Part shown: positions 1 to 35,266 of the stretch, piece by piece
Numbering within the stretch: position 1 is the stretch's first letter
Layout: every line of letters begins with the position of its first letter
Virus record (IMG/VR): IMGVR_UViG_2645727970_000011
Location: 1-35,266 of that record
Origin: a virus
Lineage: Duplodnaviria > Heunggongvirae > Uroviricota > Caudoviricetes
Reading direction: 5' to 3' (one strand)
Length of the DNA: 35,266 nucleotides
The notes under the pieces: model-generated
What the model saw: only the letters and a program-made list of their open reading frames with translations
Told to the model about the DNA's origin: nothing
Databases searched by the model: none
Program-made: the position numbers and the translations under genes

Positions 1-63
1 TATTACTGCTTTGTTCTGTGCAGCACGAAGCATCTGGTGATTGATGGCTATTTCATTGCGCAT
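1..63 (-). CDS. 5' end of an unidentified early-left-operon gene, truncated by the window start
   Basis: Minus-strand ATG at 63..61 opens MRNEIAINHQMLRAAQNKAVI... which runs off the window; lies directly downstream of the cIII homolog in the leftward operon. Confidence 0.35.
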   Translation of the reverse strand, partial: MRNEIAINHQMLRAAQNKAVI

Positions 64-179
64 AATAAGACCTCAACTCTTTTCCATCCGTCACGTAATT
101 TACGGGTGATTCGTTCAAGTAAAGATTCATTTAGTTGGAAGGCACCCATGCGAGCGCCTCCCGCGATTGCGTAAATCAT
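48..179 (-). CDS. cIII: CIII-like protease-inhibitor peptide (43 aa); below the 60-aa cutoff of the ORF track
   Basis: Hand translation MIYAIAGGARMGAFQLNESLLERITRKLRDGWKRVEVLLCAMK; the core ESLLERITRKLRDGWKR and the M-YAIAG N-terminus match lambda CIII as I recall it; AAGGAA Shine-Dalgarno about 7 nt upstream. Confidence 0.7.
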   Translation of the reverse strand: MIYAIAGGARMGAFQLNESLLERITRKLRDGWKRVEVLLCAMK

Positions 180-203
180 GGGTGGTTCCTTATGTTGGTT
201 TTA

Positions 204-1172
204 TTAGTAGGTTATTTTTGTTGCGAATACTTCGCCTTTTACGATGGCTGTTATGATATTTTTAGCAACATCTTCTGATGCGCCAACCTTGATAAGGTCA
301 GCAAGTATTTTGTTATTTACTTCTTTCCGGTGAGCTTTATCCTTTGCTCTGCGCTCTTCTTCGTCCTTGATTCTTTTTTCTTCTGCTATTCTGGCTTGCT
401 CTTTTGCTTCAGCCTCGCGCCGGATTCGTTCAGCCTCCTCCTGTGCTTTTCGGCGTTCTGCTTCAATTGCCGCCTGCTTTTCTCTTTCAGCTCGTTCTGC
501 TGCCTCTTTTGCTTCGCGCTGTGCTCGTTGCTCGGCTTCAATGCGTTCACGCTCTGCACGTTCCGCTGCGGCCTTAGCTTCTGCTTCTCGCCTTGCTGCT
601 GCTTCAATTTCGGCTTTTGCCTTTGCTTCGGCTTCTGCTCTGGCTTTCTCTTCAGCTTCTCTTTTTAAGCGTTCTTCATGCTCTCGCTTTTCCTGCTCCG
701 CTTTGAGTCTTGCCTCTTCTCTTTGGCGGTCAAATTCGCGATCCATCAAAATCGCTATTTCATGGTCAGACTCAATTTGCTTTGCGAGAGCTTCAGCTGC
801 TGCCTTAGCTTCTTCTTCGGCTTTAATCCGCGCCTGTTCTTCCTCATAATCAGTAAGAGGCTGGCGCGCCTTGGCTTTCAGTTCATCAAGGCGATCGCGC
901 ACTGTCTTGCGGTTAGCATCAATTAGCTTTGGAATTTCCTTCAGTTCAGCAACAAGGTCTTTACCAAGACCATCGAGATATGTTTTCGTCTGCGCAACTT
1001 TATACGCCAGAGAAGCGATCTCCTTTCTGCCCTTTGCCGTTGTGATATCAGGCACAAAGGACATAACTTCACGTTCAACCTTTTGAAGGATTTCTTCAAT
1101 CTGGTCGGCAGACTGAAATACAGTCATTGCATTTGCTTTTTCAATAACAACTAAATCTGTTACTTCACTCAT
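204..1172 (-). CDS. Hypothetical highly charged coiled-coil protein (322 aa) of the pL operon
   Basis: Track ORF; central ~200 aa is E/A/K/R-rich repeat (AEEKARAEAEAKAKAEIEAAARREAEAKAAAERAERERIEAEQRAQREAKEAAERAEREKQ) between non-repetitive N- and C-terminal domains; GGAGG-type SD upstream of the ATG at 1172. Confidence 0.75.
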   Translation of the reverse strand: MSEVTDLVVIEKANAMTVFQSADQIEEILQKVEREVMSFVPDITTAKGRKEIASLAYKVAQTKTYLDGLGKDLVAELKEIPKLIDANRKTVRDRLDELKAKARQPLTDYEEEQARIKAEEEAKAAAEALAKQIESDHEIAILMDREFDRQREEARLKAEQEKREHEERLKREAEEKARAEAEAKAKAEIEAAARREAEAKAAAERAERERIEAEQRAQREAKEAAERAEREKQAAIEAERRKAQEEAERIRREAEAKEQARIAEEKRIKDEEERRAKDKAHRKEVNNKILADLIKVGASEDVAKNIITAIVKGEVFATKITY

Positions 1173-1207
1173 ATATCCTCCTTAATTTGTATGCGTCAAA
1201 TCCGCGC

Positions 1208-1519
1208 TCAGGCTGCTGAGGTTTCTTCTTTCAGGCTTTCGATATATTTACGTGGGTCGTCGTAACATTGGCATTCGCTGTACCAATCTACCCAGCGATC
1301 CGTAAGCCCCATCTCTGATAAATCTTCATCAGTAATGCTCTCATCCCACATCTCAAGGCCGTTAGCATTGCAGTAGTCAGGCTTGATATTGTTGTCATAC
1401 TGAAAGGCATCATAATCAGCCAGTGCATCCATCAGGCGAACACCCTCTTCAACACTTGCCACTTCTACAATGAACGGCTTCATAGGAACTTGCGGGATAT
1501 GCCAGACACGTAATTTCAT
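1208..1519 (-). CDS. Hypothetical acidic protein (103 aa)
   Basis: Track ORF starting at ATG 1519 with a GGAGG SD just upstream (complement of 1524..1528); no recognisable family. Confidence 0.6.
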   Translation of the reverse strand: MKLRVWHIPQVPMKPFIVEVASVEEGVRLMDALADYDAFQYDNNIKPDYCNANGLEMWDESITDEDLSEMGLTDRWVDWYSECQCYDDPRKYIESLKEETSAA

Positions 1520-1531
1520 ATTTCCTCCGTC

Positions 1532-1558
1532 AAAAAAATGCCCTCACACTGGAGGGCA
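1532..1558 (-). terminator. Rho-independent terminator on the minus strand
   Basis: Minus strand reads a 7-bp stem (tgccctc / gagggca, plus-strand 1539..1545 and 1552..1558) with 6-nt loop followed by a run of seven U (plus-strand A7 at 1532..1538). Confidence 0.7.
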
Positions 1559-1619
1559 AAGAAGATTTCCAATAATCAGAACAAGTCGGCTCCTGTTTAG
1601 TTACGAGCGACATTGCTCC

Positions 1620-1647
1620 GTGTATTCACTCGTTGGAATGAATACAC
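1620..1647. other. Intergenic hairpin (9-bp stem, 10-nt loop)
   Basis: gtgtattca (1620..1628) pairs with tgaatacac (1639..1647); sits just downstream of the 156-aa gene; no U-tract on either strand. Confidence 0.4.
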
Positions 1648-1661
1648 AGTGCTTATTCGTA

Positions 1662-2132
1662 CTAATAAAACACCCAGTTTTCTGTTTCTTGGTTGTGTCC
1701 AAAGTTATATTCAATATCTGGTGTTGATGTATCAATATTTTTCATCCCATCAACAAGAGTTGATACAACAGCCAAATCTTGTTTTATTCTCATTAAATGG
1801 TATTTCTTCCGACGCAATAAACTTTCAATAGCAAGTTTCTTCGTTGGGAATGCAAAAGATCTTTCTGCATTTTTTGCTACTTTCTTAATTGCATATCTAT
1901 TTCTCCTTTGTTTCCATTCCTGTAACCACTGATTTGGTGCTGGTTTAAAATCAACAATCCAATGCGCAGGAACCAACCATGCATAATGCTCTGTCTGATG
2001 AAAAGCTATATATTGAAGTGCGAATATTTTGATTCCATCTTCTTCAACTGTCGCTTGGAATCTCCAGAAAACAGGCATTCCATTATGTTCAGTTTCTGAT
2101 TCAGGAAAAGGTACGCTCCATGATTTTGTCAT
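1662..2132 (-). CDS. Hypothetical protein (156 aa), AT-rich moron candidate
   Basis: Track ORF; GAGGTG SD before the ATG at 2132; visibly AT-rich compared with neighbouring genes; flanked by minus-strand terminators at 2181..2206 and 1532..1558. Confidence 0.65.
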   Translation of the reverse strand: MTKSWSVPFPESETEHNGMPVFWRFQATVEEDGIKIFALQYIAFHQTEHYAWLVPAHWIVDFKPAPNQWLQEWKQRRNRYAIKKVAKNAERSFAFPTKKLAIESLLRRKKYHLMRIKQDLAVVSTLVDGMKNIDTSTPDIEYNFGHNQETENWVFY

Positions 2133-2180
2133 ATCTCACCTCAAATAATTCAGTGCAGTGTTTATTCTGTTGTTTATGCC

Positions 2181-2206
2181 AAAAATAAAGGCCGACTATG
2201 CGGCCT
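2181..2206 (-). terminator. Rho-independent terminator on the minus strand, overlapping the stop of the upstream gene
   Basis: aggccg (2189..2194) / cggcct (2201..2206) stem with 6-nt loop, followed on the minus strand by uuauuuuu (plus-strand 2181..2188). Confidence 0.6.
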
Positions 2207-2819
2207 CGGAAGGAAGTCCAATCATCTTATTCAAATCTTCTACCCGTAAAGCAGGAAGTGCTGTACTTGCTTTATCTGCTTCTTTTGGTAGCAATTCTTT
2301 GCTTTCAGGCCAAACTTCAATAAGTCGCTTAACTGTTGTGACTGAGTTCAAAGCAGCCCATACATTTGATTCGATATCCTTTTTCTTGGCTTCAAGTTTT
2401 TGTTGCAATGCGCAGATTTCATCAAACCTTTTTGTTATTTCGTGTTCTGCGTCAAACATGCATTTATCTTTTTCTGGGGTGGGGAGCAATATATCTTCAC
2501 CGTTGCCGTCTTTTCCGTATGAATGCCAGCCAACCCTTCTTCCAGATACAGTCAGATAAATCGAAGCAGAACGAACATCGCATGAGTAAAATGAACATCC
2601 CATCTTCTCAAGTTCTTCACTTATAGCTGCTAACTTGGATGATAACCGATCCACTTCCTCAGTTTTCTTTTTACCGCCAAACGCAATAACTCTGGCGTCA
2701 AGTGCAAGCTGGTTCTTTAACTTTGTTACTTCTTCAAGTTCAGTGAAAACCCCAGACTTAATTAAAGCGTTACGAGCGATTTCCTCTTTCATTCTCGTAG
2801 TTAAGCGGATTGATGACAT
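2196..2819 (-). CDS. Hypothetical protein (~207 aa) of the pL operon
   Basis: Track ORF 2196..2834 begins with TTG; an in-frame ATG at 2819 has a GAGG SD 7 nt upstream, giving MSSIRLTTRMKEEIARNA...; no recognised family. Confidence 0.6.
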   Translation of the reverse strand: MSSIRLTTRMKEEIARNALIKSGVFTELEEVTKLKNQLALDARVIAFGGKKKTEEVDRLSSKLAAISEELEKMGCSFYSCDVRSASIYLTVSGRRVGWHSYGKDGNGEDILLPTPEKDKCMFDAEHEITKRFDEICALQQKLEAKKKDIESNVWAALNSVTTVKRLIEVWPESKELLPKEADKASTALPALRVEDLNKMIGLPSEAA

Positions 2820-2955
2820 ATTAATTCCTCTCAAATAAGTGGTTTGCTGCCTAATTTCATTTTCTGGCGACCAACACAGGTCACACCCATTTCACTGCGT
2901 GGCTTGCGGTAGTAAATACGGTTATTTATGTCATTAAAAACCAGCGTGAGCGTGG

Positions 2956-3222
2956 TTATTTTTTCTTTCCAAGAGATGGAAGCCCTCCAGAATAATCTGG
3001 ACCACTTGAACGATGCATTTGATACAATATTGCGTTTTTGTTGGCGTTTAGTGGCTTTGTTGCGAAAGAAATTTTTTCTCGTTTTACATCTCTTATCATC
3101 ATCAACTCACGTTCTGATGCTTTTGGATGATAATCATTGATATGCTTCCATGCTGCCTTGGCGCTGAATTTTCTTCCACATAAAGGGCAATAGCATTTAT
3201 ATGATACTTGTTTGCTAGTCAT
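2956..3222 (-). CDS. Small C2H2-type zinc-finger-like protein (88 aa)
   Basis: Translation contains YKCYCPLCGRKFSAKAAWKHINDYH, i.e. C-x2-C-x12-H-x4-H spacing of a classical C2H2 finger; the ATG at 3222 lies 2 nt after the N stop, so it is co-transcribed from pL. Confidence 0.6.
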   Translation of the reverse strand: MTSKQVSYKCYCPLCGRKFSAKAAWKHINDYHPKASERELMMIRDVKREKISFATKPLNANKNAILYQMHRSSGPDYSGGLPSLGKKK

Positions 3223-3224
3223 TT

Positions 3225-3533
3225 CTATCTCGCCGTAATTGATTTCATTGACCTGTAACCAGCAGCATACAGTGCAACTTCAGGCAAACAAACGCTTCCG
3301 CCATTCGCATCTGTATTTGATTTACTGATGATGCCGAGTGATATTGCTTTTTCAGAAAGACTTAAACGCTTTCTCGGTTCTTCCTGAACAGCTTCCTCAC
3401 TGTCTGTGCCGAAGATCGAATCGATGATGTTGCAGATGGAATCACGCTCGATAGCCAGCTTTCTGCGCCGCTCATGACGGCGAGTTTTGGCATTTCCTGC
3501 AAATGTTGATTTTCCGTACACGATTACCGTCAT
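3225..3533 (-). CDS. N: N-type transcription antiterminator (P22 gene 24-like), 102 aa
   Basis: Internal ATG at 3533 with GAGGA SD 7 nt upstream; arginine-rich motif GNAKTRRHERRRKLAIER matches the P22 N boxB-binding peptide as I recall it; the track ORF extends upstream from a GTG and that N-terminal extension is rejected. Confidence 0.85.
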   Translation of the reverse strand: MTVIVYGKSTFAGNAKTRRHERRRKLAIERDSICNIIDSIFGTDSEEAVQEEPRKRLSLSEKAISLGIISKSNTDANGGSVCLPEVALYAAGYRSMKSITAR

Positions 3534-3652
3534 GATGTTTTCCTCATGTGAAATGGCTTTGGTGGTGATGCGCCAGGTGCTGATCTTCTGGTTGCTGTCG
3601 TTGCAGCTGCAATTCACATCACCGCCAAACCCATCTCGTTTGGTATCTGTTT

Positions 3653-3687
3653 GCGCTTTGTCAGCGCCCCATCGAAGTTAAAGAGCC
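3653..3687 (-). promoter_or_regulatory. nutL site: boxA plus boxB
   Basis: Minus strand reads GGCTCTTTAAC (boxA-like, 3677..3687) then GCGCTGACAAAGCGC (3653..3667), the P22-type boxB-left hairpin from memory; positioned between pL and N. Confidence 0.8.
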
Positions 3688-3732
3688 TGCCAATCTGTTC
3701 CGTTTGGCTTCCAGCTTCCTGCTGATGGCTAA

Positions 3733-3761
3733 ATAGTACGATGTGTGCTTTATTGAGTCAA
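3733..3761 (-). promoter_or_regulatory. pL-like leftward early promoter with overlapping operator
   Basis: Minus strand reads TTGACT (3761..3756), a 17-bp spacer, then TACTAT (3738..3733); the spacer holds an AGTAC-containing motif that recurs in the cI-cro intergenic region. Confidence 0.6.
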
Positions 3762-3821
3762 TACAAAATGTTCTAAATGCGGTTAGTTTTTTATAACACT
3801 TTGTATTTTATTGATTTATAT

Positions 3822-3856
3822 TTTGGAAAAAGAAAACCCGACGCTAAGGTCGGGTT
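3822..3856 (-). terminator. Rho-independent terminator downstream of cI
   Basis: Minus strand: stem acccgac / gtcgggt (3835..3842 with 3849..3856), 6-nt loop, then a U-rich tract (uuuucuuuuucc). Confidence 0.7.
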
Positions 3857-3886
3857 ATTGTTGTGTGTTTTAGAGTGGTGAGGCTG

Positions 3887-4546
3887 TTAACTAAATGTCT
3901 CTTCAGGCCACTGGCTGGCGATAACTTTCCCTACTACGGAACAGCTATCATTGCATGGGATCATTGGATATTGCGGGTTTAGTGGTTGTAGGAACACCTG
4001 ACCGCTATCCCTGATCAGTTTCTTGAAGGTAAACTCGTCACCACCAAGTCTGGCTATGCAGAAATCACCTGGCTCAACAGCCTGCTCAGGGTCAACGAGA
4101 ATTAACATCCCGTCAGGAAAGCTTGGCTTGGATCCTGTTGGTGCGGTCATGGAATTACCTTCAACTTCAAGCCAAAACGCACAATCACTGGCTTTTTTGG
4201 TTGTGCTGACCCATCTCTCCGCATCGCCTTTGGTAAAGGTTCTAAGCTCAGGCGAGAACATCCCGGCCTGAACATGAGAAAAAACAGGGTACTCATATTG
4301 TTTTTTAACGGGGGCAGATGAGTATTCGCCAACAGGTGAAAATGTACCGTCGTGGTTGAATGAGACGTTATCAATACCAAGGTATTTAAACACCACACCA
4401 ATCTCGTCAAGAGATGGATGACGAGATCCGCGCAACCAGTGACCAATTCCACCCTGCGTCATACCAAGCTCTTCAGCTAACTTCTCTTGAGTTATGCCGA
4501 GTTCTTTCATTCTGGATCTAGCCAGTTCATACCATTTCATTTTCAT
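3887..4546 (-). CDS. cI: CI-type prophage repressor (HTH plus LexA-like S24 autopeptidase domain), 219 aa
   Basis: Start taken at the MKMKW ATG (4546) rather than the longer track ORF; N-terminal HTH ([22 protein letters not shown]), Ala-Gly cleavage site (HVQAGMF), GNSM catalytic serine motif and downstream Lys; divergent from cro. Confidence 0.85.
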
Positions 4547-4657
4547 ATCCTTATTATTACGCTCTGTACTAAAACCATCCATGCACAAGATGTATTTTTT
4601 GTTTGCATTCCAAAAGTACATGTCGTATTATTGTTTCATGGTTACTATGGAGGGCAT
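4547..4657. promoter_or_regulatory. oR/pR/pRM divergent control region
   Basis: Rightward pR candidate: TTGCAT (4603..4608), 17-bp spacer, TATTAT (4626..4631), then GGAGGG SD and cro ATG at 4658; AGTAC-containing operator-like motifs at about 4562..4576 and 4611..4625. pRM not resolved. Confidence 0.6.
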
Positions 4658-4873
4658 ATGAGCAACCTACGAAAATATCGAGAGTCACTGAATATCTCTC
4701 AAACAACACTTGCTAAGGCGGTTGGATGCACACAGGGAGCTATCGGACATTGGGAATCTGGTCGTCGCTTCCCAGACCTTAAAACATGCCGTGCTCTTGT
4801 TGCGTGCCTAAACAAGTTAGGCGCAAAAGTCAGTCTTGATGACGTGTTCCCACCGGAACACAAAGCCGCTTAA
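4658..4873 (+). CDS. cro: Cro-like HTH repressor (71 aa)
   Basis: ATG at 4658 after GGAGGG SD; HTH motif QTTLAKAVGCTQGAIGHWESG; the track ORF from 4487 is an upstream open-frame artefact. Confidence 0.8.
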   Translation: MSNLRKYRESLNISQTTLAKAVGCTQGAIGHWESGRRFPDLKTCRALVACLNKLGAKVSLDDVFPPEHKAA

Positions 4874-4883
4874 TAAGCGGATC

Positions 4884-4918
4884 CGCTCTTTATCAATCTG
4901 CACCGCCGACAACGCGGT
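4884..4918 (+). promoter_or_regulatory. nutR site: boxA plus boxB
   Basis: CGCTCTTTA (4884..4892) followed by ACCGCCGACAACGCGGT (4902..4918), the P22-type boxB-right hairpin from memory; immediately downstream of cro. Confidence 0.8.
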
Positions 4919-4926
4919 AACTAATT

Positions 4927-4958
4927 AATCACTCATCGAAAGATGAGTATTAGTGATT
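4927..4958 (+). terminator. tR1-like hairpin between nutR and cII
   Basis: Imperfect hairpin: aatcact / agtgatt outer stem, catc / gatg inner stem, GAAA tetraloop, followed by AUUU; occupies the position of tR1. Confidence 0.35.
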
Positions 4959-4982
4959 ATTTACCTATGGAAATAGTAAGAA

Positions 4983-5279
4983 ATGGAACAAACAAGTTAC
5001 AGCAAACTATCACAGAGCGACGTTGATCGCGCAGAAACAGATTTACTCATCAACCTGTCAACGCTTACCCAGCGCGGTCTGGCAAAGATGATTGGCTGTC
5101 ATGAATCGAAGATAAGCAGAACGGACTGGAGATTTATTGCTTCGGTCTTGTGTGCTTTTGGAATGGCATCAGACATCAGTCCAATTAGCAGGGCTTTTAA
5201 GTATGCGCTTGATGGACTCACCAATAAAAAACGCCCGGCGGCAACCGAGCGTTCTGAACAAATCCAGATGGAATTCTGA
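4983..5279 (+). CDS. cII: CII transcriptional activator (98 aa)
   Basis: C-terminal [20 protein letters not shown] matches the lambda CII C-terminus as I recall it; HTH region [14 protein letters not shown]; located cro-distal as in lambda. Confidence 0.85.
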
Positions 5280-5311
5280 GGTCATTACTGGATCAATCCA
5301 CAGGAGTAATT

Positions 5312-5458
5312 ATGACAAAACAACTCAGTCCTTACCAGGACAAAATTCACAAACACATACTACGTGATCGCTTCCTGTCCAGCTTCAAGCAGCCTGGTCG
5401 ATTCCGGGCTGAGTTGGAAAAAGTGAAGCTGATGCAGAAGGAGAAAGGTCATGAGTAA
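5312..5458 (+). CDS. Small basic ORF (48 aa) between cII and the replication initiator; below the track cutoff
   Basis: AGGAG SD 5 nt upstream of the ATG at 5312; translation [48 protein letters not shown]; its end overlaps the O start by 8 nt. Confidence 0.5.
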
Positions 5459-6350
5459 CATATCTAATCTAGCCGAAGCCAGAGAGGCCAGAAGGCTACA
5501 ACGACCGCATCAAAGCAGCGGTAAGGGGTATGCCTTGCTGCACCGTAAAATTATGGATGTGCCGTTTTACAAGGACGCAGAAGCAGCGCATCTGTGGGTT
5601 CACTTAATCCTCAAAGCAAAGCATACGCCTGAGTATGTAATGACTGACGCAGGAGAAATTCTGGTAGGCAAAGGGAAGCTACTTGGCGGTAGAAACTCTC
5701 TGGCGTTTGAAACAGGACTCAAACCAGATCGCGTTCAGTACCTGCTTAGAAAGTTCAAAAAACTCGGCATGATTGACTGGGTTTCACACGGTAAATTCTC
5801 AGTTTTCTCGGTAGAGAAATATGACGATTATCAGTCAAATTTTGTACCAGCAGATTACCAGCAAATTACCACCTCAAAGCCAGCAATACCAATGCCTGTA
5901 AGCAATACAGTACCAGCAGATTACCAGCAAATTACCACAGATAAAGAATATAATAATATTATCTCTAATACTGACGTATTAGAGAGTGCCACAGCAGACA
6001 AAAAGTCTGACAAGAAAAAACCTTCCGTCAGCTGTCAGGATGTTGTCGATGCTTACCACGAAATCCTTCCTGAAGCGCCAAGAATCCGCGCACTGAATGA
6101 CAAGCGTAAAAACCAGATCCGAACGTTCTGGCGCAAAGCCGGAGTTATAACCCGCCAGCTTGACGGGCATGGGTTCTCGATGCAGGACTGGAGAAATTAT
6201 TTGAGCTACGTAGGCGAAAATTGCCGATGGATGTTCGAAGAGCGCCCAAACCATCAACGCGGAACTGTCTGGCACAAAAAGGGATTTGATTTCCTGCTTA
6301 ACGATAATACCTACCTGAAAGTTCGTGAGGGTGAACACGATGACCGATAA
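5451..6350 (+). CDS. O: Replication initiator, O-like (P22 gene 18-like), 299 aa
   Basis: Track ORF; position after cII; contains the in-frame repeat [10 protein letters not shown] x2 that corresponds to DNA iterons; followed by an overlapping helicase gene. Confidence 0.7.
5844..5975. repeat. ori-like element inside the O gene: iterons plus AT-rich tract
   Basis: 29-bp repeat gtaccagcagattaccagcaaattaccac at 5844..5872 and 5910..5938 (each holding two ACCAGCARATT sub-units), followed by agataaagaatataataatattatctctaata. Confidence 0.7.
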
Positions 6351-7776
6351 TTTTTATGCGCCGCCCCATAGCATCGAGGCAGAGCAGGCGGTGATTGGTG
6401 GATTGCTTCTGGATGATGACAGCAGTGAGCGCGTCCAGAAAGTTCTGGCGATGCTGAAGCCTGATTCATTTTACAGCCGACCACACAAAATCCTTTTCGA
6501 AGAAATAATCAGAATGCACCGGGAGCAAAAGCCAGTAGATGGCCTGACGCTTTTCGATGAACTGGAGCGTAAATCGTTAACGGCGTCTGTTGGCGGTTTT
6601 GCTTATATCGCTGAGATCGCAAAGAACACGCCAAGCGCCGCAAACATCGTTGCCTATGCAATGCAGGTTCGCGAAACCGCAATGGAACGCTACGCCATCA
6701 ACCGCATGACTGAAGCGACGGAATTGCTCTATTCCCGCAACGGAATGACTGCGACGCAGAAGTACGAAGCTATTCAGGCGATTTTCACGCAACTGACAGA
6801 CCATGCAAAAACCGGATCGCGTCGCGGCCTTCGCTCATTTGGTGAGGTCATGGAAGACTGGGTTAGCGACCTTGAGAAGCGATTTGACCCGTCAGGCGAA
6901 CAACGAGGAATGAGCACAGGGATCCCATCGCTGGACAGGATGCTGTCACCGAAAGGTCTGGTGAAAGGCTCTCTGTTTGTCATTGGCGCTCGCCCTAAGA
7001 TGGGGAAAACGACGCTATACAGCCAGATGGCAATCAACTGCGCAGTGCATGAGAAAAAGCCCGCTCTGATGTTCAGCCTTGAAATGCCAAGTGACCAGAT
7101 ACTGGAAAAACTGGTAGGGCAGAAGTCAGGTGTTAACCCGAATATTTTTTACCTTCCGGCGACAAATGACGCTGATGACGGCTATCAGGGTGATTACGAT
7201 GGTGACTTCAACAGGGCGATAGAAACAGCCAATCGCTTGAGTGAAATCGACCTGCTTTACATCGACGACACGCCGGGATTATCTCTGGCTCAAATCGTCA
7301 GCGAAAGCCGTCGAATCAAACGAGAAAAAGGATGCGTTGGCATGATTCTTGTCGATTACCTGACACTAATGACCGCTGAAAAGGCCGATCGTAACGACCT
7401 TGCCTACGGCATGATCACCAAAGGACTGAAGAACCTTGCCAAAGAGCTTGATTGCGTTGTTGTGCTTCTGACACAGCTTAACCGCGCACTGGAAAGCCGA
7501 ACCAATAAACGCCCATTACCAAGTGACTCCCGAGATACAGGGCAGATTGAACAGGATTGCGATTATTGGGTGGGGATCCATCGTGAAGGTGCTTTTGATG
7601 ACAGTGTTCCACCTGGTGAAACCGAACTAATCCTTCGTCTCAATCGTCATGGCAATACCGGCACGGTGTATTGCATTCAGGCAAATGGCGCTATTTATGA
7701 CACAGACCAACAGTCTGCTGAAATGCGCCGCCGTGAACGCGAGGAACCGCAGTCCAAGAAGAAAGGAGGATTCTGA
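6340..7776 (+). CDS. Replicative DNA helicase, DnaB family (P22 gene 12-like), 478 aa
   Basis: N-terminal DnaB motif SIEAEQAVIGGLL; Walker A GARPKMGKT; ATG at 6340 has a GAGG SD 9 nt upstream (track ORF starts at GTG 6325). Confidence 0.85.
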   Translation: MTDNFYAPPHSIEAEQAVIGGLLLDDDSSERVQKVLAMLKPDSFYSRPHKILFEEIIRMHREQKPVDGLTLFDELERKSLTASVGGFAYIAEIAKNTPSAANIVAYAMQVRETAMERYAINRMTEATELLYSRNGMTATQKYEAIQAIFTQLTDHAKTGSRRGLRSFGEVMEDWVSDLEKRFDPSGEQRGMSTGIPSLDRMLSPKGLVKGSLFVIGARPKMGKTTLYSQMAINCAVHEKKPALMFSLEMPSDQILEKLVGQKSGVNPNIFYLPATNDADDGYQGDYDGDFNRAIETANRLSEIDLLYIDDTPGLSLAQIVSESRRIKREKGCVGMILVDYLTLMTAEKADRNDLAYGMITKGLKNLAKELDCVVVLLTQLNRALESRTNKRPLPSDSRDTGQIEQDCDYWVGIHREGAFDDSVPPGETELILRLNRHGNTGTVYCIQANGAIYDTDQQSAEMRRREREEPQSKKKGGF

Positions 7777-8045
7777 TGAATAAAAAACAATTAGCCATTC
7801 TCGAAAAGGCATGGGATGCACAAATATCATACGCTTTGAAAGAACAGGCACTACCAATAATCCAGACCAAATCGAAAATAGCCAGGCAGTTATGCGATGG
7901 CGGATTCCTGAACGAAGTTGAGATTACGCGCCAGATGGTAACGTTTAAAGGGTATGAGATAAATCATCATGGTATAGCGGCGTATTGCTCCCACCTTCCT
8001 GATGACGTTGACATTGATGAAATGGAAGGGGAGATGAAGCAATGA
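7776..8045 (+). CDS. Hypothetical nin-region protein (89 aa)
   Basis: Track ORF; its ATG overlaps the helicase stop (ATGA). Confidence 0.55.
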   Translation: MNKKQLAILEKAWDAQISYALKEQALPIIQTKSKIARQLCDGGFLNEVEITRQMVTFKGYEINHHGIAAYCSHLPDDVDIDEMEGEMKQ

Positions 8046-8125
8046 CCATCTACATCACTGAGCTAATAACAGGCCTGCTGGTAATCGCAGGCCTTTTTAT
8101 TTGGGGGAGAGGGAAGTGTGGCTGA
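8042..8125 (+). CDS. Possible small hydrophobic peptide (27 aa)
   Basis: ATG overlapping the preceding stop; translation MTIYITELITGLLVIAGLFIWGRGKCG is a single predicted transmembrane helix; below the track cutoff. Confidence 0.3.
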   Translation: MTIYITELITGLLVIAGLFIWGRGKCG

Positions 8126-8339
8126 CTGGCAAATTCCAATCATCATTCTTTCCGGAGCTTCGCTGGTTGCTGGCTTTATCCTGCTGAAAAAGCATAAAGA
8201 CCGTGATCAAAAAGTCGAAGTTCTCTATGGGTATCCAGCGAACAGCACAACATGGCTGACCATTTACCACTACCGAAAATCAGGCCGCTGGGTATTCGAA
8301 TGGGATGATCTGTTCGCTGAAAAGCGACCAAAGTCATAG
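8118..8339 (+). CDS. Hypothetical small membrane protein (73 aa)
   Basis: GTG start with a GGGAAG/GAGGG SD-like stretch upstream; N-terminal hydrophobic helix IPIIILSGASLVAGFILL. Confidence 0.45.
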   Translation: MADWQIPIIILSGASLVAGFILLKKHKDRDQKVEVLYGYPANSTTWLTIYHYRKSGRWVFEWDDLFAEKRPKS

Positions 8340-8440
8340 GGAGACATCAGCGAATGCATGATGTTTGAAGAAAGAAAATCCGGCGCAACCAGAGAAGAGT
8401 TTAACGAAGCGTGGGCGCGATTAAGTGAGAGAGGGTATTT

Positions 8441-8641
8441 GTGAGCAAGTACGAAAAATTAGATCAAAACATTCTTTCAATGCTGAGTGAAAGACCAACA
8501 CCTGTTTTTGATATCTGGCTTAAATGGCGGAGCAATGGAATGTATATCGAAACCATCGATCGCCGTATGCAATACCTGAGAAAGAAAGGGCTTGTTGCAA
8601 ATGTGCGTGGGAAGGGTTGGGTGAAAATTAACCTGTCATAA
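8441..8641 (+). CDS. Hypothetical nin-region protein (66 aa)
   Basis: GTG start with GAGGG SD 7 nt upstream; basic C-terminus. Confidence 0.5.
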   Translation: MSKYEKLDQNILSMLSERPTPVFDIWLKWRSNGMYIETIDRRMQYLRKKGLVANVRGKGWVKINLS

Positions 8642-8652
8642 CGGGGATTGAT

Positions 8653-8937
8653 ATGGGCGAATCAAGAAAGCAGTTTGAGGAATACGTTGCCAAAAAATTG
8701 AGATTACCATTCGAGATGATAACCGAGGCAAGAAATGGTGATAGGTACTTCGCATTTTCAAGCATGGATATTCGTCACTCCTTAAATGAGTGGTGGGCTT
8801 TATGGCAGGCATCGCGAGCAGCTATCGAGATTGAGCTTCCTGAAAGCTTTACCATGCATAGTGGGCGAACCCCATATCTGTATGTAAGCGAGGTGCAGAG
8901 CGCCATCCGCGCTGCTGGAGTCAAAGTGAAGGAGTAA
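8653..8937 (+). CDS. Hypothetical nin-region protein (94 aa)
   Basis: Track ORF with ATG start; no recognised family. Confidence 0.55.
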   Translation: MGESRKQFEEYVAKKLRLPFEMITEARNGDRYFAFSSMDIRHSLNEWWALWQASRAAIEIELPESFTMHSGRTPYLYVSEVQSAIRAAGVKVKE

Positions 8938-8939
8938 CG

Positions 8940-9350
8940 ATGAAGCAAACAATCTTCCTCCGAACTAAGCAACAACAGCAAGCCGCAATAAATGCCATCC
9001 TCGCAACACCACTCGATAAAGACAAGCCAGTCACCATCCGCATTACTGACTACAAGCGCAACCTTGACCAGAACGCAAAATTTCACGCGATGCTGGCGGA
9101 TATCGCTCGTCAGGTTCAATGGTGCGATAAATGGTTAAAACCAGAACAATGGAAGGTTTTGTTGATAAGCGGTCATGCAGTGGCAACAAAGCAGGAAGCT
9201 GATGTTTTGCCCGGCCTTGAAGGCGAATACGTCAACATTCGCGAAAGCAGCGCGCAGATGAGCGTGAAGCGCATGGCAAGTCTGATCGAGTACACAACAG
9301 CCTGGGCTATTGGTCAGGGTGTCAGATTTACCGACAGGAGGTACGAATGA
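8940..9350 (+). CDS. ninB: NinB recombination protein (136 aa)
   Basis: Motif [22 protein letters not shown] resembles the lambda NinB SLDQN region as I recall it; followed directly by NinE and NinF homologs. Confidence 0.7.
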
Positions 9351-9523
9351 GACGACAGCGACGAAGTTTCACCGACATCATCTGCGAAAACTGCAAATAC
9401 CTTCCAACGAAACGCTCCAGAAATAAACGCAAGCCAATCCCAAAAGAATCTGACGTAAAAACCTTCAACTACACGGCTCACCTGTGGGATATCCGGTGGC
9501 TAAGACATCGTGCGAGGAAATGA
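9347..9523 (+). CDS. ninE: NinE (58 aa); below the track cutoff
   Basis: Hand translation [58 protein letters not shown] is near-identical to lambda NinE as I recall it; start overlaps the ninB stop. Confidence 0.8.
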
Positions 9524-9525
9524 CA

Positions 9526-9927
9526 ATGCTTTTAATTCAACCTGGATTTGGCCTTAGCATCAAAAAAGGGCACATGTTTGGCGAGAAAGAGTCTCAACGA
9601 AAAATGGTGTCTATCCAGTTGCCATTTATCAGTATTTATTGGCTAAACAGGGAGGCAACAAATTATTGGTATACATGCGCCAGAGCAGCATTTAACGACC
9701 CTGACTGGTTTGTGGAAAACCACCACGCAGTTCGTCAGGCAAAGAGAAAGGCCAATACGACATACATGAAGGCGTATCGAAAAGCATGGAAAGAACACCG
9801 CGATCGATACCAACAAGACATGGAAAAACTTGAATCAGAAAACATGGAATTAAGACGAAAGCTTGGTGAAGCAAAACGAGACATTGATGCTTACAAGCGA
9901 CTTTTTAATGGTGAAAGCCATGCTTAG
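9526..9927 (+). CDS. Hypothetical protein (~133 aa) in the NinX position
   Basis: Track ORF 9484..9927 trimmed to the ATG at 9526, which has AGGA 7 nt upstream; C-terminal coiled-coil segment EKLESENMELRRKLGEAKRDIDAYKRL. Confidence 0.5.
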   Translation: MLLIQPGFGLSIKKGHMFGEKESQRKMVSIQLPFISIYWLNREATNYWYTCARAAFNDPDWFVENHHAVRQAKRKANTTYMKAYRKAWKEHRDRYQQDMEKLESENMELRRKLGEAKRDIDAYKRLFNGESHA

Positions 9928-10096
9928 CCCATCCCAATCACTTCAATACCAGAAAGAAAGCGTCGAGCGGGCTTTAACGTGCGCTAACTGCGGTCAGAAG
10001 CTGCATGTGCTGGAAGTTCACGTGTGTGAGCACTGCTGTACAGAACTGATGAGCGATCCGAATAGCTCAATGTACGAGGAAGAAGACGATGAATGA
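9920..10096 (+). CDS. ninF: NinF (58 aa)
   Basis: MLSPSQSLQYQKESVERALTCANCGQKLHVLEVHVCEHCC... closely matches lambda NinF as I recall it; internal ATG of track ORF 9863..10096. Confidence 0.8.
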   Translation: MLSPSQSLQYQKESVERALTCANCGQKLHVLEVHVCEHCCTELMSDPNSSMYEEEDDE

Positions 10097-10811
10097 GTTA
10101 ATAAATGGCAATGCCATCAAAATGACAAGCATTGAAATCGCTGAGTTGGTGGGAAGTCGTCATGACAAGGTGAAACAATCTATTGAACGACTGGCGGCTC
10201 GAGGTGTGATCCGAAATCCCCCAATGGTGGTTTTCGAAAAAATCAATAACTTAGGATTACTTCGTGGCGTAGAGGCTTACGTTTTTGAGGGAGAACAAGG
10301 TAAGCGAGACAGTATTGTCGTTGTAGCCCAGTTGTCGCCGGAATTCACCGCTCGTCTTGTTGACCGTTGGCGAGAGCTTGAAGACGCTGCGGTTAATATC
10401 CCCAAAACTCTACCAGAAGCGTTGCGCCTTGCTGCTGATCTTGCTGAGCAGAAAATGCAACTGGAAAACCAGCTCGCAATTGCAGCACCTAAAGTTGAGT
10501 TTGCCGATCGCGTTGGCGAGGCCAGCGGAATTTTGATTGGAAACTTTGCAAAGGTTGTTGGAATTGGTCCAAACAAACTGTTTGCGTGGATGCGCGATCA
10601 CAAAATCCTTATTGCTTCAGGTTCCCGGCGCAATGTGCCAATGCAGGAATATATGGATCGCGGCTATTTCACAGTGAAAGAAACAGCGGTCAATACAAAT
10701 CACGGAATACAGATATCGTTCACCACAAAAATCACCGGGCGTGGTCAACAGTGGCTGACCAGAAAGCTGCTCGATAACGGAATGCTGAAAGTAACAGGGG
10801 AGGCTGCTTAA
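10089..10811 (+). CDS. Rha-family phage regulator with C-terminal antirepressor (KilAC/Ant-type) domain, 240 aa
   Basis: N-terminus MTSIEIAELVGSRHDKVKQSIERL fits the Rha domain pattern; C-terminal half resembles antirepressor C-domains; family assignment from memory. Confidence 0.6.
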   Translation: MNELINGNAIKMTSIEIAELVGSRHDKVKQSIERLAARGVIRNPPMVVFEKINNLGLLRGVEAYVFEGEQGKRDSIVVVAQLSPEFTARLVDRWRELEDAAVNIPKTLPEALRLAADLAEQKMQLENQLAIAAPKVEFADRVGEASGILIGNFAKVVGIGPNKLFAWMRDHKILIASGSRRNVPMQEYMDRGYFTVKETAVNTNHGIQISFTTKITGRGQQWLTRKLLDNGMLKVTGEAA

Positions 10812-11101
10812 TGGCTAACCTACGCAAAGAAGCGCGCAACAGAGAATGCCAGGTACGTATTTACGGCGTATGCAATGGTAATCCTGAAACTACAGTTCTG
10901 GCACATTACCGGATGGCTGGAATTTGCGGAACGGGAATGAAGCCTGACGACCTGATCGGCGCATGGGCCTGTAGTGACTGCCACGCGGAGATCGACCGAC
11001 GCACAATGATTCTCGACAACAAAGACGCCAGACTTTACCACCTCGAAGGCGTGATCAGGACGCAGGCGATACTGCTGAAGGAGGGGAAGATTAAGTCATG
11101 A
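10811..11101 (+). CDS. Cysteine-rich zinc-binding nin-region protein (96 aa), possibly DUF1364-like
   Basis: Cys/His cluster (CQVRIYGVCNG ... CSDCHAEIDRR); family name is a tentative recollection. Confidence 0.5.
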   Translation: MANLRKEARNRECQVRIYGVCNGNPETTVLAHYRMAGICGTGMKPDDLIGAWACSDCHAEIDRRTMILDNKDARLYHLEGVIRTQAILLKEGKIKS

Positions 11102-11460
11102 ACGAATATCAGTTTGTGCTTCCATACCCGCCGTCGGTGAATACCTACTGGCGAAGACGGGGAAGCCAATACTACATCAGCGATAAAGGCCAGAAATACC
11201 GAAAAGACGTTCAGCAAATCATCCGCCAACTTAAGTTAGACATTTTCACCAAATCACGACTCCGCATCAAAGTCATCGCAGACGTTCCAGACTCCCGCCG
11301 CCGCGACCTCGATAACATCCTGAAAGGTTTACTCGATTCCCTTATCCACGCCAGATTTGCGGAAGACGACGAACAATTCGATGACATTCGCGTAATTCGT
11401 GGTGTGAAAGTACCAGGCGGACGGCTTGGAATAAAAATCACCGAACTCGAGAACGTATGA
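11098..11460 (+). CDS. rusA: RusA-family Holliday-junction resolvase (120 aa)
   Basis: LPYPPSVNTYWRRRG N-terminus, DVPDSRRRDLDNILK acidic motif and GGRLGIKITELE C-terminus match E. coli RusA as I recall it. Confidence 0.85.
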   Translation: MNEYQFVLPYPPSVNTYWRRRGSQYYISDKGQKYRKDVQQIIRQLKLDIFTKSRLRIKVIADVPDSRRRDLDNILKGLLDSLIHARFAEDDEQFDDIRVIRGVKVPGGRLGIKITELENV

Positions 11461-11645
11461 ACGCCACAATTCAAACGATACCAGAGCTTCTTATCCAGAC
11501 ACGAGGCAATCAGACCGAAGTGGCGAGGATGCTTTCCTGCGCAAGAGGAACAGTGCTCAAGTACAACCGAGACAGCAAAGGCGAGCGTCATGTAATAGTT
11601 AACGGCGTCCTGATGGTCAAACAGGGCAAGAGGGGAAGACGATGA
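11457..11645 (+). CDS. ninH: NinH-like protein (62 aa)
   Basis: Motif GNQTEVARMLSCARGTVLKY and VNGVLMV resemble lambda NinH from memory. Confidence 0.7.
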   Translation: MNATIQTIPELLIQTRGNQTEVARMLSCARGTVLKYNRDSKGERHVIVNGVLMVKQGKRGRR

Positions 11646-12160
11646 GCATAAGAGAACTAAACCTCACCAAAGAGCAGCACGAGTGGCTGAATGGCTGGCT
11701 TGAACTGTGGGGCGCATGGGTTTATTCAGGTCGTCTGGAAAAGCGCATGAGCAGCGTAATAGCGAAGTTCATGGAGAGCGTAGAGCCTGGAAGAATTATG
11801 ACAAGGCCAATGTGTAATGATGATGATGGAATGTTGATTTCTCAGGTCGTCGATTCCGTCATGTACATTGACAAGAAAGCCTTTGGCATCCTCCTCAGCT
11901 ACTACGCTCATGGTTCATCTAAGCGAGCAATTGCATCCTACTATCACGCGACTGCAAAGCCACGCAAGATGTGTGGACGTGGTGGCGAGGGATGGAGAAA
12001 ACCTTCACTGGCAACCTGTAGAAACGAAATTGACGACATCCTGAAAGCGTCGTTATTTGTTTTATACCAGCCAATGCAAAATGCTTTCAAAATGCGTAAA
12101 CGTGTTGAGAAAGTTAAGCATGTTGCTGTTAAAAGCCTTGACATGCAATTAGCCATTTAG
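11642..12160 (+). CDS. Q: Late-gene antiterminator Q (phage 82/21-type family), 172 aa
   Basis: Last gene of the nin region, immediately upstream of a TTGACA/CATAAT promoter and a short leader terminator; Cys-rich segment; family assignment by position and recollection. Confidence 0.65.
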   Translation: MSIRELNLTKEQHEWLNGWLELWGAWVYSGRLEKRMSSVIAKFMESVEPGRIMTRPMCNDDDGMLISQVVDSVMYIDKKAFGILLSYYAHGSSKRAIASYYHATAKPRKMCGRGGEGWRKPSLATCRNEIDDILKASLFVLYQPMQNAFKMRKRVEKVKHVAVKSLDMQLAI

Positions 12161-12167
12161 CCATAAT
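12138..12167 (+). promoter_or_regulatory. pR'-like late promoter overlapping the 3' end of Q
   Basis: TTGACA (12138..12143), 18-bp spacer, CATAAT (12162..12167). Confidence 0.6.
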
Positions 12168-12177
12168 TAGAGGGTAA

Positions 12178-12220
12178 GCTGCCGTTAGTGACTCTTAAGT
12201 TGCAACGGTGGCTTTTTTTA
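12178..12220 (+). terminator. tR'-like leader terminator
   Basis: Stem gctgccgtt / aacggtggc (two G-U pairs) with 17-nt loop, followed by seven T (12213..12219); begins about 10 nt after the predicted transcription start. Confidence 0.55.
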
Positions 12221-12223
12221 TTT

Positions 12224-12298
12224 GGGTCAGTCGTATAAAGGTCATTACGGAAGGCTGTTAACCTTCTTATCGTGGTTCGAGTCCACGCTGTCCCGCCA
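12224..12298 (+). tRNA. tRNA-Asn (anticodon GUU), 75 nt including encoded CCA
   Basis: Hand-folded cloverleaf: acceptor GGGTCAG / CTGTCCC (one U-U mismatch), anticodon stem GAAGG / CCTTC with loop CTGTTAA, T-arm CGTGG-TTCGAGT-CCACG, discriminator G and CCA. Not run through tRNAscan. Confidence 0.6.
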
Positions 12299-12303
12299 AA
12301 CAT

Positions 12304-12379
12304 GCTGGTTTAGCTCCAATGGTAGAGCGGTCGCCTTGTAAGCGAATGGGTAGCGGTTCAAGTCCGTTAACCAGCACCA
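12304..12379 (+). tRNA. tRNA-Thr (anticodon UGU), 76 nt including encoded CCA
   Basis: Hand-folded cloverleaf: perfect 7-bp acceptor GCTGGTT / AACCAGC, D-arm GCTC-CAATGGTA-GAGC, anticodon loop CTTGTAA, T-arm AGCGG-TTCAAGT-CCGTT, discriminator A and CCA. Confidence 0.65.
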
Positions 12380-12466
12380 TAACTGAGCCGTAGCCACTGG
12401 CTATCCTGAATTCATAAGTGATAGTTACGCTGCGGCCTTCTACACATGACCTTCGTGAAAGCGGGT

Positions 12467-12502
12467 GGCAAGAGGTTGCGCTAACAACCTCCTGCCGTTT
12501 TG
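12467..12502 (+). terminator. Hairpin with U-rich tail downstream of the tRNA genes
   Basis: ggcaagagg / cctcctgcc stem (one mismatch) followed by GTTTTG. Confidence 0.3.
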
Positions 12503-12621
12503 CCCGTGCATATCGGTCACGAACAAATCTGATTACTAAACACAGTAGCCTGGATTTGTTCTATCAGTAATCGACCTTATTCCTAATTAAATAGAGCAAA
12601 TCCCCTTATTGGGGGTAAGAC

Positions 12622-12945
12622 ATGAAGATGCCAGAAAAACATGACCTGTTAGCCGCCATTCTCGCGGCAAAGGAACAAGGCATCGGGGCAATCCTTGCGT
12701 TTGCAATGGCGTACCTTCGCGGCAGATATAATGGCGGTGCGTTTACAAAAACAGTAATCGACGCAACGATGTGCGCCATTATCGCCTGGTTCATTCGTGA
12801 CCTTCTCGACTTCGCCGGACTAAGTAGCAATCTCGCTTATATAACGAGCGTGTTCATCGGCTACATCGGTACTGACTCGATTGGTTCGCTTATCAAACGC
12901 TTCGCTGCTAAAAAAGCCGGAGTAGAAGATGGTGGAAATCAATAA
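12622..12945 (+). CDS. S: Holin S, lambda class I, with dual-start motif (107/105 aa)
   Basis: Translation essentially identical to lambda S as I recall it ([39 protein letters not shown]...); Met1-Lys2-Met3 dual start at 12622 and 12628. Confidence 0.95.
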
Positions 12946-13405
12946 TCAACGTAAGGCGTTCCTCGATATGCTGGCGTGGTCAGAGGGAACTGATAACGGA
13001 CGTCAAAAAACCAGAAATCATGGTTATGACGTCATTGTTGGCGGAGAGCTATTCACTGATTACTCCGATCACCCTCGCAAACTTGTCACGCTAAACCCCA
13101 AACTCAAATCAACAGCGGCCGGACGTTACCAGCTTCTTTCCCGTTGGTGGGATGCCTATCGTAAGCAGCTTGGCCTGAAAGACTTCTCTCCGAAAAGCCA
13201 GGACGCTGTTGCACTGCAGCAGATTAAGGAGCGTGGCGCTTTACCGATGATTGATCGCGGTGATATCCGTCAGGCAATCGACCGTTGCAGTAATATCTGG
13301 GCTTCACTGCCGGGCGCTGGTTATGGTCAGTTCGAGCATAAGGCTGACAGCCTGATTGCAAAATTCAAAGAAGCAGGCGGAACGGTCAGAGAGATTGAGG
13401 TATGA
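12929..13405 (+). CDS. R: Endolysin R, lambda-type lytic transglycosylase (158 aa)
   Basis: [49 protein letters not shown]... matches lambda R as I recall it. Confidence 0.95.
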
Positions 13406-13839
13406 GCAGAGTAACCGCGATTATCTCCGCTCTGGTTATCTGCATCATCGTCTGCCTGTCATGGGCTGTTAATCATTACCGCGATAACGCCATCGCCTAC
13501 AAAGAGCAGCGCGACAAAGCCGCATCCACTATCGCTGATATGCAGAAGCGTCAACGTGACGTAGCAGAACTCGACGCCAGATATACAAAGGAGCTTGCTG
13601 ATGCTAACGCGACTATCGAAAGCCTCCGTGCTGATGTTTCTGCTGGTCGTAAGCGCCTGCAAGTCGCCGCCACCTGTGCAAAGTCAACGACCGGAGCCAG
13701 CGGCATGGGCGATGAAGAAAGCCCAGGACTTACAGCAGATGCTGAACTCAATTATTACCGTCTCCGAAGTGGAATCGACAAGATAACCGCGCAGGTTAAC
13801 TACCTGCAGGAATACATCAGGACGCAATGCCTGAAATAA
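13402..13839 (+). CDS. Rz: Rz i-spanin (145 aa)
   Basis: N-terminus [31 protein letters not shown] matches lambda Rz as I recall it; N-terminal transmembrane helix plus coiled-coil periplasmic domain. Confidence 0.9.
13601..13786 (+). CDS. Rz1: Rz1 o-spanin lipoprotein embedded in the +1 frame of Rz (61 aa)
   Basis: ATG at 13601 with AAGGAG SD 7 nt upstream (track ORF starts at an upstream TTG); lipobox LVVSAC; proline-rich mature region. Confidence 0.8.
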
Positions 13840-13870
13840 TTTTTTTGCAAATCACAAAGTCCATTTAATG

Positions 13871-13893
13871 AGCCTCGCGATGCGGGGCTTTTT
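13871..13893 (+). terminator. Rho-independent terminator after the lysis cassette
   Basis: 8-bp stem agcctcgc / gcggggct (one G-U) with 3-nt loop, followed by a T run. Confidence 0.6.
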
Positions 13894-13900
13894 GTAATAA

Positions 13901-13925
13901 ATGCGTACCGCAACGCATGTTTTTT
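13901..13925 (+). terminator. Second, tandem rho-independent terminator
   Basis: atgcgt / acgcat stem with 6-nt loop, followed by GTTTTTT. Confidence 0.6.
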
Positions 13926-14040
13926 ACACCGAACCTGCCCCTTTGGAATGGGCCTTTGAGGATACCAGTTAGTGCTGGCGAGCCTCGGTGGGCTGGTTTC
14001 CTGTGCGGCAAAGGTTCATTTCAAAGAGTAGGTACACGCT

Positions 14041-14538
14041 ATGAAATCATTAACCCTCTTCAATCAACCAATTCGTATCGGTGAAGATGGCATGATCTGC
14101 CTCACTGATATGTGGAAAGCCAGTGGTAAAAGTGAATCTGAATCGCCTTACCACTACCTGCGAAACAAGCAGACCAAAGAGTTCTTAGCCGAGCTGGAGA
14201 AAAACCACGAATCTGTGGTTTTTACTGAGCGCGGTGTACACGGTGGAACATATGGCGGGAAGTTTGTTGCTTACGATTATGCGGCTTGGTTAAACCCCGG
14301 GTTCAAGTACGCGGCCTATAAAGTCCTCGATGACTACTTCACCGGAGAACTTCAGCATCGCAACAGCTTAAGTGCGCAGCTCAACATGAAATGTCATGAG
14401 TTTGACCAGAAGAAAGACATGGCGAGCTTCTGCGGACAAGGGCTGGCAGCATGGCGCTATACGAAGCCAGTGTTGGTCGCTGAGATTAACTCCCTGGCTA
14501 ACCAGCTGCAGATTACGATCCCCGGGCTTCCGGGATGA
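14041..14538 (+). CDS. KilA-N domain DNA-binding protein (165 aa)
   Basis: N-terminal region IRIGEDGMICLTDMWKASGKSESESPYHYLRNKQTKEFLAEL fits the KilA-N pattern as I recall it. Confidence 0.6.
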   Translation: MKSLTLFNQPIRIGEDGMICLTDMWKASGKSESESPYHYLRNKQTKEFLAELEKNHESVVFTERGVHGGTYGGKFVAYDYAAWLNPGFKYAAYKVLDDYFTGELQHRNSLSAQLNMKCHEFDQKKDMASFCGQGLAAWRYTKPVLVAEINSLANQLQITIPGLPG

Positions 14539-14792
14539 GTGATCGTGTCATTGAATGCGCCTCCAGAGCGGGGCGTGACTTCTCAGAGTTCATGAAAGGT
14601 GAGAAGGGCATGATGGAAGCATTGGCCTCGGTGGATGAGTTTGGCGAGCAGCTGCGCCTCAACGGCTGTGTCAATCATCACTTTGTTAGCTACATGATGC
14701 GGAACTCGATCATGCAGGCATTCATGGACATGGCAAAAGCCGAGAGGAAAGAAGAGCGCCGGCGTAAGCGAGCGGAAGCAAAAGCGAAGTAG
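14535..14792 (+). CDS. Hypothetical protein (85 aa) with basic C-terminal tail
   Basis: ATG overlaps the upstream stop (ATGA); C-terminus KAERKEERRRKRAEAKAK. Confidence 0.5.
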   Translation: MSDRVIECASRAGRDFSEFMKGEKGMMEALASVDEFGEQLRLNGCVNHHFVSYMMRNSIMQAFMDMAKAERKEERRRKRAEAKAK

Positions 14793-14800
14793 CCATTACA

Positions 14801-14822
14801 AAGCCCATCTACTGGTGGGCTT
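14801..14822 (+). other. Strong hairpin 9 nt after the stop of the preceding gene
   Basis: 9-bp stem aagcccatc / ggtgggctt with 4-nt loop; no clean U-tract. Confidence 0.4.
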
Positions 14823-15145
14823 GATAATGAAACCGTGATTTACATCCCCACAATCCGGGTATGTAAAAGATAGTTCAGGCGAGAACGGATTTAACTAAAT
14901 CTGTGCGCCACCAGTTAACGGCAGTACAGCGAAACAACCCAAGCCAGTAAGTGGGGAAATAACACTGGCAGCCACTGAAAGATGAACCTCCTGCCTTATG
15001 GCAAAAAAGATTCTTTGTGGTGGCGGACTGATGGAAAGACATCGGTTATTGCAGAGGCCATTCAATGAGTGGTCTCGACAATGGCTTATACCCTGCACGG
15101 GATAACTTAACTGATATCCCTTTTAACGGATAAACGGAGCCAACA

Positions 15146-15388
15146 ATGGCAGAGATTATTCCCATGACTGAAGAACAGAAATTCCAGTTAGAGATTTACA
15201 AACTGGTCATGAACCAGAACGCAGCCGCAGAAGAAGCATTTCAGTTCATTGGCACTGACGAGTTGAAGCTTGAGCTATTCAAAATTCACTTCCAGTCAGG
15301 CGGCGCTAATTCAGATATCACGACCCGTACTATCGAAGCGGTGCGTAAATCGAAGGAAGCGTTAGACCTGTTCACTACCGGAGCATAA
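15146..15388 (+). CDS. Hypothetical small protein (80 aa) preceding the terminase genes
   Basis: ATG with GGAG SD 6 nt upstream; first gene after a 353-bp non-coding region. Confidence 0.55.
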   Translation: MAEIIPMTEEQKFQLEIYKLVMNQNAAAEEAFQFIGTDELKLELFKIHFQSGGANSDITTRTIEAVRKSKEALDLFTTGA

Positions 15389-15390
15389 AC

Positions 15391-15831
15391 ATGGCGCGCC
15401 CAACGAAGTATCAAGAGGCGTATGCCGAACAGGCACGCAAACTGTGCTTGCTGGGCTATACAGACGCCGAACTCGCGGACTTCTTTGAAGTTAGCGAGGC
15501 AACAATCAACAATTGGAAATTGGAATATCCGGAGTTTTTAGAGTCCATAAAAAAGGGTAAGGCCGTCGCTGATGCAGAAGTTAGTGATCGTCTTTATCAA
15601 CGCGCTATGGGCTTCGTGGCTCCAGACATCGATATTCGTGTTATTGAAAACAGAATTGTCGAAACTCCGCTTGAGAAGTATTACCCGCCTGATACAACCG
15701 CCGCCATCTTCTGGCTTAAGAACCGACAGAAGGATAAATGGCGCGACAAGGTTGATCACGAGCTAACAGGCAAAGACGGCGGCGCAATTCAGATTGAAAC
15801 ATCACCGATGAGCACTCTATTCGGAAAATGA
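15391..15831 (+). CDS. Terminase small subunit (146 aa)
   Basis: Directly upstream of and overlapping the large terminase; N-terminal HTH-like segment (YTDAELADFFEVSEATINNW). Confidence 0.75.
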   Translation: MARPTKYQEAYAEQARKLCLLGYTDAELADFFEVSEATINNWKLEYPEFLESIKKGKAVADAEVSDRLYQRAMGFVAPDIDIRVIENRIVETPLEKYYPPDTTAAIFWLKNRQKDKWRDKVDHELTGKDGGAIQIETSPMSTLFGK

Positions 15832-17243
15832 CCTCGATTAATCCTATCTTTGAACCGTTCATTGAGGCGCATCGCTACAAAGTTGCCAAAGGCGGTCGAG
15901 GTAGCGGTAAGTCATGGGCAATTGCGAGGCTGCTTGTTGAAGCGGCGCGTCGGCAGCCTGTGCGTATTCTCTGCGCTCGTGAACTGCAAAACAGTATCAG
16001 CGATTCGGTAATCCGGTTGCTTGAAGATACCATCGAGCGTGAAGGGTATTCGGCTGAGTTTGAAATTCAGCGTTCAATGATTCGTCATCTCGGAACGAAT
16101 GCTGAATTCATGTTCTACGGCATCAAAAACAACCCGACGAAGATTAAATCGCTCGAAGGTATTGATATCTGCTGGGTGGAAGAAGCGGAGGCGGTAACGA
16201 AGGAATCATGGGATATCCTGATACCAACCATCCGTAAGCCGTTCTCTGAAATATGGGTGAGCTTTAACCCGAAGAACATCCTCGACGATACCTATCAGCG
16301 ATTCGTCGTAAATCCTCCTGATGATATTTGTCTGCTGACGGTGAACTACACCGACAACCCGCACTTTCCTGAAGTTCTCCGTCTGGAGATGGAAGAGTGC
16401 AAACGCAGAAATCCGACACTGTATCGTCACATCTGGCTTGGTGAGCCGGTAAGCGCAAGTGATATGGCAATCATCAAACGTGAATGGCTTGAAGCCGCAA
16501 CCGATGCGCACAAGAAACTAGGATGGAAAGCGAAAGGCGCTGTTGTTTCTGCACATGACCCGTCAGATACAGGGCCGGATGCTAAAGGTTATGCATCGCG
16601 TCACGGTTCGGTAGTTAAGCGCATTGCCGAAGGTCTGCTGATGGACATCAACGAGGGGGCTGACTGGGCTACTTCGCTGGCGATTGAAGACGGTGCTGAC
16701 CACTACTTGTGGGATGGTGATGGTGTCGGTGCAGGGCTACGCAGACAGACAACGGAAGCGTTCTCCGGTAAGAAAATCACCGCCACGATGTTCAAGGGCA
16801 GCGAATCGCCATTTGATGAAGATGCACCATATCAGGCTGGAGCATGGGCTGATGAAGTCGTGCAGGGCGACAACGTTCGCACTATTGGCGATGTGTTCCG
16901 CAATAAGCGAGCGCAATTCTATTACGCGCTGGCTGACAGGTTGTATCTGACATATCGGGCGGTTGTCCACGGTGAGTATGCAGACCCCGACGACATGCTG
17001 AGCTTCGACAAAGAAGCGATAGGCGAGAAGATGCTGGAGAAGCTGTTTGCAGAACTGACGCAGATTCAGCGCAAATTCAATAACAACGGGAAGCTGGAGC
17101 TTATGACTAAGGTCGAAATGAAGCAGAAGCTCGGTATTCCATCTCCTAACCTGGCTGATGCGCTGATGATGTGTATGCATTGCCCGGAGTCGGCTGCGCA
17201 ACCCGACTATTCCAGTTACTCAATTCCTTGTGGTGTAGGTTGA
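15828..17243 (+). CDS. Terminase large subunit (471 aa)
   Basis: Walker A-like KGGRGSGKS near the N-terminus; Walker B-like CWVEEAE; size and position ahead of the portal gene. Confidence 0.9.
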   Translation: MTSINPIFEPFIEAHRYKVAKGGRGSGKSWAIARLLVEAARRQPVRILCARELQNSISDSVIRLLEDTIEREGYSAEFEIQRSMIRHLGTNAEFMFYGIKNNPTKIKSLEGIDICWVEEAEAVTKESWDILIPTIRKPFSEIWVSFNPKNILDDTYQRFVVNPPDDICLLTVNYTDNPHFPEVLRLEMEECKRRNPTLYRHIWLGEPVSASDMAIIKREWLEAATDAHKKLGWKAKGAVVSAHDPSDTGPDAKGYASRHGSVVKRIAEGLLMDINEGADWATSLAIEDGADHYLWDGDGVGAGLRRQTTEAFSGKKITATMFKGSESPFDEDAPYQAGAWADEVVQGDNVRTIGDVFRNKRAQFYYALADRLYLTYRAVVHGEYADPDDMLSFDKEAIGEKMLEKLFAELTQIQRKFNNNGKLELMTKVEMKQKLGIPSPNLADALMMCMHCPESAAQPDYSSYSIPCGVG

Positions 17244-17244
17244 T

Positions 17245-19443
17245 ATGGCAGAAAAAAAGATGACTGACTGGCATCGCAAGGTGCTGTGCAACTTTGATAA
17301 TGCCTGGTCAGCAACGCAGGATATGCGTAAGCAGATTATTGAGGCTCAACGTTTCGTCCGGGTGTCCGGCGCACAGTGGGAAGGCAGCACAAACGCTGGT
17401 TACTCATTTGATGAAGGCAGGTTTGAGCATTACCCGCGCTTTGAACTGAATAAGATTGCCCGTGAATGTGATCGCATCATTGGCGAGTATCGACAGAATC
17501 GCATCAGCGTTAAATTCAGGCCGAAGGATGACAAGGCATCGGAAGCGTTAGCCGAAAAGATGAACGGCAAATTCCGCGCTGATTATCAGGAAACATCCGG
17601 TGGCGAAGCGTGTGATAACGCATTTGATGATGCTGTAACGGGCGGATTCGGTTGTTTCCGCATGTGTGCTGATTACGAAGATGAAATGGATCCGAGTAAC
17701 GAGCAGCGACGCATCAGCCTTCTTCCTGTTTACGACCCGGCGACATGCGTCTTCTTCGATCAGGACAGCAAGCAATATGACCGCTCTGATGCCATGTGGG
17801 CTATGGAAATGTTCTCCATGACGCCTAAAGCGTTCGAGGCTGAATACCCTGATTCCATCGCGGCAAGCCTTTCTCGTGATGACACTGGTACTCGGTATGA
17901 CTGGTCAACGCCTGACGCCATCTATGTTGGACGCTACTACGAAGTCCGCATAGAGAAGGTGAAGCTCACAGCATGGCGTAACCCTGTCAGCGGAGAAACG
18001 GCAATCTATGATGAAGAGCAAATCAAAGATATTGTCGACGAGCTGACCGATGGTGCATTCGAACTGATTGGCGAGCGAACGGTGAAGAAACGCCGAGTTT
18101 ATTGCGGTCTTCTGTCTGGCGCTGAATGGCTGGAAGAACCGAAGCGTATTCCGGGCGAACATATTCCTCTCATCCCGGTATATGGGCGTCGTTCATTTGT
18201 TGATAATCAGGAGCGAATCGAAGGCCACGCAGCAAAAGCGATGGATGCACAGCGTCTTGAGAACCTGATGGTTTCCATGATTGCAGATAACGCTACTCAG
18301 GCTGGCGGCGATGGCATTCCTGTAGTTGATGTTGACATGATTCCTGGTCCTCTTGCCACTCATTGGGCGGAGCGCAACAAAAAGCGCCCGGCGTTCCTGC
18401 CGATGGTCAGTTTGAAAAACAAAAACGGAGATATTACTGCGCAGGCTCAGGTCAGCAGTTATACGCCTTCGACACAAATGCCTCCAGCTCTTGCCGGGCT
18501 ATTGCAGTACACCGGAACGGCTATTCAGCAAATTACAGGTGCGTCGCAGCTTGAGAACATGCCGAGCAACGTCGCCACCGATACCGTTGATAGCATCTTT
18601 AACCGGATGGACACGCAGTCCTATATCTACATGGACAACATGGCTAAATCCATGCGCCGTGCTGGCGTCGTGTGGCTTTCTATGGCTCGTGAAGTCTATG
18701 GCAGCGATACGCCAATGCGCATCGTTAATGAGGATGGCAGCGATGACGTGGCGCTGATGACTGGTGAAGTGGTTGACCGTCAGGCAGGGCAGGTTATCGC
18801 GCTTAACGACCTTTCGCAGGGTAACTATGAAGTGACTGTCGATGTCGGTCAGTCGTTCGCTACTCGCCGTGATGCAACGGTTAAGTCGTTACTTTCCATG
18901 CTGGCACTTATCCCGCCAGGAACGCCGAAGCATGACCTTGTATCATCGATGATTCTCGACAATATGGACGGCGAAGGGATGGACGACCTGAAAGAATACA
19001 ACCGCAATCAGTTGCTTCTGTCTGGCGTTATCAAGCCGAGAACGCCTGAAGAACAGCAAATGGTTGAGCAGGCGAAACAACAACAGGCCAGTCAGCCAGA
19101 TCCGGCTATGGTTGCAGCGCAAGGTCAGCTTCTTGCAGGTCAGGCTGAATTGCAGAAAGCGCAGAACGAACAGGCAGCCATTCAGGTTAAAGCATTCCAG
19201 GCACAGACTGATGCTCAGGTTGCAGCGGCAAACGTTGTGAAAATCCTCGCATCTGCCGATAGCCAGCAGAAATCTGATATCCGCGAGGCTCTGAAACTGC
19301 TCGGACAGTTCCAGCAACAGCAAGGAGACAATGCCCGTGCTGATGCAGAGCTTGTCCTGAAAAGTCAGGCACAGGGTCATGCGCAGCGCATGGACATCAG
19401 CAGCATCCTGCAAAAATCAACTCAGCAACAACCACAGCAGTAA
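17245..19443 (+). CDS. Portal protein, P22 gp1-like (732 aa)
   Basis: Segments RRRVYCGLLSGAEWLEEPKRIPGEHIPLIPVYG and C-terminal EEQQMVEQAKQQQASQPDPAMVAAQGQLLAGQAELQKAQNEQ resemble the P22 portal as I recall it. Confidence 0.9.
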   Translation: MAEKKMTDWHRKVLCNFDNAWSATQDMRKQIIEAQRFVRVSGAQWEGSTNAGYSFDEGRFEHYPRFELNKIARECDRIIGEYRQNRISVKFRPKDDKASEALAEKMNGKFRADYQETSGGEACDNAFDDAVTGGFGCFRMCADYEDEMDPSNEQRRISLLPVYDPATCVFFDQDSKQYDRSDAMWAMEMFSMTPKAFEAEYPDSIAASLSRDDTGTRYDWSTPDAIYVGRYYEVRIEKVKLTAWRNPVSGETAIYDEEQIKDIVDELTDGAFELIGERTVKKRRVYCGLLSGAEWLEEPKRIPGEHIPLIPVYGRRSFVDNQERIEGHAAKAMDAQRLENLMVSMIADNATQAGGDGIPVVDVDMIPGPLATHWAERNKKRPAFLPMVSLKNKNGDITAQAQVSSYTPSTQMPPALAGLLQYTGTAIQQITGASQLENMPSNVATDTVDSIFNRMDTQSYIYMDNMAKSMRRAGVVWLSMAREVYGSDTPMRIVNEDGSDDVALMTGEVVDRQAGQVIALNDLSQGNYEVTVDVGQSFATRRDATVKSLLSMLALIPPGTPKHDLVSSMILDNMDGEGMDDLKEYNRNQLLLSGVIKPRTPEEQQMVEQAKQQQASQPDPAMVAAQGQLLAGQAELQKAQNEQAAIQVKAFQAQTDAQVAAANVVKILASADSQQKSDIREALKLLGQFQQQQGDNARADAELVLKSQAQGHAQRMDISSILQKSTQQQPQQ

Positions 19444-19533
19444 TTAACCCATAACGTGCAATGGCTGTCTTTATGAGGCCTGGCACCCTATTGCCTTCCG
19501 ATGGGCTGAACATCGAGTAAACAGGGGTAACAA

Positions 19534-20427
19534 ATGGACCAGATGGCAGAAAACACACCAGAAGTTGAAATCGAAACCGACGCGTCAGAGCAGATTCCTG
19601 ATGATGTCGAACTGGCTGAAGAAGTCGAAACAGAAGATGGCAGTGAGTCCTCCGGCAATGATGCAGAGGAAGCTACTGAAACTGATGACGACGAATCAGA
19701 ACAGGAATTCTACTTTGGTGACGAAAAGCTGGATTCGCCAACCAGCGAAGATGGCGCAGAGCATGGACTGGTAAAACACCTGCGCAAGACGATTAAAGAG
19801 AAAGACCGCGAGCTGAAAGAGCTGATGCGTCAGTCTCAGAAACCCGTCGAGCAGCAGCCGGTAATAACTCAACCACCGCGAATGCCAAAACTGGATGATG
19901 AGGACATCGGTTTCGATGAAGAAATCTACCAGCAACGCATGGCTAAGTGGGCAGAGGATAACGGAAAGTACCAGCAACAGGAGATGGCTCGCAAGCAGAA
20001 GGAGCAGGAGCTTCAGGCTGCCTATCAAGAGCGATTATCCAAATATCAGCAACGTGTTAAGGCTCTCAAAGTTCCTGGCTATCAGGAAGCAGAACAGGCC
20101 GTACTCGAGGAAATCCCCATCGAGACACAAAACGCGATCCTGTTTGAGTCAGAGAAGCCGGAAATCGTTGTTCTGGCGCTCGGTCGCAACGCTGAACTGC
20201 GCAAGCAACTGGCAGAAGCTACCAACCCCGTAGCAATTGGTCGTCTGCTGGAACGTATCGAATCGAAGGCCAGAGTCATGCCAAAAGCAAAAACCACGGC
20301 AGCCACAACCCCGACAGTTAAGGGGAGCAACGGCGCAGTAATCAACAACCTCGGCAAATTGAAAGCCAAGGCGCTGGAAACTGGTGACTGGACGCCGTAT
20401 TTCGCCGCTAAAAAGGCAAAAAAATAA
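19534..20427 (+). CDS. Scaffolding protein, P22 gp8-like (297 aa)
   Basis: Position between portal and coat; very acidic N-terminus and basic helical C-terminus. Confidence 0.75.
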   Translation: MDQMAENTPEVEIETDASEQIPDDVELAEEVETEDGSESSGNDAEEATETDDDESEQEFYFGDEKLDSPTSEDGAEHGLVKHLRKTIKEKDRELKELMRQSQKPVEQQPVITQPPRMPKLDDEDIGFDEEIYQQRMAKWAEDNGKYQQQEMARKQKEQELQAAYQERLSKYQQRVKALKVPGYQEAEQAVLEEIPIETQNAILFESEKPEIVVLALGRNAELRKQLAEATNPVAIGRLLERIESKARVMPKAKTTAATTPTVKGSNGAVINNLGKLKAKALETGDWTPYFAAKKAKK

Positions 20428-20445
20428 CCTATCGGAGCATTAAAC

Positions 20446-21699
20446 ATGGCTAACCAATTAGCAAAAGACCTTGAAATCATGTTCGAAAACTACGTTGAAG
20501 GCTTTGAGGCCGCCTGCGTAGTTTCCCGTAACGCTAAAAAATTCCGTCCCGGTGATACAGCAATGCAGCGAGCAGGTGATGTTCTGTATCGTCCGCAGCA
20601 TTACCACATGAACATTGAGGAAGGCCTAGACCTCAGCGGCAAAACGCCAACAGCACTGGTTCAGCGCCTTGTTCCTTCTGTGTTCAAGGAGCCGAAAAAC
20701 ATTCTGTACACTCTGGATGCGCGTGAAATGCGTGACCCGGAACATAAAACTGAAGCTGGTCGCGCCGCAGGTATGCGCCTTGCTGCACAGATTGACTCTG
20801 ACCTGATTTCCATGGTCACGCAGCGTGCTACTAACGTGATCACAATGGCTGACTCAACCACTGGTTCACAGGGCCGTGATTTGTGGAACTGTGCGGCAGG
20901 TATTGATGCCACCATGACGGCGATTGGTGTACCACAGGGTATCAACCGCCGCTCTTTCTGGAACCCCTTCAACTACAAAGACCTTGCTGGCGAGCTTGGT
21001 CACCGTGCCTATGCTCAGGGCGCAACCCTGACAGCATACGAAAAAGCGCAGATCCCTCCGGTTGCGTCCTTCGATAGCTACAAGACCGATATTTCTGGTC
21101 GTGTTCCGAAGGGTACAGCAACTTCCATTACGCTGGCAGCAGCACCTGCGCACAAGGTTGAAGCGAAAGATGCTAACGAAATGCCAGTGGATAACCGACA
21201 GGGGACCATTACGGTATCTGCTGAAGGTTTGCAGGTTGGCGATGCGTTTACCATCGCAGGGGTGAATTCCGTACACCAGATCACCAAAGATACCACCGGG
21301 CAGCCGCAGGTATTCCGCGTTCTGGCAGTTAGCGGAACGACAGTAACTATCTCCCCGAAAATTCTGCCGCCTGACAACGCGGATGTCGCCAGCCGTCCAT
21401 ATGCAAACGTTGATGCTAATGCGGCAAGTAGCGCAGCAATCACCATTCTCAACAAAAATGCCGCACCGGCTAACCTGTTCTGGGCTGATGGTTCTGTTGA
21501 ACTGATGTACGGCAAACTGGCGTTCCCGACTGGTCAGGGTCCACAGGTAATGACAGCAACCACCGAGCAGGGCGCTACGCTGATCATGTCTTACGCCTTC
21601 GACCACATCAAAGGCGTAACCACTGCGCGTTTCACCACTCTGTACGGTTGCTCTGTACTGGTTCCTGAATATACGGGCATCGTTATTGCCGGGCAGTAA
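20446..21699 (+). CDS. Major coat protein, P22 gp5-like (417 aa)
   Basis: Position and size; segments such as NLFWADGSVELMYGK resemble the P22 coat NVFWADDAIRIVS region; followed by a strong terminator. Confidence 0.85.
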   Translation: MANQLAKDLEIMFENYVEGFEAACVVSRNAKKFRPGDTAMQRAGDVLYRPQHYHMNIEEGLDLSGKTPTALVQRLVPSVFKEPKNILYTLDAREMRDPEHKTEAGRAAGMRLAAQIDSDLISMVTQRATNVITMADSTTGSQGRDLWNCAAGIDATMTAIGVPQGINRRSFWNPFNYKDLAGELGHRAYAQGATLTAYEKAQIPPVASFDSYKTDISGRVPKGTATSITLAAAPAHKVEAKDANEMPVDNRQGTITVSAEGLQVGDAFTIAGVNSVHQITKDTTGQPQVFRVLAVSGTTVTISPKILPPDNADVASRPYANVDANAASSAAITILNKNAAPANLFWADGSVELMYGKLAFPTGQGPQVMTATTEQGATLIMSYAFDHIKGVTTARFTTLYGCSVLVPEYTGIVIAGQ

Positions 21700-21704
21700 T
21701 TTAG

Positions 21705-21727
21705 GTGGGGCTTCGGCCCCATTTTTA
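21705..21727 (+). terminator. Rho-independent terminator after the coat gene
   Basis: GC-rich stem gtggggc / gccccat with ttcg loop, followed by TTTTT. Confidence 0.8.
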
Positions 21728-21740
21728 TTGGGAGAAGACA

Positions 21741-21929
21741 ATGGCACGAACAATGCTCTATAAGCCGGGCAACATGATCACCTGTGGTCAGTTTGCTGTC
21801 GATTACATCATTGTTGATGACGAAGAAGTTAAATCTCACCTGAAAAAAGGCTGGGTAAAAACTCCTGAAGAAACCGCAACGAAGCAAAAAGTGGCTAAGG
21901 CGGAAGAAGATGGCGAAAACGAAGGGTGA
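21741..21929 (+). CDS. Small hypothetical protein (62 aa) between coat and gp4
   Basis: ATG at 21741 with GGGAGA SD; internal start of track ORF 21705..21929. Confidence 0.5.
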   Translation: MARTMLYKPGNMITCGQFAVDYIIVDDEEVKSHLKKGWVKTPEETATKQKVAKAEEDGENEG

Positions 21930-22371
21930 TCTCGTTCTTAAGGCTTTACGAAAAGCCGGGCTGTATTCCAATGCCACGTTGACAGATGCTGACCCTCAGG
22001 CAATTGAAGATGCCATTAATGACCTCGAAGACATGATGGCAGCATGGCAGGCAAAAGGTATCGAGCTTGGGTATCAGTTTGCTGATACAGAAAACGGCAT
22101 CATGCCGTTACCTGACGATGATTCAGGTATCCCTGCATGGGCAAATGATGGCGTCGCTTTGAAACTCGCTGTGCAAGTGTGCATGGATAACGTCATTCAG
22201 CCGTCAGACGCTCTCCTTACCGCTGCTGACAGTGCATATCAGACAATCTGTATCGCTTTAACCAAAATACCACCACTTGAGCGGAGAAATGACATGCCTC
22301 GCGGTAGTGGTAACAAAAGCGCGTTTACGTGGAATCGGTTTTACATCGAGAAAGATGATCCGAGTACGTGA
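21910..22371 (+). CDS. Head-to-tail adaptor / tail accessory factor, P22 gp4-like (153 aa)
   Basis: TKGDLVLKALRKAGLYSNATLTDADPQAIEDAINDLEDMMAAW resembles the P22 gp4 N-terminus as I recall it; synteny. Confidence 0.8.
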   Translation: MAKTKGDLVLKALRKAGLYSNATLTDADPQAIEDAINDLEDMMAAWQAKGIELGYQFADTENGIMPLPDDDSGIPAWANDGVALKLAVQVCMDNVIQPSDALLTAADSAYQTICIALTKIPPLERRNDMPRGSGNKSAFTWNRFYIEKDDPST

Positions 22372-22380
22372 GGTGAATAA

Positions 22381-23799
22381 ATGCCGATTCAGCAACTTCC
22401 GCTTATGAAAGGTGTCGGCAAAGACTTTCGAAACGCCGACTATATCGACTATCTGCCAGTGAATATGTTGGCAACCCCCAAAGAAATCCTGAACAGCAGC
22501 GGATATCTTCGCTCATTCCCGGGCATTGCCAAACGCTCTGATGTGAACGGTGTATCGCGCGGCGTCGAGTACAACATGGCGCAGAATGCTGTCTATCGTG
22601 TGTGTGGCGGCAAGCTGTACAAAGGAGAAAGCGAAGTCGGTGACGTCGCCGGAAGTGGTCGCGTATCAATGGCGCATGGTCGAACATCACAGGCGGTAGG
22701 TGTTAATGGTCAACTGGTCGAGTATCGCTATGATGGCACGGTTAAAACAGTCTCAAACTGGCCTACAGACAGCGGATTCACTCAGTATGAGTTAGGTTCG
22801 GTTCGCGACATTACGCGTTTACGTGGGCGTTATGCGTGGTCAAAAGACGGAACTGATTCATGGTTTATCACTGACCTTGAAGACGAATCGCATCCTGACC
22901 GCTACAGCGCACAATATCGTGCAGAATCGCAGCCTGACGGCATCATTGGCATCGGAACATGGCGAGACTTCATCGTCTGTTTTGGTTCATCGACGATTGA
23001 GTATTTTTCCCTGACTGGGGCAACCACCGTTGGTGCTGCTTTGTATGTCGCCCAGCCATCGTTAATGGTGCAGAAAGGCATTGCCGGAACCTACTGCAAA
23101 ACGCAGTTTGCTGATTCGTATGCGTTCATCAGCAATCCGGCAACGGGTGCGCCGTCTGTATACATCATCGGCTCCGGTCAGGTGTCACCAATCGCCAGCG
23201 CGAGCATTGAGAAAATACTCCGCTCCTACACTGCTGATGAACTGGCTGATGGCGTGATGGAATCTCTGCGATTTGATGCGCATGAGCTTCTGATTATCCA
23301 TCTTCCGCGCCATGTTCTGGTGTACGACGCATCTTCAAGCGCCAATGGTCCGCAATGGTGTGTACTGAAAACAGGCCTGTATGACGATGTGTACCGCGCT
23401 ATCGACTTCATTTACGAAGGCAATCAGATAACGTGCGGAGATAAGCTGGAATCCGTGACCGGGAAATTGCAGTTCGACATCAGCAGCCAGTACGACAAGC
23501 AACAGGAACACCTGCTGTTTACTCCGTTGTTCAAAGCGGATAACGCCAGGGTGTTTGACTTTGAGGTTGAATCGTCAACTGGCGTTGCGCAGTACGCCGA
23601 CCGCCTTTTTCTCTCTGCAACCACTGACGGAATCAATTACGGACGTGAGCAGATGATTGAGCAGAATGAACCGTTCGTTTACGACAAACGCGTTTTGTGG
23701 AAGAGAGTAGGGCGCATCAGGAAAAACATTGGCTTCAAATTGCGCGTTATCACGAAGTCACCTGTCACTCTGTCTGGCTGCCAGATAAGGATTGAGTAA
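22381..23799 (+). CDS. Tail hub protein, P22 gp10-like (472 aa)
   Basis: N-terminus [49 protein letters not shown] and C-terminus [10 protein letters not shown] match P22 gp10 as I recall it; same length. Confidence 0.9.
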
Positions 23800-24647
23800 T
23801 GGCTGATTCGAATCTCAATGTGCCGGTAATCATTCAGGCTACACGGCTCGACACATCAGTCCTTCCACGCAATATCTTCTCGCAGTCGTATCTGCTTTAC
23901 GTTATCGCACAGGGCACTGATGTTGGTAACGTGGCTAACAAGGCCAACGAGGCCGGACAGGGCGCTTATGACGCACAAGTCAGGAACGATGAGCAGGATG
24001 TGATTCTCGCTGACCATGAGCAGCGAATTTCTGCTGCGGAAGCAACGCTTGTTAATCATGAGGAGCGAATCAGCCAGGCAGAATCAACTCTTCAGGAACA
24101 TGAAACGCGAATCGCTCAGAATGAAAGCGATATTGCGTCGCTTGATACCAGAGTTCAGTCGCTGGAATCGCAGGTTTCAGACCATGAAACGCGCATCGAT
24201 GCTCTGGAGTATGCCACTACTCGCAAGAAGTCAGAGGTTGTTTACTCTGGCGTATCTGTAACCATCCCGACAGCGCCGACCAACCTTGTTAGCCTGCTGA
24301 AAACGCTCACGCCGTCATCCGGCACGTTGGCACCATTCTTCGACACCGTTAACAACAAGATGGTTGTGTTCAACGAGAACAAAACCTTGTTCTTCAAGCT
24401 GTCGATTGTCGGGACGTGGCCCAGCGGAACCACCAACAGATCAATGCAGCTAACCTTTTCCGGCTCTGTTCCTGACACACTGGTCAGCAGTCGTAATGCG
24501 GCGACAACAACCGACAACATCCTGTTAGCTACATTCTTCAGCGTGGATAAAGACGGCTTTCTTGCCACAAATGGCAGTACGTTAACCATTCAGTCGAATG
24601 GTGCGGCGTTTACTGCCACAACCATCAAGATAATCGCGGAGCAGTAA
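23799..24647 (+). CDS. Tail needle, P22 gp26-like N-terminus with extended C-terminal domain (282 aa)
   Basis: N-terminus [43 protein letters not shown] matches P22 gp26; heptad trimeric coiled coil in the middle; about 130 aa of non-P22 C-terminal sequence. Confidence 0.85.
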
Positions 24648-25102
24648 TGATTCAGTTCAAACCAACGCGAAACATCGACCTGATCGAAGCAGTCGGAAAT
24701 CACCCTGACATTATTGCCGGAAGCAACAACGGTGATGGATACGACTACAAGCCTGAATGCCGTTACTTTGAGGTGAACGTGCATGGGCAGTTCGGCGGAA
24801 TTGTTTACTATCAGGAGATTCAGCCGCTGACCTTTGATTGCCACGCCATGTACCTGCCAGAGATTCGCGGCTTCAGCAAGGAAATCGGGCTGGCGTTCTG
24901 GCGACACATTCTGACTAACACCACCGTTCAGTGCGTCACATCGTTCGCCGCACGCAAATTCCGCCACGGGCAGATGTACTGCGCAATGATTGGCCTTAAG
25001 CGTGTAGGAACCATCAAGAAATACTTCAAAGGCGTGGATGACGTGACATTTTACAGTGCTACACGCGAAGAACTAATCGACTTCCTGAATCACGGGAGAT
25101 AG
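24647..25102 (+). CDS. gp14-like head/ejection accessory protein (151 aa)
   Basis: Assigned by conserved P22 late-operon order (26-14-7-20-16); ATG overlaps the upstream stop. Confidence 0.55.
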   Translation: MIQFKPTRNIDLIEAVGNHPDIIAGSNNGDGYDYKPECRYFEVNVHGQFGGIVYYQEIQPLTFDCHAMYLPEIRGFSKEIGLAFWRHILTNTTVQCVTSFAARKFRHGQMYCAMIGLKRVGTIKKYFKGVDDVTFYSATREELIDFLNHGR

Positions 25103-25104
25103 CC

Positions 25105-25797
25105 ATGTTATATGCATTTAAGCTGGGCAGAAAACTGCGCGGCGAGGAACCTTGGTGCCCTGAAAAAGGCGGGAAAGGTGGTAGCTCTGATAAAAGCGCA
25201 AAGTATGCAGCAGAAGCCCAGAAGTATGCAGCAGACCTGCAAAATCAGCAGTTCAACACCATCATGAACAACCTGAAGCCGTTTACTCCTCTGGCTGATA
25301 AGTATGTCGGCAGCCTCGAGAACTTATCGTCTCTGGAAGGGCAAGGTCAGGCACTTAACCAGTATTACAACTCTCAGCAGTACAAAGATCTTGCTGGTCA
25401 GGCTCGCTATCAGAGTCTGGCGGCAGCGGAAGCAACAGGTGGATTGGGTTCCACTGCAACCGGTAATCAGTTAGCAACAATCGCACCAACGCTTGGTCAG
25501 CAGTGGCTGTCTGGTCAGATGAACAACTACCAGAATCTGGCAAATGTTGGTCTTGGCGCACTGCAAGGTCAGGCAAACGCCGGGCAGACATATGCCAACA
25601 ACATGAGTCAGATTTCGCAGCAAAGTGCGGCTCTTGCAGCGGCAAATGCCAACAGACCATCAGCAATGCAATCTGCTATTGGCGGAGGTGCGTCTGGTGC
25701 TATTGCTGGGGCTGGACTTGCGAAATTAATTGGTTCATCCACTCCGTGGGGGGCTGCGATCGGCGGCGGTCTTGGTCTGCTTGGCTCGTTGTTTTAA
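25105..25797 (+). CDS. Ejection protein, gp7-like (230 aa)
   Basis: Synteny and size; Gly/Ala/Gln-rich low-complexity protein with hydrophobic C-terminus. Confidence 0.65.
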   Translation: MLYAFKLGRKLRGEEPWCPEKGGKGGSSDKSAKYAAEAQKYAADLQNQQFNTIMNNLKPFTPLADKYVGSLENLSSLEGQGQALNQYYNSQQYKDLAGQARYQSLAAAEATGGLGSTATGNQLATIAPTLGQQWLSGQMNNYQNLANVGLGALQGQANAGQTYANNMSQISQQSAALAAANANRPSAMQSAIGGGASGAIAGAGLAKLIGSSTPWGAAIGGGLGLLGSLF

Positions 25798-25806
25798 GGG
25801 GTAATC

Positions 25807-27138
25807 ATGGCTACGTGGCAACAGGGTATTAATTCTGGTGGTTTTCTGGCTGGCATCGGTACGCAAAATGAGAATGCGCCAAAGGCAAGCGACATTAACG
25901 CAACGCTTGGTCTGATCCGCGAAAACAATGAACTGGCTCGCTCAGGTGCAAATAACGTTGGCCTGACCGCGTTACGTGGTCTGGCTGGAGTTGCTGATAT
26001 TTACAATCAGGAACAGCAACAGAAAGCGATTAGTGCATTCAATAAGGTTCACGCTGATGCATGGGCTTCTGGTGATCCATCGGGACTATTTAAGTTTGCC
26101 CAGGAAAATCCAGCGTTTGTTGCACAGGCACAACAGGCGTTTTCCGGTCTTAATGAGCAGCAACGCAACGATATGGGCGATTTAGCCATGAGGGCTAACG
26201 TCGCTCTTTCTCAGGGACCGGAAGCCTACAGTAAATTCATTACTGACAACAAGGACAGGTTAAATCGCGTTGGTGCTAATGCTGACTGGATGATTCAGAC
26301 AGGTATCCAGAATCCAGAGCAGCTATCACACATGCTGACTACTATGACGCTAGGGGCTGTTGGTCCGGATAAAATGCTGGATTATCAGGATAAGATGGTT
26401 GGTCGCCAACTTGAGAAAGGGAGATTGGATGAAAGCATCCGTCAGGCTGACATGGAGAACGCGAGAGGATGGGCAAATATCCAAAACGCTCAACTAGACA
26501 GGGCTCAGCGGGCACAAATGCATAATGATAACGTAGCCCTGAAGTTGCAGGAATTAGGGATGAAACAACAGGAAAGCGGAAAGATTGACCCAAAACTTGT
26601 TCGAGATCTGAATAGTGATATTAATGGGTTCTCAAAGAATTATTCTGCAATGCGCAGTGCTTCTGACAACCTACAAGCCCTTGGGAAGCGCAACACTCCA
26701 GCCGCGCAGTTGGGAATGATTTTCAACTATATGAAATCGTTGGATCCGCAATCTGTGGTACGCGAAGGTGAGCAAGTGCAGGTAAAACGCACTGATGGAA
26801 TATTCGGCACACTTGGTAACTATGTTAGCCAATTATCTAACGGCAAGATGCTGAATAATGAGCAAGTCCAGGACTTAATCAACACCTCAAAACTGATGGC
26901 AAATACTGAAGGCGAAAAGTTTAACCAGCAAATGGATGATTATCTTTCAACTTATGGAGATTCTCTCCCCAGCGGACTAACTAAGCAATTGCAATCCAGA
27001 AAAGCCAAGCTGTATGAAGATATTCAGCAGCCTGCGCAACAACAGAGCAATAACCAACAACCGACAGATACCCAACAGCAGCAGAGTCAATCCGGATCAT
27101 ATACCTCAAAATCAGGCATTCAATTTACGGTGGAATGA
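25807..27138 (+). CDS. Ejection protein, gp20-like (443 aa)
   Basis: Synteny and size; Gln-rich C-terminus. Confidence 0.65.
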
Positions 27139-29261
27139 TGAAAGTAACTGCAAACGGAAAGACATTTACCTTCCCTGATGGTACGAGCACGGAAGATATT
27201 GGCACCGCCATTGATGAGTATTTTGCTGGTCAGGCTGTTCAGCAACAAACAGTTAATCAGGCCAATAATGAACCAGCACGTGAAGAACCATCATTGATGC
27301 AACAAGCTGGCGATTGGTTCACTGGTGGTCAAAGTGCAGGGCAAATTGCAGAACAGGCTGGTCGTGGTCTGGTAAACATACCATTTGACGTATTGCAGGG
27401 TGGCGCAAGTCTGATTAATGCAATCAGTCAGGGGCTTGGTGGGCCCAAGGTTTTGGATGATGTCTATCGTCCAGTCGATCGACCGACAGACCCTTACGCG
27501 CAAGCCGGTGAAACAATTGGTGGGTATCTCCTGCCAATTGGCACAGCGGCAAAAGCTGCTGGAGCGCCAGCAAAGCTCGCTGGAGATATCGGTTCCGCAG
27601 GAAACATGATTGCAGGTTCTCTTGCTGATGCTGCAAATCAGGAGGGCGATTTTGCACAAAATGCCGCCATTAACGGTGGTATCAATATTGGTGCTCAAGG
27701 CGTTCTTTCAGGTGTTGGGCGCGTTATTGCGCCAAGGGTTTCACAGGCTCTTGGTGGTGCAGCACTGAATTCTGCTAATGATGTTTCCAGGATGGCAAAG
27801 TCAGGTGCTGGGCGTCAGTCAATTGCCAGTCAGGCCGCTAATGTGTCCGAAGATGTAGCAAAAGCGGCTGAGTCTGCTGGAGTTGATATAAACGCATTAA
27901 CACCAGGAATGCGATCTGGAAGTCGTGGAATTGCACAAGCCGAAGGCGCATTGGCATCAACACCAGGAATTGTTCAGGATGCCCATCAGGCAGCATTTAA
28001 CGAAATATCATCAAAGTTAAGTCGAAACCTTGATGAATTTGGGGCCGCATCTGGAACGGCATCAGAAAAAAGTGCGGCTATAAAACAAAGGATTCTTCAA
28101 AATCTTGATCAGATGAAGGATGCTGAGCGCGCGGCATGGGATGACGTGCGGTCAACAATGCCAAATCAAAAAGCAAGAATGCTAAATGGTAATGCCGTTA
28201 TTCAGGCAGAGCGATCTGCTGGCATACCGCTTACTCCTGAAATGAAACAGTTTGTTCAGGCAAACAATCAAGGTGGAGTAACATTTGATGGCATGAAAGC
28301 ATGGAGAGCGAAATTTGCTGATGCGGAGCAAAAATATAAGCGTAGCGGAGAGGCAAATGCGGCAAGGAGAGCAGGGGAAATACGTCGGGCAATTACTGAT
28401 GATATGCGCACAATGGCGGAAAACGGCGGATTTTTTGATGACTGGCAAAAAGCTAATGATCTGTCTAAAGCGAGGCTATCCGCACAAGAGAGTGCAGAAT
28501 CTGTTTTTGGGCGTGATTTGGCAACAGATGCACTGATTACGAATGGAGTAAAATCTCTTCAATCATCGTCAGCTAAAGGTCTTAATGGTCCTGCTGGATT
28601 CCATTCTATGATCCGCGCGCTGCCAGAATCAGAGCGTGTTCCTGCTATATCATCAATGTTGCAGGATGCTATCTCGCATGGTGTACGTGGCGGCAAATCT
28701 GATGCAGCAGGAATTAACCATATCGCAGGGATACTTACCCCACAAAATGTAAAAGCCATTAGCAGATATTCCTCAGAACTCGGAAGAATTGCTGATGCAT
28801 ATGGCACTCTTGCAAGAGCAGCAGTGAAACCTCAGCAGTATATTGAAAGAACAGGGAGAACTGCCAATGTACTACGCGATCTGGATGCTGGTTTATCCAA
28901 CGTCACATCAACAGTGTTAAATGCAATTGCCAACTCAACATCAGGTGCCATTGTTGGTGGCGCTGGAGGGGGCATTGCAGGCGCTGCCGCGGGTGCTTTA
29001 GTTGGCGCTGGGTTAAAAGGAGCTGTATCTAAAATTGCCACCACACGTAGTGGTCGATATGCGATAGAGAAAGCTGTTCAGGAAGCCACCAAAGCAGTAA
29101 GAGCAGGCGGAAGCAAAGAAGCTTTAGCGGCGGCGGAACGCAGATTTATGGCAAATAAGGCCGCCGTAAAAGCAATACGTGATACAGTCGGAAACGAAGA
29201 GTTTCAGCGCTTAGCGAGGGCCGGTATTGTGGCATCGCTAAGCGGAATGGCACAGGAGTAA
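27135..29261 (+). CDS. Ejection protein, gp16-like (708 aa)
   Basis: Synteny and size; last gene of the rightward late operon before the leftward cargo genes. Confidence 0.65.
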
Positions 29262-29594
29262 TTAATCATCCATGGATGGATTGAGCTTATCTCGTGTTGA
29301 TGTGGCGGTTTTCCCTACATTCCTAAGCCAAGCTTTCAAATCCTTGATATTGTCATTGATTTCATGAATATCTTCTTTTTTTAATCTGTCAATATTATTT
29401 TCAATAATTTCAATGGATTGCTCAATATCAGATATAGTGAATGATAGTTTGCTCTTCTCATCTGTTATTGAGTTTTTAAGTGCTTCGTTCTCAGTCTTGA
29501 GGTCAGATATCTTTTGCTTTAAAGATGCCAGTTGGCACTGAACCACAATGAGTGCGATAGCTATCACGACAAATGTTGTATACACGCTAACCAC
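29262..29594 (-). CDS. Small membrane-anchored coiled-coil protein: N-terminal transmembrane helix then coiled coil (107-110 aa)
   Basis: Track ORF starts at GTG 29594; a second GTG at 29585 has an AAGGTGG SD 5 nt upstream; hydrophobic N-terminus YTTFVVIAIALIVVQ then heptad-rich segment; AT-rich. Confidence 0.6.
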   Translation of the reverse strand: MVSVYTTFVVIAIALIVVQCQLASLKQKISDLKTENEALKNSITDEKSKLSFTISDIEQSIEIIENNIDRLKKEDIHEINDNIKDLKAWLRNVGKTATSTRDKLNPSMDD

Positions 29595-29605
29595 CTTGGT
29601 TTTAT

Positions 29606-29854
29606 CTACTTGAGGACTAATCCGTTAAGTGCATCAAGGATTTTAGATACGTAACTACCGAAAATGTAGGTGCAAAAAGCAAAAACAACCGTGACGACAG
29701 CACCGATAGCCTTAATGGTTGTTTTCATTGTGGTGATACTAGTTTCAATACTGCTAAGCCTGGTGTCAATTGACTTCACGTCTTTTTGAATGATTTCAAT
29801 GTCACGCTTGATATAGCTGACATCAGACTCTAACTTTGCGACCCTTGATTCCAT
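29606..29854 (-). CDS. Small tail-anchored coiled-coil protein, XhlA-like architecture (82 aa)
   Basis: ATG at 29854 has an AAGGAGG SD 7 nt upstream, whereas the longer track ORF start at 29959 has none; coiled coil (VAKLESDVSYIKRDIEIIQKDVKSIDTRLSSIETSITTMK) followed by C-terminal transmembrane helix AIGAVVTVVFAFCTYIFGSYV. Confidence 0.6.
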   Translation of the reverse strand: MESRVAKLESDVSYIKRDIEIIQKDVKSIDTRLSSIETSITTMKTTIKAIGAVVTVVFAFCTYIFGSYVSKILDALNGLVLK

Positions 29855-29951
29855 GCCATCGCCTCCTTCGCCTCCAGACCTGTTCTTATCCTTTGTGTTC
29901 TCAGGATGGATACGAGATATGTTTTTTTCACTAATTGATGTTTCAATTATA

Positions 29952-30362
29952 TCAAGCATCTTTCACATGACTCACGGAAAAGTAGGCTTGCGCAGAATGC
30001 ACTAGAGTGTTGTCTTTGCTGATGGATACTCGAATTAAGTAATCCCCGTCAGCATCAAGTTTGCATTTATCGAAATGCATAGACATCGATGTTGCCAAGG
30101 TGTTCCTGATCTCATTGTGTCCTTTTGCCTTAATCCACACGCCTTTATCACCGCTTACACTGATTTCTAACTCATTCTCGATTCTATAGAGACAAGCTGA
30201 AACCCAATATGGTGTATCATGAATTAAACCGAGAAAGTGAACCTGAAAATCAAGGTCAGTAGTCACAGGTAACTCATCTGTCTCCATGATTAACATGGGT
30301 GATTTTTCATCATTTTCAGACTTATGGTAAGGAAAAAGGAATGCTATTTTTTCAGTGTTCAT
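29952..30362 (-). CDS. Hypothetical soluble protein (136 aa), first cargo gene downstream of mnt
   Basis: ATG overlaps the mnt stop (ATGA); AT-rich; no recognised family. Confidence 0.6.
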   Translation of the reverse strand: MNTEKIAFLFPYHKSENDEKSPMLIMETDELPVTTDLDFQVHFLGLIHDTPYWVSACLYRIENELEISVSGDKGVWIKAKGHNEIRNTLATSMSMHFDKCKLDADGDYLIRVSISKDNTLVHSAQAYFSVSHVKDA

Positions 30363-30601
30363 TTCCCATCCCTTAAACGTTTAAGTACATTGATGGTTAC
30401 ATCAAGAGCCTCTTGCTCTGACTTTGCCAGTTGCTGACTGCTTGATGGTATAACCTGCTCTTTATGCATTTTTATCCACAACTGGATAGCAGCAATAATC
30501 TCAGCATTGATAGAGCGTCGATTAGTGGCAGCAATATGCGTAAGTTGCTGTTTTATCTCATCTGGCATTCTTACGTTGAATTGCGGATCATTTCTAGCCA
30601 C
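30359..30601 (-). CDS. mnt: Mnt-like ribbon-helix-helix repressor (80 aa)
   Basis: GTG start with AGGAG SD 6 nt upstream; N-terminus MARNDPQFNVRMPDEIKQQL ... NRRSINAEIIAAIQ resembles P22 Mnt as I recall it; divergent from arc. Confidence 0.75.
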   Translation of the reverse strand: MARNDPQFNVRMPDEIKQQLTHIAATNRRSINAEIIAAIQLWIKMHKEQVIPSSSQQLAKSEQEALDVTINVLKRLRDGK

Positions 30602-30694
30602 GTCATTCTCCTTTTATTTATTGACATGCTAGAACGGTAGTAGTACGCTTTCAATAGTAGTACGGTGCTATCATTTAATGAAATGGAGTTGAAT
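30602..30694. promoter_or_regulatory. immI control region: Pant-like promoter with Arc-operator-like sequence and tandem direct repeats
   Basis: TTGACA (30621..30626) followed by ATGCTAGAAC, resembling the P22 Pant -35 and Oarc left half; direct repeat TAGTAGTACG at 30641..30650 and 30658..30667; sequence ATAGTAGTACGGTGCTATCAT at 30654..30674; GGAG SD before arc. Confidence 0.55.
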
Positions 30695-30856
30695 ATGCAA
30701 GGTGCAAGAAAAATGCCGCAGTTCAATTTGCGGTGGCCTAAAGAAGTATTGGATTTGGTACGCAAGGTGGCGGAAGAGAATGGTAGGTCTGTTAATTCTG
30801 AGATTTATCAGCGAGTAATGGAAAGCTTTAAGAAGGAAGGGCGCATTGGTGCGTAA
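30695..30856 (+). CDS. arc: Arc repressor (53 aa)
   Basis: [53 protein letters not shown] is near-identical to P22 Arc as I recall it; ATG at 30695 (track ORF starts at an upstream GTG). Confidence 0.9.
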
Positions 30857-30924
30857 AGTTGAAGCCCCAACTGCGGGAACAGTCAGGGCTTCGGTATCAA
30901 CAAATCGGATTAGGAAATATTGAC

Positions 30925-31803
30925 ATGAAAAGTATAGCAAAGGCACAAAACGATTTCACCATCTTCAAATTCGGCGACAGTGAAATCCGCGTCATCAACA
31001 AATGCGGTGAGCCGTGGTTTGTAGCAAAAGATGTTTGTGATGCTTTAACCCTGACTAACTCACGCAAGGCGCTTACTGCACTTGATGACGATGAAAAGGG
31101 AGTAACTTTAAGTTACACCCTTGGTGGTGAGCAGAATCTAAGCATTGTTAGCGAATCAGGTATGTATACATTGGTTCTGCGCTGCCGCGATGCTGTCAAT
31201 AAAGGTTCATTACCGCACAAATTCCGCAAGTGGGTAACAGCAGAAGTTCTGCCTTCAATTCGCAAACATGGCGAGTATGTGAAAGGCAAGAAAACCACTG
31301 TTGAGGAAAGAACACCGCTACGAGATGCAGTAAACATGCTGGTAGGAAAGAAAGGACTTCGCTATGACGATGCATACAATATGGTTCATCAGCGTTTTGG
31401 TATTGACAGCATTGATGAACTTTCAATTGAACAAATCCCGCTGGCCGTAGAGTACATCCACAGGGTAGTGCTTGAAGGTGAATTCATCGGAAAACAAGAG
31501 AAGAAAACCAACGAGCTTTCTGCAAAAGAAGCAAACAGTCTTGTATGGTTATGGGATTATGCCAACCGCTCACAGGCATTATTCCGCGAACTGTATCCGG
31601 CATTAAAACAAATTCAATCGAACTATTCCGGCAGATGCTACGACTATGGTCATGAGTTCTCGTATGTTATCGGAATGGCGAGAGACGTTTTAATCAATCA
31701 CACACGAGATGTTGATATCAATGAGCCAGACGGACCAACGAATCTTTCCGCATGGATGAGACTTAAGAATAAAGAATTACCTCCTTCAGTACATAACTAC
31801 TGA
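30925..31803 (+). CDS. ant: Antirepressor Ant with Bro-N/AntA-type N-terminal domain (~292 aa)
   Basis: ATG at 30925 with AGGA SD (track ORF starts at TTG 30859); N-terminal [30 protein letters not shown] is a Bro-N/AntA-type signature; position after arc as in P22. Confidence 0.75.
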
Positions 31804-31821
31804 CAGATAACCAACGCAACG

Positions 31822-31846
31822 ACCCAGCTTCGGCTGGGTTTTTTTA
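31822..31846 (+). terminator. Rho-independent terminator between ant and the tailspike gene
   Basis: 7-bp stem acccagc / gctgggt with ttcg loop, followed by a run of six T. Confidence 0.8.
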
Positions 31847-31903
31847 TGCCCAAAATTCACCGTAGCCATGCTGCGGCGATTCCTTGTATCTGGAGCAAAT
31901 TAA

Positions 31904-34033
31904 ATGACAGACATTACAGCCAATGTGATCGTATCAATGCCTTCGCAACTCTTCACTATGGCACGTTCTTTTAAAGCCGTAGCCAATGGTAAAATTTATA
32001 TCGGAAAAATTGACACTGATCCGGTAAATCCTGAAAACCGGATTCAGGTTTATGTGGAGAACGAAGATGGTTCTCACGTTCCTGTTTCGCAACCAATCAT
32101 CATTAACGCTGCCGGATATCCGGTATATAACGGACAGATTGCCAAATTCGTTACCGTGCAAGGCCATTCTATGGCTGTTTATGATGCATATGGTGCGCAG
32201 CAGTTTTATTTTCCTAATGTGTTGAAGTATGATCCTGATCAGTTTAGTTTGAAGCTATCCATGCCTGATGGGGCAGGTGAAATTGGATATCAATATAGAA
32301 ATAATGTTACATCTTCTTACCGAAGAGTAAACGACAAGCTTGATGAGCATGTCAGTATTCTGGATTTTCATAGAAATGTTGATGGTGGGTTAATCCTTCC
32401 TGCACAGAATGTTGATAGTAGACCATTCTTTGAGCGAGCACTTGTATACATTGAATCAATAGGCGGTGGCACTATTTATGTACCGGCTGGAAAATACTAT
32501 TTAAATTCATACAGTGAAATAGGGATCATAGGCACTGTCTTTAATGCAATATTGCCACTTTGCGATAATGTTAAAATTTTATTGGATACAGCGGCAGAAA
32601 TAGTTGTTGGTACTTTTTTTGATGACAAGCCTTTCCAGTTGTTTTTTGGTTCTTCGCCTTTGAAACCAAATCTTGTAGACGCTGTAAATAATGTTGTCAT
32701 AGAAGGTGGTACAATTAGCTTTAGTGGTTATAGCAGTATGATGAGAACAGCACCACTAAACAGAATTGCATTGCAGACAGGAAATATAGATAATCTTCGC
32801 ATATCAAATGTTACCTTTCGTGATGGTGACTTAACAAACGCTTTAGCGATAGGATACAAAAATCTAGGCAAATATGCAGTTGTTGAGAATTGCAACTTTA
32901 TTGACCTTATTCAGAACGGAATGAATAACGATCATAGTAGTATCTACCTTAATGCGTCATACTCTACAATTAATAATTGCAACTTTATTTCCACGATAGA
33001 TAAAGGAAGGAAGATCGCTTGTGCTGTTGAGTTGCATAAATCTTTCAATAGTTGGATTGGTGGTAATGTTGATGGCTATACACGTGGTGCTTTTATAAAC
33101 GCTATTGATACTGAATCATCTCTTGTAGAAAACACCAGAATTGAATCAGTTACCGCTAGAATACTACACCAGTTTGTAGCGTACTCGTTCGGTTCTAATG
33201 GGGTTATAAGAAATAGTCTTGTTTCAGGAAATAATGTAACAACTCTTGCGAGAAGTTCATCCGATACAGATCCTTCAGAATTTGGACCTTGCAGTCTCTG
33301 CGGTTGGGTGTCATATGGTAGTTTTGCAAATGCAGAAGGCCTAAATATCGTAGTTGAAAATAATACATACATTGTTGATGAATCAGTACAAGATTCATAT
33401 AGTTGCGTATTTTATGCAATCGCAAATGTTTCAGGTGTTACTGTTCGTAGAAACAGTGTTGGAGCGAGAACTTTTTTCTACAACCCAACCCCATCACTAA
33501 ATCTTTACAATTGCCATTTTTATGAAAACAGGTTTGAGGAATCGTATGTACAGAGCGGTTCAGAAAGATTTTTATATGATCTTAACTGTAATCGTATTTC
33601 TCAAAGCACTTTCGAAGCATTTGTTCCAATAAAAACAACTGCACTGACAGGAGTTATGAGGATTGACCCATCTACGCTCGGTCCGCAGAATCGTTTTGTT
33701 GTCGATACTCAGAATACAGATAATATTGAACACCCATTTATTACAAATTTGCCAGGTTTGCTCGGGCAGGATGGTACAACTTACTCATATCCGCAAAAAT
33801 GCGATGTCAACATCGGAGTTGGTTCTACACCTGTCCTATCTGTGATAAGTCCGGAAATAAGCACTGTAGACAGAGGACAGATTCTTAACAACGCGAACCT
33901 TCCATCTGGTTATGTCGCTCCGTCGTCGTTAATGAAGTACGATTCTACGCTTACAGGAGCTGGTGTCACAGTATCAGGGACGCCATCCGGTAATTATCAT
34001 GACGTGAGGATTCTACTGATAAGAGAACGTTAG
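31904..34033 (+). CDS. Tailspike: P22/HK620-type head-binding N-terminal domain plus divergent receptor-binding domain (709 aa)
   Basis: N-terminal ~115 aa ([64 protein letters not shown]...VLKYDPDQF) match the conserved tailspike head-binding domain from memory; the remainder is AT-rich and unrelated to the P22 sequence I recall. Confidence 0.85.
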
Positions 34034-34108
34034 ATAGGTCTTGCGCAGGGACGCGCAAATCATTCGGGATTGCAAGGCTTTGTGCTCTTCGATAGTGGTT
34101 AAGGTGGT

Positions 34109-35266
34109 TCACTCCACCTTCTCATCAAGCCAATCCGCCCACCACTGCATCATTTCTCTGCGCTTATCGAGATACTGAGCATGGTTGTAAATACCGCGCA
34201 CAGATCCGCCGTTGGCATGTGCCAGTTGCACTTCAATAGCGTCAGCAGGCCATTCGTGCTCGTTCATAATTGTGCTGAATTCATGCCTGAATCCGTGACC
34301 GCTTTCCAGACCCTCATAGCCGATTTGTTTGATCACAAGCAATACCGCGTTCTCGCAGATTGGCTTCTTCTTATCGTTGCGCCCGGCAAAAACAAACTCT
34401 GAGACTGGTTTGGTGATTGAGCTTAGCGTAGTGAGAAGTTCAACCACCTGGTCTGACATCGGGACCACATGAATTTTGCGTCCCTTCATCACACTGGCGT
34501 CGATGGTGATAATCCTGTTTTCAAAATCGACGTTCTTCCATAGCATGGAACGAAGCTCTTTCGTTCTTAGGGCAGTGTAGCGTAAAACTTTGGTCGCAAT
34601 GAGCGATACGATACTTCCTGAAAATGTTGCCAGTGCTTTGTTGAATGCAGGGATCTGGTCTGCAGGAAGAAACGGGAAGTTCTTCTTGCGGTATCCCTTC
34701 ATGGCGTCAGCAAGGTCAGGTGCCGGGTTATATTTAGCCCTACCAGTGACAATAGCGTAACGGAAAACCTCGCCGCATCTTCTGCGTGCTTTGTTGGCTC
34801 GCTCCATTGCGCCGCGATCTTCAAATCTGCGGATTACTTCCAGCAGTTGCATCGGCTCAATATCCTGAATTTCAAGACCGCCGATGATGGGTAAAATGTC
34901 GTCATCAAACATTTTGGCAAGTTCAGTTGCATAGCCTACTGACCAGACTTGCTTCTTGTGCTCGTACCATTCCTTGTAAATCGCACTAAAGGAATTGTTG
35001 TTAGACGAAGCCTTTTTCGCTTTTACCGGATCGATGCCAACCGAGATGTCTTTCCTCGCAGTCCATGCTTTATCCCTTGCCTCCTGCAAAGTCATAAGCG
35101 GATATTTTCCGACGGTCAGGATTTTCTCCTTACCGTCAATCTTGTAGCGAAGCTGCCATACCTTTTTCCCTGATACAGGGACATAAAGGTACAGGCCATT
35201 ACCATCGAGAAGGCGGTATGGTTTTTCTTTCGGCTTTGCTGCTTCAATCTGCTTAACGGTGAGCAT
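34109..35266 (-). CDS. int: Tyrosine integrase, P4-type (385 aa)
   Basis: ATG is exactly the last three bases of the window; N-terminal arm-binding-like domain (LTVKQIEAAKPKEKPYRLLDGNGLYLYV) and C-terminal catalytic region with conserved R, H-x-x-R and terminal Y (GIYNHAQY). Confidence 0.85.
   Translation of the reverse strand: MLTVKQIEAAKPKEKPYRLLDGNGLYLYVPVSGKKVWQLRYKIDGKEKILTVGKYPLMTLQEARDKAWTARKDISVGIDPVKAKKASSNNNSFSAIYKEWYEHKKQVWSVGYATELAKMFDDDILPIIGGLEIQDIEPMQLLEVIRRFEDRGAMERANKARRRCGEVFRYAIVTGRAKYNPAPDLADAMKGYRKKNFPFLPADQIPAFNKALATFSGSIVSLIATKVLRYTALRTKELRSMLWKNVDFENRIITIDASVMKGRKIHVVPMSDQVVELLTTLSSITKPVSEFVFAGRNDKKKPICENAVLLVIKQIGYEGLESGHGFRHEFSTIMNEHEWPADAIEVQLAHANGGSVRGIYNHAQYLDKRREMMQWWADWLDEKVE

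Follow-up and report, generated by a model that had tools for sequence, protein, structure and literature searches.

Which operators does the immI region of this P22-like genome carry, and which repressor reads which of them? Arc and Mnt serve in textbooks as models of how a beta-sheet recognizes DNA, and their specificity has been studied mostly through engineered mutants and hybrids. In the window (the whole stretch of 35,266 nucleotides that was analyzed) a sequence-only reading had pointed to an altered control region between a diverged mnt-like gene and arc, and had suggested that the Mnt operator was re-specified. Our analysis makes it fairly probable (roughly 70%) that the locus is a complete P22-type immI that would keep the wiring of P22 but use a different operator class, with one element (O2) serving the Mnt-like protein and another (O1) serving Arc.

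The window derives from a P22-like (Lederbergvirus-type) phage or prophage of E. coli, with morphogenetic genes that are about 95% identical to those of CUS-3 and Kapi1. A complete immI-type module is flanked by the DNA-transfer gene (27135-29261) on one side and the tailspike gene (starting at 31904) on the other, and its anatomy can be observed directly. On the minus strand an open reading frame with a GTG start (30359..30601) encodes the Mnt-like protein of 80 aa, (M)ARNDPQFNVRMP..., which consists of an RHH domain and a long C-terminal helix. The divergent operon on the plus strand comprises arc (open reading frame 30695..30856; Pfam PF03869, E 8e-31) and ant (open reading frame 30925..31803), the latter encoding an antirepressor with Bro-N and P22_AR_C domains. 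Arc is a 53-aa RHH protein with strand PQFNLRWP, and both repressors fall in PF03869, the Arc/RHH family (E 4.8e-13 for the Mnt-like protein). The arc-ant junction is spanned by the sar antisense RNA (30857..30923, minus strand; Rfam RF00262, 71.6 bits against a gathering score of 43, E 2.5e-14). For this RNA the promoter scan yields a promoter-like site GTGAAA-17-TATACT at 30959-30931 on the same strand, and both features take the positions of P22 sar and Psar. The mnt/arc divergent control region of 93 bp (30602..30694) is collinear with positions 14771-14860 of P22 (BK000583), where Pant, Pmnt, Oarc and Omnt are annotated. Judged by position, its promoters overlap face to face; one operator site falls within the Pant spacer and the other on the start of Pant.

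Behind mnt, and pointing the same way, lie three small open reading frames on the minus strand (window 29262-30362), which Pmnt probably transcribes together with mnt in the lysogen. The one at 29952-30362 encodes 136 aa and belongs to PHROG 5893, without a Pfam match; that at 29606-29959 encodes 117 aa with a coiled coil, a C-terminal TM segment and a weak XhlA-like match; that at 29262-29594 encodes 110 aa with an N-terminal TM segment and a coiled coil. They are candidates for prophage-expressed membrane proteins, possibly with a role in exclusion or defence.

The Pant-equivalent promoter (30621..30649, plus strand) has its -35 TTGACA at 30621-26 and, after a 17-bp spacer, its -10 TACGCT at 30644-49. 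It was assigned by positional homology to the annotated P22 Pant (TTGACA-17-TATATT) and is left unflagged in a consensus promoter scan because its -10 matches at three of six positions only; this -10 is kept in Enterobacterales and Aeromonas relatives. Transcription from it would start near 30656, inside O2, and that from Pmnt is predicted to start near 30619 on the minus strand. The Pmnt-equivalent promoter (30626..30654, minus strand; -35 TTGAAA at 30654-49, 17-bp spacer, -10 TAGCAT at 30631-26) scores 9/12 in the promoter scan and has the same position as the annotated P22 Pmnt. Written from the Pant -35 onwards, P22 reads TTGACA, spacer TGATAGAAGCACTCTAC, -10 TATATT, linker CTCAATA and Mnt-position operator GGTCCACGGTGGACC, against TTGACA, spacer TGCTAGAACGGTAGTAG, -10 TACGCT, linker TTCAATA and operator GTAGTACGGTGCTAT in the window. 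As had been stated before, the Pant -35 and the adjacent left half of the operator are conserved: TTGACATGCTAGAA (30621-34) agrees with P22 TTGACATGATAGAA at 13 of 14 positions. The centres of the two elements, G30636 for O1 and G30664 for O2, are 28 bp apart, which is the distance between the P22 operator centres. The Shine-Dalgarno sequence of arc, GGAG, is at 30685-88, ahead of the ATG at 30695.

Two repeated elements had been described in this region and both are present. The 10-bp direct repeat TAGTAGTACG occurs on the plus strand at 30638-30647 and 30655-30664, with a gap of 7 bp (17 bp from start to start), and the 21-mer ATAGTAGTACGGTGCTATCAT is found at 30654-30674, 10 bp before GGAG. 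The description of the decamers as added tandem repeats does not hold, however: the copies are not tandem, and from the -35 through the Omnt position the alignment with P22 contains no indels at all, which rules out an inserted tandem repeat. Compared to P22, bases of the 93-bp region were substituted in place and nothing was inserted. The first copy covers the right part of O1 and takes in TACG, with which the Pant -10 opens; the second covers the left arm and centre of O2. The decamer is repeated because the right subsite of O1 and the left arm of O2 carry the same TAGTAC-G half-site, and the two copies are half-site-like elements of two different putative operators.

It is very unlikely that the repeat is incidental (a product of chance or a remnant of replication slippage) or is bound by a third factor. 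In relatives, conservation is limited to the 7-mer core TAGTACG of each decamer, while copy 1 may begin with TAG, TGG, TGA or TAA; in that sense the identity over 10 bp in this lineage is partly incidental. TAGTACG is also found three more times elsewhere in the window. Against this, both copies fall on conserved operator or promoter positions collinear with P22, and their cores persist in relatives from Escherichia to Yersinia and Raoultella. A direct repeat of at least 10 bp is also rare by chance (40 of 5000 mononucleotide shuffles of this 95-bp stretch), and the module encodes no third regulator.

O2 (ATAGTAGTAC-G-GTGCTATCAT, 30654..30674) takes the P22 Omnt position column for column, with its centre at G30664. 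The AC-G-GT centre of P22 Omnt is retained and the arms TAGTAC/TAGCAC replace GGTCCAC. The P22 Omnt palindrome itself is absent, in agreement with the sequence-only reading: GGTCCACGGTGGACC occurs neither in the control region nor elsewhere in the window. An intact or degenerate copy was also sought with a mismatch-tolerant search of the whole window (GGTCCAC-G-GTGGACC, up to 3 mismatches); the single match, at 14235, is unrelated and at chance level. An exact match to TAGYACSGTRCTA is found in the 35 kb at O2 only, and the sole other match to the O2-type palindrome is O1, with 2 mismatches. In Emek, Pectobacterium and Aeromonas relatives the position of O2 is taken by the perfect palindrome TAGTAC-G-GTACTA.

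The main evidence for O2 as operator of the Mnt-like protein is comparative. Loci were gathered from encoding contigs, GTDB genomes, IMG/VR, phage records and E. coli genomes; the scan of GTDB representative genomes brought up few P22-like loci, its matches being for the most part distant RHH relatives, and IMG/VR was more productive. Clustered at 90% identity, the clade of Mnt-like proteins with strand PQFNVRMP forms 62 clusters, with members in Escherichia, Salmonella, Citrobacter, Enterobacter, Serratia, Pectobacterium, Yersinia and Raoultella. A TA(G/T)(T/C)AC-centre-inverted palindrome is present at the O2 position in all 24 distinct control regions before PQFNVRMP proteins, and these span at least eight genera (Escherichia, Salmonella, Pectobacterium, Yersinia, Raoultella, Serratia, Brenneria and Aeromonas). 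The palindrome is kept when the partner has a non-Arc strand, namely PPTSIRLP in Aeromonas, PQTNLRIP in Brenneria and KTSTIRLP in locus L055. In Serratia loci without arc or ant the O2 position keeps GTATTAC-G-GTGATAC and O1 is gone. Judged from this directly observed co-occurrence of protein and palindrome, O2 is very probably a re-specified operator of the resident Mnt-like protein. The earlier suggestion therefore survives in its core, for which the Omnt position, the AC-G-GT centre and the co-occurrence with PQFNVRMP in at least eight genera, with and without Arc, all argue; it had overlooked the change in the recognition strand and the remodelled right half of the Arc operator, and had misread the decamers as a tandem insertion.

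On similarity alone one might exchange the two assignments, with Arc on an Oarc-like O2 and the Mnt-like protein on O1. When compared to the reverse complement of P22 Oarc, O2 agrees at 16 of 21 positions and is identical in the outer 7 bp on each side; O1 agrees with P22 Oarc at only 12 of 21. Such an exchange is nevertheless highly improbable, as O2-type palindromes accompany a PQFNVRMP Mnt where there is no Arc-type protein (Serratia, Aeromonas, Brenneria and L055), no Arc-bearing locus departs from the Arc-like left subsite of O1, and O2 carries the Mnt-family centre at the Omnt position. What the resemblance does suggest is that Arc, with its beta-strand unchanged, may bind O2 as well as, or instead of, O1.

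The Mnt-like protein itself has changed as well. Among solved structures, Mnt comes closest to it (1MNT, E 2.5e-6), with Arc ranking behind. The sequence-only reading had placed its divergence from P22 Mnt outside the N-terminal DNA-binding region; indeed the two proteins cannot be aligned past residue 40, but the DNA-binding region is altered too. Over residues 1-40, the only part that can be aligned, identity is 48%, and the recognition strand (ARNDPQFNVRMP against ARDDPHFNFRMP in P22) contains D3N, H6Q and F9V, giving PQFNVRMP instead of PHFNFRMP. The recognition residues of Mnt, which we take to be Arg2, His6, Asn8 and Arg10 after the work of Knight and Sauer in 1992, are kept with the exception of residue 6, which is Gln here. 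PQFNVRMP displays Q-N-R (Q6-N8-R10), the same three outward residues as PQFNLRWP of Arc (Q9-N11-R13). An AF2 monomer model, informative on domain layout only, places helices at 14-26, 31-50 and 53-79; the last of these has a pLDDT of 56-74 and no sequence alignment to the C-terminus of Mnt, a family in which the RHH domain is followed by a tetramer-forming C-terminal helix. Arc is, as claimed, nearly identical to its P22 counterpart (49/53 residues or 92%, with an identical beta-strand), the only differences being K2Q, M4A and S5R in the N-terminal arm and R16K.

Other Mnt clades have different arms within a common CAC-N-GTG architecture: GGTCCAC with strand PHFNFRMP in P22, AGACCAC with PQFNLRLP in phages L, SE1 and Gally, GAACCAC with PQFKLRLP in Pseudomonas, ACGCAC with PHFRLRLP in alphaproteobacteria and ATGGCAC with PKFVLRLP in locus L075. 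That Q6 alone sets the TAG arms can be ruled out, because the Mnt of L, SE1 and Gally also has Q-N-R and yet goes with AGACCAC. Together these loci form a natural co-evolved series, to which P22-like phages contribute at least three Mnt specificity classes and other Proteobacteria further ones. Strand motif and arms change together in a common operator frame, nnnn(C/T)AC-N-GT(G/A)nnnn, which makes a recognition code for this RHH clade testable.

O1 (ATGCTAGAAC-G-GTAGTAGTAC(G), 30626..30647) is situated at the P22 Oarc position, with a left subsite TAGAAC at 30630-35 and a right subsite TAGTAC at 30641-46. Its 12 matches to P22 Oarc (ATGATAGAAGCACTCTACTAT) reflect a left half that is kept and a right half that is replaced; the best match to Oarc is the one at the Omnt position. 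The right half reads AGTAGTAC here, against CTCTACTA in P22. The left half agrees with the P22 Arc half-sites at 8 of 10 positions, the right half at 6-7 of 10 when read direct and at 4 of 10 when read inverted. In the direct reading TAGTAC comes 11 bp after TAGAAC, and the right subsite appears to be read best as a direct, not an inverted, 11-bp repeat. To our knowledge, the documented operator arrangement for Arc is inverted only. Ten distinct control regions that go with a PQFNLRWP Arc were compared: every one of them has TAGAAC as its left subsite, and the variable positions of O1 are confined to two dinucleotides, exactly 11 bp apart. The conservation of TAGTAC in O1 may be inflated by overlap, given that its TAC also begins the Pant -10.

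We infer that the direct repeat corresponds to the right subsite of P22, flipped about the local two-fold axis of the Arc dimer. A symmetric dimer could then occupy it without any change in the geometry of the tetramer. Another RHH protein, ParG, is reported to bind both direct and inverted boxes (PMC3413123). ParG and omega resemble the present case in being symmetric RHH dimers that act cooperatively on boxes of either orientation, and provide a precedent for a direct-repeat O1, although they are other proteins with another spacing. A direct-repeat Arc operator, if true, would extend the known tolerance of the Arc tetramer for the orientation of its subsites.

O1 varies with the partner repressor. 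Besides its loss in Serratia loci without arc, it is altered where the partner repressor differs, and takes further forms with other partners. Among loci with a PQFNLRWP Arc there are two forms, each tied to one N-terminal arm of Arc (MKGMSK or MQGARK); this linkage comes from two linked haplotype classes only and could be due to hitch-hiking. A third type of Arc operator was sought in E. coli prophages with a PQFNLRWP Arc, but the extra loci are all P22-type and two O1 classes remain.

The similarity between both elements also raises the possibility that the operators are shared, with Arc and the Mnt-like protein each binding O1 and O2. The switch would then be closer to an apparently ancestral pair of near-identical palindromes than to the orthogonal operators of P22. 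Several observations fit such cross-binding: the two repressors present the same base-facing residues, all four subsites conform to TAG-N-AC (TAGAAC, TAGTAC, TAGTAC and TAGCAC), O2 resembles P22 Oarc as described above, and besides O2 only O1 matches the O2-type palindrome in the window. O1 can in fact be read as an imperfect Mnt-type palindrome, TAGAAC-G-GTAGTA, and because there are only 2 mismatches the Mnt-like protein may bind O1 too. Furthermore, nearly the same palindrome occurs at both positions, 25-28 bp apart, in Pseudomonas, alphaproteobacterial and other relatives, and the inverted right half of O1 in Aeromonas and L055 is a perfect Mnt-type half-site (TAGTAC or TAGCAC). We still consider shared operators rather unlikely, though a serious possibility. 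Without arc, O1 vanishes whereas O2 stays; the left TAGA of O1 is invariant and its A is never found at that place in O2 arms, which suggests discrimination; and the Q-N-R triad alone does not fix the arms.

A further reading is entertained tentatively, and we regard it too as rather unlikely. O1 may be a composite operator with direct subsites, an arrangement undocumented for Arc, of which the second is an exact TAGTAC-G Mnt half-site, so that Arc and Mnt would compete for it or occupy it together. Since the Q-N-R recognition triad is common to both proteins, they could read overlapping half-sites. If this is true, the lysogenic Mnt and the lytic-phase Arc would be coupled through a shared site, in contrast to the orthogonal operators of P22, and this immI type would show, as a natural intermediate, how two paralogous repressors diverged together with their operators.

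Under the preferred reading, with O2 for the Mnt-like protein and O1 for Arc, regulation would proceed much as in P22. In the lysogen, the Mnt-like protein on O2 (TAGTAC-G-GTGCTA) would cover the presumed Pant start and silence arc-ant while sparing Pmnt. After infection, Arc produced from Pant would bind O1 and, because O1 sits in the Pant spacer and over the Pmnt -10, could repress both promoters; sar would limit the translation of ant. O1 would retain the promoter-distal subsite of Arc (ATGCTAGAA), with the second subsite remodelled to a direct TAGTAC 11 bp downstream, and with this direct subsite the Arc tetramer geometry could be kept. In the aligned sequences, the TAG box of O2 lies at -6 to -4 from the centre, and so does the TAG in the TAGA boxes of Arc.

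Compared to P22 immI, the locus has the same gene order, strands, promoter positions, 17-bp spacers, 28-bp distance between operator centres, sar RNA, Ant, left Arc subsite and AC-G-GT centre at the Mnt position, together with an Arc that is 92% identical. Differences concern the arms at the Mnt position (TAGTAC/TAGCAC against GGTCCAC), the Pant -10 (TACGCT against TATATT), the Mnt-like protein (D3N, H6Q and F9V, unalignable past residue 40) and the arm of Arc (QGAR against KGMS). Arc/Mnt hybrids and specificity mutants at His6 of Mnt were reportedly described by Youderian and colleagues in 1983, by Knight and Sauer in 1989 and by Raumann, Knight and Sauer in 1995, and in the laboratory hybrids the whole N-terminal segment is said to have been exchanged. 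The present pair is alike in that a Mnt scaffold has the Arc residue Gln at the equivalent of His6 and that Arc-type TAG boxes lie at an equal offset from the operator centre. Unlike the engineered hybrids, however, it is natural, widespread and co-evolved with its operator, and the Mnt-type arm (ARND) and the operator centre are kept.

Another natural Mnt specificity class of P22-like phages is found in the mnt-only 'ant morons' of phages L, ST64T, SE1 and Gally (Villafane 2008, PMC2629481; Zaworski 2020, PMC8022706), which combine PQFNLRLP with AAGACCAC-C-GTGGTCTT. These differ from the present locus in having no arc, ant or O1, and in arms that are near those of P22 and not TAG-type. In L, SE1 and Gally (L111, L112 and L114) the palindrome is a perfect one of 17 bp upstream of mnt; this mnt, described as 'poorly conserved', by its appearance looks like an intact autoregulated or orphan repressor and not like a decaying remnant. 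The Gally paper reports no survival phenotype in macrophages for an mnt deletion. Reviews of the 'ant moron' treat gene content and not operators, and a search of the searchable literature, which covered the operator sequences as well as phages Emek and N7, retrieved no description of the TAGTAC-type variant. The locus represents a natural, uncharacterised variant in specificity within a textbook system, and not a new kind of system.

The TAGTAC-type control region is present in about 74-75 of 5426 complete E. coli genomes, against approximately 240 for the P22-type; within the phage collection only Emek, N7 and HZ41 carry it. If the classes are orthogonal, the P22-like prophages of E. coli and Salmonella would fall into separate antirepressor-immunity groups. 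The ant gene of a superinfecting phage would then escape silencing by a resident Mnt of another class, which would affect prophage induction and competition between phages.

One recombinant locus is of interest with respect to orthogonality. In E. coli HNSQ2209 (L006, NZ_CP137737, 994-1488) an Emek-like PQFNVRMP Mnt is joined at its start codon to a P22-type control region and Arc, and the Pant -35 is mutated to TTGGCA; the recombinant occurs in 1 of the 5426 genomes. This pairing would be unexpected if Mnt specificities were fully orthogonal; either a weaker Pant has made up for a mismatch between repressor and operator, or the locus is a sign of cross-recognition. A chimeric Mnt is seen in Salmonella Schwarzengrund (P0048), with an L-type N-terminal domain (GRDDPQFNLRLP) and an Emek-type C-terminal half, which shows recombination between specificity classes within the mnt gene.

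Divergent pairs of Mnt-like and Arc-like RHH genes are also found in Pseudomonas, alphaproteobacteria and others (L018, L068, L019, L020, L075 and L084). Here a TTGAC-type -35 is accompanied by near-identical palindromes in the spacer and just after the -10, again 25-28 bp apart. This two-RHH switch architecture is widespread, and P22 immI looks like a diverged case of it.

A few further observations were made on individual loci. In Serratia contigs L011 and L012 (1300-1743), which have neither arc nor ant, a PQFNVRMP Mnt has its O2-type palindrome beside a TCGACA -35-like hexamer, and about 500 bp from Mnt to the tailspike gene contain no called gene. In E. coli PK8241 (L116) the control region has gained 1 bp and differs at the Pant -10 (TAGTACTACTTTCAAT against TAGTACGCTTTCAAT), which alters both the -10 and the spacing between O1 and O2. 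The GenBank CDS of the mnt homologue in phage N7 (L002, MH717096, 482-730) begins at an internal Met (MPSEIKQQ...) and omits the GTG-initiated ARNDPQFNVR, which is the entire DNA-recognition strand; its start site is probably mis-annotated. Finally, Emek (L003, 985-1206) as well as L117, L118 and L120 contain an extra small open reading frame between arc and ant (73 aa in Emek), and in these four loci the C-terminus of Arc is shorter (...EGITV).

Follow-up and report, generated by a model that had tools for sequence, protein, structure and literature searches.

In phages specific for O-antigens, host range is determined chiefly by the distal domain of the tailspike. Such domains also serve as serotyping and decapsulation/depolymerase reagents, and the exchange of such a domain on a conserved anchor is the textbook form of a mosaic tailspike. 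The closest described counterpart of the spike studied here is gp9 of phage HK620, an endo-N-acetylglucosaminidase specific for the O18A1 O-antigen of E. coli (PDB 2vji, 2vjj and numerous mutant entries). Both the O18A1 and the O18A O-antigen are cut by HK620, which thereby places its virion in position for the DNA release triggered by LPS (PMC6024685). A further member of the same distal family, EP75 TSP1 (gp167), is active and O18A-specific, being 45% identical to HK620 yet differing from it in O18 sub-specificity (PMC8217332). A systematic description is available of how Lederbergvirus and Uetakevirus prophages exchange distal domains with one another while the serogroup specificity is kept (PMC10408124). 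The endorhamnosidases P22 gp9 and Sf6 gp14 resemble our spike in their homologous anchor (73% and 90%), their role and their genomic position, but their distal domains have no detectable sequence relation to it.

We analysed a 35,266-nt stretch of DNA (hereinafter the window), which represents a CUS-3/Kapi1/HK620-like P22-type prophage, with 95–97% identity to CUS-3 and Kapi1 over 47–75% of the late region outside the swapped modules. We consider it likely that the gene of interest encodes the tailspike of such a CUS-3/HK620-like P22-type (Lederbergvirus) prophage and that its product is an HK620-type hydrolase acting on a host polysaccharide, most likely a non-O18 O-antigen. The features on which the argument draws are as follows:

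31821..31840, + strand: terminator-like site just 5′ of the spike gene, a GC-rich hairpin followed by a T-run
31904..34033, + strand: intact tailspike ORF of 709 aa (ATG at 31904, TAG at 34031-34033)
31904..32245, + strand: codons 1-114, head-binding (tail-anchor) domain (PF09008), ending in a D-P-D-Q-F linker
32246..33724, + strand: codons 115-607, neck and predicted right-handed parallel β-helix of the HK620 tailspike type, the AT-rich part
32930..32932, + strand: codon of Asp343, counterpart of the HK620 catalytic Asp339, in the motif N-N-D-H-S
33029..33031, + strand: codon of Glu376, counterpart of the HK620 catalytic Glu372, in the motif A-V-E-L-H
33725..34033, + strand: codons 608-709 and the stop, predicted C-terminal β-sandwich (GC 44.8%)
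34034..34090, + strand: 57-nt segment travelling with the spike, identical in all E. coli copies across different prophages

The genes 5′ of the spike comprise a full late-gene set of P22-type head, tail and ejection genes, including one for a gp16-like protein, and an immI region encoding two repressors of the Arc family (mnt/arc), the sar RNA and a Bro-N/P22_AR_C antirepressor (ant). Since the sar antisense RNA of this P22 immI region (RF00262, 71.6 bits; 30857-30923, − strand) overlaps the TTG (30859) at which the antirepressor ORF is listed to start, ant probably begins at a later ATG instead and would encode the 292-aa protein that is called in the sister contig L006. Further upstream, the packaging and head genes are preceded by genes for tRNA-Asn(GTT) (12224-12298, + strand) and tRNA-Thr(TGT) (12304-12379, + strand), both detected by ARAGORN and Rfam. 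The first kilobase of the window, which has an extreme AT skew (−0.43), holds a 322-aa ORF (204-1172, − strand) that matches PHROG 1376/21365 and is without a Pfam match; the small gene adjoining it (1208-1519, − strand) matches the superinfection-exclusion PHROG 1510. On the other side, the spike gene is directly followed by an integrase gene, beyond which a sister contig carries host genes resembling yfdC, mlaA, fadL and fadIJ.

The leader of the spike gene, with a GGAG 8 nt 5′ of the ATG, is common to HK620 and CUS-3, and the hairpin and T-run at 31821..31840 are of identical sequence in both phages, this site being the counterpart of tANT, the remnant ‘ant’ terminator annotated in the HK620 record. 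Within the spike gene itself, the opposite strand carries short ORFs only, as is typical of AT-rich DNA; promoter-like sites are no more frequent than in shuffled sequences, and no Rfam families were found.

Pfam returned a single domain on the spike, Head_binding (PF09008), with positions 1-113 of the 113-position profile aligned over residues 1-113 (E 2e-66; 221.7 bits vs a cut-off of 24). Over the N-terminal ~115 residues the spike is 97.4% identical to HK620, 89.7% to Sf6 and 73.3% to P22; the first-pass annotation, made from the sequence without database searches, had described this part as matching nearly residue for residue, which is true of HK620 and Sf6 and too strong for P22. The anchor DNA is 90–95% identical to that of CUS-3, HK620 and others, stopping at nucleotide ~341 of the gene. 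In the matching records (27 from phages and 1,070 from E. coli), megablast identity is likewise confined to the first 339-356 nt, and none of these phage and E. coli matches covers 80% of the spike gene. In a three-way alignment with HK620 and CUS-3, near-identity runs through the codons of D-P-D-Q-F (residues 110-114) and is followed by abrupt divergence. Thus, the two modules are joined by recombination at the D-P-D-Q-F linker, and the modular chimera proposed in the first-pass annotation is upheld, with nucleotide identity to known phages ending at the codons of D112-Q113-F114. The same anchor occurs with differing distal parts in ~25 PHROG families. The top PHROG of the spike (8280) is labeled as a tail spike protein with colanic acid degradation activity; its match covers residues 1-145 only, and we rejected that label for the catalytic part on this ground. 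PHROG 20900 matches the spike over its full length (E 3e-99).

Base composition changes along with the alignment. Codons 115-607 have a GC content of 36.7% (GC3 26%) and the N-terminal part 41.5%, vs 51–53% (GC3 52–54%) in the terL, portal and coat genes, in agreement with the AT shift noted earlier from the letters; no other 1.5-kb stretch of the window has a GC content as low as that of the distal part (z = −2.6). The corresponding DNA of HK620 differs in having 45.8% GC. The share of asparagine in our distal part (9.2%) is near that of HK620 (8.6%).

The first-pass annotation had taken the distal domain to be unrecognised. This does not hold, as a sequence search alone identifies it: a phmmer search against PDB sequences aligned residues 110-607 with the HK620 tailspike (2vji and ~25 mutant or complex entries, many of them D339/E372 mutants; E 7e-63). 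Its claim that the distal part is unrelated to the P22 endorhamnosidase proved correct, the P22 tailspike chains in PDB (8tvr, 2xc1, 5gai) matching residues 1-118 only; no sequence homology to the P22 β-helix (residues ~125-666) was seen, and on this basis a P22 gp9-type endorhamnosidase was rejected for the distal domain. Among characterised spikes HK620 is the best full-length match, at 43% identity by BLASTP over the whole protein and 28.9% in the family alignment over the distal residues 116-709; no characterised spike of high full-length identity was recovered. The similarity to HK620 is uneven: it reaches 51% over the neck (116-200) and 36% around the active site (291-400), and falls to 18–21% over the groove-forming residues 401-607 and to ~18% over the last 200 residues. 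D343 and E376 align with HK620 Asp339 and Glu372, the catalytic roles of which are taken from PMC8217332; neither residue varies in any of the 21 members of an alignment that takes in EP75 TSP1, K1ind1, SenALZ1, TaPaz TSP II and 14 uncharacterised proteins.

An AlphaFold2 model, computed as a monomer on a shallow alignment of 10 sequences and confident through the C-terminus, predicts for the distal part a right-handed parallel β-helix followed by a C-terminal β-sandwich in the HK620 topology. Its structural alignments to 2vji span ~550–620 columns, and the C-terminal domain is predicted to be structurally equivalent to that of HK620 despite ~18% sequence identity. The second-best structural match is APK14 gp49 (8oq1), with Sf6 being a remote β-helix fold match only (TM ~0.47). 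The β-helix suspected earlier from N-x-x repeats is hence supported by the model, and the proposed comparison with known spikes led to HK620. Homology, fold and catalytic pair all fit, and the distal domain belongs to the HK620-type family. Judged by sequence, this family is modest in size but real: an exhaustive HMMER search retrieved 63 cluster representatives (at 50% identity) at E<1e-30, many of the lower matches being confined to N-terminal profile columns of foreign origin, and a profile re-search of a word-indexed protein collection gained almost nothing and missed HK620 itself.

Because sequence homology, fold and both catalytic residues agree with HK620, the enzyme class appears assignable, by analogy, to an HK620-like endoglycosidase, in keeping with the earlier suggestion that the domain may be a glycanase. 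We also considered a lyase or a G7C-type esterase and rejected both, the nearest relatives in fold and sequence being the hydrolase HK620 with its conserved Asp/Glu pair. Codons 115-607 are predicted to form the domain that binds and cleaves the polysaccharide. Residues 1-114, the conserved head-binding domain, plug the spike into the tail hub. By analogy with the family, the spike would be a homotrimer; it would bind a repeating host surface polysaccharide along the β-helix of each subunit and act on it as an endoglycosidase, hydrolysing a glycosidic bond within the chain much as HK620 cuts its substrate at a GlcNAc linkage. Such cleavage would let the virion descend to the outer membrane and would set the host range. 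This activity and its substrate are extrapolated from a 29%-identical homologue, and since the segments over 401-607 are only 18–21% identical to HK620, even the type of linkage cleaved could differ.

The specificity is probably not O18, in view of the low identity to HK620 in the groove-forming parts and of the altered O18 sub-specificity already seen in the 45%-identical EP75 TSP1. One could instead regard the spike as a strongly diverged enzyme for the O18A/O18A1 receptor of HK620, given that it shares the fold of HK620, its length (709 vs 710 aa) and its catalytic residues; however, the distal identity of only 29%, dropping to 18–21% beyond the catalytic centre, and the EP75 precedent speak against this, and the complete E. 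coli genomes that were matched, including APEC O18, share the N-terminal anchor only. We accordingly regard an O18 receptor as very improbable and retain a non-O18 specificity as the preferred reading.

We then examined the distribution of the distal domain. The exact protein is found in a public collection, where it belongs to a 90% cluster whose 38 members are all from E. coli and bear generic names; variants are spread over four or more E. coli P22-like prophage contexts (near yfdC/fadL, bioA/bioB and yagU/ecpD, and with another integrase). No copy of the distal domain was detected by megablast and sensitive blastn in 5,426 complete E. coli genomes or in 50,697 phage records, both of which returned anchor matches only; in a set with one genome per species (185,579 species), a distal relative was recovered only in Citrobacter amalonaticus P55. 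The clade is rare. A literature search found no papers naming the protein accessions, assemblies or read sets of the carrier strains. The clade is nevertheless found on at least three types of tail anchor, its principal relatives being:

P0002: 815 aa, 86% identical to the distal domain, with a long N-terminus, in a Uetakevirus/phiV10-like prophage
P0003: 801 aa, 81% identical to the distal domain, with a long N-terminus
P0004: 73% identical to the distal domain, on a Tail_spike_N (PF18668) anchor
P0006, Morganella: 50% identical to the distal domain, on a head-binding anchor
L007:5433-7784, remnant in Citrobacter amalonaticus P55: 89% identical (92% at the nucleotide level), with an identical anchor/domain junction

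The P0002 locus is laid out like a phiV10/epsilon15-type prophage, with the spike gene accompanied by genes for an acyltransferase, holins, a GH19 endolysin and an integrase. The clade-mates belong to the same distal clade as our spike and resemble it in being co-linear over the full length and AT-rich (38–41% GC), whereas P0002, P0003 and P0004 differ from it in having other anchors and other phage backbones. Within the distal domain the identity to the window is itself distributed unequally: the neck/cap (residues 116-200; 32249-32503 in the window) is 82% identical to P0002 and 48% to P0003, and downstream of the neck P0003 is 81–93% identical to the window. As the neck of P0003 resembles that of Morganella P0006 while the rest is close to the window, a second internal recombination point is implied near G-K-Y-Y-L-N-S-Y-S.

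The Citrobacter copy is clearly decayed: only the last ~28 head-binding residues are left, the frame is shifted at FFDDKPFQ, and it lies among pieces of two genes, for a needle knob and a DnaB-like helicase. This decay would lend some color to the view that our spike is likewise a non-functional relic of a cryptic prophage, its ORF intact by chance and with no current role in adsorption. We find that view scarcely credible: the ORF of 709 codons is intact and keeps its catalytic residues, a full set of P22-type late genes stands 5′ of it, and several distinct prophages have kept this spike. Moreover, purifying selection on the spike gene is indicated by a dN/dS of 0.13 in the comparison with the P0002 gene (dS 0.66) and of 0.13–0.24 among the E. 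coli variants. A spike that functions in adsorption is hence the reading with which we proceed.

The 3′ end of the exchanged unit can be approached through the 57-nt segment that follows the stop codon. Its first 39 nt are also common to the Citrobacter remnant, and it includes a hairpin (TTGCGC-AGGGAC-GCGCAA, 34041-34058) 3′ of the spike stop. Beyond 34090 the DNA differs between the E. coli prophages carrying the spike. In the window, CUS-3-like sequence is back from ~34073, and by these sequence comparisons the exchanged cassette ends ~40–57 nt past the stop; as CUS-3 homology resumes just past the stop, only the distal domain was exchanged. The last 18 nt of 34034-34090 (CAAGGCTTTGTGCTCTTC) are also present in CUS-3 beside int, so that a recombination boundary may lie here. 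We thus envisage that recombination at the D-Q-F linker and ~40–57 nt past the stop imported a low-GC distal cassette, and that the same cassette circulates on Uetakevirus-type and Tail_spike_N-type spikes, elsewhere together with an Oac-like acetyltransferase that is missing here.

This last association was seen in three backgrounds (contigs L003, L004/L005 and L007), where a gene for an Acyl_transf_3 membrane acyltransferase lies directly 3′ of a related spike gene, namely those of P0002, P0004 and Citrobacter:

L003:4972-6072, − strand: Acyl_transf_3 gene
L004:3688-4698, + strand: Acyl_transf_3 gene
L007:7905-8903, + strand: Acyl_transf_3 gene

The L004 and L007 enzymes share 73% identity, and among characterised proteins the nearest to these companions is the O-antigen acetylase Oac of Sf6 (32% over the full length). 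In the window, including 34034-35266, tblastn with the three companions as queries detected neither an acyltransferase nor a remnant of one (best E 0.26), and the same queries gave no match at E<=1e-3 in six other E. coli loci with the spike.

The receptor is most likely an O-antigen, by analogy with the enterobacterial members of known substrate, all of which act on O-antigens, and because the Acyl_transf_3 gene, whose nearest characterised relative is Oac, follows a clade spike in three independent backgrounds. A competing view is that the distal domain is a capsule depolymerase, acting with the same fold and catalytic pair on a K-antigen or other exopolysaccharide. Its Acinetobacter phage relatives TaPaz TSP II (annotated as a capsular polysaccharide depolymerase) and APK14 gp49 are capsule depolymerases that keep the same D and E, and the sister prophage CUS-3 has a capsule-specific spike at the same position. 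Conversely, the characterised enterobacterial members HK620 and EP75 TSP1 both target O18 O-antigens, the Sf6-Oac-like acyltransferases that follow the relatives within the clade are the classic O-antigen seroconversion gene (an argument weakened by their absence from every E. coli copy), and no capsule-modifying gene such as neuO lies near the spike. We judge a capsular receptor unlikely and keep to an O-antigen.

A more far-reaching proposal is that the AT-rich clade (the window spike and P0002-P0005) defines a yet-uncharacterised polysaccharide specificity, maybe an O-antigen shared by rare E. coli lineages and Citrobacter amalonaticus, and that the clade may normally move as a pair of spike and Oac-like enzyme that would recognise and then mask the receptor, the E. 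coli P22-like prophages having kept the recognition half. We put this forward tentatively, as a proposal with slightly less than an even chance of being right. Were it true, the lysogens would not mask their own receptor, and superinfection and self-adsorption could be affected.

Set against the known systems, the locus is thus a variation on a familiar plan: the family, the fold and the swapping of modules are all known, and it entails no new mechanism or kind of system. It is of mild note that the distal domain is rare, has a very low GC content and is found on three or more types of anchor, and that the acetylase is lacking here. The lack of the acetylase sets the locus apart from its described counterparts: Sf6 has gene 14 and oac as a cassette of spike plus seroconversion, and 3′ of the spike CUS-3 has neuO and HK620 an O-antigen modification gene, whereas the window prophage has no Oac-like or other such gene beside its spike. 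In its mobility the domain has ready parallels. EP75 TSP1, the ‘tailspike 63D sialidase’ of K1ind and the SenALZ1 spike carry domains of the same distal family with the D/E pair, 25–26% identical to the distal part of the window, on Kuttervirus or Kagunavirus anchors; being on unrelated anchors, they show that the HK620-like domain moves between tail anchors. (The ‘63D sialidase’ label on relatives of our spike at L014:1000-3264 and L015:1096-3261 was rejected, as it derives from N-terminal similarity only.) With the window spike, the HK620 endoglycosidase family gains a member that is rare and intact and has a predicted structure; as the characterised enterobacterial members all target O18, a new substrate would widen the range of specificities of this scaffold. 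Knowledge of that substrate would also supply one more pair for the rule, applied in predicting phage host range, by which a given domain retains its serogroup on whatever anchor carries it (PMC10408124).
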